A stretch of DNA of 64,000 nt, taken from Myxococcota bacterium. Its GTDB lineage: Bacteria; Myxococcota_A; UBA9160; UBA6930. The position numbers and the translations under genes are program-made. The notes beneath the pieces are model-generated. The model was not told where the DNA came from. It did not search any database and saw only the letters and a program-made list of their open reading frames with translations. Each line of letters begins with the position of its first letter. The stretch's first letter is position 1. Where the stretch lies: contig OZ245015.1 of NCBI GenBank assembly GCA_965223705.1, forward strand, positions 1,536,001 through 1,600,000, read 5' to 3'. Shown here in pieces: positions 1-64,000 of the stretch.

Positions 1-23
1 GGCCCCCAACGCGGAGAAACAAC

Positions 24-518
24 ATGAATGCCACTTTTCCGGCGGAAGAACAGTATCGGCGCGGACGCGACTTACTGGCAGACGACGCTCACCCCGAGGC
101 GTTGGAGCATTTTCGAGCGGCCTACAACCTCGATCGCGCGAACCCCCGGTACCGCTCCTATTATGGGCTCGGCTTGGCGACGGTTGAGCGCCGCTTCGAC
201 AAGGCGCTCGAGCTGTGTCGTTCCGCGGCGAAGGAAGAATTCTTCAACCCGGAGCTCTACCACAACTTGGCTCGCGTCCATCTGGCTTTCGGGTTCAAGG
301 CCGAGGCGATTCGCTACCTGCGCCGCGGCCTCATGATCGACCCCGGCAACGGCGAGATGAGCACAGAGCTCGCGGGCCTCGGCGTTCGCAATCGGCCCGT
401 TCTGACGTTCCTGCCGCGCAGGCATCCGATGAACCGCATGTTGGGCCGAGTTCGCCATTGGTGGCGCAGCGGTCCCGGCCGCATCGCCAGCATGGCAACG
501 ACTCGCGCCCTCGGTTAG
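24..518 (+). CDS. Tetratricopeptide-repeat protein
   Basis: TPR-like helical pairs (EALEHFRAAYNLD; LYHNLARVHL..G..AEAIRYLRRGLMIDPGN). Confidence 0.75.
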   Translation: MNATFPAEEQYRRGRDLLADDAHPEALEHFRAAYNLDRANPRYRSYYGLGLATVERRFDKALELCRSAAKEEFFNPELYHNLARVHLAFGFKAEAIRYLRRGLMIDPGNGEMSTELAGLGVRNRPVLTFLPRRHPMNRMLGRVRHWWRSGPGRIASMATTRALG

Positions 519-614
519 GCCGCGGCGCCGTTTGCCGTCCGGTTGACGGCGCGAGGCCCACGGACTATCTCTCCGGCTCCGCCGCCTCAGGCGGAGTTCG
601 AGGGGTAGGCCTCC

Positions 615-707
615 GTGGGCAACGTCATCAAAAAACGCCGCAAGAAGATGCGGAAGCACAAGAAGAAGAAGCTCCTCAAACGCTCGCGGCACAAGCGCAA
701 GCGCTAA
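615..707 (+). CDS. Small basic protein, bS22/AURKAIP1-COX24 (mS38-like) family, MGNVIKKRRKKMRKHKKKKLLKRSRHKRKR
   Basis: Manually translated GTG..TAA ORF; GAGGGG SD-like motif at ~600-605; matches the family pattern MGxVIKKRRKKMxKHKxxKLL. Confidence 0.85.
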   Translation: MGNVIKKRRKKMRKHKKKKLLKRSRHKRKR

Positions 708-1040
708 TCTTGGGGACCCGGCGCGGCGGAGCCGCGCCACCCCGCTACGCTCGCGTTCCGCTCGCTGCGTACTCTCTCCGCGCTTCGCGCTCCGTTCGCT
801 TGCTCTGGCTGAAGAACGGTCCTTCCGGTCCGTTGGCTGTTAGGGGAGTAGGCAGCCGCCCGCAATCTGCCCAAAGTGCGAAGCACCGAGGGAATCGGGC
901 ATGCGAGCGCCCGAAGTTCGAAGCATTCGAGGCGACCGCCATGCAAGCGACCGGAGTGCGAAGCGCGACGGAAGCGCGCAGCGAGCGGAACGCGAGCGTA
1001 GCGGGGTGGCGCGGCTCCGCCGCGCCGGGACTCCCCAGAT
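707..1040. repeat. Long inverted repeat element (REP/MITE-like)
   Basis: 717-769 is a perfect 53-bp reverse complement of 977-1029; imperfect arms extend to ~707-803 and ~943-1040. Confidence 0.9.
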
Positions 1041-1096
1041 GAGTAAGTTGCTCGCAGCTTTAGCCTCCATCACCTTGATTTTTTTCTGTTTCTGAC

Positions 1097-1126
1097 TTGA
1101 CGGGCAAGTTTTCGTGTTGTTAGCGT
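1097..1126 (+). promoter_or_regulatory. Putative sigma70 promoter of the histone-like gene
   Basis: TTGACG (1097-1102), 18 nt, TGn-TAGCGT (1121-1126), with an AT-rich tract upstream. Confidence 0.5.
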
Positions 1127-1342
1127 CAGCCGCAATTGTGGCTCTAGTGCCGCGGATTGCTGTGGAAATGAAGGCAGTCTCGCAGCCAGTTTGTCTTTAA
1201 GTCGACAGTTGCACACTCCGATAGGAGTCGTGAGCTGTAGGCGGCGGACAAGCAGCATGGGAGCGGGTTGATCCCCTCTCTCGATGCATCAATGCAGCGC
1301 GGCCGAGGTGCTCGAGACCACCACAAGGGGGGTGACCCAGAA

Positions 1343-1804
1343 ATGGCAGCACGCAAGAAGGCGACCCGCAAGAAGGCTACGCGTAAGAAGGCTACGCGAA
1401 AGAAGGCCACGCGGAAGAAGGCGACTCGCAAGAAGGCCGCGCGTAAGAAGGCTACGCGCAAGAAGGCCACAAGGAAGAAGGCTACGCGTAAGAAGGCTAC
1501 GCGGAAGAAAGCCACCCGGAAGAAGGCTACGCGGAAGAAGGCTACGCGCCGCAAGAAAGCGACGCGAAAGAAGGCCACCCGCAAGAAGGCCACCCGCCGG
1601 AAGAAGGCTACGCGGAAGAAGGCGACCCGCAAGAAGGCCACTCGAAAGAAGGCCACGCGGAAGAAAGCCACACGCCGCAAGAAGGCTACGCGCAAGAAGG
1701 CGACCCGGAAGAAGGCTACGCGTAAGAAAGCTACGCGGAAAAAGGCCACCCGGAAGAAGGCCGCGCGCAAGAAGGCGACTCGCCGGCGACGTCGAGCTTC
1801 CTAG
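1343..1804 (+). CDS. Histone H1-like (Hc2/AlgP-type) basic repeat protein with ~28 KKA(T/A)R units
   Basis: ATG at 1343 after AAGGGGGG; synonymous variation between repeat units; downstream terminator. Confidence 0.85.
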   Translation: MAARKKATRKKATRKKATRKKATRKKATRKKAARKKATRKKATRKKATRKKATRKKATRKKATRKKATRRKKATRKKATRKKATRRKKATRKKATRKKATRKKATRKKATRRKKATRKKATRKKATRKKATRKKATRKKAARKKATRRRRRAS

Positions 1805-1840
1805 CTCGAAGTCGGGGCAGACCTTCAGGGAGTCTGTGGA

Positions 1841-1872
1841 CCCCGGCCGGCACCTCGCCGGCCGGGGTTTCC
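1841..1872 (+). terminator. Intrinsic terminator
   Basis: CCCCGGCCGGC-acctc-GCCGGCCGGGG followed by TTT and a pyrimidine tract. Confidence 0.7.
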
Positions 1873-1948
1873 TCGTTCTCCTCGGCCTTTCGGTCGGGAC
1901 TAGAGTCCTCTAGGATCCTGCGTTCCGGAACCAACGAGGAATAGCTCC

Positions 1949-2161
1949 ATGGCGCGAATTACCGTAGAAGACTGCATCAAACGGGTTCCGAACCGTTTTC
2001 ATCTGGTTCAGATGGCGGGTATCCGGACCAAGCAATTGAAGAAAGGTGCGAGGCCTCTCGTCGCTGAGACGGAAAACAAAGAGGTCGTCACCGCCCTGCG
2101 AGAGATCGCTGCGGGCTACATCAAGCCCGACTACGCGGACGAAGAGGAATCTTTCGAGTAG
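1949..2161 (+). CDS. rpoZ: RNA polymerase omega subunit
   Basis: [14 protein letters not shown]....R..QL..GA.PLV....K.VV.ALREIA. Confidence 0.97.
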
Positions 2162-2172
2162 CCCTTCGGCGG

Positions 2173-3414
2173 CTACCCGACCACCTGGATCGGCAGACGA
2201 ACCGTCACCGTGGTCCCCTGAGCAATCTCGCTCGACAGCGAGACCGAGCCACCCAGCAATTCGATGAGCTCGCGGACGAGCGCCAAGCCGAGTCCCGAGC
2301 CGCGGTACGCCGACGTCTGGGTATCGTCGACCTGAAAGAAATCGTCGAAGACGAGTTGCTGATCGTCGTGACAGATACCGACGCCGGTATCGCGAACTGA
2401 ACACACGAGGGAATCACCTTCGACGGCGGATTCGATCTCGATACGACCGGCCTCGGTGAATTTCACGGCGTTGTCGAGAATCAAGTAGAGGATCTGACTG
2501 ATCTTGGCCAAGTCCGTCCGGATCTTCGGATACGGATCTTGAAGCTGCTTGAAGATCTCGACGGGTTTTCCGGCCAGCGTGTCCTGCACGCTGAAGATCG
2601 CCTCTTCCACGACTTCTCGGAAGCTCACTTCCTGCGACTCGGGAACCATGGGCTGCTGCCGGATTTGCCACAGGTCGAGGATGTTCTGCAGCGTCCGCAA
2701 GAACGAGGTGCCGTCGTCGAGGGCGCCCCGCAGCGCCAGTTTCCCGCTCTCGCTCAAGTTCTCGTTCTCGCCGGCCAACACCGCGATGATCGCTTCGATG
2801 ATCCCGTTCAACGGCGTGCGCAACTCACGCGACATTTTTTCAATGAAGTCGCTCTTGAGTTTGTCGACCTGACCGAGCTTTTCCTCGTTTTCGAGCAGGG
2901 CGATGTCCTGCGCGAACAACGCTTCCGAGAGGCGCAAGACCTCATCGGCATCTTCGCCGGCGTCGGGCTCGCCGGCGACCAGAGGACTTCGCTCGAGGTG
3001 AAGCGCGATGATCTCCGCGATGTCGAGGAGTTTTTCTCGCGCGACGCCCTGAACGAGTTCCGGTGATGCGACGGCCAGCGCACCGACGTGGCCTCGTTCG
3101 ATTCGCAAGGGGGTAAGCCACAAACCGCCCGCGGAACGTCCTCCCAAAGACTCGAGAGGCGCAGCCGTCATCGTTTGGTCGTTCGCCAGGCAAGCGGCTA
3201 CGTGGGGGAGGGCTTCGGCAACCGCTCGATCTCGCGCTGCGTCGTCGTCGATCCCCAGCGCATGAAGGGGGCGAATGCCGCCGTTGTCTTTGCTCTGGCT
3301 GGCGAAGAGGAACACGACACCGCCGCGTGACGCGCGCGCCGCTTCGGCGAGGCGGACGCCGATCGGGCCAGTGGGCGAGAAGCCGGAAGCTCCTTGAGAG
3401 GTGACGTCAGCCAC
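2173..3414 (-). CDS. GAF-like + HisKA/HATPase sensor kinase-like protein (H-box His replaced by Arg)
   Basis: SRELRTPLN, NAVKFT, DTGVGI, FFQVD and GSGLGL boxes. Confidence 0.85.
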   Translation of the reverse strand: MADVTSQGASGFSPTGPIGVRLAEAARASRGGVVFLFASQSKDNGGIRPLHALGIDDDAARDRAVAEALPHVAACLANDQTMTAAPLESLGGRSAGGLWLTPLRIERGHVGALAVASPELVQGVAREKLLDIAEIIALHLERSPLVAGEPDAGEDADEVLRLSEALFAQDIALLENEEKLGQVDKLKSDFIEKMSRELRTPLNGIIEAIIAVLAGENENLSESGKLALRGALDDGTSFLRTLQNILDLWQIRQQPMVPESQEVSFREVVEEAIFSVQDTLAGKPVEIFKQLQDPYPKIRTDLAKISQILYLILDNAVKFTEAGRIEIESAVEGDSLVCSVRDTGVGICHDDQQLVFDDFFQVDDTQTSAYRGSGLGLALVRELIELLGGSVSLSSEIAQGTTVTVRLPIQVVG

Positions 3415-3416
3415 CG

Positions 3417-4604
3417 CTAGAACCGGTCGTCCGAGTCGATCTCGACGGGGCTCTCTTCTTTTTCCTGATCCGGATCCGCCGGGCCGTCACCTTCGAGCGA
3501 CAGGGTCGTTTCGAAATCCGTCGGGTTGCTGGCCGCACCGACCGCGGTTTCGCGAGAAATCTTGTGCGCGCGCAAGAGGTCGAGCAGGTGCTGGTCGAAG
3601 CTCTGCATGTGGTCGCCACGACTGCGCGCAAGGTATTCGGGAATTTGAGCGGTCTTTTGGGGATCTCGAATACATTCTTGAATCGTGCGATTCGCCCGCG
3701 CGACTTCGACCGCCGGAACACGCCCGGTGCCCTTTTTATTCGGCAGGAGGCGAAGCGAAACGATGGCTTGCAGGTTGTCCGCGAGTCGCGCCCGAACCTG
3801 TGCTTGCTCATCCGTCGGGAAGAACGAGAGAAGACGACCGATGGTCGAAGTCACGTCCGACGTGTGAATCGATGAGAAGACCAAGTGGCCGGTCTCCGCG
3901 GCCTTGAGCGATGTATCGACCGTTTCGAGGTCGCGCATCTCGCCGACCATGATGACGTCTGGGTCTTGGCGCAAGGCGGCACGCAAGGCGTCGGGGAACG
4001 ACGCGGTGTCGGTGCCAATCTCGCGTTGGGTGATGATGCTTTTCTCGTGACCGAACACGAACTCGATCGGGTCCTCGATGGTCACAATCTTCGCGCGTCG
4101 GGCGCGATTAATTTCGTTGATGAGCACGGCGAGGGTCGTGGACTTGCCCATACCCGTCGGGCCCGTCACGAGGACGTATCCCCGTCGCAACGTCGCTAGA
4201 TCGCGCAACATCGATGGGAGGTTCAGATCTTCGAAGTTCTGAATCTGCAGGGGAATGACGCGCAGCACGATATTGAAGCAACGCCGCTGTCGCGAGATGT
4301 TGACGCGGAAGCGGCCTTCACCGGGAAGCTCGTAGGCGAGGTCGCGTTCGTTGAATTCGAGGTCGGCGTCGTCGTCGGAGTTGAGAAGCATCCGCGCGAT
4401 CGCATCGGTGTCTTCCTCCGTCAGAACTTTGTAACGGAGCTCGACGAGATTGCCGTTGAATCGGTAGAGCGGGAGGTTTCCGACCTGGAAATGGATGTCC
4501 GACGCGCCTTTCTCGACGCCCAGTCGCAACAGCCGATAGAACTTCTCTCGCTCCACGCGCGAACATCCTCCGTTCCCGGTCGAGTCTCCGAGAACCTCGC
4601 TCAT
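3417..4604 (-). CDS. pilT: PilT/PilU-family type IV pilus retraction ATPase
   Basis: GASDIH, GPTGMGKSTT, TIEDPIE, LRQDPDVIMVGEMRD, AAETGHLV. Confidence 0.9.
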   Translation of the reverse strand: MSEVLGDSTGNGGCSRVEREKFYRLLRLGVEKGASDIHFQVGNLPLYRFNGNLVELRYKVLTEEDTDAIARMLLNSDDDADLEFNERDLAYELPGEGRFRVNISRQRRCFNIVLRVIPLQIQNFEDLNLPSMLRDLATLRRGYVLVTGPTGMGKSTTLAVLINEINRARRAKIVTIEDPIEFVFGHEKSIITQREIGTDTASFPDALRAALRQDPDVIMVGEMRDLETVDTSLKAAETGHLVFSSIHTSDVTSTIGRLLSFFPTDEQAQVRARLADNLQAIVSLRLLPNKKGTGRVPAVEVARANRTIQECIRDPQKTAQIPEYLARSRGDHMQSFDQHLLDLLRAHKISRETAVGAASNPTDFETTLSLEGDGPADPDQEKEESPVEIDSDDRF

Positions 4605-4696
4605 TTCTATCGGGCATCCCCCGCATGGCCTTGACCCATTCGGTCGCTATTCGGGGTTCCAGGGAGGCTCACCCGAACGGCGCTATACTTTGCTTT

Positions 4697-5185
4697 ATGG
4701 GTGCCTGGGCCATCATCGCGCTGCTCACGGTGCTCGCCTTGCCGGCGGCCGCCGACGATCAAGCCGCGTCTCAGAGCACCGAGGGCGAAGTCCGGGGGGC
4801 CGCGCCCTCGAGCCCGCCCCCGGTGGCGCTCGACCGACTCCTCGTGTTGCCAAAGACCCATACCTACTCGGTGGAGAAGCGAGGCGGGGCTTCGGAGACG
4901 GAGTGGCGCACGCGTTTCCGCGAAATGCGGGAATCCCTCGAGGATGAGCAGGCCCTCCTGAAAGAGAACGAGGAAGAGCTCGCCAAGGTCGCCGGAGCAA
5001 AGTCGGCATGGCAGTTCACGGCCCCGGGGATGGGCAACGCCGCCGTCGGCGAAACCACCGTGAGCTACGAGCTGCGCCAGAAGGTTCGGAGAGGCCGCGG
5101 CAAGGTGCGCCAACTCGAATACGAACTCCGCGAACTCGAGGTTCGGGCCAATCTGGCGGAAGTTCCCGAGTCCTGGCGCCACTAG
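4697..5185 (+). CDS. Hypothetical exported coiled-coil protein
   Basis: Signal-peptide-like N-terminus; charged helical body; TATACT 7 nt upstream of the ATG. Confidence 0.6.
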   Translation: MGAWAIIALLTVLALPAAADDQAASQSTEGEVRGAAPSSPPPVALDRLLVLPKTHTYSVEKRGGASETEWRTRFREMRESLEDEQALLKENEEELAKVAGAKSAWQFTAPGMGNAAVGETTVSYELRQKVRRGRGKVRQLEYELRELEVRANLAEVPESWRH

Positions 5186-5413
5186 TCTCCCGGCCACCGC
5201 GAGTCCCGGTTTCGAAACGCCGAGTACCAAGTCGTAACTCGACTCGTGATCCGCGCCACGAAGACTGTGGCGAAAATGCCACTTTGTCAGCTCCGTCTAG
5301 CACCACCATCTGCGGCGGGCCTGCAGGACCGCGAAGCCCGGATTTCTTGGCATCTCTCTTGCTGTATTGAAAAAGCTACGTCTTTTGGCCAAGCGCGCTC
5401 TGTGGGAGGTTTC

Positions 5414-7279
5414 GTGGCCCGAGCCCAGGTAGAGAAGGACGGGACCGGCAAGTCCGGCTCCTGGCTCGTGGTCGTCGCCCTTTGGTTGATTGCGGGTGCC
5501 GTAGCGGCCGCGCAGTTCGACCTCCGTCGGACGGAGCCGTTTGAGCAGCTTCGGGTGTCTCTCGCCCAGGCCCTCGGCCTCGAGCTGACAACCGGGCCCG
5601 TCCACCTCGATCTGGTCACCGCTCAGGGCTTGGTGATTCACAACTTCGAGATTCAGCTCGGGAGCTTCCGCCTGCGCGTTCCCCGTGCCGTCGTGCGCCC
5701 GACCTGGAGCAGCCTCGACGGACCGGAGCTGCGTCCCTCGATTCACGCGCACGGGTTCGATGTGTACGTCGACGCGGACAACTCCGCTGAAGCATTCTTG
5801 CGCCTCAAGGAACTCCTCGAGCTGGCCCATTTTCCCGACGCGAAGCTCGCACTCACCCGCGGCTCCGTGCGGTTGGCGAACGGGGACGAGGTCATGCGCG
5901 GCGTCCGCTTCCGCTTGGACGGGACGACGTCCCGTCCGCACTTGCGAGCGCGCGCGCGGACATCGCGCGGCGGACGCATCGACTTGCGCGGCGAGCGCAA
6001 TCCCGACGGCGCGTTGTTCGTGCATGCCTATCCGGAAGGGGTGCCGGTCGCGGATGTCTCCAGTTGGCTCGACAGTGCCGGCGTGGGTATGCCCGAGCGC
6101 TGGGAATGGCCCGAGGTCCCGGTCGCGGTCACCGGGCGTTGGCACATAGAGCTCGGAACCCACGGATCTGTCGCGCACGACTTCGACCTGGCCGTCGAAG
6201 GCAACGTCGTTCCGATCGCCCTCGACGTGACCGGAGAAGTGCGTACGGAGAACGAGAAGTTCGTTCCCGGCGGGCAGATCGAAGTTGTCGGCCGGGTCGG
6301 ACGGCTCCGCGGGGCGCAGCCCGCCGGGGCGTCCACGGATCCGGCTTCGATGTTGGTTTCGGGGCCGGTTCGGTTCGAGCTGCGCCCATCCGGTCGCGTC
6401 GATGCTCCCGAACTCCACGGGCTCGTGAACCTGGACGACGCCCATCTGCGCCTCTCGGACACCTTGCGAAAAGTGTGCGGCTCGCCCGCGCGGTTGAATT
6501 TCTCGAGCCAGCCCATCGGCGGTGTTCGCGTTTCGAACCTGGGGCTCGAGCTCGGCGCGCTTCGCGTGCGCGCGAAAAAAGTCGGTGACGATCCGCTGAT
6601 CGCGGAATCCGAGTGGGTCGAGGCAGCGGAACTCGCCGAGCTCCTTCCGGTACTGAGGGGCCGCGCGCATGCGGGTCGCCTGCGCTTGGCCTCTTCCGAG
6701 TTCCGCGACTGGACGGAGCTTGACGGACGCGTCGAGTTTGACGGTGTCGCGCTCGCCGGACGTCGCACGCCGATTCGCATCGACGGCATCGAGGGATCGG
6801 CGGACATCGGGCCCAACGGCTTCCGGGCTCGGCACCTCTTGGGAAACATTTCCGGTGTTCCCGTCACCGCTTCACTCAATGTCGAGCCGGGTGGTGACGA
6901 GGCGCGCGCCAAGGTCCGTCTCGATCTTCACGCCGCGGAAATCGACCTCGAGCGCTTGGGCATGCCGCTCGGAGCCGGCTCCGACGGGGAGCTCTCCCCG
7001 GAATCGATCGTGGCGGCTGCCGAGGCTCCCGTTACGCTCCTGCGCGAGCAGCGCGCCCGGGTCGATCGCGTCCTCGTCGAACGGGCTCGAGTGCGGGTCG
7101 ACCGACTCCGAAGTGGATCATCTCAGGTGCGGAAACTCGATCTCGTTCTGGCGTTGCGCTCCCTCCGTCTCGAACTCAAGCGAGCGCGGTTCGCCATCGG
7201 CGGCGAGACCTTCCAATACGCGGGGATGATCGACTTGAACCCCCTGGTTCCCGAGGTCCGAATCGCCGCAGCTCCCTAA
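5414..7279 (+). CDS. Membrane-anchored beta-rich protein, AsmA-like
   Basis: GGAGG before a GTG start; N-terminal TM helix; alternating beta pattern; 'LHAAEIDLE'. Confidence 0.5.
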   Translation: MARAQVEKDGTGKSGSWLVVVALWLIAGAVAAAQFDLRRTEPFEQLRVSLAQALGLELTTGPVHLDLVTAQGLVIHNFEIQLGSFRLRVPRAVVRPTWSSLDGPELRPSIHAHGFDVYVDADNSAEAFLRLKELLELAHFPDAKLALTRGSVRLANGDEVMRGVRFRLDGTTSRPHLRARARTSRGGRIDLRGERNPDGALFVHAYPEGVPVADVSSWLDSAGVGMPERWEWPEVPVAVTGRWHIELGTHGSVAHDFDLAVEGNVVPIALDVTGEVRTENEKFVPGGQIEVVGRVGRLRGAQPAGASTDPASMLVSGPVRFELRPSGRVDAPELHGLVNLDDAHLRLSDTLRKVCGSPARLNFSSQPIGGVRVSNLGLELGALRVRAKKVGDDPLIAESEWVEAAELAELLPVLRGRAHAGRLRLASSEFRDWTELDGRVEFDGVALAGRRTPIRIDGIEGSADIGPNGFRARHLLGNISGVPVTASLNVEPGGDEARAKVRLDLHAAEIDLERLGMPLGAGSDGELSPESIVAAAEAPVTLLREQRARVDRVLVERARVRVDRLRSGSSQVRKLDLVLALRSLRLELKRARFAIGGETFQYAGMIDLNPLVPEVRIAAAP

Positions 7280-7428
7280 GGAGCCTGTGAAAGAAGACGG
7301 CTTCCGCCGCCGTGCGCGGACGGGCTGGACGTCGCGAGGTCTGGGTCTCGGAAAAGCGGGCTCCGGGCCCGGCTCGACGGTTCCGAGGACCGACGCTAGT
7401 GTCCCGGCCGCAACAGCCGAGGACCTCC

Positions 7429-7602
7429 ATGTCACAGCCTTCTGACGGTTCCACCCACAGCGACACTTCCCAAGACGACGGCCCTGGCGGAAAGGTCGAT
7501 CTCGTGGCGGTGCTCTACATCCTGGGTGGCATCCCGGCGATGGCGGCGTTCTTTGTCGGGCTCTTCGCGTTGGTGCGCATGTTCCCGAGTATCCCGGCCT
7601 AG
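7429..7602 (+). CDS. Small membrane protein (57 aa)
   Basis: GAGGA SD; ATG; C-terminal hydrophobic segment. Confidence 0.55.
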   Translation: MSQPSDGSTHSDTSQDDGPGGKVDLVAVLYILGGIPAMAAFFVGLFALVRMFPSIPA

Positions 7603-7797
7603 ACCCTTTCCAGAATTCTCCACGAATCGTTCGCATTTCGTCTTCCGGCGCATCGCCGGCGCACTGCACCTTCGGGCGCGCGCAGCTGGTCGCGCAACGA
7701 GGGCGCAGCACGGACGTTTTTGGAAGGTCGCATAAAAATTGTATTGAAAATGACACGTAGCAATAAAGACTCGTAGCGTTTATCCGAACAGTGGGGT

Positions 7798-8541
7798 GTG
7801 ACCAGAAACACCCACACTTCGGCCGCGCGACGGGTTCTTCACAACGCTTTGCTGGCGGTTGTTTGCGTCGGACTCTTCGGATGCGCGAGCGTGGGCCGCC
7901 TCGGGCAAAGTTTCTCCTACGGTTATTTTTCGCCGGCGCCTCCGGACGATCTCTGGAGTCCCAAGATCCGCGCGTGGCAGGCCCGAGAGCGGGCGGACCT
8001 CGCGGCGGCGAGGAGCGAAAGCGCACCGGCACCGGTATCGGGTGCCGGTAGGGACACGCTCTTTCGTTCGCGGGACGAGCTGCGCCAGCGATACAACGAA
8101 AAGCGACGGTCGGTAGGCCGGCAGCACCGGGAAGGCGCAGAGCACAAAACCGCCAAGAATCTCGCTCGGTGGGTGCAGAAGCTCTCTGCGGATCACTACA
8201 TCCCCGATGGCGCGGTCGATCACTGGGCGACCCTCGAGGAGACCCTCGAGCGAGGCGGGGACGACTGTGACGGGCTCGAGCTTCTGACGTATCACCTGCT
8301 TCGCGATCTCGGCTTCGGTCTCGACCGGGTCTACCGGGCGATCGTTCACCGTCCGTCGGACGGCCAACACCATATGGTGACGCTCTGGTTCGAAGACCTC
8401 GACGACCCGTGGGTGCTCGACCCGACCGGCGCGATGACCGATGGCATGCCTCGTATGTCCGACGTGCCCGCGTGGGTCCCGCTCAAGGTATTCGGCCTGA
8501 GGCGGGATTTCACCGTCACCCGCGCCGAGCACCGTCTCTAG
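7798..8541 (+). CDS. Transglutaminase-like cysteine protease (BTLCP/LapG-like), putative lipoprotein
   Basis: DHWATLEETL..GGDDCDG, H.V.L and WVLD (Cys-His-Asp triad); lipobox-like LFGC. Confidence 0.75.
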   Translation: MTRNTHTSAARRVLHNALLAVVCVGLFGCASVGRLGQSFSYGYFSPAPPDDLWSPKIRAWQARERADLAAARSESAPAPVSGAGRDTLFRSRDELRQRYNEKRRSVGRQHREGAEHKTAKNLARWVQKLSADHYIPDGAVDHWATLEETLERGGDDCDGLELLTYHLLRDLGFGLDRVYRAIVHRPSDGQHHMVTLWFEDLDDPWVLDPTGAMTDGMPRMSDVPAWVPLKVFGLRRDFTVTRAEHRL

Positions 8542-8574
8542 CTCACCCCCGCGCGGCGGCTAGACTGCCGCGCC

Positions 8575-9564
8575 ATGAAGTCGTGGCGAGCGCAACTCGC
8601 ATGGCCGCTTGTCGCCCTGACGTTAACGCTTGCTGCGTGCAGCGGGGGCGGCGAGGGCACCGCGTCGTTTCGCGTCGCGCTGCTGACACCGGGCAGCGTC
8701 GCCGACGGCGGCTGGAACCAAGGCGCTTACGAGGGGCTACAGCGGATCGAGCGTGAGCTCGACGCGCGCGTTTCCAACGTCGAGACGACGACACCCGCCG
8801 AATTTTACGAAGCGTTCCGCGGCTATGCCGCCGACGGCTTCCAACTGATTTTCGGGCACGGATTTGAGTACCAGGAAGCCGCGGCGCGCGCCGCCGCCGA
8901 GTTTCCGGACGCCATCTTCGTGACGACGTCGGGCAACACCCTCCGCGAGAACCTGGCGCCGATGGTGTTCGCGCTGGAAGAAGCGACCTACCTGTGCGGA
9001 ATCCTCGGAGCGCGCCTCGGCGGCGGGCGGCTGCTCGGGTTGGTCGGCGGCATCGACCTCCCTTCGATACGCAGCACGTTTACCGCGTTCGAAGCGGGCG
9101 CCCAGGCCGCTCGGCCGGGAATCGAAGTCCGCCGGGTGTTCCTCGGGAATTTCGATGACAGCGCTGCCGCGCGGGAGGCGGCCACTGCACTGCTTCACGC
9201 AGGCGCGGGTTTCCTGATGCATCAGGCGAACGATGCCGGTCGCGGTGTCTTTGAGGCCGCGCGAGAGGCCGGCGTGCTCGCGTGCGGAACAAACCGCGAC
9301 CAGAGCGCGCTCGCGCCCGGGGTCGTCGTCGCGTCCGCCGTTTTGGATCTGCCGTCGGCATTTCTCAGCGTCGGGCGCGAGGTGGCCGAGGGAACGTTCA
9401 CCGCCGAGGCGAAACGCCTGGGCATGAACGACGGCGTCGTCTCGTTCGTCTGGAACCCCGCGCTCTCGGAACGGGTTCCCGAGTCGGTGCGGGAAGAGAT
9501 CGCCTCGGCCGAGGCGGAGATTCGTGCCGGTGAATTGGCCGTGCCACGGCTCGGCGGTTCGTGA
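8575..9564 (+). CDS. BMP-family ABC substrate-binding lipoprotein (nucleoside-type)
   Basis: Lipobox LAAC; DGGWNQGAYEGL; GHGFEY. Confidence 0.9.
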   Translation: MKSWRAQLAWPLVALTLTLAACSGGGEGTASFRVALLTPGSVADGGWNQGAYEGLQRIERELDARVSNVETTTPAEFYEAFRGYAADGFQLIFGHGFEYQEAAARAAAEFPDAIFVTTSGNTLRENLAPMVFALEEATYLCGILGARLGGGRLLGLVGGIDLPSIRSTFTAFEAGAQAARPGIEVRRVFLGNFDDSAAAREAATALLHAGAGFLMHQANDAGRGVFEAAREAGVLACGTNRDQSALAPGVVVASAVLDLPSAFLSVGREVAEGTFTAEAKRLGMNDGVVSFVWNPALSERVPESVREEIASAEAEIRAGELAVPRLGGS

Positions 9565-11078
9565 ACGCTCCCATCGCCGAGCTCCGCGGCGTGACGAAAG
9601 CGTTCGGGCTTCCGGAGAACGTCCGACCCGCGCTGAAAGACATCGACTTCGAATGTCGCGCCGGGGAAATTCACGCCCTCGTCGGTGAAAACGGCGCCGG
9701 GAAATCGACCCTGGTCGGCGTGCTCGCGGGCATGGTGAACCCCGATCGCGGGGAGGTCATCTTCGGTGGGCACGCCGTGTCGCCCGCCGACCGTTCGCCG
9801 CGGACCTCCCGGGCGGCGGGGATCGCCGCGGTGTTTCAGCACGAGACGTTGGTCCCCACGTTGCGGGTGTCGGAGAACCTCGCGTTCGGCACAGACCCTG
9901 GCTTCTACAGCGAGTCGGCCAAGTGCCGCGAGATCCGCGAGCTGTGCGATCGCTTCCGCCTCGAGATCGATCCGAGTCGAAGAGTTGGTGACATGTCGGC
10001 CGGTGAACGCCAACGCGCCGAGCTCCTGCGCGCATTGTCGCGCGGCGCGAAGCTGCTTCTACTCGACGAGCCCACCGCGGTCCTTGCGCCGGCGGAAGTC
10101 GAGATCTTGCTCGGTGTGATGCGAAGGCTTCGAGAGGACGGCTGCGGCATTGTCCTCGTGTCGCATCGCCTCCCGGAAGTCCGCGAGGTTGCGGATCGCG
10201 TCACGGTGCTGCGGGCCGGCGAACGTGTCGGCGAGCAGCGAGCACCTCATTTCGATATTTCCGAGATCGCGCGGCTCATGGTCGGTGAGGTCCCGCCGAC
10301 GCCGATTTCTCGAAAAGGCGCGCCCAGGCCGACCGGTGACCCCGTTCTTTCCCTCGACCGAGTTTCGACGGAAGGCACGACGCGACGCAGCGCCCTACGC
10401 GAGCTTTCCCTAGCGGTCGAAGCCGGCGAAATCGTCGGAGTCGCCGGAATCGAAGGGAACGGGCAACTCGAACTCGAGGAGCTGCTCGTCGGCGAACGGG
10501 CCGCGCTCTCGGGCCGTGTCCTCGTGCACGGCGAACCGATCAAGCCTTCCGTCCGGGCTTTGCGGGCGCGCGGAGTGGCGGAACTGGCGAGCGATCGCAC
10601 AGGCCTTTTGCCGGGCTTCTCGGTGGCGTTGAACCTCGTCGCGAAAGCGTCCTACGACCACGGGCGTTTTTTCTCCCGGTGGCAGATCCACATGCGCGAA
10701 ATTATCGAACACGCCTACGGAATGATCGCGGCTTTCGGGATTCGGCCGCAGACGCCTCTCGCCGACGTCATGTCGCTCTCGGGCGGAAACGCCCAGAAGG
10801 TCGCCGTCGCGAGAGAATTCGACGAGGCGAAGAGCATGCTCATCGCGTTCCATCCCACGCGCGGTCTGGATTTCGCGGCCGCCGGATTCGTTCGCAACCG
10901 GATCGCACAAGCGAGGAATCGCGGGCTGGCGGTGCTGTTGGTCTCCGCCGACCTCGACGAATTGTTCCTTCTCGCCGATCGCATGGAGGTGTTGTCGGGC
11001 GGCCGGTTGACACCGGTCCCCGACGGTGGGACACGCGAAGAAATCGGCGAACTCATGCTCTCGGGTGGGGTCGAGTGA
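9561..11078 (+). CDS. ABC transporter ATP-binding protein (tandem NBDs)
   Basis: GENGAGKST, LLLDEPT, LSGGNAQK, PTRGLD. Confidence 0.92.
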   Translation: MNAPIAELRGVTKAFGLPENVRPALKDIDFECRAGEIHALVGENGAGKSTLVGVLAGMVNPDRGEVIFGGHAVSPADRSPRTSRAAGIAAVFQHETLVPTLRVSENLAFGTDPGFYSESAKCREIRELCDRFRLEIDPSRRVGDMSAGERQRAELLRALSRGAKLLLLDEPTAVLAPAEVEILLGVMRRLREDGCGIVLVSHRLPEVREVADRVTVLRAGERVGEQRAPHFDISEIARLMVGEVPPTPISRKGAPRPTGDPVLSLDRVSTEGTTRRSALRELSLAVEAGEIVGVAGIEGNGQLELEELLVGERAALSGRVLVHGEPIKPSVRALRARGVAELASDRTGLLPGFSVALNLVAKASYDHGRFFSRWQIHMREIIEHAYGMIAAFGIRPQTPLADVMSLSGGNAQKVAVAREFDEAKSMLIAFHPTRGLDFAAAGFVRNRIAQARNRGLAVLLVSADLDELFLLADRMEVLSGGRLTPVPDGGTREEIGELMLSGGVE

Positions 11079-12103
11079 ACCTCGTCGCGACGGACGATGC
11101 CCGCGGGGCGGTCGGCGCCGCGGCGATTCCCGCGGTTGCCTTGGGCTGCGCGGCGCTGGTCATCGCACTGTTCGGACACGATCCGTTGCGCGCACTGGCG
11201 GCGCTCTTCGTCGGCGCGTTCGGTTCGTCCGCAGGTTGGACCGTGACGTTGCAGAAAGCGGCACCGCTCCTCATCTGTGGTGTGGCCGTGTGTTTGGCGT
11301 TCCGCGCTGGCGTCTGGAACATCGGGGCCGAAGGACAGCTCTACATCGGCGCCTTGGCCGCGACCGCGTTTGCCACGCGTGTCGTCGGTGACTCGGCTTC
11401 GGTCTGGTGGACGCTTCCGCTCGTCGCTTCGGCCGGCGCGCTCGGCGGCGCGCTGTGGGCCGCCTTGGCGGCGGTCTTGCGGTACGGGCGCGGTGTGAAC
11501 GAAGTGATCGCGACGATTCTTCTCAACTTCGTCGCGATCCAGTTGGTCGCTTGGGCAGTCTTGGGGCCGCTCGCCGAAGCCGCTGGCACGTATCCCCAGA
11601 GCGATGCACTTCCCGAGGCTACGCGCCTTCCGAAATTGCTGCGTCTGCACTTGGGCGTCCCCTTGGCGATGACGATCGCGATGGGCGCCGCCGCGTTTCT
11701 CCACGCCACACCGGCCGGGTTTCGACTGCGCGCGGTCGGTGCCTCAGCGAAGAGCGCCTCACGCCTGGGCATGTCCCCGAAGCGGATCGGAGGGGCGGCG
11801 CTCGTCGCGTCGGGCTTGTTGGCCGGCCTCGCCGGCGCGTTCGAGATCATGGGCGTGACAGGGCGACTGTTCGCCGACTTCTCTCCGGGCACCGGCTACA
11901 CCGCAATCGCCGTGGCGCTCCTCGCGCGGCTTTCTCCGACCGGTGCGATGGCGACGGCGCTCCTCTTCGGGGGGCTCGAAGCGGGGGCGGCTTCGATGCA
12001 GCGCAACGCGGGTGTCCCGGCGGACATCGCCTTCGTCGTCCAGGGTGTCGTCGTTCTCGGAACCGCCTGGAGCGTCACCATGGTCAGCCGCAGGGACGCG
12101 TGA
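11075..12103 (+). CDS. ABC transporter permease
   Basis: NIGAEGQ, NEVI.TILLN; GTGA overlap with the ATPase gene. Confidence 0.9.
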   Translation: MNLVATDDARGAVGAAAIPAVALGCAALVIALFGHDPLRALAALFVGAFGSSAGWTVTLQKAAPLLICGVAVCLAFRAGVWNIGAEGQLYIGALAATAFATRVVGDSASVWWTLPLVASAGALGGALWAALAAVLRYGRGVNEVIATILLNFVAIQLVAWAVLGPLAEAAGTYPQSDALPEATRLPKLLRLHLGVPLAMTIAMGAAAFLHATPAGFRLRAVGASAKSASRLGMSPKRIGGAALVASGLLAGLAGAFEIMGVTGRLFADFSPGTGYTAIAVALLARLSPTGAMATALLFGGLEAGAASMQRNAGVPADIAFVVQGVVVLGTAWSVTMVSRRDA

Positions 12104-12966
12104 TGTCGACCGAGTTCGTCGACGCGGCGCTCCGCCTGGCGACGCCGATCTGGATCGCCGCTCTGGGAGAGCTCGTCGTCCAACGATCGGGCGTGATCAA
12201 CATCGGAATCGAGGGGATGATGCTCGCCGGCGCGTTTCTCGCGTATGTCGTGGGCGCGTCGACGGGATCCGTCGGGCTCGGTTGCCTCGCCGGAGCGTCG
12301 GCGGGAGCCTTGCTGGCCGTTCTCTTTGCGGGGCTATGTGTCATCCGCCAGGGCGATCAGATCGTGGCGGGAATGGGGGTCAACCTCGTGGCCCTCGGAC
12401 TGACCGGCGCGGGTTTCGCGAGCTTTTACGGAGCGGCACCTCCCGAAGCGCCGGCGGCATCGCCGATCGCGAGTAGTCAAAGCGGTTATTTCATTTTCGG
12501 CGTCGTGGCCGCCGCCGCGTTGGCCGCATTCTTTCGATGGACGCACACCGGGCTCGCGCTGCGAGCCGTCGGAGATCACGCCCGAGCCGCCGACGCCGAG
12601 GGCGTATCGGTGCCGCACTACCGCGGCGTAGCGATTCTGTTCGGCGGCGTGATGGCCGGTCTCGCGGGAAGCGCGCTGACGCTGTCTCTGACACACGTCT
12701 TCGCGGAAAACATGACCGCGGGCCGCGGCTTCATCGCGTTGGCTGTCGTGATCTTCGGCGGTTGGCGGGGGGGTGGCGTCGCTGCCGCCGCGTGTTTCTT
12801 CGGTGCGCTCCAAGCGCTTCAGTTCCGCTTGCAAGCTGCCGGTTACGACGTCCCGTATCCGCTCTGGCTGGCGCTTCCCTATGCGTTGACCCTCGTGGCC
12901 CTCGCTCTGGCCGCCCGCGCGTCGTCCGCGCCCGCCGAACTCGGTCGGCCGTATCGGCGTGAATAG
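12103..12966 (+). CDS. ABC transporter permease
   Basis: RSGVINIGIEGMML, GRGFIALA; TGATG coupling. Confidence 0.9.
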   Translation: MSTEFVDAALRLATPIWIAALGELVVQRSGVINIGIEGMMLAGAFLAYVVGASTGSVGLGCLAGASAGALLAVLFAGLCVIRQGDQIVAGMGVNLVALGLTGAGFASFYGAAPPEAPAASPIASSQSGYFIFGVVAAAALAAFFRWTHTGLALRAVGDHARAADAEGVSVPHYRGVAILFGGVMAGLAGSALTLSLTHVFAENMTAGRGFIALAVVIFGGWRGGGVAAAACFFGALQALQFRLQAAGYDVPYPLWLALPYALTLVALALAARASSAPAELGRPYRRE

Positions 12967-13026
12967 GAACGGCAATCGCTACCGCATCCCGGGTGCGGGA
13001 GTTACATTCCGCCCTTCGGGGGGATC

Positions 13027-13572
13027 ATGAGCGACGACGAATCCGGAAACCGGGCCGAGACCCAGGGCAAAGCGCTCGCGCCGCCCGGCACCGCGCTGCA
13101 ACAGCTGCCGGTGTTGGTCAAGCAATCCGACCATCCCTGCTTTTCGTGTGCGATGTGCTGCCACTACGTGGCGCTCGAAATCGACCGCCCGACGACGGCG
13201 AAGGAATATGACTACATCGTCTGGTACCTGATACACCAAGGCGTGAGCGTCTTCGTGGACTGGGAAGACGATTGGTACGTCAAGTTCGAAACCCGCTGCG
13301 AGAACCTGACCGATCAGGGCCTGTGCGGCGTGTACGACGATCGTCCGATCATCTGCCGCGAATTTGATTGGCGCGACTGCGAGAAGAACAATCCGGACGA
13401 TCAGGCGGACAAACTGACGTTCGACAAAGCCGAACAGTTTCTCGAATGGTTGGAGACGAAACGCCCGAAACAGTTCGAGAAATACCTGAAGTGGAAGGCC
13501 AAAAAATCGGCCAAGGGTGAAGAGAAAGAACTCACCCGGGTAGAGGAGGCCGGCGCCGAGAGCGCCGACTGA
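13027..13572 (+). CDS. YkgJ-family (CxxCxxCC) Zn/Fe-chelating protein
   Basis: CFSCAMCC ... CENL...CGVYDDRPIICREF. Confidence 0.85.
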   Translation: MSDDESGNRAETQGKALAPPGTALQQLPVLVKQSDHPCFSCAMCCHYVALEIDRPTTAKEYDYIVWYLIHQGVSVFVDWEDDWYVKFETRCENLTDQGLCGVYDDRPIICREFDWRDCEKNNPDDQADKLTFDKAEQFLEWLETKRPKQFEKYLKWKAKKSAKGEEKELTRVEEAGAESAD

Positions 13573-13580
13573 GCGTCCGC

Positions 13581-15668
13581 CTACTCCGCGTCGGGATCCA
13601 CTTTGAGTTCGAGTTCCTTCCGCTGGCGTTCGGCGCGCTCCCGCGCCTCGGCGCGTTCGCGGTCGATCTCGATCTTGAGCTCTCGTCGAGTTTGCTCGAC
13701 CATTTCATCGCTCTCCCGCTTGAGCTCGATCAGACGCCGCTCGAGGAGCTGGTTGCGGCGCGTCACAAACTCCCGCGGCAAGGTCGGCGACGGCGCGTCC
13801 GGGGCGTACTGGAGTGTCACTTCCTCCGTCAAGCTCGAACCGTCGCTCCCGTAAGCGGTCACGCTGACGCGGTTCTTGCCCGCTTCGAGCGGAACCAAAG
13901 CGCTCCAAGAACCATCCGCCTTGATGAGAACCTCTTGCGCATCGGTATTCGCGGTGAGATTTCGAAGCTCGAGACGCTCGACATTGGCGAAGCTCACCGT
14001 ATCGACAATCTCGGTCAATTCGCCCGGGTGTCGCACAGGCGTAAAGTAACCGTCTGTGCGAGCGGCCATTTCGACGGTCGCAACCGGGCCGTCGAGGGCT
14101 TCGGGCCCGATTGCGAACGAGTGAATCGTGATCGACGCGCGCGCCGAGCGATCTGCGGCGCGCAGCACGGCTTTGACGTTTTCGGATTCGAAGACCGGGT
14201 CGTAGGGAAGGGTGGGGCGGCCGTCGGTAAAGAACAGCACGATCTTCTCGCTCGAGGGGTCGGGCTCCGACAACCCGCCGCGCAAGCCGAGCAGCTCGAT
14301 CGTCGCTTGGTCCACGCCCGCGGCCATGTGGGTCATGCCTTGGGGTTTGCGCTCGAGAAGACTCCGCATCGCGCGCTCGATTTTCGCGTAGTCCGACGTG
14401 AGCGGTTCTTCGGTGATCGCCGCCGCACGCCCTTGTCGCGGCGGAAAGCCCGTTCGGGGATCGCCCGCAAACGTGACGAGACCCACACGCGTGCCACGCG
14501 GATCGAATCCACGGAGCATCTGGGTCGCCGCCGCGATCTCCGCCGCGAGGATGGAATCGCCGTCGTCTGCTCGTCCGAACAGGCCGCTCTTACCGACGAC
14601 ACCGTTCTCGTTGATGTCGGTACCGGTCATCTCGTTCGTCGAGCCCGAAGTGTCGACGACGAAGATCACGTCGAACCGGCGGAGGCGACCTTCGAGTGCG
14701 TAGGCCTTCCCTGCGACGAAGGCACCCATGGGATCGCCGATAATCGCGTCATTCGGCGGGTACTCCACCGTTAGCGTAAGCGACACGTCGTCGGGTTCTC
14801 GAGGTTCGGCTCGCGGACCCGCCAGGGTTGGAACGTCGCTGGTTTCTTTCTTGTTGAGACCGGGGGGCAGACCGGGCTGGATCGAGTCGAGCTGCGGTGT
14901 CGCCGGGCCGGCCGCGATGCTGAAGGCCGCTTCCGACGAAGCGAGCTGTGTCGCGAGATGCTCGGTGATATCCGCCGCCCGGGTCAGGCCGAGGCGGTAT
15001 TTTTCCTCGTGGATCCAGGCGGCCTGCAACATGCCGATCAGGCGGCCGTCGTCGTCGAGCGCCGGTGCGCCGCCCCAGCCGCGCAGGTCGACGGATACGT
15101 CGAGATCTACATGGATCCGGTCGGATTCGATCGCCGCTACGATGCCGACGAGATCGTCTTGGTCGGCCGGTACTCCCGCCGGAACGCCGACGATTCGCAC
15201 GCGACTCCCCACTTGAGGATCGCCCTGTGCGGCTTCGAGGATGCCGACATCGGCGGGGGGCGCTTCGAGCGAAAAGCTCACGAGATCTTCGGAGAAGCTG
15301 CCCCCGGGAAGCGAGAACGCTCGCCCCGGTTTCGCGAAGAACCGCGTCGACCGCGCGACTCGGTGCTGGCTCTTGCCCAGCCGGAAGTCGACCATTGGGC
15401 TCAGGGCGAGTTCATCGAACGGGAGCGAGTGCGCCGCGCATACAGCCGCACTACCGACGACATCATCCGTTCGAACGAAGAAACAAGTGCTACCGGCTTG
15501 GGCTCGACCTTCGGCTTCGAATTGGGGGCGGGCGACGAGGATCTCGGGATCGGCGGCAGAGCTCGCGCCCGGGACGAGGCACCCACCCACGAAGATCGTC
15601 GCCGCGAAGAGCGCTCGAAAGCGAGCACGCCGATTGCGCGCACGCCTCCTCTCATCGGACGTGTTCAT
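13581..15668 (-). CDS. Exported protein: degenerate trypsin-like domain + vWA domain + Ig-like/coiled-coil tail
   Basis: GAGG SD before ATG 15668; signal-like segment; CAAH and GWGGAP; MIDAS DTSGS and FFTDG. Confidence 0.7.
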   Translation of the reverse strand: MNTSDERRRARNRRARFRALFAATIFVGGCLVPGASSAADPEILVARPQFEAEGRAQAGSTCFFVRTDDVVGSAAVCAAHSLPFDELALSPMVDFRLGKSQHRVARSTRFFAKPGRAFSLPGGSFSEDLVSFSLEAPPADVGILEAAQGDPQVGSRVRIVGVPAGVPADQDDLVGIVAAIESDRIHVDLDVSVDLRGWGGAPALDDDGRLIGMLQAAWIHEEKYRLGLTRAADITEHLATQLASSEAAFSIAAGPATPQLDSIQPGLPPGLNKKETSDVPTLAGPRAEPREPDDVSLTLTVEYPPNDAIIGDPMGAFVAGKAYALEGRLRRFDVIFVVDTSGSTNEMTGTDINENGVVGKSGLFGRADDGDSILAAEIAAATQMLRGFDPRGTRVGLVTFAGDPRTGFPPRQGRAAAITEEPLTSDYAKIERAMRSLLERKPQGMTHMAAGVDQATIELLGLRGGLSEPDPSSEKIVLFFTDGRPTLPYDPVFESENVKAVLRAADRSARASITIHSFAIGPEALDGPVATVEMAARTDGYFTPVRHPGELTEIVDTVSFANVERLELRNLTANTDAQEVLIKADGSWSALVPLEAGKNRVSVTAYGSDGSSLTEEVTLQYAPDAPSPTLPREFVTRRNQLLERRLIELKRESDEMVEQTRRELKIEIDRERAEARERAERQRKELELKVDPDAE

Positions 15669-15791
15669 GAGCTCGCACCTCACCGCTACTTTGATACCGT
15701 AAACCCCGGGGGAGTTTCCGACTTGCTTGGAGAATCGCAGCCTCGAACCGGTCCGGCGAGTCTCGACCTCCGCACGCGACCCTTCCCTTGG

Positions 15792-16637
15792 ATGCGGTGG
15801 GCTTGTGGCGTGGCCTTGGCGGGCTGCGTCGCCGGTGTAAACGGGATCGTCGCCCGCGGGGAAACGCCGCCCACCGCGGCGCCGGACTACTTCGACACGG
15901 TTGTCATCGATCCCGGCCACGGCGGAAACGACCACGGAGCTCGGGGTGTCGCGGGTCTGGTCGAAAAAGAGCTGGTCCTCGATATCTCGCAGCGGGCGGC
16001 GCGGCGACTTCGGGAGCGCGGCCTTCAGGTGCTCCTGACGCGCGAAGAAGACCGCTTCGTCGGACTCGAGGAGCGGACGGAGCTCGCTAATGGGGCCGAG
16101 GCGGACCTCTTCGTTTCCGTGCACGCGAACTCGTCGAGCTTCCGCAACGCGCGTGGACCGGAGACTTTCTTCGCGTCCCTCGACGCGACGGATGAAGCGG
16201 CGCAAGCGCTCGCGACTCGCGAGAACTTGGCTCTCGGCGCGACCGAGGTGCCCGACGCCACGGTGTTCGATCCGGTGGCCGCCATCTTGGGCAAGCTCGC
16301 GGACAACGAATCGCTTCGCGAGTCGCAAGAGTTCGCGAAGATCGTGCAATCCCGGTTCGCGAGCCTCCACTCCTTGCGTTCGCGGGGCGTCAAGCAAGCG
16401 CCCTTCGTCGTGCTGATGAAGGTCAAGATGCCGGCGGCGCTCCTCGAGCTCGGGTTTGTCACGAACGCGCGCGAAGCGAAGGAATTTGGAAGCGAGGCGT
16501 ACCGAGAGCAACTCGCCGAAGCGCTCGTCGAGTCGGTGATCCGCTTCGGCGAGCGGAGAGACACCCGACGCGGCTTGACCCCCCACGCTCCGGATCCGGA
16601 AGGGCGGACCAGCTCGTCGCCGAAAGAGGAATCATGA
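15792..16637 (+). CDS. N-acetylmuramoyl-L-alanine amidase (Amidase_3)
   Basis: [27 protein letters not shown]; start uncertain. Confidence 0.9.
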
Positions 16638-17371
16638 CGAGAATCGATGGCCGGAACGCTTCGCAGCTCCGACCCGTACGCTTCCAAGTCGACTTCACGG
16701 AGAACCCGCTGGCGTCGGTCCTGTGTGAGTTCGGGCGAACGCGGGTTTTATGTACGGCGTGCGTCGAAGAGAGCGTCCCGCGCTTTCTGGTCGGCAGCGG
16801 TCGCGGATGGCTGACCGCTGAATACGGCCTCTTGCCGGGGTCGACGGACCAGCGGGTCGACCGTGAAGCGGCGCGGGGCAAAGTCTCCGGCCGCACCCAG
16901 GAGATCCAGCGTCTCATAGGGCGCAGCTTGCGCGCGGTGACCGATCTTTCGGCCCTGGGCGAGCGGACGCTCTGGATGGACTGCGACGTCCTCCAGGCGG
17001 ACGGCGGCACCAGGACGGCGTCGGTGAGCGGCGCGTTCGTCGCCTTGGCACTCGCGATCAGCCGTATGCGCGACGGGGGATTTCTCGAGAAGCCGGTACT
17101 GCGGGGCGGGTTGGCCGCAATCTCGGTCGGGGTCGTCGAGGGCGAGCCGCTTCTCGATCTCTGCTACGCGGAAGATTCGCGCGCGGAAGTCGACATGAAC
17201 GTGGTCGGTACCAGCGATGGTCGGCTCGCGGAAGTGCAGGGGACCGGCGAGGAGCACACGTTTTCGCGAGCGGAGCTCACGCGCATGTTGGAGCTCGCCG
17301 AGGCCGGCATCGCGGAAATCACAGCGCTGCAACGAGAGGCACTCGCCGGGGCCGGAGCCTCCATCACGTGA
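16634..17371 (+). CDS. rph: Ribonuclease PH
   Basis: [29 protein letters not shown]. Confidence 0.97.
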
Positions 17372-17988
17372 CCGGCTCCGGGCCGTATCGCGAGCTCGTC
17401 ATCGCCACGGAAAATCCCGGGAAGCTGCTCGAATTCCGAGCGCTGCTAGGAGAGCTCCCGTTGTCCCTGCGCATTCTGTCCGCGTTTCCCGAAGTGCTCC
17501 TGCCCGCGGAAGGAGAAGACTACGCGGAGAACGCGAGAGCGAAAGCGCGCGTAGCCGCGCGCGAGACCGGCCGGCCCGCGCTGGGGGACGATTCGGGGCT
17601 CGAAGTCTCGGCGCTCGGCAATCGCCCCGGTCCCTTGTCGGCGCGCTACGGGGGAGAGGGCCTCCGCGACGCGCAGCGATCCGCAAAGCTACTCGCAGAA
17701 CTCGATGCCGCCGGAACGCCGGATCGCTCGGCCCGCTTCGTGTGCGTCGCGGCGCTCGCACTTCCCGACGGAACCACCACCACCCAGGTGGGCACGTGCG
17801 AGGGAAAGATTCTCGATGCGGCGCAGGGAGACGGCGGGTTCGGTTACGACCCGATCTTTCAGCCCGAGGGCGAAAATCGCGCGATGGCGGAGCTTCCGCC
17901 CGCCAAGAAGAACGAAATCTCTCACCGCGCGCGCGCGATCGCCGCGTTGCTGCCGACGATCCGCGAACAGGTTCTTCGAGAGACTTAG
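17368..17988 (+). CDS. rdgB: dITP/XTP pyrophosphatase
   Basis: [27 protein letters not shown]; follows rph. Confidence 0.95.
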
Positions 17989-18716
17989 TTCTGTTTCGCG
18001 GTTCGCAGTCGAAGTCTGCGAATCAGCTGATGAATCTGTAGCGCTGCTTGTTGCTTCGGGTCGATGAAGGCCACCGCCATTCCGATCGGCGCCTTCGGGC
18101 GCGTGAGGTTGCCCGGAACGTTGCTGTACACGACGCGGGAGTGGATGGGTTCCGAAAGCTCCGACAGTTCGAGCTCGAGCCAGATCTCGGCTCCCGGACA
18201 GAACGGCCGCGGCGTTTCGAGGAACGCACCCGTCGCCGAAAGCGTGTAGATCCCGACGGGCTTTGTGCGGGCGCCGAGGGATGCCTGGGCTTCCCAACCC
18301 ACCGCGACCCGCGGCTCCCCTCGTTTCGAACGCCGTCGATGGTCGAGCTCGAGGCCGCGGTTCAAGGCGAAACGCAGGTGGCTCCGATTGCGGAGCGACA
18401 ACCGGTGGCGCAACCCGAGCTGTTGGAAGCGGCGGATCTCGACGCGATCGCCAAAGAAGAACCCCGCCCATTGCCGATTCGCGAGTCGGCTCGCGACCGG
18501 AGCGAGCAGTCGCTCGAGGGTTTCGAGGGGAACCTGATCCGAGGCGGCGACGCCGCGGAACGCACAATCGCTGCGGATGAGCTGCGCTTCGACCGCCCGC
18601 AAGCTGTCTGCCAGGTACGTTCGGGCTCCGAGCTCACCGAGCGCCATCGCAGCACGGCGGGTCGTGTGCGTGTTCGCATCATCGATGAGCAACAGGTCGG
18701 CAATCTGCTGGGACAT
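17985..18716 (-). CDS. PilZ-domain protein
   Basis: RxxxR-like KRGEPR, then LSATGAFL and GMAVAF. Confidence 0.7.
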   Translation of the reverse strand: MSQQIADLLLIDDANTHTTRRAAMALGELGARTYLADSLRAVEAQLIRSDCAFRGVAASDQVPLETLERLLAPVASRLANRQWAGFFFGDRVEIRRFQQLGLRHRLSLRNRSHLRFALNRGLELDHRRRSKRGEPRVAVGWEAQASLGARTKPVGIYTLSATGAFLETPRPFCPGAEIWLELELSELSEPIHSRVVYSNVPGNLTRPKAPIGMAVAFIDPKQQAALQIHQLIRRLRLRTAKQN

Positions 18717-18803
18717 GGCGATACCCCCTTGTGTCGCAGAGACACGGCTTCCCGACCCTGTGAGTGCGAGCCCGAGAAGAAAAGTGATGCCCCGGAGGAG
18801 GCG

Positions 18804-20210
18804 CTAGAAAGCGGCGATAGCGGTCGCGAGGAGAATGCCCGCTCCCGCCGCGGTCACGGCCGGCGGAATCTGTGTGCGCACGTGGTCCATCATGTCGCAC
18901 CCGGTGAACATGCTCGACAGAATGGTGGTGTCGGAAATGGGTGAGCATTGATCGCCGAATACGGCGCCGCCCAGGACCGCTCCGAAACACAGCTGAATAA
19001 AGCCGGCGGAGGGGTCGATGGCGTACGCCAACGGCAGGGCGAGCGGAAAGACCACCGCGTAGGTCCCCCAGGACGTTCCCGTGGCGAAGGCGATCACCAT
19101 GCAGAGCAAGCAGAGGGCGCCCGGCAGCAGCGCGCGCGGGACCTGGTCGCCGAGGATTTCGACGACGTAGGCCGCGGTTCCGAGTTCTCGGGAGACGAGC
19201 GCCAGCGTGACCGCGAGGCCCAGAACGATGGCGCCGATGGTCATGCTCTGACAGCCGCGGACGAAGCCATCGAGTACTTGTCGGAGGGGCATTCCCCGGA
19301 AGGCGGCAACGCCCATCCCCGATAGGACGCACAACAGAAATGCCTGCTCGACCAGGCTCTTGTCGAAGAACACGATGGGCAGCACCGCCACGGACAGCAG
19401 CACGCCGATCGGCACCGTGAAGTCGAGCAAGCTCGGCACGTAGCCGGCGACCGGTTCCTCGACGGTCGCGTTCGGAAGCATCGGTTCCGCACCTGGAGCG
19501 TCGAGCTCACCGGTTTCTCTCGCACGCCGGCTCGCGCGCCGGAGGCCCGGGCCGATCGCCGGCAGGCCGAGTGCGAGACCGAGCGTCATGAGCACCGCGA
19601 AAATTCCGTAGAAGTTCCACGGTAGGGACGCAAAGAAGAGCCGAAGCGCTTCCTCCTCGGTGGTGACCAGCGGAATCGAGCCGACGATGAGCGAGGCGAC
19701 GTACGCCGGCCAAGCGTTGAAGGGCAAGATCGTCGCGACCGGCGACGCCGTGGAATCCACCACGTAGGAGAGCTCCTCGTGGCTGATTCGGTGGCGATCC
19801 GCGACGGGCTTGACGGTCGAACCGGCCAGGACGGTGCTGACGGTTCCGCCTTGGTGGAACAGGACGCCGAGCCCCCAAGCAAAGAGCAGGCTGCCTCGCG
19901 GGCCGCGCACGAAGCGCCGGCCCAACGTTTCCGCGAAATGGCGCGCACCGCCGGTCTTCTCCCAGAGGCCGATGAGCCCGCCGAGACACCACAGGTAGAT
20001 CATGAGAATTCGGGCGTAGCCTTCGGACCCGATCGCGGGCAGAAAGAAGCGCTTCACCGGTTCGGCCGAGAGGACGGGCTCCCCGGCCGCGAGGAGGACG
20101 GCGCTGCCGGTGAGAACTCCAGCGAAGAGCGCGGGAATCACTTGGCGCAGGGCAAACGCGAGCAGGATCGTCACCGCAGCGGGCAGTAGCGACCAGATTC
20201 CGGCTTCCAT
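18804..20210 (-). CDS. NhaC/ArsB-superfamily transporter
   Basis: Multiple TM helices; DSTASP, GTSWGT, FGDQCSPISDTTILSS. Confidence 0.88.
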   Translation of the reverse strand: MEAGIWSLLPAAVTILLAFALRQVIPALFAGVLTGSAVLLAAGEPVLSAEPVKRFFLPAIGSEGYARILMIYLWCLGGLIGLWEKTGGARHFAETLGRRFVRGPRGSLLFAWGLGVLFHQGGTVSTVLAGSTVKPVADRHRISHEELSYVVDSTASPVATILPFNAWPAYVASLIVGSIPLVTTEEEALRLFFASLPWNFYGIFAVLMTLGLALGLPAIGPGLRRASRRARETGELDAPGAEPMLPNATVEEPVAGYVPSLLDFTVPIGVLLSVAVLPIVFFDKSLVEQAFLLCVLSGMGVAAFRGMPLRQVLDGFVRGCQSMTIGAIVLGLAVTLALVSRELGTAAYVVEILGDQVPRALLPGALCLLCMVIAFATGTSWGTYAVVFPLALPLAYAIDPSAGFIQLCFGAVLGGAVFGDQCSPISDTTILSSMFTGCDMMDHVRTQIPPAVTAAGAGILLATAIAAF

Positions 20211-20275
20211 CGCGGTCCCCCCGGCAGCAAGACTACCAATTCAGCCCCGCACCGATCCCGCGTTAATATTGCTAG

Positions 20276-20638
20276 ATGGCGCAACTCCCCGTCCGAGCGG
20301 CGCTGATCGCTGTGACCTTGGCCGTCGCCTGGGCCGCATTTCAGTTCGCCGGCGCCGAAGAATCCGCGCGGGTCCAGGTGTTCTACCCAGCGGGCTCGTG
20401 CGAAACCCACCACCTGCAGGTCGAGCGCTATCACCGAAGCGCCAAACGCTGGATCCCCCACCCCGAGCATCCCGAAGTCGAGGCCGGTCGCTGTTACTGG
20501 GAGGATGAGAGTTTCCTGCTGAACGAGTTGCGGGTCCGCTGTATCGATCCGGTCGGCGAGAAGAATCCGTCGTCCTGGGTCGTCGGGGTCAATCTATCGC
20601 CGACGAACGTATCGGTCTGTGACGAACCCGCTCCCTGA
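20276..20638 (+). CDS. Hypothetical exported protein with four Cys
   Basis: Signal-like N-terminus; overlaps the next gene. Confidence 0.55.
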   Translation: MAQLPVRAALIAVTLAVAWAAFQFAGAEESARVQVFYPAGSCETHHLQVERYHRSAKRWIPHPEHPEVEAGRCYWEDESFLLNELRVRCIDPVGEKNPSSWVVGVNLSPTNVSVCDEPAP

Positions 20639-21248
20639 CCCGGGTCCGCAGTCTTTGCTGGTGATTCGCCACGCGGAATCCGTCTGGAATGAGCGCGGCC
20701 TGTGGCAGGGAAACGCCGATCCACCCCTCTGCGAGCGCGGTGCCGCGCTCCTAGCGAAACGAGCGCCGGAGATCGCTCGCACCGTTCGAGACGTCGGCTG
20801 GGTGATTGCGAGCGACCTCGAACGAGCTCTCGCCACGGCCCACGCGGTCGCCCGAGAGCTCGGCGCGGTTCTCTGGGTGTCGAAAGATCTCCGGGAGCGC
20901 GACGCAGGCGCCTGGACGGGGATGTCGCGCGACGCGATCGAGGCGTCGAACGATCCACAGCTCATCGCTCTTCGCCGAGGCGCACTCGACGCCAGACCGC
21001 CCGGGGGTGAAAGCGGCCACGAAGTGCGAGCGCGCGTACAGCGAGGGCTTCGGCGGGCCGCGCGCGCCGCGAACGGCGGCGCGATCGCGTGGGTCACCCA
21101 CTTGGGCGTGTTGCGCGCGGTTTCTCCCGGCGCTGTTCTGGGCCACACCGAAACGCGTTGGATCACGTGCGACCTTCATTCCGACGAGCTTTCGGTACAC
21201 GCTGGCGAGGAGCCGGTATCCTTGCCGACGGGGGAGGAACACGAATGA
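20619..21248 (+). CDS. Histidine phosphatase (phosphoglycerate mutase family)
   Basis: RHAES.WN...QG..D, SDL.RA..TA, LRE...G.W.G, VTH. Confidence 0.88.
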   Translation: MTNPLPDPGPQSLLVIRHAESVWNERGLWQGNADPPLCERGAALLAKRAPEIARTVRDVGWVIASDLERALATAHAVARELGAVLWVSKDLRERDAGAWTGMSRDAIEASNDPQLIALRRGALDARPPGGESGHEVRARVQRGLRRAARAANGGAIAWVTHLGVLRAVSPGAVLGHTETRWITCDLHSDELSVHAGEEPVSLPTGEEHE

Positions 21249-22585
21249 GTCGAGGCTCGGTGCGGGGTGACTCGCGGATGAGTCGACGCTTGGCGCTCGG
21301 TGTGACGGCGGCGGCCACGATCGGGCTGGGCTTAGCCTCTGCGCTGGCCGCTTCGGCGGGCGCGTGGCTCGCGTTCGTCGCCGCGTTTGCCGCCGCCACC
21401 GCGTATGAGCGGCTCCGCCGCGCGCGGTCCTTCGGGCGCGACGACGTCACGCGTTTGGTCGTCGCGGGCAGTGTGGGCCTCCTCGCGGGCCTGTGGTCGT
21501 TCGCGACAGGTGGCTTCGGTGTCGGGGGCTTTCTTCTCGCGTTGGGTATCGCCCAAATTCTGACGGCGACCCACGGAGTGCTCGGGCTGTTGCCCAAGCT
21601 GGAAGGATCCGATGCCGAACGACGTGCGGGTCCCGGGATCCACGCTTCTCTCGCGCTCGACGAGTGGGGGCGCTGCGGCCGGCGTATGCGACGCTTCATC
21701 CGCGCCGACAAGCCCGGTGCCGCGGAGTCCATGAGCGCCGAAGCCGGCCGGCCGGAGGTTCTTCTCCAAGCTCCGGCGAAGCCTGAGATCAAGGACCGTA
21801 AGTCATTTGTCGAGCTCCGGTTTCCTTCTCCATCGGACGAGCAGCGCGAGGTTCGGGTGGCCCTCTGGCGGGCCGGCGAACGGCCTGGCCCCGCACTGCT
21901 CGTACTTCCGTCTCCTCGCTGGCGCCCGGACGCGGTGGCGCGCTACCTGGCCCGGCCCTCGCGCTGGCGCTCACTCGGGCTCGATGTCGCGGTGATGTCG
22001 TGCGGCACCTCACGCCGCGACACTTTGCGCGATTTCGCGGATCGCCCCGCCGACGCTTCGGCCTGGATCGAGCGCACGGCCCGCGAGGCGCGGGCGGTGA
22101 TCGGTTGGCTCGCTTCCGAAGGGACGCCGCGGGTCGGATTGTGTGGTTTCGGTTGGGGGGCGAGCGCGGCGAGTTGGCTCGCGACGAAGCTGCCCGAACT
22201 CGCCAGTCTGGTACTCGTCGCACCCATCCCCGAGCCCCAGGGCGTCGCTTCGGACGGGCTTCCCGAGCGGCCGGAATCGCTCGAGTCATTCGCTCCGTGG
22301 ATGCCCGCGCGACACGACGCAGCGGTCTCCCCGGGATCGGCCTTCATCGTCGCCCCTCAGGTCGACGAACTCGCGCCGCCCGAGGACCTTCGTCGCTTGC
22401 GAGATCGCGTGAATCCCGGTGGCTGGGTCGTGGTGCCCGGCGGGCGCTCGCGCGCGCTCTCGCTCGCTGGCGGCGCCAGCGAGCGGGTCGAGGAGCACTT
22501 GCGGCGCACGCTGCTCGACGCGCCGGCCTCCGCCGAAGTACCGCTCTCGCGCTTTCGGAGACGCTCGGACGACGGGTCGGCCTAA
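21245..22585 (+). CDS. Membrane-anchored alpha/beta-hydrolase-fold protein, possibly inactive
   Basis: N-terminal TM helices; elbow reads GFGWG instead of GxSxG; ATGA overlap. Confidence 0.55.
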   Translation: MSRGSVRGDSRMSRRLALGVTAAATIGLGLASALAASAGAWLAFVAAFAAATAYERLRRARSFGRDDVTRLVVAGSVGLLAGLWSFATGGFGVGGFLLALGIAQILTATHGVLGLLPKLEGSDAERRAGPGIHASLALDEWGRCGRRMRRFIRADKPGAAESMSAEAGRPEVLLQAPAKPEIKDRKSFVELRFPSPSDEQREVRVALWRAGERPGPALLVLPSPRWRPDAVARYLARPSRWRSLGLDVAVMSCGTSRRDTLRDFADRPADASAWIERTAREARAVIGWLASEGTPRVGLCGFGWGASAASWLATKLPELASLVLVAPIPEPQGVASDGLPERPESLESFAPWMPARHDAAVSPGSAFIVAPQVDELAPPEDLRRLRDRVNPGGWVVVPGGRSRALSLAGGASERVEEHLRRTLLDAPASAEVPLSRFRRRSDDGSA

Positions 22586-24243
22586 CGCGACCGGTTCGTG
22601 AGCAACAAGTTGGCGCCGGCCAGCATGACCCAGAGGTCCGCGATGAGAATCGCGCTCCCGATCAGTGCGAGAAGCCAGCGCTCGCCGAACGCGGCGAAGT
22701 AGCTCGCGACTTCTCCCAGCATCGCGATGATCGTCGTCAGCCCGACGAAGAGCATCGGGAGCAGGGTGTAGACGATGGGGCGGCCGGTCTGTCGCAGCCA
22801 GACGCTTACGACCAAGAGGGTCGCTCCCGCGACGAGTTGGTTCGTCGTGCCGAACAGCGGCCACAGGATGAGTCCGCCCCGGCCGTCGGCCTGTGTCAAC
22901 GCCAGGAGGAGAGCGGCGCCGATCCCGAGGGCCGAGGCGGCGAACCGGTTCGTCAAGGGCTTGATGCCTACCCGCGAGGCGAGCTCTGCGATCACGAGTC
23001 GCTGGATCCGCGCGCCGGTGTCGAGGGAGGTCGCGGCGAACGCGATCACCATCACGGCGATGAAGGTCCGCGCGGTGTCGATGGGAATGCCCAGCGCGGC
23101 GACAAACGTCGCACCGCCTCCGACGAAGGCTTCGAGTTTCGCGCCGAGGCCGTTCGCCTCACCCCAGCTGGCGTAGTGGTGCGACCACCCGGCGGCGGTG
23201 GCGAAGCCCGCTGTTGCGGCGAGGACCGCCAGCATGCCGAGCGTCCCCTCACCGAGCATGCTCCCGTAGCCGATCGGCGTGGCGTCGGTCATGCAGCGCA
23301 CTTGTTTCGATGTCGTCCCCGACCCGACCAGTCCGTGGAAACCCGAAATCGCGCCGCAAGCAATCGTGATGAACAGGAACGGAATCATCGGCGGGGCGCC
23401 TTCCGGCGCCCAATTGACCACCGGGGCCACCACCGTCGGCTGCAGCACGACCAACCCGCCGATGAGGACCGCGAGCCCGGTCAGCAACTGGTGCGCGTTC
23501 AAGTAATCGCGCGGTTGTAGCAGGAGCCAGACCGGAAGGACGGACGCCGCGAAGGAATACAGCAGGAGGATCCATACCCAGTTGAGGACCGACAGCTCGG
23601 CGATCGCGGGGAAGGCGGCGACGAGCGCGTCGCCCCAGAAGATCGCGGCGAGGAGCACAGCGTAACCGATGACCGACGGCGCTCCGAGCGCGATGCCTCG
23701 CCGATGCACCAACCAACCGAGAAGCATCGCCACCAGGATCTGGATGTTGATCGGGAAGATCGCGCTGGGCGTGCCCACGAAGAGCGTCGCGATGATGTAG
23801 GAGAAGACCGCGAGGACGATCCAAATGAGCAGCGAGATGATCAGCAGGAACAAGAGCTGCGCGCGCGGGCCGATCACCTGACCCGCGATATCCCCGATCG
23901 AACGTCCGCGGTTGCGCAGGCTGATCACCAGAGCTGAAAAGTCGTGTACCGCTCCCATGAAGACCGTGCCCAGGACGACCCACAGGAGCGCCGGAAGCCA
24001 GCCCCAGATGACGGCGATCGCCGGGCCCACGATCGGCGCGGCACCGGCGATGGACGTGAAGTGGTGGCCCCAGAGAATGCGCTTGTCCGTCGGGACGTAG
24101 TCGACGCCATCGCGATAGGTTTCGGACGGCACGGGCTCATCGTCGGCCAGCGCGAAAATCTTGCGGGACAAGAAGCGGGCATAGGTCCGGTAGCCGATCA
24201 GGAACAGGGCGACGGTTCCGAGTGCGATCCACGCGGCGTTCAC
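22582..24243 (-). CDS. cstA: Carbon starvation protein A (peptide/pyruvate transporter)
   Basis: GHHFTSIAGAAPIVGP, LLQPRDY, ACGAISGFH, LFGTTNQL. Confidence 0.95.
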   Translation of the reverse strand: MNAAWIALGTVALFLIGYRTYARFLSRKIFALADDEPVPSETYRDGVDYVPTDKRILWGHHFTSIAGAAPIVGPAIAVIWGWLPALLWVVLGTVFMGAVHDFSALVISLRNRGRSIGDIAGQVIGPRAQLLFLLIISLLIWIVLAVFSYIIATLFVGTPSAIFPINIQILVAMLLGWLVHRRGIALGAPSVIGYAVLLAAIFWGDALVAAFPAIAELSVLNWVWILLLYSFAASVLPVWLLLQPRDYLNAHQLLTGLAVLIGGLVVLQPTVVAPVVNWAPEGAPPMIPFLFITIACGAISGFHGLVGSGTTSKQVRCMTDATPIGYGSMLGEGTLGMLAVLAATAGFATAAGWSHHYASWGEANGLGAKLEAFVGGGATFVAALGIPIDTARTFIAVMVIAFAATSLDTGARIQRLVIAELASRVGIKPLTNRFAASALGIGAALLLALTQADGRGGLILWPLFGTTNQLVAGATLLVVSVWLRQTGRPIVYTLLPMLFVGLTTIIAMLGEVASYFAAFGERWLLALIGSAILIADLWVMLAGANLLLTNRSR

Positions 24244-24253
24244 GATGCCTCCT

Positions 24254-25885
24254 CTAGCCGCCGGCCACCGGGATGAACAGCGGCCCCCCAGGCCCGAGCG
24301 GGACTTCGAGGCTGATCCAGACGAGAAGCAAGATCAACCACGCACCCGCGAAAGCCAACGCGTAGGGGATCATCATCGAAAGCAAGGTGCCGAGACCCGC
24401 CTTCGGCACGTAGCGCCGCAGGAACGCGAGGATGATGACGAGGTACGGGTTCAGGGGCGTGATGACGTTGGTCACCGAGTCCCCCACGCGATACGCCGCC
24501 TGCGTGAGCTCGGGGCTGATTCCCACCTGCATGAACATCGGTACAAAGACCGGCGCGAAGAACGCGTACTTGGCGGACATCGAGCCAATGAGGAGGTTCG
24601 CCAGCGCGACGACGAGCACGAAGCTCGCCACGAGCCCGCCGGCCGGTAGATCCGCGGAAGCGAGAAACTCGCCGCCCGTAATCGCCAACATCTCTCCGAG
24701 TCCCGAATAGCGGAAGTACTCGATGAACTGGGCCGCGAAAAAGGCGAGGGCGATGTAGGGGCCCATGCCGGCCATGGTTTCGCCCAAGAGCTTCGCCGCG
24801 TCGCGATCGGAGCGGACGGTTCCGACGGCGATTCCGTAGGCGATGCCCGGAACGAGGAAGCCGATGAACATGAGCGGTACGACGGCGCTCACCCAACGCG
24901 GGAAACGGCCGTCCATGCCGTTGAGCGGCGCTCCCGGAATCCAGGTGGCGGCCACCATCACGCCGAGCACGGCCGCGGCGCAGAAGAGCGCGACGGCGAG
25001 CGCGCGCTTCTCACCTGGCTCAAGGCCGACCGCAACGTCGCTGTGTTCGGCGGGCCCTCCGTCTTCGGCCGTCTTGTCGGCAAAGCGAGGTTCGACCCAC
25101 CAGGCGCTCGTCGCCCAGCCGACGACCGTCAGCAGTCCCGTCGAGACGATGAGAAACCACAGGTTGGCCGTCGCCGCGACGCGGTACTCGGGATCGACGA
25201 GGCGCGCCCCCGCTTCCGAGAATCCCGCGAGGATCGTATCGAGGCTCGTCACCATCAAGTTCGCGCTGAAGCCGGCCGCGACACCCGCAAAGACGGCGGC
25301 GAGACCCGCGGCCGGCGACCGGCCCACCGCGGCGTAGAGCGCCGCCGCGATCGGCGGCAGCACGACGTACCCGGCGTCGAGGGCCAAGGACGAGACGACG
25401 CCGACCGCGAAGACCGCGGGGGTGAGCAGGGGGCCCGGGACGTTGATCAGCGTCGCGCGCAGGAAGGCGGAAATAAATCCGGTTCGGTCGGCCAACCCGA
25501 TCCCAAGCATTCCAACCAGTACCACCACCAAAGGTGGAAAGTTCTTGAAGTTTTCGACCAGGCTCGAGACCGCGAAATAGAGGCCATCGGAAGACAGCAG
25601 ACTGCGCGCCCGCACCGGATCCTGCGCGACCTCCCGCACGGGGAGACCTTCATCATCGACTCGGGGGATCTGCACGGGAGCGCCGGTCAAGGGGTTCCGC
25701 ACGGGCTCACCATCGGCTTGGCGGACGACATCCATCGCCTGCACCGATGTCCGTTTGTAGACCGTCCAGTCCAGCTCCACGGCGGCGTGCGAGACGACCA
25801 TGACGCCGAGCGCACCGAGGGCGAAGAGGGTGATCGGGTCGGGGAGCAGGTTGCCGAGACGTTCTACGCGATCGAGCCAACTCAT
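24254..25885 (-). CDS. abgT: AbgT-family transporter
   Basis: LDRVERLGN.LPDP, GFSAN, AYRVGDS.TN.ITP. Confidence 0.9.
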   Translation of the reverse strand: MSWLDRVERLGNLLPDPITLFALGALGVMVVSHAAVELDWTVYKRTSVQAMDVVRQADGEPVRNPLTGAPVQIPRVDDEGLPVREVAQDPVRARSLLSSDGLYFAVSSLVENFKNFPPLVVVLVGMLGIGLADRTGFISAFLRATLINVPGPLLTPAVFAVGVVSSLALDAGYVVLPPIAAALYAAVGRSPAAGLAAVFAGVAAGFSANLMVTSLDTILAGFSEAGARLVDPEYRVAATANLWFLIVSTGLLTVVGWATSAWWVEPRFADKTAEDGGPAEHSDVAVGLEPGEKRALAVALFCAAAVLGVMVAATWIPGAPLNGMDGRFPRWVSAVVPLMFIGFLVPGIAYGIAVGTVRSDRDAAKLLGETMAGMGPYIALAFFAAQFIEYFRYSGLGEMLAITGGEFLASADLPAGGLVASFVLVVALANLLIGSMSAKYAFFAPVFVPMFMQVGISPELTQAAYRVGDSVTNVITPLNPYLVIILAFLRRYVPKAGLGTLLSMMIPYALAFAGAWLILLLVWISLEVPLGPGGPLFIPVAGG

Positions 25886-26331
25886 TGCGCTCCCTTTCTC
25901 AATGCGTGGAGACGGTATGCCGCGACCCCCAGGAGTGCCCCGAAACCGTCGATTCCGACGTCCTGGAGGCTGCCCGTCCGAACCGCCGACGTCGACTGGA
26001 AGCCCTCGTCGATGAGCGCGATGGAGATCGCCAGCAGCCACGCCCACAGCAAGGATCGAGAAAGGGGCACCGATCGCGCGAGCGCTCGGGCCGTCAGCAG
26101 CCCGAGGCCGGCGTACTCAGCGAGATGAGCGCCCTTCCGGACGAGGACGTGGAGGACCCGCAAGGTCGCCTTCGAGACGTCCGCTCCGAGCTCCGCGAGG
26201 ATGTGAGCGAGAAGCCCGCCCGTGGCGGTCGCGGAGAAGTTGTCCGATGCGAGTACCAAGATCAGCAGCGCCCAAGCGCCCGCCACCAGCCAGGCGCGGG
26301 TCGCCGAACGCGAGCCGCGGAACCCCCCCAT
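25882..26331 (-). CDS. VanZ-family membrane protein
   Basis: RKGAH..EY..L, DE..Q....RTG...DV.ID. Confidence 0.85.
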   Translation of the reverse strand: MGGFRGSRSATRAWLVAGAWALLILVLASDNFSATATGGLLAHILAELGADVSKATLRVLHVLVRKGAHLAEYAGLGLLTARALARSVPLSRSLLWAWLLAISIALIDEGFQSTSAVRTGSLQDVGIDGFGALLGVAAYRLHALRKGAQ

Positions 26332-26416
26332 GGGCGCCAGCTTACGGAACTCGGACCCCGCCGTCCGGGGAGGCGCGCACGCGGCCTGGGGGCCGTTCCG
26401 TTACGTTTCGACCGGC

Positions 26417-27400
26417 ATGCGCGTTGGGATCGTCTTCGAATTGCTCCGCCCCGTTCCCGCTGGCTCGGGGCTGCCGGCCGACGCTTTCGATGAGTACGAG
26501 CCCGAAGCGACGCTGACGCTCCTCGAAGACGCGCTGGCACACGCGGGCGCCGAGCCGGTGCGGCTGGGAGGGCCGCGCGAACTCTTCGCGAAAGCGTCCG
26601 ACGGGGCGCCCGACGTCGACGCGGTTCTGAACATCGCCGAGGGTTACGGCACCCGAAACCGGGAAGCCTGGGCACCGGTGCTCCTCGAGATGTGGGAGCT
26701 TCCGACCCTCGGGAGCGATGCGCTTGCACTGTCGGCGAGCCTCGACAAGGTCTTTGCGAAACGCATTGTCGCGGGCGCGGGCGTGCCGGTTGCACCGGAT
26801 TGCTGCATCGCGGTGAACGCGTCTCCCGGCGCGGCGTTGCCCGGGCCGTTCCCTCTGTTCGTCAAGCCTCGCTGGGAAGGCACGGCAAAAGGCATTGAAC
26901 GGCACTCGCGGGTCGAGAGCCGAGACGAACTCGAACGCGCCGTCACGCGCGTCCACCGCGTCTACGGCCAACCGGCCCTCGTCGAGCCCTTCCTCGACGG
27001 CGCGGAATACACCGTGACGGTCGTGGGCCACGCACCCGCGAGGGCACTGCCGGCGTTGCAGCGCGCCCTCGACTCGGAGAGCGGTATCGGGGCCCACGCG
27101 ATCGCGCCGTCCTCGGTCGCCGGACACGAGTTGCCAGGCTCCTTGACGCCCGAACTCGAAAGCGAGCTCGCGGAGGCGTCCCTCGCCGCGTTCGAAGCGC
27201 TCGGCTGCCTCGATTTCGCCCGCGTCGACTTTCGCCTCGACGCCCGCGGCCGGCCGTTCTTCCTCGAGATCAACCCGCTGCCGACCTTCGCGCCGGACGG
27301 TTCTTTCGGCATCCTCGCCGAGCTCGAAGGCCGGAGCGCCGCAGAATGGGTCGGCGACGTCCTCGCCGAAGGGCTTGCGCGGCTGGGGTTGCGCGAATGA
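26417..27400 (+). CDS. D-Ala-D-Ala-ligase-like ATP-grasp enzyme
   Basis: NIAEG, LDK, FVKP..EGT.KGI, ARVDFR, FLEINPLP. Confidence 0.88.
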   Translation: MRVGIVFELLRPVPAGSGLPADAFDEYEPEATLTLLEDALAHAGAEPVRLGGPRELFAKASDGAPDVDAVLNIAEGYGTRNREAWAPVLLEMWELPTLGSDALALSASLDKVFAKRIVAGAGVPVAPDCCIAVNASPGAALPGPFPLFVKPRWEGTAKGIERHSRVESRDELERAVTRVHRVYGQPALVEPFLDGAEYTVTVVGHAPARALPALQRALDSESGIGAHAIAPSSVAGHELPGSLTPELESELAEASLAAFEALGCLDFARVDFRLDARGRPFFLEINPLPTFAPDGSFGILAELEGRSAAEWVGDVLAEGLARLGLRE

Positions 27401-28476
27401 CGGCGGCGGAATTCCGAGACTGGACGTGGCAGATGCAGCACCGCGTCCGCAGCGCCGCGGATCTCGAGCGCTACATCCGCGTGACCGACGATGAGCGACA
27501 GGCGATCTCCGCACTCGCGGAGCGCTTCCGGTTCGTCATCACGCCGTATTACGCGTCGTTGATGGATCCCGACGATCCGAACTGTCCGGTGCGGCGGCAG
27601 GTGGTGCCGCGCACCGCCGAGCTCGACGACTCCGCCGGGCTCGCCGACCCCCTCGACGAAGTCGCCCATTCGCCCGTGAAAAACGTCATTCGCGTCTATC
27701 CCGACCGGATCGCGTTTTGCGTGAACAACGAGTGCGCCCTCTATTGTCGCTACTGCCTGCGCAAACGGATGGTCGGCGACGAGGAGTGGGCGATGAAGCG
27801 CCGCGAGCTCGGCGAGGCGCTCGAATGGATCGCCGCGACGCCCGAGATCCGCGACGTCCTGCTCACCGGCGGCGATCCGCTGGTCTTCTCCGATTCGCGC
27901 CTCGAGTGGCTCATCGCCGCGCTTCGCGAGATTCCGCACGTCGAGATCATTCGCCTCGGGACTCGGCTGCCCGTCACGTTGCCGTTCCGCGTCACCGACG
28001 AGCTCTGCCAAATGCTCGCCCGGTACCATCCGATTTGGCTCAATACCCACTTCAACCACCCGAAAGAGCTCACTGCCGAAGCGCGGGAAGCGTGCGAGCG
28101 GCTCGCGGCCGCGGGTATTCCGGTCGGTAACCAGAGCGTGCTGCTCGCCGGTATCAACGACGACGCGGCGGTGATGAAAGAGCTCGTCGAAGGACTCGTA
28201 CGCATGCGGGTACGTCCCTACTACTGCTACCAGGCGCAGCTCCTGGAAGGCACGGCACATTTTCGCGTTCCGGTCGAACGGGGGATCGATCTGTTCCGCG
28301 CTCTGCGCGGCAGGACGAGTGGCTTCGCGATCCCGCAGTACGTGCTCGACACGCCGCACGGCAAGGTCCCTCTCGACTACCCGCATTTTCGTGGGCGGGA
28401 GGGCGACGCCGTCGTTGTCGAAACCTTCGACGGCACCCTCTGGTCGGAGCCCAATCCACTCGGCGGGGACGGATGA
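27397..28476 (+). CDS. KamA-family radical SAM/PLP 2,3-aminomutase
   Basis: CALYCRYCLR, LLTGGDPL, HFNHP.E, NQSVLL.GIND, GKVP. Confidence 0.92.
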   Translation: MTAAEFRDWTWQMQHRVRSAADLERYIRVTDDERQAISALAERFRFVITPYYASLMDPDDPNCPVRRQVVPRTAELDDSAGLADPLDEVAHSPVKNVIRVYPDRIAFCVNNECALYCRYCLRKRMVGDEEWAMKRRELGEALEWIAATPEIRDVLLTGGDPLVFSDSRLEWLIAALREIPHVEIIRLGTRLPVTLPFRVTDELCQMLARYHPIWLNTHFNHPKELTAEAREACERLAAAGIPVGNQSVLLAGINDDAAVMKELVEGLVRMRVRPYYCYQAQLLEGTAHFRVPVERGIDLFRALRGRTSGFAIPQYVLDTPHGKVPLDYPHFRGREGDAVVVETFDGTLWSEPNPLGGDG

Positions 28477-29999
28477 AACGACTGTCCGCAGCCGCGCTGC
28501 TACTGGCCGGCAGCGTGCTGCTGTCGCGGGTGCTCGGCTTCCTGCGCGAGATCGTGCTGGCGCAGCAGATCGGCGTGAGTCCAGAGGCAGACGCCTACAG
28601 CGCCGCCTTCCAGATTCCGGACCTGCTGAACTATTTCCTCGCGGGCGGCGCGCTGTCGATCGCGTTCGTTCCCCTCTACACCCGGGCGAAGACCCGGGGT
28701 GGCCACGAAGAAGCCGGTCGATTGCTTGCCACGGTTCTCGGCACCGTTTCTGCAGCGGCGATCGCGGCGACGGCTTTGCTGTTTTGGTTCGCGGAGCCCC
28801 TGGTCGCTTTCCAGTTCCCTCGCTTTGACGCCGAGATGCAGGCGCTGACGGTGCGATTGACCCGCATCGTCCTGCCGGCGCAGATCGCGTTCGTCGCCGG
28901 CGGCATCGTCCGGGCCGGGCTCATGGCAGAAGGGCGCTTCCTGTCTCAGGCCCTGGCACCACTTCTCTACAACGCGGGCATCATCCTGGGCGGGCTTCTC
29001 TTTGCGCCCACCCTCGGTGTGGAGGGGTTTGCCTGGGGTGCGCTGGTCGGCGCGTTCGTCGGGCCGCTCGGCGCAGCCCTCATCGAAGCGCGCGGCCGCA
29101 TCGCGTTGCGCCTTCGCGTGGCACCCTTCGAGGCCGCTTTCGTTCGCTATCTCGTGCAGGCCCTACCGCTGATGCTCGGCGTCACGCTCCTCACTGTCGA
29201 CGAATGGTACGACCGCTGGTTCGGCCAACTGGGGGATGCGGGCACCATCGCGGCGCTTCGGTACGCACGCCAACTCATGCTGCTGCCGGTCGCTGTCGTC
29301 GGGCAGGCGGTCGCCACGGCGGCCCTGCCGACGCTCTCGAAGCTCTACGAGGAGGGGCGCCGAGAAGAGCTCGCCGACATCGTCCAGGGCACGCTCGGGG
29401 CGTCGGTGGCGCTGGCGTGTCTCGCGGGTGCGGCGACCTGGGCGTTGGCTGCGCCCATCGTCACGGTTGTCTACGAGCGCGGCGCATTCGATACCGATGC
29501 CGCCGCGCGCGTCGCTCCGGTTCTCGCGATGTTCGCGTTCGCGATTCCCGGCTGGATCACCCAGCAGATCGCGGTGCGGATCTTCTACGCCCAAGGCGAT
29601 ACCTGGCGACCGATGCTTCTCGGCACTGCACTGGCCGCACTCGCCATTCCGATCTACGCGACGCTCGGTCCGCGTTACGGCGCGCTCGGACTCGCCGCCG
29701 CCGGCGCGATCGCCATCAGCGCGAATGCTCTCGCGACCCTCTGCTGGGCTCGCGGTCGCTACGGCTTGCCGACGCTCGGTGCGCTGTCGGCGACCCTCGT
29801 TCGCGCATTATGCGTCGCCGCGTTGGCCGGAGGCGCCGCCCACCTCACCGCTGCAGCCCTCGCTCCGCCCTGGCTCGCCCTGTTCGCCGGGGGCGGCGCA
29901 TTCGCTGTGGTGGCGCTCGCCGCAGGTGCCACGATCGGCGATGACGCCATGCGCGGCGCCCTGCGCGGTCTGTGGCGAAAGGTCTCCCGTCGTGGCTAG
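28473..29999 (+). CDS. murJ: Lipid II flippase
   Basis: SRVLGFLRE, ADAY.AAF.IP, FVP.Y, ERGAF. Confidence 0.9.
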   Translation: MKRLSAAALLLAGSVLLSRVLGFLREIVLAQQIGVSPEADAYSAAFQIPDLLNYFLAGGALSIAFVPLYTRAKTRGGHEEAGRLLATVLGTVSAAAIAATALLFWFAEPLVAFQFPRFDAEMQALTVRLTRIVLPAQIAFVAGGIVRAGLMAEGRFLSQALAPLLYNAGIILGGLLFAPTLGVEGFAWGALVGAFVGPLGAALIEARGRIALRLRVAPFEAAFVRYLVQALPLMLGVTLLTVDEWYDRWFGQLGDAGTIAALRYARQLMLLPVAVVGQAVATAALPTLSKLYEEGRREELADIVQGTLGASVALACLAGAATWALAAPIVTVVYERGAFDTDAAARVAPVLAMFAFAIPGWITQQIAVRIFYAQGDTWRPMLLGTALAALAIPIYATLGPRYGALGLAAAGAIAISANALATLCWARGRYGLPTLGALSATLVRALCVAALAGGAAHLTAAALAPPWLALFAGGGAFAVVALAAGATIGDDAMRGALRGLWRKVSRRG

Positions 30000-32900
30000 C
30001 GCCTGGGAGTTCTGGATCGATCGCGGCGGCACGTTTACAGATTGCATCGGCGTCGCTCCGTCAGGCCGCACCTACACGGCGAAACGGTTGTCTTCGGAGA
30101 CCGCGGCGGCCGAAGCGATTCGGGACATTCTCGCTTCTGCGCCGGAGCCTTCTGCAGAAGATCCGACACTGCGGGTGCGGATGGGGACGACGGTCGCCAC
30201 GAACGCACTCCTCGAGCGTCGGGGCGTACCGACGGCGCTCATTACGCAGCGTGGACTCGGCGACGTGCTCGAAATCGGCACCCAGGAGCGTCCCGAACTC
30301 TTCGACCTCGACATTCGAAGGCCGCCTCCGCTGACGCGGCGCGTGATCGAAGTCGACGGTCGGGTCGATGCGCGGGGGGAAACGCTCGGCATTCTCGAGG
30401 AAGCACCGCTTCGCGAAGAGCTTCGCGACGCGCGGGCGAACGGCATCCAGTCCGTCGCCGTGCTCGCGATGCATGCCTACGCGTTCCCCGAGCTCGAAGA
30501 GCGGATTGCGGCGTGCGCGCGCGAGGAGGGAATCGCGTACGTCGTCCCTTCGCACGAAGCCGCGTCGGAGCTCGGTTTCCTCGCGCGAGGCGAGACGGCA
30601 GTCGCCGACGCTTACCTGACGCCGCTGTTGGCGCGGCACATCGACGTCCTGCGAGAAGCGCTTCCGGGGGCGCGCCTCCACTTCATGCAGAGCTCCGGTG
30701 GCCTCACGCGACCCGAGAGTTTTCGGGGACCCGCGGCGCTGTTGTCGGGGCCGGCCGGGGGCGTCATCGGCACGGCCCACGTTGCTTCACTCCTGGGCAT
30801 GCGCCGCGCGATCGGCTTCGACATGGGGGGGACTTCGACGGATGTCTCGCTCGTGGTGGACGGCGAAGCGGAGCGCGCTTTTGAGAGCGTCGTAGCGGGC
30901 ATCCGCGTGCGCGCACCCATGCTTCATATTCACACGGTCGCGGCGGGCGGCGGCTCGTTATGCCGTTTCGACGGCGCCCGGGCGAGCGTTGGGCCCGAAA
31001 GCGCGGGAGCTGATCCCGGGCCCCTTTGCTACGGACGCGACGCTTCCGGCGAGGGGGGCCTCGCCTTGACCGATGTCAACTTCTGGCTCGATCGGATTCC
31101 GGGCGATCGTCTGCCGTTCCCTCTCGAGCGGGCGCCGGTCGCCGCTGCGTTCGATCGCCTGATTCGCGAGCTCACCGAAGCGGGCCACGAATTCGAGCCC
31201 GACGAGCTGGCGGCGGGTTTCATCGACATCGCGAATGATGCGATGGCCCAAGCGATTCAGGAGGTATCGGTGCGTCGCGGTGTCGATCCGCGAGATTTCG
31301 CCTTGGTCGGTTTCGGAGGCGCGGGGGGACAACACGTTTGCGCCGTGGCGCGCAAGCTTCGAATTCGCACGGTCCTCCTCCACCCCCAAGGCGGCGTGCT
31401 GTCGGCGTTCGGCATCGGTGTCGCCGACTTGACCTGGGATCGCCAACGCGACGTCGGGCGGGCGCCGCTCGTCGAGGGGCGTGCCGACCCCTCCGTCCTC
31501 GACACGCTAGCTGCGCTCGAAGCCGAGGGTCGCCGAGCACTCGCCGCGGAAACCGGTCAGCCGGAGGGCCGCGTCGAGATCGAGCGCTTCCTCGATTTGC
31601 GCTACCGCGGGACGGAATCCGCGTTGACCATCGCCGCGCCGGCGGAAGGGGATTTCGGCGCGGCGTTTCGCTTCGCTCACCGCGAGCGCTTCGGGTACGA
31701 CCGATCGGAACGCCCGATCGAAGTGACCACAGCACGCGTTCGCGCACGCGTCTCCGAGGCGCGCCCGCCGGAGGTCCCGTCGTTTGCGGAGGAACCCGGT
31801 ACGCCGATTCGGACGGCCCACGCGTGGTTCCCCGGGCGCGGACGTTGCGACGCTCCGGTGTTCCTGCGGGAGTCACTGGCGCTCGAGCAGACGATTGATG
31901 GTCCGGCCATCGTGCTCGAAGCGGCTTCGACGATTGTCCTCGACCCCGGTTTCCGGGCTCGGCTCGACGCGACCGGCGTTCTCGTCGTGACCGATGAAGC
32001 GCACGCCGAGCGTCGGGCATACCGGGACATCGACGCGGACGTCGCCGACCCGATCCGGCTCGAAGTGTTGGGAAACCGGTTCATGTCGATCGCCGAACGC
32101 ATGGGCTCGGTGCTCCGCAACACGTCGGTGTCGACGAATATTAAGGAGCGCCTCGACTATTCCTGTGCGGTGTTCGATCCGGAGGGCGGTCTGATCGCGA
32201 ACGCACCGCATATTCCGGTCCACCTGGGCGCGATGGGCGAAACCGTACGCTCGGTCCTCGAATCCTTCCCCGAGCTCGGAGCCGGCGACGTGATCGTCAC
32301 GAACGACCCGGCGCGCGGCGGCTCACACCTGCCCGATGTGACGGTCGTGGCTCCGGTGTTCGAAGAAGAGACGCTGCGTTTCTTCGTGGCGGCCCGCGGC
32401 CATCACGCGGATCTCGGCGGGAAGACGCCGGGATCGATGCCGGCGGACTCGATGACGCTGGCAGAAGAGGGCGTGTTGCTCCGCGCGTTTCCCCTCGTGC
32501 GCGGCGGCGTACTCGACGAGCGTCGTCTGCGCGCGGAACTCAGCGGCAGCGCGTTTCCGGCGCGCAACCCCGACGACAACGTCGCCGATCTCGAAGCGAT
32601 GACGGCAGCCTTGCGTTCAGGAGAGCAGCTCCTGAGAGCGCTCCTCTCCGAAGTCGGGCCGACCGTGGTCCTCGCGACGATGGTGCAGCTCAAGGAAGCG
32701 GCGGCCCGCAAGGTTGGTCTCGAGATCGCGCGCTTGGGGGACGGGCGACACGCTTTCGAAGACACCCTCGACGACGGGACGCCGATCCGGGTGGCGTTCG
32801 AAGTTTCCGGAGATCGGATGCGGATCGATTTCACGGGGAGCGGGGCGGTTCATCCGAGCAATCTGAACGCACCGCGCGCGGTCGTGCAGTCGGCGATCAT

Positions 32901-33564
32901 CTATGTGCTTCGTTCGCTCGTCGCCGATCGAATTCCCTTGAACGGCGGCTGCCTCGACCCGGTCGAGATTCGGCTGCCCTATCCGTCGATCCTCGACCCG
33001 CCGGACGGAGCCGCTGTCGTTGGAGGGAACGTCGAAACCAGTCAGCGTATCGTCGACGTGCTGCTCGGCGCCGTAGGGCGGGTCGCTGCGAGCCAGGGCA
33101 CGATGAACAACATCGCGTTCGGTAACGACCGGTTCGGTTACTACGAGACCCTCGGCGGCGGTGCTGGCGCGGGGGAGGATTTCGACGGCGCCTCAGGCGT
33201 GCACACCCACATGACGAACACCCGGATCACCGATCCCGAAGTGCTCGAAACACGCTATCCCGTGATTCTCGAAGCGTTCTCGATTCGGCGAGGCAGCGGA
33301 GGCGGCGGAAGACACCGCGGGGGTGACGGCCTATGCCGTGCATACCGGTTCCTCGAGCCCATCACGGTCTCACTACTCACCGAACGCCGAACGACGTCAC
33401 CTTACGGCATGGCCGGGGGCTCGCCGGGCCGTCCGGGACGGAACATGGTGCAACGCGGCGGGGAACCCGCGCAGAGTGTCGCAGGCCGCGCGACGCTCGA
33501 GCTCGACGCCGGCGATCGCCTTCGCATTGAGACGCCCGGCGGAGGCGGCTACGGGCGCCCTTGA
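29992..33564 (+). CDS. 5-oxoprolinase / hydantoinase A+B fusion
   Basis: [55 protein letters not shown]. Confidence 0.93.
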
Positions 33565-33602
33565 AACCGCGGGGGTAGCTACCTAGGATCCGGACCGGCT
33601 GG

Positions 33603-33678
33603 GGGCGCGTAGCTCAGTTGGCAGAGCAGCGGACTCTTAATCCGCGGGTCGTAGGTTCGATCCCTACCGCGCCTACCA
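33603..33678 (+). tRNA. tRNA-Lys(CTT)
   Basis: 76-nt cloverleaf, anticodon loop CT-CTT-AA, GTTCGA, encoded CCA. Confidence 0.97.
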
Positions 33679-33703
33679 CCACCGCCCGCCGCTGCACACA
33701 CCG

Positions 33704-34582
33704 CTACTTCACATATCGCTGATAGGTCTCGGCCGGAATCTCCTGCGTGTCGAGCAGCATGAAAAAGTCGGTCGTGCCAAACGCGCGGTCGAGCGCCGGG
33801 CCGCCGCACACGTTCGCGCCCAGCTGTAGGTAGCCTCGGACGAGACTCGGGATCGTCACCGACGTCTCCCGATCCGCGAGCTGTGGATCGAATCCTTGTT
33901 GGCGGTAGTCGTCGCGCACGGTCAGCCAGCGCTGCGCGACGTGGCCGCCGCGGGCGAACATCGCGTAGTACGCCGCGATCGCCCGGGCATCGGTCGTCGG
34001 CACCGATGCGCAACCGAAGAGATACCGCTTGCGGTTGTGTTCGAGGTAGTGACCGATGCCTCGCCACAAAAGAAACAGCACGCGTCTACCGCGATGCGCG
34101 CGCGCGACGCAGGCGCGCCCGAGCTCCACCCCTTGTTCGAGAATCGCGCCGGGCAGCTCCGCCAGATCGAATTCCGAGTCGGAGTAGAAGCCTGGGCCGG
34201 ACTCCGCCAGAGCGCGGGTCATCAGGCGGTACGTCCCGACGACTTCGCCGCTGCGATCGCACCGCACGAGCAAGTGATGACAGTTTCGGTCGAATACATC
34301 TTCGTCGCGCAAATGACCGATGGTGCCGTGACCGAGTTCGGCGTTGAAGACGTCGAAGCGCAGCCGCAGAACTTCGTCGAGCTCTTCCGGTGTGGTGGCA
34401 AAGCCGACGCGGTAGCGCCCGATCGCATCGTTCCATTGCGGAACGCCGCCCGGGTGGCCCGGGTACGCCCGCACGACCGGAGCGGCCCCGAAGGCATCTT
34501 CCCGGGCGAAGGAGGCGGAGTCTTCGGTCACCAGATCCTCGCCATCGAGGCCGGACCTTACCGCTTCGGTCTCCCGAATCAC
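33704..34582 (-). CDS. OlsB-like GNAT N-acyltransferase (ornithine/amino-acid lipid synthesis)
   Basis: LRFDVF..E, D.FD..C.HL, GTYRL, ELGR.CV...R, FGCAS, GYL..GA..CG.PA.D..F.T.D; GTGA overlap. Confidence 0.85.
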   Translation of the reverse strand: MIRETEAVRSGLDGEDLVTEDSASFAREDAFGAAPVVRAYPGHPGGVPQWNDAIGRYRVGFATTPEELDEVLRLRFDVFNAELGHGTIGHLRDEDVFDRNCHHLLVRCDRSGEVVGTYRLMTRALAESGPGFYSDSEFDLAELPGAILEQGVELGRACVARAHRGRRVLFLLWRGIGHYLEHNRKRYLFGCASVPTTDARAIAAYYAMFARGGHVAQRWLTVRDDYRQQGFDPQLADRETSVTIPSLVRGYLQLGANVCGGPALDRAFGTTDFFMLLDTQEIPAETYQRYVK

Positions 34583-37131
34583 AGCGTTCCCGCGGATGCG
34601 GACGAGGTGCTTGGCCGTCGTGCCATTCGCTGGCGGAACAGACGCGAAAGTTCCGCCCAGGAAGCCGGTCGCGCACCGGCGGCAACGTTTGCGGCGCCGA
34701 GTGCGAAAGCCAACCGCCACTGTTCGAAGAGCACGCGATAGGCGAAGAGAAGTCCGTAGCTCGGGTCGTACATGTGCGTGGCCTCCGACGTGATGCCGTT
34801 CAGCTCGATGACCTTGAACTCGCCGTCCGAGAACGCCTCGGGGCTCGAAGAGCGGACGTCGAATCGGCCGAAGTGGAAGCCGGTGAGGGCGCGGCCTACG
34901 CGATCGATCCGAAGCGCAAGGCTCTCGGTTTGGCGGGCCGAGCCGTCGAGGAAGACCGCGCCCCGAGAGTGCGTCCCGAGCTCGGTGAGCTGGATGCGCT
35001 CGCCGGAAGCGGGAATGTCGCCCAGACGATCGCGATGCCGTTCGAAGTGTCGTTCAGCCATGCAGACGGCCCGGTCGTCGTCGAGGATGAGTTCAGCCAA
35101 GCTGCGCCGACCGTCGCCCTCGACAAACAACATCCGCTTTTCGGTAATCGAGAAAATGTGCCCCTCCGCGTCGCTCGGGAACCGGATGTAGAACACCCCA
35201 AACTCGACGCCCGGTACGTATTCCTGGAGCAGCGCGTCGAACGGCTCGCTGCGGAGTACGCTCTGCAGGTCGTTCTCGTTTCGCACAATCCGAACACCGA
35301 AGCCCCGCTCGCCCTCGTCGGGTTTGATGACGATTGGTGTGTCGGCGTCGGCGCCGCGAAACCGCGCGATCTGATTGGTCGCATCGGCCCAATCGAAGCG
35401 CTCTGTTCGGGCGACCGCGCCCGGCTCGGCGCGTTGCAGCGAATGAAGGATCTGATACTTCGATTCGCCGACGAGCCCGCCGCCTTCGATTCCCGGATTC
35501 GCGGCCGTGACGACCCGAAGGCTTCGATATTTCACCGCGAGCCCTGCGATCTGCAAGAGGACGGGCGGATAGATCACCCACATCGGCCAGAACTCCCAGC
35601 GCCGCAAACGCTCGAACTTCCCGCGGAGCAGACGTCGGCCGCGGTGGTGGAAGAGCTTCGGCACGATCCGGGTCGCGATGAGGAGCGTGACCACCAGCAA
35701 CAGCAGGGTGACGAGAAGACGGTTCCGGAACAGGTCAACGTGATCGAGGAGCATCTCCCCGAACCAAGCGGAAGCTCCCACCAGGACGGGTGTCCACACG
35801 ACGGCCCCGAGCGCGAGGAGCCACGCGAAGCGAAACGCCGGGAAGCGCGCGACGCCTGCGCCGACGTAGAGAGGAAGTCGAGAACCCGGCACGAACCGGC
35901 TCAGCAGGACGGCCCACGACCCCCGCCGGAGTCCTTGTTCGCGCCACGCGGTAGAGCCGACGCCAAACCAGCGCCGCGCGGCCTTGCCCCCGAAACGACC
36001 GGTCGCGTAGAGCAACAGGTCCCCGAGGAAGAGACCGATCGCGCACGCCGCGATACCCAAGGGAAGCGGGATTTGACCGCGCGCCACGAGGAAGCCCACG
36101 CCGATACAGGTCAGGTCTTCGCTGACGAGCGTGGCGAGGAAGACCAGCGTGACGAAGATTGCGACCGCGAGGAAACCTCGGGGACCGGCGCGGTCGGGGC
36201 GGAAAGGGAGCTCCGCTCGCGCGACCCTCGCGGCTTTTGCCGCCGCGCGATCCGGTGTGCGGCCGGCTTCGGCGTCGGAGAAAAAAACCAACAATTCCGC
36301 GGCGATCGAGCGCGGGTGTCGAAACAACGCGAAGTGCCCGCCCGGGATCCAGCTGAACCGACTCTGGGGCACGATGCGGTGGTGCTCGCGCGCGGCGGCC
36401 GCGGGAACCAACGCGTCCCCTTCACTGTGAAGCACCAAGGTCGGGGCCGACAGGCGCTCGAGCATCCCGCGGAGTGGGCGCTGATCCGTGTCGTAGAAGT
36501 TCCGGGCGTACGCGGTGTTGAGCGGGAAGCGATCGAGCCAGCCGAAGTGGGGCAGGAGTGCCGTCGGCGCCGCGATCAGGAGCCACTGCGCGCCGTGGAC
36601 CATGTGGTTCAAGTCGTAATCGCCGAGAAGCTCGAACTCCTGCACGCCGACAGAAGAGAGCAGCGTCAGAGAAGCCACGCGCTCCGGAGCGCGATCGGCT
36701 GCGCGAATCGCGACGGCACCTCCCAGGCTGAAGCCGACCCAGTGCGCGCGTTCGATTCCCAAGCGCTCGAGGAGAGCGAGACACGCGGCGGCGTGAGACG
36801 CTGCCGAGTACACGGGGAGACGGGCTTCGGACGCACCGAAGCCGGGAAGATCCGGGACGATCACGCGGTAGCGCTCGGCCAACAGCGGTGTCAAACCCGC
36901 GAAGTTGTCCCCGCGACCGGGACTTCCGTGAAGTAGGAGAACCGCTTCGCGTTCGGGCGTGTCTCCGCCGACGTCGGCATAGGCCAGGCGGATCGGTTCC
37001 GCGCCGTAGGCGTCTACCTGGACGCGCACGCTCGCGTCCGGTGTCGGCGGCGGGTCCGCCGTGGCGCGCGTCCAATGAGAGGCGGCGAGAAGCGCGACGT
37101 AGACCGCTAGCAGCCAGGGAAGTTTTCGCAG
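34579..37131 (-). CDS. Alpha/beta-hydrolase - DedA/VTT - ATP-grasp fusion protein (probable CTG start)
   Basis: GFSLG...DALVP...GGHF; SEDL and RFVPGSR; KPDEGERG, GRFDVR, IELNG. Confidence 0.85.
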   Translation of the reverse strand: MRKLPWLLAVYVALLAASHWTRATADPPPTPDASVRVQVDAYGAEPIRLAYADVGGDTPEREAVLLLHGSPGRGDNFAGLTPLLAERYRVIVPDLPGFGASEARLPVYSAASHAAACLALLERLGIERAHWVGFSLGGAVAIRAADRAPERVASLTLLSSVGVQEFELLGDYDLNHMVHGAQWLLIAAPTALLPHFGWLDRFPLNTAYARNFYDTDQRPLRGMLERLSAPTLVLHSEGDALVPAAAAREHHRIVPQSRFSWIPGGHFALFRHPRSIAAELLVFFSDAEAGRTPDRAAAKAARVARAELPFRPDRAGPRGFLAVAIFVTLVFLATLVSEDLTCIGVGFLVARGQIPLPLGIAACAIGLFLGDLLLYATGRFGGKAARRWFGVGSTAWREQGLRRGSWAVLLSRFVPGSRLPLYVGAGVARFPAFRFAWLLALGAVVWTPVLVGASAWFGEMLLDHVDLFRNRLLVTLLLLVVTLLIATRIVPKLFHHRGRRLLRGKFERLRRWEFWPMWVIYPPVLLQIAGLAVKYRSLRVVTAANPGIEGGGLVGESKYQILHSLQRAEPGAVARTERFDWADATNQIARFRGADADTPIVIKPDEGERGFGVRIVRNENDLQSVLRSEPFDALLQEYVPGVEFGVFYIRFPSDAEGHIFSITEKRMLFVEGDGRRSLAELILDDDRAVCMAERHFERHRDRLGDIPASGERIQLTELGTHSRGAVFLDGSARQTESLALRIDRVGRALTGFHFGRFDVRSSSPEAFSDGEFKVIELNGITSEATHMYDPSYGLLFAYRVLFEQWRLAFALGAANVAAGARPASWAELSRLFRQRMARRPSTSSASAGTL

Positions 37132-37143
37132 AGCGCTCCCTCT

Positions 37144-37887
37144 CTAGAGCCGCTCGATACTCGCGGGGTCGGCGTAGAACACGAGGAGGTGGTCCATCCG
37201 CTCGACCCGACCGGAGACGGCGACCGTTTCCGCGACGAAGGGCAATACCTCTTGGCTCACCGACTGCCCGCTTTCGCCGACGAGCAGCAAGTGCAGCGGG
37301 TTTCCGTTGCGATCTCGCGCGAGAAAAATCGGCGGCGTTCCGCTGCTGATACAGCGCGCGGCGCAGGCCCGGTGAGTCTTTCCCGTGTCGGGACTCATCA
37401 CACCGAAGTAGCACTTGCTGTCGACGATTTCCCCGACGAATCGGTGGCTGCCGAGATCTTCCGGCGTGCCGACCGGCGTGGCCGAATCCCCGGCTTTTTC
37501 GAGAGAACCCGGTTCGAGATCGAGCATGGTTTGATCGCCGCGATAGATGAGCGTGCCGCGAGCGCGGACGAGCGCGTGGTCGAAGCCCTCGACGAGCGCT
37601 TCGGCGCCGAACTTCGTGCCGCCGTGCGCCAAGAGATAATGCGAGAACGATGAGCCATCGGGCCCGGGAACGATCAAGCTCGGTACGGGCTCGGCCCGTA
37701 CCCAACCGACGAACTCGCGTGTCGTTCCGAACTCGAACACCTTGGCCGGGAACCGGCTCGCGAGACCGGCGAAAGCGGCGGCGGAGCCGGCTACGACCAA
37801 CATCAGCAGGAGTAGCCTGACGCCCAGGAAGCGCGCCGTGCTCTTGGGCATGCGCTCGCCATAACCGACGTAGAAATCGTCGCTCAC
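37144..37887 (-). CDS. Membrane-anchored hypothetical protein with conserved-looking Cys/His motif
   Basis: TM helix; DSKCYFGVM...HRACAARCI; coupled to neighbours. Confidence 0.7.
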   Translation of the reverse strand: MSDDFYVGYGERMPKSTARFLGVRLLLLMLVVAGSAAAFAGLASRFPAKVFEFGTTREFVGWVRAEPVPSLIVPGPDGSSFSHYLLAHGGTKFGAEALVEGFDHALVRARGTLIYRGDQTMLDLEPGSLEKAGDSATPVGTPEDLGSHRFVGEIVDSKCYFGVMSPDTGKTHRACAARCISSGTPPIFLARDRNGNPLHLLLVGESGQSVSQEVLPFVAETVAVSGRVERMDHLLVFYADPASIERL

Positions 37888-38927
37888 CGGGAAGCCTCCG
37901 CTCGCGCCGGCTCCACCGGCGTGCCCGCGGGCAGCGGCCGCGGATCCAGCCAGATCACACCGTCGCGCACTTCGACGCGAAAGGTCGGAACCCGTTCCTC
38001 AAAGGGCTCCGGACTTCGCCCCGTCGAGGGATCGTATTGATAGCCATGCCACGGGCAGGTGACACAGCCGTCGATCACGCGCCCTTCGCCAAGCGGTCCG
38101 TTTTGGTGTTGGCAGACGTTTGAGAGCGCCGAGATCTTGCCCTCGTAGCGAAACACGGCAACCCGCTCGCCGCCGACTGGGAAGATCCGGGCGCGCGATT
38201 CCGGGATTTCGTCCACGCGGCACAGCGACACCAATCCGTCGGCGTCGGGGGAGGCTTCCGATCGGTCGCCGGCGGCCTCGCGCGCACCGGCCGCTACGTG
38301 AAGGCCGAACACCGTGATGGCACTCAAACCGAGGAGGGCGGTAAAGATCGGTTGCGTCTCGGCTTGCATCACGCCCAGCGCGACATGGAGTAGCAACAGC
38401 ACGTACGCCACATACACCGACATGTGGAGCGCCTTCCAAGTGGGCGCGGTCAAGTTCGCGAGCCAGAAATCGTGGCTCGTCGCCGCCATGGCAAACAGCA
38501 CGAACAACGAGAGCCAACCGAGGACCTGGAACGGGAACTGACTGACGCTGTCGTAGCGCGGGTTGCCCGTCAGGATGCTGACCCAGGGGTGCACGTCGCC
38601 CAACGCATGGAACTGGACCGTTGCGAGCAGACCGTGCGCGAGCGCCAGGACGAACATCGTGACACCCAAGTGGCGACGGTTGTAGAGCAACGGAAGAAAT
38701 CGCGAATCGAGCCGCGCGAGGGGACCGATACAAAGAATGACGTGCAGGAGGATGATCGCGGCGCTTCCCAACCCGCGTATCAAGAGGGTTTCAGCGGTGA
38801 TGAACGGGTGGGTCGCAAGCGACACGCCGATAAACACGGCGAGGTACAACACGACACCGAACGCGAGGATGAGGTCGTAGCGTTTCTTCTGGCCGTTCCA
38901 CAGGACCGCTTGATAGCTGTCGCTCAT
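37884..38927 (-). CDS. Ferric-reductase-like (MsrQ-type) heme membrane domain + C-terminal Rieske domain
   Basis: NRRHLG, AH, WKALH...Y...LH; CQH...CPWHG. Confidence 0.85.
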   Translation of the reverse strand: MSDSYQAVLWNGQKKRYDLILAFGVVLYLAVFIGVSLATHPFITAETLLIRGLGSAAIILLHVILCIGPLARLDSRFLPLLYNRRHLGVTMFVLALAHGLLATVQFHALGDVHPWVSILTGNPRYDSVSQFPFQVLGWLSLFVLFAMAATSHDFWLANLTAPTWKALHMSVYVAYVLLLLHVALGVMQAETQPIFTALLGLSAITVFGLHVAAGAREAAGDRSEASPDADGLVSLCRVDEIPESRARIFPVGGERVAVFRYEGKISALSNVCQHQNGPLGEGRVIDGCVTCPWHGYQYDPSTGRSPEPFEERVPTFRVEVRDGVIWLDPRPLPAGTPVEPARAEASR

Positions 38928-39397
38928 CGGGTGTTCTCCGGAGCCGGGAGGCGGCCCGTTGCGACGAGGGTTTGGTGGCCGAGGCTGTAGAGGTAGAGCG
39001 AGCCCGCCGTCGTAGCACGGAGGGTGAATCGCCGCGCTTGCGTTCCCGCGAGACGCCCCAGCAACTGCGCGCTTTCCGGCACTTTGTCCCGGGGCTCCGC
39101 CTGGGGTGCCCAGTAGACCAAGACGTCCGGCGTCAACCCCTCGCCGCGCGGATCGATCTCGAGCGCGACGCCATCGGCAGCGCGCAACAAGCGGACGTCG
39201 CTCGGCCACGCCTCGAACACCCGATCGCTCGACCAAAAGACGTCGCCGTCCGGCCCGGCGCTGTCCGGCGCGAGAATCTCGGCGCGCGGTATGTCTGGCG
39301 AGGCACGGAAGGCGAGCGCTCCCGCGACGCCGACCAGGGCTACCAGCGCTGCGACGGTCGTCATGCTGCGATGGCGTCGCCGGAGCCGCGTAATCAT
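38924..39397 (-). CDS. Hypothetical membrane-anchored protein
   Basis: ATGA overlaps on both sides; PDVLVYW, LYSLGH. Confidence 0.6.
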   Translation of the reverse strand: MITRLRRRHRSMTTVAALVALVGVAGALAFRASPDIPRAEILAPDSAGPDGDVFWSSDRVFEAWPSDVRLLRAADGVALEIDPRGEGLTPDVLVYWAPQAEPRDKVPESAQLLGRLAGTQARRFTLRATTAGSLYLYSLGHQTLVATGRLPAPENTR

Positions 39398-39663
39398 CGG
39401 GGACCCTCGATCGACGCCACGCGGTGAGCGTTTCGCTCGGTCGGAGATTCGCCGTCGCCCCCGAGAGCGCGTCGCAAGAGGACCGGCCACAAGCCCACGA
39501 GACCCGGTGCGATGAGCATCTTGAACCCGCGGCTGGCTTCCCCGGCCTTGTGATCGATCCTGCGGAGACCGCCCGCAAAGAAGCAGTAGAGCGCGAAGAC
39601 GAGGCCCACGACGAGGTAGATCTGCAGGATCACAACGATCGTGACTGCGACGGTGTGGGACAA
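39394..39663 (-). CDS. Small two-TM membrane protein
   Basis: Hydrophobic segments; first gene of the leftward operon; TTG start uncertain. Confidence 0.55.
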   Translation of the reverse strand: MSHTVAVTIVVILQIYLVVGLVFALYCFFAGGLRRIDHKAGEASRGFKMLIAPGLVGLWPVLLRRALGGDGESPTERNAHRVASIEGPR

Positions 39664-39790
39664 TTCAGTCGGCTCCGCTTGCTCCGGTTTCCCGGTGTCA
39701 CACACTACGCCGGACGGCGGCGTACGGTTACCGTTGAATGCTACATGGCACCGGTCGGGTGTTGAACGTCGATTCAGGGGAAAACAACGC

Positions 39791-40576
39791 GTGATCGTGG
39801 CCACCCTGCGCGCCTTGACCCGAACCGCCTTGCTCTCGTGTTGGACCGCTTTGTGCTGGATCGGTTTTGAGATCCGTCGCCGCACGGCGTCCGGGGCCGT
39901 ATCGTGGCCTGAGAACCGGTGGTTTCAGCGCTGGGCCCACGGAGCGCTTCGCATTCTCGGCGTGTCGCGGGTTTCGAGTGGACACAATGAGACCGGCATC
40001 TTCCTCCTCGTATCCAATCACTTGAGCTACCTCGACATCGTCGTTTACGCGGCGGAGAGCGGCGCACTCTTCGTCTCGAAAGCCGAAGTCGCGGGTTGGC
40101 CCGGCATAGGCTTCCTGACGCGTCGGGTGGGGACGATTTTCGTCGATCGCTCGAGCCCAAAGGACGCGGCGCGCGCTGTCGCGCAGATCGAAGCGGCCCT
40201 ACGCGCAGGACGGCGTGTCGTCGTGTTTCCGGAAGCGACCAGTAGCCCCGGCGAAGAGGTGCTGCCGTTTCGAACGCCGCTCTTCGCGGCCGCCGTACGC
40301 TCGGAGCGGCCGGTCGTTTGCGGTGCCCTCGCTTATGAGACGCCGCCCGAGGCGCCGCCCGCTTCGGAGTCGGTTTGTTGGTGGGGCGATATGACATTTC
40401 CGGGTCATGTGTTCCGTTTGATGGGGCTGGCGCGTATCCGTGCGAAACTTTCCTACGCCACGCTCGTACCTCCCCACAACGACCGCAGGGAGCTCAGCTT
40501 ACGGGCGCACCAACAGGTCGCCTCGCTACACCGCATCGTACGGGGGACATCGGCGCGGGGGAGGGGAACGTCGTGA
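39791..40576 (+). CDS. PlsC/OlsA-family lysolipid acyltransferase
   Basis: NHLSYLD (HxxxxD), FVDR, FPEAT. Confidence 0.9.
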   Translation: MIVATLRALTRTALLSCWTALCWIGFEIRRRTASGAVSWPENRWFQRWAHGALRILGVSRVSSGHNETGIFLLVSNHLSYLDIVVYAAESGALFVSKAEVAGWPGIGFLTRRVGTIFVDRSSPKDAARAVAQIEAALRAGRRVVVFPEATSSPGEEVLPFRTPLFAAAVRSERPVVCGALAYETPPEAPPASESVCWWGDMTFPGHVFRLMGLARIRAKLSYATLVPPHNDRRELSLRAHQQVASLHRIVRGTSARGRGTS

Positions 40577-42186
40577 AGAAAGTCAAGGTCGCGGACTGGG
40601 GTGAGCTCGTTCCCGAGACGCCGGTTCACGCGCTCGTACGCAACGTCGATCTGGTGATCGTCCGTTGGCCGGGCGTTGCGGACGTTTCGGTTCTGTACGG
40701 TCGGTGTCTTCACCGCGGGGCTCTTCTCTCGGACGGTCTCGTACGCGGCGAGGACTTGATCTGCGGCGTTCACGATTGGGACTATCGCTACAAGACGGGC
40801 GTGAGCGCCTACTCGAACAGCGAAGTGCTCCACAAATTTACGCACTGGATCGAAGACGGCGGCCTGTTCGTCGATGAAGACGAGATTGCGCAGTGGGAGC
40901 TCTCGCACCCGCAACCCTACGATCGCGACGCTTACCAAGGCGCGTACGCAGATCCGCACGGGACCCCGGACGAACCGTTCAACGATTGGGTCCACGAGCT
41001 CGCGGAGAACGGAACGAAAAACGTCGGACCTCACGGGCGGATGGATGCCATGGGCGTCCCGCATCAGGACCTCCCGCTGTGGTCGGACATCCAGATCCTC
41101 ACGGGCCAACTCGCACGCGTCCCGCTCCTCGACGACGCACCGGTCGGCACCGACGTCGTGATCGGGCCCGCGGCGAAAAGACCTCTCGAGCTCGCCATCC
41201 CGCTGTTCGTTTCCGACATGAGTTTCGGGGCTCTTTCCTTCGAGGCGAAGGTCGCCCTCGCGAAGGGGGCCGACTTAGCGGAGACCGGCATTTGTTCCGG
41301 CGAAGGCGGCATGCTTCCCGAAGAGCAGGAAGCGAACCGGCGCTATTTCTACGAGCTCGCTTCCGCGCGCTTCGGCTTCGACATGGGCAAGCTCGAACGC
41401 GTACAGGCATTCCACTTCAAGTGCGGACAGGGCGCGAAGACGGGAACTGGCGGCCATCTGCCCGGACATAAGGTCGTGGGTAAGATCGCCGAGGTGCGCG
41501 GCCTCGATGAAGGCCAATCCGCCGTCAGTCCCGCGCGCTTTCCCGACTGGGATTCCATCGCGGATTTCAGAGGCTTCGCCGAAGAAGTGCGCGATGCGAC
41601 GGGCGGCATTCCCATCGGCTTCAAACTATCGGCTCAGCACATCGAGCGCGATATCGACGCCGCCCTCGAGGCCACCGCCGATTACATCATCTTGGACGGC
41701 CGCGGAGGTGGGACCGGGGCCGCGCCGCGCTTGTTCCGAGACAACATCTCCGTACCGACGATCCCGGCGCTTGCGCGCGCGCGTCGGCATCTCGATTCTC
41801 GAGGCTGCCGCGATGTCACCCTCGTGGTGACAGGGGGCCTCCGCGTTCCCTCGGACTTCGTGAAGGCGATGGCTCTCGGTGCCGACGCGATCGCGCTCTC
41901 GAACAGCGCGATCCAGGCGATCGGTTGTCTCGGAATGCGCGCTTGCCACACGAACAACTGCCCCGTCGGGATCGCGACGCAAAAAGAAGATCTGCGGAAG
42001 CGACTGGATATCGCCCTCGCCGCAAAGCGACTCGAGCGCTTCCTGCGCTCAGCAGCGGAGCTCATGTGTGTGATGGCTCGCGCATGTGGCCGGAGCCATG
42101 TCCGAGAGTTCTGCCTCGACGACCTGACCACCTGGAAGCGAGAGATGGCCGACTTGTCGGGCGCGCCCTACGCCGGAGTTCGCTAG
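40573..42186 (+). CDS. Rieske domain + FMN-binding glutamate-synthase-like protein
   Basis: CLHRG...CGVH; MSFGALS, GEGG, GQGAK, C.GMRACHTNNCP.GIATQ. Confidence 0.9.
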   Translation: MKKVKVADWGELVPETPVHALVRNVDLVIVRWPGVADVSVLYGRCLHRGALLSDGLVRGEDLICGVHDWDYRYKTGVSAYSNSEVLHKFTHWIEDGGLFVDEDEIAQWELSHPQPYDRDAYQGAYADPHGTPDEPFNDWVHELAENGTKNVGPHGRMDAMGVPHQDLPLWSDIQILTGQLARVPLLDDAPVGTDVVIGPAAKRPLELAIPLFVSDMSFGALSFEAKVALAKGADLAETGICSGEGGMLPEEQEANRRYFYELASARFGFDMGKLERVQAFHFKCGQGAKTGTGGHLPGHKVVGKIAEVRGLDEGQSAVSPARFPDWDSIADFRGFAEEVRDATGGIPIGFKLSAQHIERDIDAALEATADYIILDGRGGGTGAAPRLFRDNISVPTIPALARARRHLDSRGCRDVTLVVTGGLRVPSDFVKAMALGADAIALSNSAIQAIGCLGMRACHTNNCPVGIATQKEDLRKRLDIALAAKRLERFLRSAAELMCVMARACGRSHVREFCLDDLTTWKREMADLSGAPYAGVR

Positions 42187-42188
42187 CC

Positions 42189-43028
42189 ATGGGTGCGTGG
42201 CAGACGGTCGGCGGAGTCTCCGGCGCGGCTTTGCGCGAAGCGCGGCTCGAGCTTCACTACGCCGCGCAGCTCGTAGCGGCCCTCGGCGCGACGTTCTTGC
42301 CGCCGGAACCCGATGACAGCCATCCCAACCTCCGTTGGGATACCGAGCATCGCGCGCTGCTGGGACGGCGCTTTCACAATCTCTGCGGAGCCCTCGTTCC
42401 CGAAAAATTTCGTCTGGAGTTGCGGAACCCGAACGACACGGTGCCAGTCCATCTGTCCCTCACCGGTTTCACTCTGGATGAAGCACTCGCGTGGCTGCGT
42501 TCGGAGATCGTGCGGAGCGGCGCGCCGGTCTCGGTCGAGCCTTTGGCACTCCCGGGCTACGACTTGCCGGATCACCCACTGGCGGCGGGCGCCGGGTTCG
42601 TTGCGGCGGACGAAGCCGTGGGCGAAGAAATGGCGCGCTGGTTCGGCAACGCGGAGGCGCTGCTACTCGACTTGCAGCCCACCGTCGGCGACACGACACC
42701 CATCCGCTGTTGGCCTCACCATTTCGATCTCGCGTTCCTGCGCGTGCTCGAGACCGACACCCAGGGCGAGTTGGCCAAGACCGTCGGGTGCGGGTTGTCG
42801 CCCGGCGACGAGACGTATCCCGATCCGTACTTCTACGTCTCGCCGTGGCCGTATCCGTCCGCCGATGCTCTGCCGAAGCTCGATTCCGGTCGTTGGCACA
42901 CCGAGGGATTCGTCGCCGCGATCCTGCCTGCCGAGGAAATCGTCGCAGCGGGCGAACGCGGGCAAGAAGCTCTCGTGCACCACTTCTTGCGCAACGCGTA
43001 CGCCGCGGCCGAGCGAGCCCTGCGGTAA
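42189..43028 (+). CDS. DUF5996-like protein
   Basis: WPHHFDLA, G.SPGD..Y..PYFY..PWP. Confidence 0.65.
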   Translation: MGAWQTVGGVSGAALREARLELHYAAQLVAALGATFLPPEPDDSHPNLRWDTEHRALLGRRFHNLCGALVPEKFRLELRNPNDTVPVHLSLTGFTLDEALAWLRSEIVRSGAPVSVEPLALPGYDLPDHPLAAGAGFVAADEAVGEEMARWFGNAEALLLDLQPTVGDTTPIRCWPHHFDLAFLRVLETDTQGELAKTVGCGLSPGDETYPDPYFYVSPWPYPSADALPKLDSGRWHTEGFVAAILPAEEIVAAGERGQEALVHHFLRNAYAAAERALR

Positions 43029-43048
43029 GCGGGCCGAGGAGAAACTTC

Positions 43049-45025
43049 ATGAGCGAAGCTGCAAACGGCCCCCGGCGGGTCTGGTACAAGGCGCTCGAGC
43101 TCGACGAGTTGCCCGAAGGGCGGGTGAAGACCGCGGTCTGCGGGCTTCAGTCGGTTTGCATGACACATTTCCGGGGGCGCTACGCGGCGCTCGAAAACAA
43201 GTGTCCCCACCAGGGCGGTCCCTTGGGAGAGGGCTCGATCGAGAACGGGTTGCTCCGCTGTCCATGGCACGGGTGGGATTTCGATCCACACACCGGCGCC
43301 TCTCCGGGCGGTTACGACGACGGCATCACGCAGTTTCCCGTGGAGACGCGCGACGACGGCATCTACGTCGAAATCGAAGAGGACGTCCCGCACACGCGCA
43401 CTGTGACGGACGTCATGGCGGAGACACTGGTCGCCTGGAACGTCACCTCCGTGTTCGGAATGGTCGGCCACTCGAACCTCGGGCTGGCCGATGCCTTGCG
43501 ACGACGCGCCGCTTGCGGCGAGCTTCGCTACTACGGCATTCGACACGAAGGAGCCGCCGCGTTCGCCTGCTCCGCTTACGGCAAGCTGACGGGACGACCG
43601 GCGGCGTGCCTCGGCATCGCCGGCCCGGGAGCGACGAACCTGCTCACCGGGTTGTGGGACGCGAACGTCGACCGCTCGCCGACGATCGCGCTCACCGGTC
43701 AGGTCGACACCCAGGTTCTCGGCCCGGGTGCGTTCCAGGAAGTGGATCTTCAAGCGGCGTTCGGAAAAGTCGCGCAGTGGCAACAACCCGTCCTTCACAC
43801 GAGCAAGCACGCCGAGCTCGTGAACCTGGCCTGCAAGAGCGCGATCTTGAACCGCGGGGTGTCGCACCTGATTTTCCCCGATGAGGTGCAGACATTGCCC
43901 GCCGCCGAAGGTGAGGAAGCCGGCGCGCCCACCGGCCGTTTGACGGTGCGAGCCATAAGGCCCCCCGAAGAATCACTCGACGACGCCGCGGCGCTGCTCG
44001 AGAAGGCCCGACGCCCGGTGATCATCGTCGGCCACGGCGCGCGTTTCGATATGAAGGCCGTCACCGCGCTCGCCGAGGTCTTGCGATGTCCGGTCGTCAC
44101 CACGTTCAAGGGCAAGAGTTTGATCGCCGACGATCACCCCTTGGCTTGCGGCGTACTCGGCCGCAGCGGGACGCCCATCGCGAGCCACTTCATGAACGAG
44201 TCGGACGCGCTCCTTGTCCTCGGAGCGAGCTTCAGCAACCACACCGGCATCACGCCGAAGAAGCCCACCATCCAGGTCGACTTCGACGCGATGGCCCTCG
44301 GAAAGTTTCACCCGATCGACGTCCCCGTATGGGGTGAGATCGCGGTGACCGTCGCCGGCCTGCGAGACCGCTTGGCCGGCACCGAGACCGAAGACCAGAC
44401 CGCGGAGATCGCCCGGCGTTGGGCGATTTGGCGAGAAGAAAAAGCGAGTCGGCAGAACGACGACCGCGGCCGCGGCGTGAATTCCGCCTCGATCTTCCAG
44501 GCCTTGTCCGCCGCCGTTCCCGACGATGCCATCATCGCCGTCGACGTGGGCAACAACACCTATTCCTTCGGTCGCTACTTCGAATGCAAGCGCCAGGCGG
44601 TCCTCATGTCCGGCTACCTGGGCTCCATCGGTTTCGCCTTGCCCGCTGCGCTGGGCGCTTGGGCGGCGACCCAAGAATCGGATCCGCGTTTCCGCGGGCG
44701 CAAGGTCGTGTCCGTCTCCGGCGACGGTGGGTTCGCCCAATACATGGGCGAGCTGCTCACCGCCGTGAAGTACAACATGAACATCACCCACGTACTCGTC
44801 CGGAACGACGAGTTGGGGAAGATCTCGAAGGAGCAGCGCGCCGGGCACTGGGACGTCTGGGAAACCGACCTCCACAACCCGAACTTCGCCGACTACGCGA
44901 CCCTGTGCGGCGCTACCGGCATCCGCGTCACGCAGGCGAGCGACCTCGAGGATGCGCTCGCGACCGCCATGGCCGCGGACGGGCCGGCCCTCGTCGAAAT
45001 CATCGCCGACGCCGAGCTCGTCTAG
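43049..45025 (+). CDS. Rieske domain + ThDP-dependent pyruvate-oxidase-like enzyme
   Basis: CPHQG...CPWHG; RHE..AAF, GPGATN, GDGG...N. Confidence 0.9.
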   Translation: MSEAANGPRRVWYKALELDELPEGRVKTAVCGLQSVCMTHFRGRYAALENKCPHQGGPLGEGSIENGLLRCPWHGWDFDPHTGASPGGYDDGITQFPVETRDDGIYVEIEEDVPHTRTVTDVMAETLVAWNVTSVFGMVGHSNLGLADALRRRAACGELRYYGIRHEGAAAFACSAYGKLTGRPAACLGIAGPGATNLLTGLWDANVDRSPTIALTGQVDTQVLGPGAFQEVDLQAAFGKVAQWQQPVLHTSKHAELVNLACKSAILNRGVSHLIFPDEVQTLPAAEGEEAGAPTGRLTVRAIRPPEESLDDAAALLEKARRPVIIVGHGARFDMKAVTALAEVLRCPVVTTFKGKSLIADDHPLACGVLGRSGTPIASHFMNESDALLVLGASFSNHTGITPKKPTIQVDFDAMALGKFHPIDVPVWGEIAVTVAGLRDRLAGTETEDQTAEIARRWAIWREEKASRQNDDRGRGVNSASIFQALSAAVPDDAIIAVDVGNNTYSFGRYFECKRQAVLMSGYLGSIGFALPAALGAWAATQESDPRFRGRKVVSVSGDGGFAQYMGELLTAVKYNMNITHVLVRNDELGKISKEQRAGHWDVWETDLHNPNFADYATLCGATGIRVTQASDLEDALATAMAADGPALVEIIADAELV

Positions 45026-45061
45026 AAGCCCGCCCCAAGGATCCGATACTGTCTATCCCGC

Positions 45062-45145
45062 GCCGGGGTGGCGGAATTGGTAGACGCAGTGGCCTTAGGA
45101 GCCACCGGCTTAACGGCCGTGCAGGTTCGAGTCCTGTCCCCGGTA
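45062..45145 (+). tRNA. tRNA-Leu(TAG), CCA not encoded
   Basis: Cloverleaf with long variable arm; GTGGC-CT-TAG-GA-GCCAC. Confidence 0.95.
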
Positions 45146-45348
45146 CGTCGAGTGCTGCCAATGCAGCCAGTTCCATCGCCATGAAAGAATCCGCGCTTCA
45201 CCCGATGGGAGGAGAAAGCGGCTATGGACGTTGCTCTTGCTTCCCAGGGCCTGCGGGGCGGCTGGGACGTACATGCCGAATCCGCGGAGTTGGTGCCAAA
45301 CCGTGTCTGGGGCAAAGTGCGATGAACTTGTCGATCGCGGAGGTCGGG

Positions 45349-45966
45349 TCAGCGATTTCCGGCAAGAGAGGACATTCGCAGGCCTACGGTTCCGGTCCAA
45401 AGGAAGAGCGCGACTAGCAGAAGGCGTTGCCAGAGCCCCGTCAGAATGCGCGACTCTAGCGTTCCGACCAGTGCTAGGAGAAAGCCGAGTGCGAGGAAGC
45501 CTGTGATGAACGAATACACCGAGAGAGAACGCCATTCTGGCATTCGTCGAAACGCACTTCCGAAGAGCCAGGTAGCGAGAATCAGGGAAATGAAGGCAAT
45601 GGGCGCGATCCTGTCGTGAATGAAGTTCTCTGTTGAGCCACCGACCTGAGGGCAGCCTGGATCGCACGAGATCAGACCGGATGCTGCTACGCCGATGCCG
45701 AACACGATCGCAAGTAACGAGCCGATGATGGGTATTCGTTCATTGGGCATGGTGCGTAGCAGCGAGCCGCCGAAGGCAGTCAGTAGAAGACCGCTGAGGA
45801 CAAAGCCACCGTAATTCATCAAATCCGCGAATTCCGTTCCAGTTGCCCCAAGCTCGCTGACGAACTGGTGTAGGTGGCTGTAGTCGGGTCGGATCCAGCC
45901 GCATATTGCAATTACGACTGCGAAGATCGCAGGACCTACTACGCCCCCCAGGGCCATCACTCGCAT
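45349..45966 (-). CDS. DUF998-like membrane protein
   Basis: YSH..Q.VSELGA, CDPGC, H, G..QR. Confidence 0.75.
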   Translation of the reverse strand: MRVMALGGVVGPAIFAVVIAICGWIRPDYSHLHQFVSELGATGTEFADLMNYGGFVLSGLLLTAFGGSLLRTMPNERIPIIGSLLAIVFGIGVAASGLISCDPGCPQVGGSTENFIHDRIAPIAFISLILATWLFGSAFRRMPEWRSLSVYSFITGFLALGFLLALVGTLESRILTGLWQRLLLVALFLWTGTVGLRMSSLAGNR

Positions 45967-46335
45967 TTCGCCGCCTCCCAGTGGCGGGCTACTAGAACCG
46001 TCGGACCGTCTATCTCGACTGGTGGTCGCCCGTCACTTCGGCCCAGTTGTGCGGAGAACCGAATGAACTCGTTCGGATTCAGATATGACAAGTCGTCGTC
46101 GCCCTTCGCACAGATCTCTGGGTTCGGGTTCCAGTCGTCCCTACCGGCTCTTCCTCCGAGGTCTGCTTTCGACACCCGAAGGTCGCGATTGGTGGTGGCA
46201 GTTGAAAGATTACTTTAGTCCCCCGTTTCCAAGAAGAGATGCAGCAGATGGCGGCTGAGGGAAACGAGGAGCTCGCGGCTGCGACCCGCGGATTCTTCAC
46301 GTGTGGCGTCCAGGCGCGCCCGAAAGCGCGGCGCG

Positions 46336-47265
46336 CTACTCAGCATGCGGAACGAAGACTTCGCCGCGCTTGATCTTCTCGAAGAGCTCGACTTGCCCCT
46401 GTATCCAGGCTTCATGAGCTCGTTTCTCCTCGTCGGATTCGGCGGCTTCAGCTTCTGCGATCGCACGACTCCGTTCGGCCATCCGAAGCTTCTCGCGCGC
46501 CTTCACCTTTCGCCCCTCGACGAACTCACGGACGTCCGCAGGAGGCGGACGGCGCTCGGCGAGGCCATGTACGCCCAGGATGTCGAGCGTCTCGTACGCT
46601 CTCATGCGCGTATTCATCCAGAGCGACGGGTCCGCCTCTTTGTCTTCGATCCACCGCACAACAGATGGATCGATGGTATCGACCATCTCGGCATATCGTC
46701 CGATGGTCGCCATCATGGAAGGCCAACGTTCCTCGTCGCCATCCCAACCAAGAAGCGCTTTCCCTGCAAGCCTTACCGCTTCGGGTCTCTGACTGTAGAG
46801 GAGCGTTATTTGAACATGAGCGCGGTCGAGGGGATCTCGCGAGCCCACCATTGAATCAACTCGGGCCACCGCGCTCGCCCCTCCGGTACCGAAAGCGAGC
46901 CGTAAAAAGGTCACGGAATTTTGGTAGCCGCCGGCTTGCGCTTTGTCGTACTGCTCGATCAGATATTGGGAGAAGGGCTCGCCCGCCTGTTCGAGACGGT
47001 CAATATTCTTCCAGCAAACGCCTTCGCCTCTGCAGCGGTCGGTGACAATCAGCTGGTAGAGGGATGCCATTCGCTGGTCTCCGTCCGGCTGCCAGTAAAG
47101 CCTTCTCTTCATCTCCTTCTCTGATGAGTAGGATGAGCGTGTGGCGGGTTCGGCGGACGCCACTGAGGAAAGCGCCAGAACGAAAGCGACCAGCGTGTGA
47201 GTTGTTCCTTGTGTCAGTTTGTTTGTCCGCCTGTCTGCTTGACGGAGGTCAGGATCCATTCCCAC
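46336..47265 (-). CDS. Hypothetical protein, probably exported; start uncertain
   Basis: Long ORF with an internal signal-like segment (LVAFVLALSSVASA). Confidence 0.45.
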   Translation of the reverse strand: MGMDPDLRQADRRTNKLTQGTTHTLVAFVLALSSVASAEPATRSSYSSEKEMKRRLYWQPDGDQRMASLYQLIVTDRCRGEGVCWKNIDRLEQAGEPFSQYLIEQYDKAQAGGYQNSVTFLRLAFGTGGASAVARVDSMVGSRDPLDRAHVQITLLYSQRPEAVRLAGKALLGWDGDEERWPSMMATIGRYAEMVDTIDPSVVRWIEDKEADPSLWMNTRMRAYETLDILGVHGLAERRPPPADVREFVEGRKVKAREKLRMAERSRAIAEAEAAESDEEKRAHEAWIQGQVELFEKIKRGEVFVPHAE

Positions 47266-48595
47266 GGTTCGCCTCCCGCTCGAGTCCCGCGGTCATGAGC
47301 TCGATCCAACGTTCGTGTTGGGCGATGAAGATGCCCTCATCTTCGAGTTCGCTGCCGTGTGCCACGGGCTTTAGACCCAGCTCGTCAGCATACGCGTCGC
47401 CCCCGAGAGACCCGTGTTGAGCGCCTCGCGATAGATCACTCCAACGTGCGTTACGGCCGCCGAAGCCCACTTGGCTGGCGTTGAAAGCGGCCAGGTCGTC
47501 CGGGGTCGCCAGGCCACTCGCATTGAAGAAGTCCTCGTATTGACGGATGCGGTTTCGCCGCGCTTCCTCGGGCTCACCTTTCGGCGCAATGCAAACCGTT
47601 GTCACCTCGGTGCGATCGACCGCGAGCGGCCGAAAGGAGCGGATTTGCGAGCTGATCTGATCCATCAAGAAGACGTTCGGGTAGAGCAACAGGTTGCGCA
47701 GCCGGTTGATCATCCAATCGGTTCGGGGCTTCCCGAAACGCGCAAGCAAGGTGTCTCGCTGCATGTGGATGGGTCGCACCTCGGGGTTCGCCCAATCGTT
47801 CCAGACGACGGTGTGACCGTTTCCGAGGTCGAAGTAGCCCCCGGCGAGCTTCTCGAGGGACGCGACGTCGACCGTCTCGACGGCACGGGTCTGCGCCGTC
47901 CGATGATTTACCGTCTCGACGTAGTTTCGGTGGATGGTTCCGACGTGGTAACCGTCTACGCCGTTCTCCGCCTGGAGTTTCCAGTTGCCATCGAACGTGT
48001 AGGTCTGCACGCCGGGGAGAACTTCGAGCCCCTCCGGAGACTGGTCGCAGACGAGGTCGATCATGACGCGCGCCTCACCGAGATGTTCGGCCAAGGGTGG
48101 GACGTCCGGGTTCAGGCTCGCGAAGACGAAGCCGCGATAGCTCTCGACCTTGGGCACGGGTATGAGCCCGAACTTCGCATGATCGAATTGATCGGGATAA
48201 CCCCCGCTTTTCTCTCGACGCACCCGAACGAGTGCGCCTTTCGAACTGAAACACCAGCCGTGGAACGGGCACACGAAGAAAGGCTCATTGCCGCGCTGGG
48301 TCTGTACGAGGGTTGAGCCGCGATGGGCGCAGGCATTGATCCAGGCGTGGATCTCGCCGTTTTCGGAGCGGTTCAGGATGACGGGCTGGCGGCCGAGTTG
48401 GCCGGTGACGTAGTCGTGAGGATTCGGAAACTGGCTTTCGTGGGCCAGGTAGGCCCAGTTCCCCTCGAAGATGAACCGAAGCTCGAGCTCGAAGAGCTCC
48501 GGATCGACGAAGACCCGTCGGTCCAGTCGGTGCACCCCTTCTTCCGGGCGGTGATCCAGGACCGTTTCCAAAGACTCGCGGGTGATACTGGTCAT
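47249..48595 (-). CDS. Ring-hydroxylating dioxygenase alpha subunit (BenA/AntA-like)
   Basis: CAHRG...CPFHGW; NWKLQAENGVDGYH..TIH; YEDFFNASG.ATPDD. Confidence 0.92.
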   Translation of the reverse strand: MTSITRESLETVLDHRPEEGVHRLDRRVFVDPELFELELRFIFEGNWAYLAHESQFPNPHDYVTGQLGRQPVILNRSENGEIHAWINACAHRGSTLVQTQRGNEPFFVCPFHGWCFSSKGALVRVRREKSGGYPDQFDHAKFGLIPVPKVESYRGFVFASLNPDVPPLAEHLGEARVMIDLVCDQSPEGLEVLPGVQTYTFDGNWKLQAENGVDGYHVGTIHRNYVETVNHRTAQTRAVETVDVASLEKLAGGYFDLGNGHTVVWNDWANPEVRPIHMQRDTLLARFGKPRTDWMINRLRNLLLYPNVFLMDQISSQIRSFRPLAVDRTEVTTVCIAPKGEPEEARRNRIRQYEDFFNASGLATPDDLAAFNASQVGFGGRNARWSDLSRGAQHGSLGGDAYADELGLKPVAHGSELEDEGIFIAQHERWIELMTAGLEREANRGNGS

Positions 48596-48710
48596 GTTCT
48601 TGCCCACAACCCCTTGTGAAATGATGACACACCACGGCGACGAGGCCGAAATTCTTCGAAGCGCGCCGGAAAGTGCGAAACACGCGGCTCGAGTCGTGCG
48701 TATCACGAAC

Positions 48711-49151
48711 ATGTCGCTGCGTTGGATCGATCGGTTTTTCGCGATGTACCTCGGAGCGGCGGCGCTGACGGCGCTCGTAGGATCGGCCGTGTCCCAGCCG
48801 CCGCCGGTCCTGGCACGACCCGCCATCGAGGGCCGGCCGGAGCTCGTGGCGTTGCATTCTCCGTCGCGCGAACCGCTCGCCGGCCTGGCGCTCTCGATTG
48901 CGGCTGGCGCTCTCTTTACGCGGGGTCGTTTCCGGCACAGCGTGGCCGGGGCGAGCTGCGTCGCCTCATTGTTTATGCAACCTGCGGTTTTCTTCGTGCC
49001 GGCGGTTCTGGCTACCGGATGGTGGCTTCCGAACCTGCTACCGCCGGGTGACCGAGGCGGCCTTCGGGCCATGGCGGTCATGAGCGCACTCGTCTGCTCG
49101 ATTGTGGGCTTTGCAATCGCTCAGTTCGTCGTGCTGCGCGAGCGATCGTGA
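48711..49151 (+). CDS. Hypothetical membrane protein
   Basis: About four hydrophobic segments. Confidence 0.45.
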   Translation: MSLRWIDRFFAMYLGAAALTALVGSAVSQPPPVLARPAIEGRPELVALHSPSREPLAGLALSIAAGALFTRGRFRHSVAGASCVASLFMQPAVFFVPAVLATGWWLPNLLPPGDRGGLRAMAVMSALVCSIVGFAIAQFVVLRERS

Positions 49152-49160
49152 AGCGGAGAG

Positions 49161-49658
49161 TTGCGAGCCCCCGACGAAGTCGTGAATGTGTCTCCCCGTG
49201 AATCCCCCACTGCCTTCGGGGAGGGACCCGTTCTGCGACTCATTCTCGCCATCGCAATCGCACTGGCCGGCGCGACGACTCTGGCTTGCAACACAGCGCC
49301 GCTCTTGCAGCCCGATCCGCTCGGCGGCGCGGGGTCGCTTCGCGCCAATCGCTCCGCGGTGATCAAAGGCATCGCGCGTCGCAACTGGGAACGCGTCCGC
49401 GAGGAGCCGGGCCTGCTGATCGCCCGCCTCACGAAGGGGCGTCATATCGCGGTGGTACGCATTCGATACGACGCGGAACAGATCGCCATCCGCTACGAGG
49501 ACAGCGAAGCCCTCAAATGCAAAGCCACGGGCGATTCGTGCTCGAAGATCCACCGCGCGTACAACCGCTGGGTCGCCCAGCTGCGCAAAGACATCGCCCG
49601 GCAGGTGACGCTCTCCGTGTTGGATCAGGACGTACCGCCAACTCAAGACCCGCTCTAG
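49161..49658 (+). CDS. Putative lipoprotein (start uncertain)
   Basis: Hydrophobic stretch ending TLAC; IHRAYNRWV. Confidence 0.6.
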   Translation: MRAPDEVVNVSPRESPTAFGEGPVLRLILAIAIALAGATTLACNTAPLLQPDPLGGAGSLRANRSAVIKGIARRNWERVREEPGLLIARLTKGRHIAVVRIRYDAEQIAIRYEDSEALKCKATGDSCSKIHRAYNRWVAQLRKDIARQVTLSVLDQDVPPTQDPL

Positions 49659-49766
49659 CCGAGCGGGCCGGTGGTCCTCTTCTGCGACCATCAATTGGCT
49701 CTACACACCGCGAATCTTTCCCCATAGACTTGGGTGTTGCGGGGGAGGTATGGACCGGGAGCTTTT

Positions 49767-50180
49767 ATGAAGCGCACGATGATTTTCCTTGCGGGGAGCG
49801 CTGCACTCGCGTTGCTCTCATTCACAGCATGGGCACACGGAACGCACGGCGAAGCGGGAACGAACGTCGAACCGGTCCTCTCGACCGAGCTCCTCGAGAC
49901 GGACGGGAAGCACGTGACCGCGGTCGTGGTGACCGTCGAGCCGGGGGCGCATTTCGATCCCCACCGTCATCCGGGCACCGTCCTCGTGTATGTGCTCGAG
50001 GGGGAGATCGAATCCGCACTCGACGAAGAAGACCCCATCACTTTCACCGCCGGCCAGGCCTGGTCCGAGCCCGTCGGCGTCTTGCATCGCGTGACCAAGA
50101 ACAGCAGCGACGAGCGGGCGCGGCTTCTCGCCGTGCTGGTCCACGATAAAGACGCATCGCTTCAGCTTCCGGCCGAGTAG
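49767..50180 (+). CDS. Exported cupin-domain protein
   Basis: Signal peptide; PHRHPG...YVLEG...E....H. Confidence 0.85.
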   Translation: MKRTMIFLAGSAALALLSFTAWAHGTHGEAGTNVEPVLSTELLETDGKHVTAVVVTVEPGAHFDPHRHPGTVLVYVLEGEIESALDEEDPITFTAGQAWSEPVGVLHRVTKNSSDERARLLAVLVHDKDASLQLPAE

Positions 50181-50190
50181 GAGAGCATCC

Positions 50191-50751
50191 ATGCCCCGCA
50201 TCCGCGAGCTATCGAAAAGCGAGGCGGCGCCCTCGGTCGCGAAGATGATGAGCGCCCAAGAGGATTATTTCGGGTTCGTGCTCAATCCGCTCAAGGTGAT
50301 GGGGTTCTGCCCGACGATTGCCGAAGGCGCGAACGCGTTGATGGAGGGGATCGATCGCGCCGGTGCCCTCGAAGCGAAGCTGCACTCTCTCCTCAACGCG
50401 AGGGTGGCGTCGCTCAATGGGTGTCCGTTCTGACTGGACCTCAATGCATCCAGGGGGATGCAACAAGGCCTGTCGGAAGATCAGATCGCCGGACTCGACG
50501 AATACCCGACGAGCTCGCACTTCTCGACGCGCGAGAAGTTGGCCCTTGAGTACGCGGACCGGATCACGCAAAGCGACCGAGACGTCGACGAGGCGTTCTT
50601 CGCGAAGCTCGAGAAGGAGTTTTCAACGCCCGAGGAGATCGTGGAACTGACCGCGGTCGTGGCGTTCGAGAATTTCCGAAGCAAATTCAATCACGCGCTG
50701 CTGGTGGAGTCGAACGGCACCTGTCGCATCGATCTGAAGCCCCGAGGCTGA
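50191..50751 (+). CDS. AhpD/carboxymuconolactone-decarboxylase-like selenoprotein (CPFU, Sec at TGA 50431-50433)
   Basis: Two in-frame ORFs joined across one TGA in NGCPF*LD; hairpin 11 nt downstream. Confidence 0.85.
50445..50462 (+). promoter_or_regulatory. Putative bacterial SECIS hairpin
   Basis: TGCATCC-AGGG-GGATGCA starting 11 nt after the UGA. Confidence 0.7.
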
Positions 50752-50754
50752 GCT

Positions 50755-51180
50755 CTAGCCCGCGCCGACCGGCCGAAACATCGGAAGCTTCTGCCCTTCC
50801 GGGTGGGTGACGAAGTACGCTTCCACCGGTAAGTCGAATGCGACGTCGTCCGGATCGATGTCCGTCAGGTTCGAGATCATCCGCAGCCCCGCCTGCTCCT
50901 CGAGCTCGATCTCCGCGACGACGTAGGGCACGCGATCGACGGCGGCGGGGTGGACGGGGTGCGTGACCACCGTCCAGGTCGTCACGCGGCCGCGTCCCGA
51001 GAGCGGCGTCCAGTGCAAGTCGGAGCTCTGGCAGGCGGTGCACAAAGGGCCCGGCATCCAGCGTATGTGTCCGCAATCCGCGCATCGCTGCATCGCGATT
51101 TCTTCGCGGTTACACGCTTCCCAGTAAGGCTCGGCGTCGAGATCGGGAACCGGGAAGGGAAAGCTCGGTTGCTCGGGCAT
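50755..51180 (-). CDS. Zn-ribbon/OB-fold protein (DUF35/ChsH2-like)
   Basis: CADC...P...CTAC, G.V.TWT, PY. Confidence 0.85.
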   Translation of the reverse strand: MPEQPSFPFPVPDLDAEPYWEACNREEIAMQRCADCGHIRWMPGPLCTACQSSDLHWTPLSGRGRVTTWTVVTHPVHPAAVDRVPYVVAEIELEEQAGLRMISNLTDIDPDDVAFDLPVEAYFVTHPEGQKLPMFRPVGAG

Positions 51181-51273
51181 AGGCCAGGGATTCTACCGCG
51201 GCCGGCGTCGCGTCGGCTCGGGAGGCGACACTTCGGTAAGCTCCGCCTCGCAAACCATCGATAGGACCGCTTC

Positions 51274-52480
<1,207 letters not shown>

Positions 52481-52491
<11 letters not shown>

Positions 52492-53338
52492 CTCGCTGCG
52501 CGTTCAGTCCCCAGTCGTAGGGGATGAACGCGATGTCGCAGTCCGCGCAGGCGGCGAGCTCTTCGCGCAGGCGCTCCCCGGCGAAGAGCGCCACGTAGCG
52601 CTCGAGCGTCGGAGGTTGCTCCGCGACGTTGCGCTCGAGCCAACCGGTAAAGTCGTTCTCGTACCAGTCGAAGATGCTCGAGATCTGAATCTCGCGCTTC
52701 GCAGCATCGATCACGACATGGCGCGGGTCGGCCACGAAGTCCCTCGCTTCGCGGTTGAGCTGCTTCTCGAGCTTGACGCCGGTAAACGCTTCCTGGGGGA
52801 GCCGCGGGCAACCGATCGATGCGCAGTTGAGCGCGAAATGGATCCGCGGATCATCGAAACGCTTGCGGATCACGCGATTCTCGAGAGCGTAGAGAGACGT
52901 TCGCCGACCGCCGAGGGTGATCCGCTGAAGCAGAAAAAAGCCGGTGCCCTCCGGCGCGAAGAACAGGACCGACGGCGCTCGCACCGAGCGGACGCTGTCG
53001 ATCGGGTAGTGATCGAGAACCGTGGCGATCGTCCACGCGTTGTAAGCGTTGATCCAGTACGCGAGCTGGTGCGCTTCCGTGGGGAAAGCCGACGCGTCGG
53101 AATCGGGGCTCGTCTTTGCGATCGCTGCGAGGTAGCGATCGAGGTCGCTACGGTCGTCTCGCGCCGCCGGGTAGTCGACGCGACCGTCGCGATCGACGTA
53201 GCGGCCGACGAAAGCGTCCCAGGCGTCGTGCGAGAAGACGGTGTCGGAAGGGGCGAGCGGTACGTCCGGGCGAGGGACCGGGACGGTGGAGCAAGCCGTG
53301 AGCCAGAGCGCGAGTGAGATGGCGATCGCCCGCGCCAT
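52481..53338 (-). CDS. DUF547-domain lipoprotein
   Basis: [30 protein letters not shown]; lipobox LTAC. Confidence 0.88.
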
Positions 53339-54699
53339 CACACCGAGTGCTCTCGCTTGAAGCGGTCATACCACTGATTTCGTAGGTCGGTGGCATTGAC
53401 GCGACACATCGAGTGCAGCTCCCCGTCCATGGCGACTTTGAAGGCGCAGCTCGCTTCGCGTTCTCGCCCGCGCTCGCTTTCGAGCTCGTCGCGGTTCATG
53501 AAGTGGTGGCTCACGATGTTGAGATAGTGAACCCGCGCGCGTTGTGTCACCAGCGTCGCGAGGCCGCGCGGGGCAGATCCACCGGTCGCGCGTCGAATCC
53601 AGCGAATTCCCCACGCTGGCAGTCCGCCGAAGACGAGTCTCGGATAACGCCGTGCGAGGCCGATTCCGCGGGCGATCGCGACGGCTCGCGAGTCGCGTCG
53701 GAATGTCAACCCGCCCCACGCGGCGAGCAGTGCGCGGCGGAGTTCGAGATCCCGCGCATCGCTGCTATCGAGCAAGGTTTCGAAACGGCTCGGTCCGCCT
53801 TTCTCAGTCCACACAGCGCCCTGCACGAAGCGGCTGCAATCCGGGTCTCCCAGGAACCCCCGGGCGCGCTCGAGTTCGCCCTCTTCACGCGCGAGCCCGC
53901 GCGCGATTTCTTTCCACAACGCTTCGACGGCGACTGGAGCGCGCAGCTCCGCTCGCGTTCGACCCACGGCCGCGACCGGTTGGAAGCTCACCATCGAAAA
54001 CGCGTCCGCGTTTTCGACGCACCACGCGACGATCGATGCGACGCCTGACAAGTTCTCTCGCGTAACCGTGACCGTGGAGGCAACGTGAAGCGGCTGTCCC
54101 GTACGGCGCCGTACGAACCGGATGAGTTCGGCGAACTCATCCCGCAGCGGCATCAGCTTGGCTTCGTCGTCGACTTTCGCGTACGAGCTGTCGCGCCGAC
54201 CGCGTTGCGTCGTATCGATGTGAATCGAAAGCTCCCGCAGGCCGCCTTCCACCATGAGTCGTTCAAGGCGTTCGGGTTGCTGCCGGAAGCTCTCGCCGTG
54301 GCTCATCAGCATCGGAACCAGTTTCAACTGACGCGCTCGGCGGACGATCTCGATCAGTTCGCCCGGCTCTCGCAACGCGACTTCACCGTCGGTCAGTTGG
54401 AGGTTGCCACCCGGGCCGAGCCACTCCGCAAGCGTCTCGAGCTGCTCTGAGATCGCAGCGACCGGAAGCGCGGGCACCGCGTTCGCCGACGCTCCCAAGT
54501 AGCAGCCGCGACATGAAAAATCGCACCGCGGCATCGCGCCGATGGTGGCGCCACAGCCCGCGTACTGGCGCCCCAGAAATTGGCGCTCCGAACGCAGCCT
54601 CTCGGGCACCGAGTCCCAGGCCCGAGCGAGCGCTCGCCGCGATGCTTCCGCAACCGGAGTGTGCAGGGCCGACCAGACACGCAAGAGGGAGTGCCGCAT
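53338..54699 (-). CDS. Radical SAM protein of unknown function
   Basis: CDFSCRGC; IHIDTTQRGR; C-terminal HHFM...C...C. Confidence 0.85.
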   Translation of the reverse strand: MRHSLLRVWSALHTPVAEASRRALARAWDSVPERLRSERQFLGRQYAGCGATIGAMPRCDFSCRGCYLGASANAVPALPVAAISEQLETLAEWLGPGGNLQLTDGEVALREPGELIEIVRRARQLKLVPMLMSHGESFRQQPERLERLMVEGGLRELSIHIDTTQRGRRDSSYAKVDDEAKLMPLRDEFAELIRFVRRRTGQPLHVASTVTVTRENLSGVASIVAWCVENADAFSMVSFQPVAAVGRTRAELRAPVAVEALWKEIARGLAREEGELERARGFLGDPDCSRFVQGAVWTEKGGPSRFETLLDSSDARDLELRRALLAAWGGLTFRRDSRAVAIARGIGLARRYPRLVFGGLPAWGIRWIRRATGGSAPRGLATLVTQRARVHYLNIVSHHFMNRDELESERGREREASCAFKVAMDGELHSMCRVNATDLRNQWYDRFKREHSV

Positions 54700-54753
54700 C
54701 CCGCGAGACAGTACGCAGAGAGGAGCCCGCGGTTACGCCGCGCGCTTCCGTTC

Positions 54754-56817
54754 TTACCAGCGCTTTCCGAGAAGCGCCCGGAAGCCGTCGGCTTCGAGCG
54801 CGCCGCTGATGAGGAAGCCCTGAATTTCGTCACAGCCGTGCTGGTCGAGCCAGTCCGCTTGGGCTTCGTCGTCGACACCCTCGGCGACCGTTCGGATACC
54901 GAGGGACGAAGACATCTCGATCAGCGCTTTGACGACTCCCGCCGCATCATCGTTGTGCGGGACGTTCTTCAGCAAGCAGCGATCGATCTTCAAGGTGTCG
55001 ATCGGGAACTGCAAGAGGTAGGAGAGCGACGAGTATCCCGTCCCGAAGTCGTCGAGGGCGATGCGCAAACCGATCGAGCGCAACAAGCGCAAGGTCTCGC
55101 CAATGGCCTCAGCCTTCCCGAGAAAGAGGTTTTCGGTGATTTCGAGTTCCAAGTGCTTCGGGGGCGTCCGGTAGCGGCTCAGCGTGTCCGACACCCACTC
55201 GACGACGTTCTCCCGAAGGAACTGCTGGGGCGAGACGTTGACCGAGATGACAAAGTCTTCGTACCCGGCGTTCAACCAGGCCCGCACCTGTTCGCACGCC
55301 ATCTCGAGGACGCGGCGCCCGAGCGGAATGATGAGCCCGGTACTTTCCGCGACCGGAATAAACTCCGCGGGGCTCACCTGGCCGAGGGAATTGTCCTTCC
55401 ATCGGGCGAGGGCCTCGCCGCCCGAGACGCGGCCTTCTTGAAGATCCAGCCTCGGTTGGTAGTGCACGTGAACTTCGTCGCGGGCGACCGCCCGACGAAG
55501 CGCCGAAGCGACGTTCAGCCGCCGCAGTGACGCCGTGTCCATCGACTCGTCGTAGAAGGCGTAGTTGTTCGGGCCCCGCGACTTGGCCTGATACATCGCT
55601 TGGTCGGCGTGGGTGAAGAGCTCTTCCGCGCTCTTGGCGTCGGCGGGGAACATCGAGATGCCGATACTTCCGGATACGGCGACTTCGTGGTCGTCGATGA
55701 GAATGGGCTCCGCCAAGATCGCCGCCAGGCGGTCGGCGACGATCTCGGTGCCCGGCGCCCCGTCGACTTTCGTTAGGAGCAGCGCGAATTCGTCGCCTCC
55801 GAGACGAGAGACGGCGGGCTTTTCGGCCGTTCCGCACCGCGCGAGGGCGTCGGACGAACGGATATGGCTCAGAATGCGTTCCGCGACGTGGGTCAGCAGC
55901 TGGTCGCCGGCGGCGTGGCCCAGGGAGTCGTTTACGGTCTTGAAGCCGTCGAGGTCGATAAAGAGAAGCGCCATCTCGTGTTGGCTGCGACGCGCGGCGT
56001 GGACGCAGTGATCGATGCGTTCGACGAAGGCGCGACGATTCGGGAGCCCCGTCAGCGTGTCGTGGTCCGCCAGGTAACGCATGCGGCGGAACAGCATCGC
56101 CTGTTCTGTGACGTCTTGGACCGTTCCGAAGATGCGCCGACCTTCGGATAGACCGCGCATCCGCACCGTGAGCTCGCGCCCGTCGGACGCGCACAGCCGG
56201 TGCTCGAGGTCGAAACGCGTTCCTTCCTGGCGGGTTCGTTCGAGCGCTTTGAACACACGGTCGACGTCGCCGTCGTGAACGAACCGGATGTAGTGGGTCG
56301 AGCTGTTGGCGTCTCGGGCGAGGTCCGAACCGAGGATGTCCCTCGCCTGACGCGACCAGTGCAGCGCGTCGCTGTCGAGATTCCAGCGCCAGGAGCCCAC
56401 TTCTCCGATGCGCTCCCACCGAGCGGCGTCGTCGATGCTCGGTTCGGGCGGGCGTGTCGCGGCGAGCAAGCGGTTGATCCGGAAGCGCGCGGACGCTTCA
56501 TCGGAAAGCCCACGCGACCAATCGACGTTCGGTAGCACTTCGGAAACGCTGGTCGGCGGCGGTGCACTGCTCAACCAAATGGTCGGCGGCATTGGAAGTC
56601 GCTTCGCGATCATCTCGAGCCAGCGCGGAAGATTAGGGCCGATTCTGGCATCGAGAATGACGATGTCCGCGCTGCGCGACGCGATGAACGATTCCGCGTC
56701 CCGGGCTTTGCTCGTGACGATCAATTCGTATCCCGCCGACAACCGTTGGGTCGCCGCGAGACACATCGCCTCGTCTCGTGAGACCAATAGAAGTGTCAGG
56801 CGTTCCACTGAATCCAT
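54754..56817 (-). CDS. REC-like/PAS/GGDEF/EAL c-di-GMP enzyme
   Basis: DTLTGLPNR, RLGGDEF, EAL, DDFGTGYSS. Confidence 0.93.
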   Translation of the reverse strand: MDSVERLTLLLVSRDEAMCLAATQRLSAGYELIVTSKARDAESFIASRSADIVILDARIGPNLPRWLEMIAKRLPMPPTIWLSSAPPPTSVSEVLPNVDWSRGLSDEASARFRINRLLAATRPPEPSIDDAARWERIGEVGSWRWNLDSDALHWSRQARDILGSDLARDANSSTHYIRFVHDGDVDRVFKALERTRQEGTRFDLEHRLCASDGRELTVRMRGLSEGRRIFGTVQDVTEQAMLFRRMRYLADHDTLTGLPNRRAFVERIDHCVHAARRSQHEMALLFIDLDGFKTVNDSLGHAAGDQLLTHVAERILSHIRSSDALARCGTAEKPAVSRLGGDEFALLLTKVDGAPGTEIVADRLAAILAEPILIDDHEVAVSGSIGISMFPADAKSAEELFTHADQAMYQAKSRGPNNYAFYDESMDTASLRRLNVASALRRAVARDEVHVHYQPRLDLQEGRVSGGEALARWKDNSLGQVSPAEFIPVAESTGLIIPLGRRVLEMACEQVRAWLNAGYEDFVISVNVSPQQFLRENVVEWVSDTLSRYRTPPKHLELEITENLFLGKAEAIGETLRLLRSIGLRIALDDFGTGYSSLSYLLQFPIDTLKIDRCLLKNVPHNDDAAGVVKALIEMSSSLGIRTVAEGVDDEAQADWLDQHGCDEIQGFLISGALEADGFRALLGKRW

Positions 56818-56971
56818 ACCGCTCGTAGGGCGTATCGACCGCGTCGGGCCCTAGCTCAAGCGCGCACGCTCACTTGGCGGTCGATCCTGCCTAGGGCATT
56901 CTCCTCCGGAACTTCCCCAGGTCGGACAGGACGAGCGCCTTTCCCTTGGGGGCCAACCAGGGCCCAAACCG

Positions 56972-58291
56972 ATGGCGAGCACCGCGAAGCAAGAAGCCGA
57001 CGAACTCTTGGTCGATGTTGAAGAGACGGGGGCGATCCAACGAGACGTCCGTGTCACGGTCCCCGAAAAGCGCGTCAAGCGCGCTTTCGAGAAGGCCTAC
57101 CGTCAGCTCGGGCGCCAGGTCGTCGTGAAGGGGTTTCGCCCCGGTAAAGCGCCACGCTCGGTGTTGGAAAAACTCTACGGGCCGTCGATTGCCGAGGACG
57201 TCGAGAGGACAGTCGTCTCAGAAACCCTGGCCGACGCGTTCGAGCTGGCAGAGCTCGAGCCGGTCTCCGAGCCCTCCATCGACGCGGCGCTGCCGGAGAA
57301 CGGGAAGCCGCTGGTCTACACCGCGAGCGTGGAGGTGAAGCCCGTGATCTCCCTTCCGGAGCTCACCGGTCTGGCGGCTTCGCGCCCGGCGGTTTCCGTC
57401 GACGAGGACGCGGTGGATACCGAAATCAACCATTTGCGGGAGCGGCGCGCGCCGCTGGTCGATCAACCTGCGGACACCGCCGCCGCGACCGGGCAGTACC
57501 TGACGATCGACTACGTCGGGCGAATCGACGGGGAGGCCTTCGAAGGCGGGAGCGGGCAGGGCGTCACCCTCGAGCTCGGCAGCAACCGGTTCATTCCGGG
57601 CTTCGAGGAACAGCTCGAAGGCGCGAAGGCGGAAGAGGACCGCGAAGTGCGGGTCACGTTCCCGGAAGACTACGGCCACGACGAGTTGGCGGGGAAAGAC
57701 GCGGAGTTCGCCGTTCACGTCGCGAAGATCCAGGCACGCGAGCTGCCGACTGTCGACGATGCCTTTGCGAAAGACGTCGGCGACCACGAGTCCGTCGATG
57801 CGCTTCGCGCGCAAATTCGCTCCGACTTGGAGGAGCAGCAGAGCAAGCAAGCGGATCAGGAGCTCCGCCGGACATTGCTCGATTCCCTGCTCGACAAGAC
57901 CGTTTTCGATGTTCCCCAGGGTATGGTGGATCGGCAGCTCAACCACCGGCTCGAGATGGCAGCGCGTCAGCTCGGACAGGCGTTCGGCGACCAGCTCCCG
58001 GAGCAGCTCGCCCGCTGGCGGGAAGAATGGCGCGAGGGCGCCGAGCGCGAAGTGCGCGAGCACTTGGTCCTCGAGGCCGTCGCGAAGGAAAAGGGCTTCG
58101 AGGCTTCGGAGGAAGACATCTCCGCGCGCCTCGAGGAGATTGCACGAGAACAGGGCATCGACCTCGAACGGCTCCGCGGGGCGTACGACGAGCCGGGTAT
58201 GACCGAGGCGCTCGGCGCCGAAATCGCGTCGGAACGGGCGCTTGATTTCTTGCGCTCCGAGGCTAAGGTCGAAGAAGTTACGGGCACTTAG
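56972..58291 (+). CDS. tig: Trigger factor
   Basis: GFRPGKAP, FIPGFEEQL, FPEDY. Confidence 0.96.
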   Translation: MASTAKQEADELLVDVEETGAIQRDVRVTVPEKRVKRAFEKAYRQLGRQVVVKGFRPGKAPRSVLEKLYGPSIAEDVERTVVSETLADAFELAELEPVSEPSIDAALPENGKPLVYTASVEVKPVISLPELTGLAASRPAVSVDEDAVDTEINHLRERRAPLVDQPADTAAATGQYLTIDYVGRIDGEAFEGGSGQGVTLELGSNRFIPGFEEQLEGAKAEEDREVRVTFPEDYGHDELAGKDAEFAVHVAKIQARELPTVDDAFAKDVGDHESVDALRAQIRSDLEEQQSKQADQELRRTLLDSLLDKTVFDVPQGMVDRQLNHRLEMAARQLGQAFGDQLPEQLARWREEWREGAEREVREHLVLEAVAKEKGFEASEEDISARLEEIAREQGIDLERLRGAYDEPGMTEALGAEIASERALDFLRSEAKVEEVTGT

Positions 58292-58441
58292 GGGGGTAGC
58301 TGCCCGTACCGGAGAGTCCGCTGCGTGCCGGCGGGCTTCCCTCCACCGCACCGATGCACACTCCGCGGCGCCCCAACCCAAGGTCGGGCTTCCGCGCGGT
58401 GACACGCTAGCCTTGCAAGCTTGGCAAAGGAGTTTTGGGCC

Positions 58442-59065
58442 ATGCCCCTCGTCCCGATCGTCGTCGAGCAGAGCCACCGCGGAGAGCGCGCTTACGACAT
58501 CTATTCCCGTCTTCTGAAAGATCGGATCATCTTTCTGAGCGGGGGTATCGACGACGATGTCGCGAACTTGGTGATCGCCCAGCTGCTCTTCCTCGAGGCC
58601 GAAGATCCGGACCGGGACGTGCACCTGTACATCAATTCTCCGGGGGGATCGGTGACCTCCGGGCTCGCGATCTACGACACGATGAAATACATCCGCGCAG
58701 ACGTCTCGACGTTCTGCGTCGGCCAGGCAGCGTCGATGGGGGCGGTGCTCTTGGCCTGCGGCGACAAGGGCAAGCGAATCGCGCTGCCGAACTCGCGCGT
58801 CATGATCCATCAGCCGTGGGGCGGATTTCAGGGACAGGCAACCGATATCGATATCCAGGCACGCGAGATCTTGAAAATGCGCGAGACCCTGAATCAGATC
58901 CTCGCGGACCATACCGGCAAGCCGTTCGAGGAGATCGCGCGGGATACGGAGCGCGACTACTATATGTCTGGCGAGGATGCGCGTGCGTACGGCCTGATCG
59001 ATCAGGTCGTGGAGCAGCGCCCCACACCGGCAGCCGATAGTTCGTCCAACGGCAACGATGGCTGA
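58442..59065 (+). CDS. clpP: Clp protease proteolytic subunit
   Basis: [28 protein letters not shown]. Confidence 0.97.
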
Positions 59066-59107
59066 GCACCGAACTCGGCTCGCACCGGGTGAAAAAGGAG
59101 ACCTGCG

Positions 59108-60355
59108 GTGAAGAAGCGAGACGACGGCGCGAATCTGTCTTGCTCTTTCTGTGGAAAGAGTCAGAAAGAAGTGCGCAAGCTCATCGCAGGCCCCACCGTC
59201 TACATTTGCGATGAGTGCATTGAGCTCTGCAACGACATCATTGCAGAAGAGTACGGTCGCGAAGAAGGCCCCGAAGAGCGATCCGACGTCCCGAAGCCGC
59301 GGGAGATCAAGGCGATCCTCGACGAGTACGTCGTCGGCCAGGAGAACGCGAAGCGAACCCTTTCTGTCGCGGTGCACAACCACTACAAGCGCGTCGAAAA
59401 TCAGTCTCAGGTCGGCGACGTCGAGCTGCAGAAGTCGAACATCTTGCTGCTCGGCCCGACGGGCTCCGGTAAGACGCTGCTCGCGCAAACCCTGGCGAAG
59501 ATCCTCGATGTGCCGTTCACGATCGCCGATGCGACGACGCTGACCGAGGCGGGCTACGTCGGCGAAGACGTCGAGAACATCATCCTGAACCTGCTCCAGG
59601 CCGCGAACTACGACGTCGATCGCGCTCAGCGGGGCATCATCTACATCGACGAGATCGACAAGATCGCCCGCAAGAGCGAGAACCCCTCGATCACGCGCGA
59701 CGTCTCCGGCGAGGGCGTCCAGCAGGCCCTGCTCAAGATCATCGAGGGCACGACTGCCGCGGTCCCCCCGAAAGGGGGGCGGAAACACCCGCAGCAGGAG
59801 TTCTTGCAAATTGATACGTCGAACATTCTGTTCATCTGCGGCGGTGCGTTTGTCGATCTAGAAGGCGTGATCGAGCGACGGATCGGCGTAAACGGAATCG
59901 GCTTTGGCGGTCAGGTGAAGAGCAAGGAGAAGCAGCGTCTCGGTGCGCTTCTCTCTCAGGTTCGCCCGGAAGACCTCCTCAAGTTCGGCCTGATTCCGGA
60001 GTTCGTGGGTCGGATCCCCGTAATCGCCACGCTCGACGAGCTCGACGAAGACGCGCTGATCAGCATCCTGACGCAACCGAAAAACGCGTTGGTCAAGCAG
60101 TATCAGAAGCTCTTCGAGTTCGAAGATGTCCGGCTGCGCTTTACCGATGGCGCGTTGCGAGCCGTCGCGCGTCAAGCGCTGGCGCGAAAGGCTGGGGCGC
60201 GGGGTCTGCGGTCCATTCTCGAGGGCGCGATGCTCGACTTGATGTACGAGATTCCCTCCCGAGACGACATCGAAGAATGTGTGATCAACGAAGAAGTGAT
60301 TGAGCAGACGAGCGAACCCCTGCTCGTGTTCAAGCAGGAAGCGGAGTCGGCGTAA
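59108..60355 (+). CDS. clpX: Clp protease ATPase
   Basis: CSFC..C..C zinc finger, [11 protein letters not shown] loop. Confidence 0.98.
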
Positions 60356-60382
60356 CCCCCTGCGCCGCCCACGGAGGCGGAG

Positions 60383-62851
60383 ATGTCACTGTTTCGGAAC
60401 GACGACGATTCGAACGACGAAGGTTCGGAAGAGGTCACGACAACGGGCGAGGACAAAGTCCTTCCCCTGCTTCCCCTTCGCGACATCGTCGTATTCCCCG
60501 GCATGGTCGTGCCGCTCTTTGTCGGGCGCCCGCGCTCGATCAAGGCGCTCGAGGATGCGGTCGGCACGGAGCGCGAGCTCTTGCTCTCCGCCCAACGCCA
60601 AGCCGCCACGGACGAGCCCGCCGCTGACGATATCTTCCGCATCGGGACGATCGGCTCGATCATCCAACTGCTCCGCCTGCCCGACGAGACGGTCAAGGTC
60701 CTGGTCGAGGGCAAGGCCCGGGCCGAGATCCAGAGCTTCGAGCAGGAAGAGCCCTTCTTCGCGTGCCGGGCCCGCGAGATCGCCGAGGCTACGGTCGCCA
60801 CCTCCCAGACCGAAGCGCTCGTTCGCAGTATTCACGCCTCGTTCGAAAAGTACGTGAAGCTCAACAAGAAGGTCCCGTCGGAAATTCTCAACACGGTGAC
60901 CCAGATCGAAGACGCCGGCCGGCTCGCCGACACGGTCGCGACGCATCTGAACCTGAAACTCGAAGATCGCCAGAAGCTTCTCGAGGTCTCGAACCCCGGC
61001 AAGCGGCTCGAGGACGTGTTCGCGCTGCTGCAAGCCGAGATCGAGGTTCTCGAAGTCGAGAAGCGCATCAGCGGTCGCGTCAAGAAGCAGATGGAGCGCT
61101 CCCAAAAGGAGTACTACCTGAACGAGCAGATGCGGGCGATCCAAAAAGAACTCGGCGAGCGCGACGAGTTCAAGAACGAGATCGCGGAGCTGGAAGAACA
61201 GCTCGCGAAGAAGAAGATGCCCGAAGAGGCGCGCGAACGAACCGACAAAGAGCTCCGCAAGCTCAAGATGATGTCGCCCATGAGCGCCGAAGCGACGGTG
61301 GTGCGCAACTACATCGATTGGATGATCGCGCTGCCGTGGGATGAGTACAAAGACGAGACCACCGACACGCTGGCGGCGGAAGGCACCCTGAACGAGGATC
61401 ACTTCGGCCTCGACAAGCCGAAGGAACGCATCCTCGAGTACCTGGCCGTTCAGGCGCTGGTCGGGAAGATGAAGGGCCCGATCCTGTGTCTGGTCGGTCC
61501 CCCGGGTGTCGGCAAGACATCCCTCGGTAAATCCATCGCGCGGGCCACGGGCCGCGATTTCGTGCGCATCAGCCTGGGCGGTGTGCGCGATGAGGCCGAG
61601 ATCCGCGGCCACCGGCGGACCTACATCGGCGCGTTGCCCGGCAAGATCATCCAGGGCTTGAAGAAAGCCGGCACGAGCAATCCGATCTTCCTCCTCGACG
61701 AGATCGACAAGATGTCGACCGACTTCCGGGGGGATCCGTCTTCGGCGCTCCTCGAGGTGCTCGATCCGGAGCAGAATCACACGTTCAACGATCACTACCT
61801 CGATCTCGACTACGACCTGTCGCGCGTGATGTTCGTCTGCACGGCGAACGTTTTGCACCAGATCCCGCGGCCGCTTCAAGACCGCATGGAGATCATCAAT
61901 ATCCCGGGCTACATCGAGAGCGAGAAGCTCCAGATCGCTCGCGATTTTCTGGTCAAAAAGCAACTCGAAGCGAACGGTCTCAACGACTCCCAGATCGCGT
62001 TCACGGATCAGGGGCTCCTCGAGATCATCCGGCGCTACACGCGGGAATCCGGCGTGCGGAACCTCGAGCGTGAAATCGCCTCGGTGTGTCGCAAGGTCGC
62101 CCGGGAAGTGGTGAAGGACAAGGACGCGAAGAAAGTGCGCGTCACACCCGGCGCCGTTCGCCGCTATTTGGGCATCGCGAAATACCGTTTCGGACGGGCG
62201 GAAGAGGAAGATCAGGTCGGCCTCTGCACAGGGCTGGCTTATACGGAGGTCGGCGGCGAACTGCTGACCACCGAAGTCGCGGTGACGCCGGGCAAGGGCA
62301 AGCTACAGGTGACCGGTCGCCTCGGCGAGGTCATGCAAGAGAGCGCGAACGCGGCGATCTCCTACATCCGCTCGCGTGCGAAGCAGCTCGGACTACAGCG
62401 CGACTTCTACTCAAAGGTCGACATCCACATTCACGTTCCCGAAGGCGCGACGCCGAAAGACGGTCCGTCCGCGGGTATCACGATTGCCACGGCTGTGGCG
62501 TCCGCGCTCACCCGGGTGCCAATTCGTTCCGATATCGCGATGACCGGCGAGATCACCCTGCGCGGTCGCGTGTTGCCCATCGGCGGCTTGAAGGAAAAGC
62601 TCATCGCGGCGCATCGGGGCGGGATCACGCATGTCCTCATTCCGAAAGAGAACGAGAAAGACCTGCGCGACATTCCCTCGATCATCAAGCGCAACGTCAA
62701 GATCACCATGGTCGAGCATATGGACGAAGTCTTGTCCCAGGCCCTGGCCCTCGATGACCCGGCCGCCTTCCTCCGCGAAGGGGATCACGTCGTCGAAGAT
62801 ATCTTCGACGTACCCACCGCTGGAGAACGCGCGCCCGCCGGCGTTAACTAG
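60383..62851 (+). CDS. lon: Lon protease
   Basis: [23 protein letters not shown]. Confidence 0.98.
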
Positions 62852-62867
62852 GCCTCCGGGCCCGCGT

Positions 62868-62943
62868 GGGCGTGTAGCTCAGCTGGTAGAGCACCTGGTT
62901 TACACCCAGGCGGTCGGCGGTTCGATCCCGTCCGCGCCCACCA
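62868..62943 (+). tRNA. tRNA-Val(TAC)
   Basis: 76-nt cloverleaf, CCTGG-TT-TAC-AC-CCAGG, encoded CCA. Confidence 0.97.
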
Positions 62944-62947
62944 ACGG

Positions 62948-63265
62948 TTACTCCGAGACTTTGACCACCATTTCCATCCCCGGATGGATGGCGCAGCGAA
63001 CCGTGTGGTCGCCCACCTTGGAGAATGTCACCGACGTGGACTCCCCGGGCTTCTGCAGCTTGAGATTGAACTTCGAGCCGGGGCTCTGCGAGAAGACATT
63101 GTGCGCGACGGTATCGTCGTTGACGAAAGTCACCGTGTCGTCTTTCTTTATCGAGAGCTCGACGGGCGTGAAAACCTTGCCCTTTTGAGAGATGGCGTGC
63201 TCCTCCGCCGATGCGCTCACCGCCAGCAGAAGCGAATATGCCGCTAGTCCTAGGAATTTTTTCAT
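62948..63265 (-). CDS. Exported cupredoxin (amicyanin/plastocyanin-like)
   Basis: Signal peptide; HNV and CAIHPGM type-1 Cu ligands. Confidence 0.88.
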   Translation of the reverse strand: MKKFLGLAAYSLLLAVSASAEEHAISQKGKVFTPVELSIKKDDTVTFVNDDTVAHNVFSQSPGSKFNLKLQKPGESTSVTFSKVGDHTVRCAIHPGMEMVVKVSE

Positions 63266-63275
63266 CGTCCTCTCC

Positions 63276-64000
63276 TTATTGAGGTGCCGCCGGCACCGCC
63301 ACCGGATCATCGTCGCTGGTCAAACTTCTGAGAAATTCGACGAGGTCGTTTTTTTCGGCCTCGGTGAGTCCAAGTGGTCGGATCTCCGCGGAAAGAGACC
63401 GCCTCTTCAGACGACCTCCGGCGTCGTAGAGATCGACGACGTCCCCAAGGCTTCGCTCGCTGCCGTTGTGCATATAGGGCGCGCGACGATCCACGTTTCG
63501 GAGCGTGGGCGTCTTGAAAGCGTGCTCGAGCACATCGATGCCTTCAAACAACGCGCCCCGGCCGAGGTCTTCGGTGGCCACGCCGATGTCGTGGAAACTA
63601 TCGTCCGTGAAACGCCAACCCGAGTGGCAGGCGGCGCAGTTCCCCTTGCCTTCGAAGATTGCAAACCCTCGCTTTGCGGCCGGGGAGATCGCACTTTCGT
63701 CGCCAGCCACCCACGCATCAAAGGGCGCTTCTGCAGAGACCACGGTCCGTTCGAAGTTGGCGATCGCCCGAGCGATCGTTGATGTTGTGATTCCCTCCCC
63801 GGGGTAAGCTGCTTCGAAAAGCCCGCCGTACTCGGGAATCGACCGAAGCCTTGCGACTAACTGATCGAGCGGCAGCGCCATTTCGCCAGGCGCTTCAATG
63901 GGGCCGAGCGCCTGCTCCTCCAGCGTACCCGCTCGGCCGTCCCAAAATAGCGCTTCAGCCCAAGCCAGATTCAAGATCGTCGGTGTTCGCCGACCCAGTT
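63276..64000 (-). CDS. Di-heme cytochrome c peroxidase/MauG family, 5' end outside the window
   Basis: FWDGRA..LEEQ, CAACH, FKTPTLRN, PYMHNG. Confidence 0.88.
   Translation of the reverse strand, partial: LGRRTPTILNLAWAEALFWDGRAGTLEEQALGPIEAPGEMALPLDQLVARLRSIPEYGGLFEAAYPGEGITTSTIARAIANFERTVVSAEAPFDAWVAGDESAISPAAKRGFAIFEGKGNCAACHSGWRFTDDSFHDIGVATEDLGRGALFEGIDVLEHAFKTPTLRNVDRRAPYMHNGSERSLGDVVDLYDAGGRLKRRSLSAEIRPLGLTEAEKNDLVEFLRSLTSDDDPVAVPAAPQ

Follow-up and report, generated by a model that had tools for sequence, protein, structure and literature searches.

The locus described here raises the question of what an ATP-grasp ligase of the Ddl fold and a radical 2,3-aminomutase make together, and whether the murJ gene that follows them places their product in the cell wall. 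Within the window (the whole stretch of 64,000 nucleotides that was analyzed), four genes run on the forward strand: the ligase (26417..27400, 327 aa; PF07478 at E 1e-20 and a structure model), the KamA-family radical-SAM/PLP 2,3-aminomutase (27397..28476, 359 aa; Radical_SAM and LAM_C domains, TIGR00238), murJ (28473..29999; TIGR01695) and a fused hydantoinase/5-oxoprolinase A+B gene (29992..33564; Pfam Hydantoinase A+B). The coordinates agree with the original prediction in every detail: the ATGA overlaps lie at 27397 and 28473, the GTG codon at 29992 lies within the end of murJ, and a vanZ-family gene is divergent from the four-gene run.

This vanZ-family membrane protein gene (25882..26331, reverse strand; Pfam VanZ) is followed by an abgT-type transporter gene (24254-25885) and, beyond it, a cstA-type transporter gene (22582-24243). 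Directly 3' of the oxoprolinase gene lies a tRNA-Lys(CTT) gene (33603..33678, forward strand), with a weak promoter-like site ahead of it. A promoter and terminator scan gave no match at the head of the ligase-aminomutase-murJ operon. The flanking genes covered by the family scan encode transporters, a phosphatase, a hydrolase and an acyltransferase. The region has a GC content of 67-69%, near that of its flanks. The named relatives of the locus are Myxococcota/Deltaproteobacteria MAGs, and the host order is the one that we take to be UBA9160 in GTDB.

The host genome, 95% complete, has no KamA-family gene other than the aminomutase. In KamA, Asp293 and Asp330 bind the side-chain amine of lysine and Arg134 binds the carboxylate. 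Residues are numbered here as in C. subterminale KamA, from an alignment with PDB 2A5H. The structure model of the aminomutase (pLDDT 88.5) matches 2A5H at TM 0.88 and 47% identity, and the alignment stops about 50 residues short of the KamA C-terminus. The two enzymes share the fold, the CxxxCxxC motif (C113/C117/C120 in the aminomutase's own numbering), the PLP lysine K337 (K323 in its own numbering) and the pocket residues R134, Q258, Y290 and D330. They differ by D293Q, L118A, R112V, S169T, T133L and the loss of two residues between D330 and the PLP lysine. The motifs named in the original prediction are found as described: YQCD of 2A5H becomes YQAQ, in which Asp293 is replaced by Gln281 of the aminomutase's own sequence, VVDAPGGGGK becomes VLDTPHGK, with D330 kept and the PLP-lysine loop shortened, and CRHCTR becomes CRYCLR, with R134 kept.

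Family models place the enzyme within the KamA family (TIGR00238, KamA family radical SAM; 348.6 against a cut-off of 199.2) and below the cut-offs of the more specific models. Its best equivalog score is for the AblA/KamA lysine 2,3-aminomutase (TIGR03820; 448.6 against 525.4), and the Asp293 and Asp330 pair of that family is absent, since the aminomutase reads Q/D. The scores for the glutamate 2,3-aminomutase Eam (TIGR04368; 443.3 against 650), the arginine 2,3-aminomutase (TIGR04468; 417.9 against 600) and EpmB (249.5 against 369.3) also fall short, as does that for AblA-like-2; the Lys293/Asn330 pair of Eam is absent, and the pocket pair of the arginine enzyme differs. Lysine, glutamate and arginine are the named substrates of the NCBIfam KamA-family models. 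A search of the ESM Atlas with the aminomutase returned generic KamA clusters only.

The residues at 293/330 read D/D in the KamA, AblA and AblA-like-2 reference sequences, D/E in EpmB and K/N in the Eam references that pass their cut-off; two loci gave no usable ORF for this table. The arginine 2,3-aminomutase P0366 of Streptomyces griseocarneus (629.9 bits against a cut-off of 600) reads D/T and has T169, V118 and the same two-residue deletion; none of the 251 Bacillota searched carries an arginine aminomutase over the cut-off. Among 150 diverse KamA-family representatives (50% clustering), 106 read D/D, seven K/N and four Q/D, and replacements of Asp293 mark the Eam-type and Q clades. Gln293 is present in all 91 distinct aminomutase loci and in 120/120 top homologues, whereas Asp293 is present in 51/51 KamA-type loci among the matches listed (a set of 80 loci). 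Since Gln293 is fixed in this way, against Asp in the KamA-type enzymes, the pocket changes of the aminomutase are not due to chance.

An alignment and tree against KamA, Eam, EpmB and the arginine enzyme, set beforehand as a check, places the Q/D clade apart from a reference set in which P0366, rather than a proven BlsG, represents the arginine enzymes. Both trees are quick maximum-likelihood searches without bootstrap, and their support figures are SH-aLRT values where named. The first tree, for which 28 of the 81 rows were left out for speed, splits the Q293 clade from KamA, Eam and EpmB with an SH-aLRT support of 99. In the tree with a larger reference set, the Q clade is a single group (support 94; the row P0324, labelled Q, reads His at 293) within a branch (91) that it shares with Eam, the arginine enzyme and a small number of other sequences, and KamA stands as a group by itself (99). 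The join of the Q clade to the arginine enzyme in particular is weak, with a support of 81. Three Rhodothermota/Balneolota members of the clade have their top score on the arginine model. Together, the family scores, pocket tables and trees show that the aminomutase is not an ordinary KamA and that its substrate is probably an amino acid other than lysine, in keeping with the predicted formation of a beta-amino acid other than beta-lysine.

Comparison with the known enzymes narrows the choice of substrate. The combination of Asp330 with Gln293, the widening of the pocket from Leu118 to Ala and a short loop as in the arginine enzyme argue against lysine as well as against glutamate or aspartate. 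The likely substrate is not lysine but another amino acid, polar and non-acidic, with arginine or glutamine as the lead. Arginine 2,3-aminomutases of the BlsG type are encoded by antibiotic-cluster genes. P0366, the single reference sequence compared, is 50% identical to the aminomutase, is of similar length and shares with it the short PLP-lysine loop, T169, a small residue at 118 and one pocket acid. Because the short loop, the wider 118 site and the single acid fit, arginine is a tentative candidate. The acid that remains, however, is at 293 in the arginine enzyme (D/T) and at 330 in the aminomutase (Q/D), and the aminomutase, unlike the arginine enzyme, is a near-core gene of two orders. 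Eam has T169, A292 and the broad tree branch in common with the aminomutase but reads K293/N330, whereas the Q293/D330 pair offers no basic residue for a side-chain carboxylate. Glutamine comes into consideration because Q/D is the amide-binding mirror of the K/N of Eam, and we regard it as a doubtful candidate. Lysine, doubtful to the same degree, is retained because one pocket Asp remains, and an amino acid besides these three is about as possible as arginine.

The ligase has kept its catalytic residues and changed its substrate side. Ddl enzymes are the best fold matches of its structure model (pLDDT 91.5; TM about 0.73), at about 25% identity, and it shares with the Ddl/Van ligases the fold and the ATP-grasp catalytic set. 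Its residues K111, K150, E190, E197, R269, D271, E284 and N286 are kept in 117-120 of 120 sequences, and the fold together with the ATP, Mg and phosphate residues identifies it as an ATP-grasp amide ligase. It scores 99.8 bits on the Ddl model against a cut-off of 243, and at most 66 bits on the Van ligase models against cut-offs of 495-775. The D-Ala pocket and the omega loop are remodelled while the ATP/Mg/phosphate residues are intact: the Ddl motifs GGxSxEHEVS (with its glutamate) and YDYxxKY of the omega loop are absent, HG..GEDG is replaced by AEG..RNRE, GSS by GTA and NSLPG by NPLPT. Invariant motifs in the ligase family are DxxxExE, AEG..RNRE, EGxxK, QRA and PLPT. EGTAKG aligns with GSSVG of the Ddl encoded elsewhere in the genome, a difference from Ddl noted at the outset, and scores and motif alignment agree that the ligase differs from a true Ddl. 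By cut-off or pocket residues, the ligase is outside the Ddl/Van ligases and the aminomutase is outside the lysine, glutamate and arginine families. The ligase was also considered as a replacement for a missing Ddl, as tblastn saw no other copy; this was rejected when the family search found a canonical Ddl at C1:665.9-666.5 kb (domain match; 421 bits against a cut-off of 262).

To analyze the distribution of the pair, we used a class sample of 225 genomes, with 193 in the host order and 32 in a sister order, and called ligase orthologues at E <= 1e-60. The ligase orthologue is present in 162/193 genomes of the host order and 0/32 of the sister order (hand count). Aminomutase matches occur in 169 of the 193, including one in G180 that is probably an ordinary KamA by score. 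The 24 order genomes without the aminomutase, many of them incomplete assemblies, comprise 17 that are without the ligase too, six that keep it and one with a partial match (hand count). From the ligase matches, 40 relatives were hand-picked so as to have long contigs and to cover a spread of families; ligase and aminomutase adjoin in every one of these 40 and are fused in two.

The aminomutase clade is also present in 72 of 101 sampled Rhodothermales genomes. The ligase lies within 1.5 kb of the aminomutase in 22/30 Rhodothermales loci, and where the aminomutase is unlinked, a ligase orthologue is found elsewhere in the genome (5/5 genomes). No third gene shared across the Rhodothermales loci was seen beyond local neighbours. 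Two Spirochaetia with a sister Q clade, whose enzyme also has Q293, carry no ligase orthologue, and a metagenome scan gave four loci only. These distributions support a conserved unit made up of the ligase and the aminomutase, and with it a functional tie between the two. Since the pair is retained in most members of two unrelated orders, its distribution suggests a general physiological role rather than that of a patchy secondary metabolite.

The reading that we favour, with slightly better than even confidence, is that the pair constitutes a beta-amino-acyl amide pathway for a non-lysine, non-acidic substrate, with murJ and the oxoprolinase gene as ordinary neighbours. The aminomutase, a [4Fe-4S]/SAM/PLP enzyme by family and by the cofactor residues described above, would move the alpha-amino group of an amino acid, judged from the pocket to be polar, non-acidic and other than lysine, to the beta carbon. 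The ligase is predicted to join the beta-amino acid to its partner by an amide bond: it would form an acyl phosphate and pass the acyl group to an amine, and the beta-amino acid may be on either side of this bond. BlsG with its ligase may be an analogous module that supplies and ligates a beta-amino acid.

The original prediction had counted murJ and the oxoprolinase gene among the pathway members. The murJ product scores 264.7 on TIGR01695 against a cut-off of 235.55 and is thus a MurJ; the next-best MurJ-like gene in the genome scores 83.5. The search for canonical copies elsewhere in the genome, one of the checks proposed, turned up a ddl and no second murJ over the cut-off, a single copy being what is expected of the housekeeping gene. 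The ligase-aminomutase-murJ synteny, another of these checks, is conserved within the host order: murJ is in the locus in 37 of the 40 picked relatives, directly behind the aminomutase in 35 and after inserts in two, and was not seen in three, one of which is at a contig end. The oxoprolinase gene is in the locus in 31/40, vanZ in 26/40 and abgT in 16/40. A 640-aa gene behind murJ in some relatives, grouped with the aminomutase through a gene-calling merge, turned out to encode a phosphodiesterase/nucleotide pyrophosphatase.

However, the same arrangement is found without the pair. In the five order members without a ligase orthologue, one of which has an aminomutase remnant, murJ is kept in 5/5 with the oxoprolinase gene downstream in 5/5, and vanZ or abgT is upstream in three; vanZ adjoins murJ in the pair-less G179 and G182. 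In four relatives, the slot behind the aminomutase holds a different, 30%-identical murJ. Neither murJ nor the oxoprolinase gene was found near the aminomutase in 13 loci of named Rhodothermota/Balneolota (flanks up to 8 kb, some short) or in 30 further Rhodothermales loci (1.5 kb flanks). Hydantoinase/oxoprolinase has many paralogues in the host genome. Because the murJ-oxoprolinase order is kept without the pair, its murJ can be swapped and neither gene was found beside the aminomutase in the Rhodothermota/Balneolota loci, the arrangement has the pattern of a lineage gene order rather than that of a dedicated flippase, and the proposal that both genes belong to the pathway is not upheld. The murJ gene encodes the housekeeping lipid II flippase of the genome and is a co-oriented neighbour, probably not specific to the pathway, the oxoprolinase gene is probably an ordinary neighbour, and the vanZ/abgT/cstA arrangement is likewise lineage gene order.

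A cell-wall pathway could still operate with such a murJ. In that case the ligase would attach the beta-amino acid to a precursor of peptidoglycan, perhaps at the diamino acid side chain, and the housekeeping MurJ would flip the resulting lipid II. The ATP-grasp D-aspartate ligase of Enterococcus acts on this side chain of peptidoglycan. The frequency of murJ in the locus, the retention of the murJ slot even where the gene has been swapped, the near-core status of the pair in two orders and the modelled Ddl fold of the ligase are consistent with this pathway. G084, G087, G090 and G107 have lost the aminomutase cleanly, and their ligase lies directly before murJ; the persistence of the ligase means that it can be useful alone, which leaves room for a wall-related role. 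Against the pathway, the genome already encodes the canonical Ddl, Alr, a mur/dcw cluster and six Mur-ligase domains elsewhere, murJ and the oxoprolinase gene keep their order without the pair, the Rhodothermota loci examined have no murJ near it, and, as the slot can be taken by an unrelated murJ, the flippase need not be co-adapted. The Van scores are low and the scanned flanks hold families other than the dedicated dehydrogenase or racemase, D,D-peptidase and regulator of a van cluster, so that no van-type reprogramming cluster is seen at the locus.

We judge the cell-wall pathway unlikely. Of the earlier idea that the product is joined into a MurJ-flipped lipid-linked precursor, the tie between ligase and aminomutase stands; the wall destination is conceivable, as a modified precursor might be carried by a housekeeping flippase too, and is not favoured. 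A bolder form, in which an aminomutase acting on a new substrate, perhaps as the first glutamine 2,3-aminomutase, and the ligase decorate a peptidoglycan precursor with a beta-amino acid, appears improbable. If the acceptor were a wall precursor, this would be new peptidoglycan chemistry, and wall decoration would mean an undescribed chemotype, with an ordinary MurJ, in a whole uncultured Myxococcota order and most Rhodothermales.

Ligases of the same family are paired in the same way with D/D KamA genes, in cassettes with one or two ligases that are sometimes fused. The pair might thus be a reduced KamA and Ddl-like ligase cassette, in which a lysine 2,3-aminomutase, its pocket re-tuned, serves to make a beta-lysyl amide, possibly a compatible solute. 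The ligases beside D/D KamA genes are 35-41% identical to the ligase here and have the NIAEG..RNREA motif in common with it; the two types of cassette differ in the aminomutase pocket and in the ligase omega loop. The partner of KamA/AblA can also be the acetyltransferase AblB, whereas the partner of the aminomutase here is a ligase. The retained Asp330, Arg134, Gln258 and Tyr290 and the best equivalog score, for AblA, point to lysine as well. Beta-amino-acid solutes are known in methanogens: the accessible part of one report describes N-acetyl-beta-lysine, made via ablA/ablB, and beta-glutamine in Methanohalophilus (PMC1224877). In the accessible part of another, ablA and eam are described as osmoprotectant genes and the solutes of Rhodothermus marinus are given as mannosylglycerate and mannosylglyceramide (PMC9337991). 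By analogy, a compatible-solute role for the pair is plausible.

The prevalence of D/D among the KamA-family representatives, with Asp293 replaced in the Eam-type and Q clades, the grouping of the Q clade away from KamA and the three clade members that score best on the arginine model argue against a re-tuned lysine enzyme. In addition, G230 has the ligase-aminomutase pair and a separate ligase-ligase-KamA(D/D) cassette. Since both types share this genome, they are probably not redundant. We consider the beta-lysyl cassette rather unlikely.

A further possibility is that a conserved protein such as EF-P is the target of the pair, which would then stand in for EpmA/EpmB without being homologous to them. 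The host EF-P has a PGKG lysine loop, and EpmA over the cut-off is absent from the host genome, where the best genX match is lysyl-tRNA synthetase, as well as from the 193 order genomes and 101 Rhodothermales; the 12 class members with EpmA are without a ligase orthologue. However, EpmA is missing to the same extent where the pair is absent, the EF-P loop is identical in 23 Rhodothermales with the aminomutase and seven without it, and the loci read do not show efp as a conserved neighbour of the pair. Because the absence of EpmA and the PGKG loop hold with or without the pair, they do not speak specifically for EF-P modification, which we regard as very unlikely.

Returning to the beta-amino-acyl amide pathway, we found no description of the pair in the literature searched, a search with most subscription journals outside its reach. 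The accessible parts of PMC9337991, PMC1224877, PMC10702137, PMC12429584 and bioRxiv 10.1101/2025.11.21.689712 do not describe it either. As judged from sequence, the pair is real and conserved, an uncharacterised variant whose substrate pocket is distinct. The clade is large and tightly conserved, and its pocket signature, the fourth of its kind, gives a direct lead towards a new radical enzyme that forms a beta-amino acid; the ligase, as its fixed partner, likewise offers a lead towards an undescribed beta-amino-acyl amide. The substrate question is testable, because the Rhodothermales, where the pair is near-core, include cultured members (Rhodothermus marinus, Roseithermus). In these lineages, the genes of the pair are automatically named lysine aminomutase and D-Ala-D-Ala ligase.

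Clean deletion of the aminomutase gene is seen in genomes G084, G087 and G090 (loci L264, L263 and L262, respectively) and in G107 (L266), and in these four genomes the ligase gene now lies immediately 5' of murJ. The match search returned no aminomutase match in any of the 7 genomes of genus g41. The murJ slot itself varies as well: at four loci (L113, L135, L136 and L137), a distant murJ with about 30% identity to the usual one occupies the usual position, as a replacement in place.

A sister clade that also carries Q293/D330 (C. subterminale KamA numbering) is present in Spirochaetia and other groups (L025, L026; P0247-P0357), and is characterized by YQCQ or FQCQ motifs together with CFREY or CLRKE. 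No ligase orthologue was found in the two genomes of this clade that were tested, whereas the KamA-family protein P0374 is a fusion with a ligase. A Rhizobium plasmid carries a KamA-family gene (L251:1409-5110) that combines D293/C330 with the short loop before the PLP lysine. Its neighbours encode an ATP-grasp protein and an amino-acid dehydrogenase, and its pocket is a further type outside those with an assigned substrate. Four genomes of the Rhodothermales sample (L229-L232) contain a KamA-like gene on a long branch, with YQHD and a D/D pocket, which is followed in 3 of the 4 by a similar membrane protein of 473-486 aa.

Several Rhodothermales loci have a conserved Cys/His-rich ORF of 78-80 aa (CxCGHDRYHH...) between the ligase and aminomutase genes (L019:7678-7914, L021:5544-5780, L173:2614-2856 and further loci), for which Pfam gave no match. 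Just 5' of the ligase, some Rhodothermales loci carry three to five tandem paralogous genes (L020:576-3968, L021:725-4356, L236:2047-6304), each encoding 270-300 aa and starting with ...YSExEV..I..RA..; the one member scanned had no Pfam match.

A profile search across the class at a threshold of 1e-40 matched genX/class II lysyl-tRNA synthetase in only 11 of the 68 genomes of family f11, unlike the other families, where most genomes match. The f11 genomes without a match may use a different lysyl-tRNA synthetase class.

The source genome has a second Ddl-like ATP-grasp gene (L082, G000:C1:977-979 kb), which scores under the Ddl cut-offs and adjoins a 373-aa gene. Within the window, a gene for an 816-aa fusion of an alpha/beta-hydrolase with a VTT domain, and behind it a GNAT (Acetyltransf_5) acyltransferase gene, run convergent to tRNA-Lys (33704-37029, minus strand).
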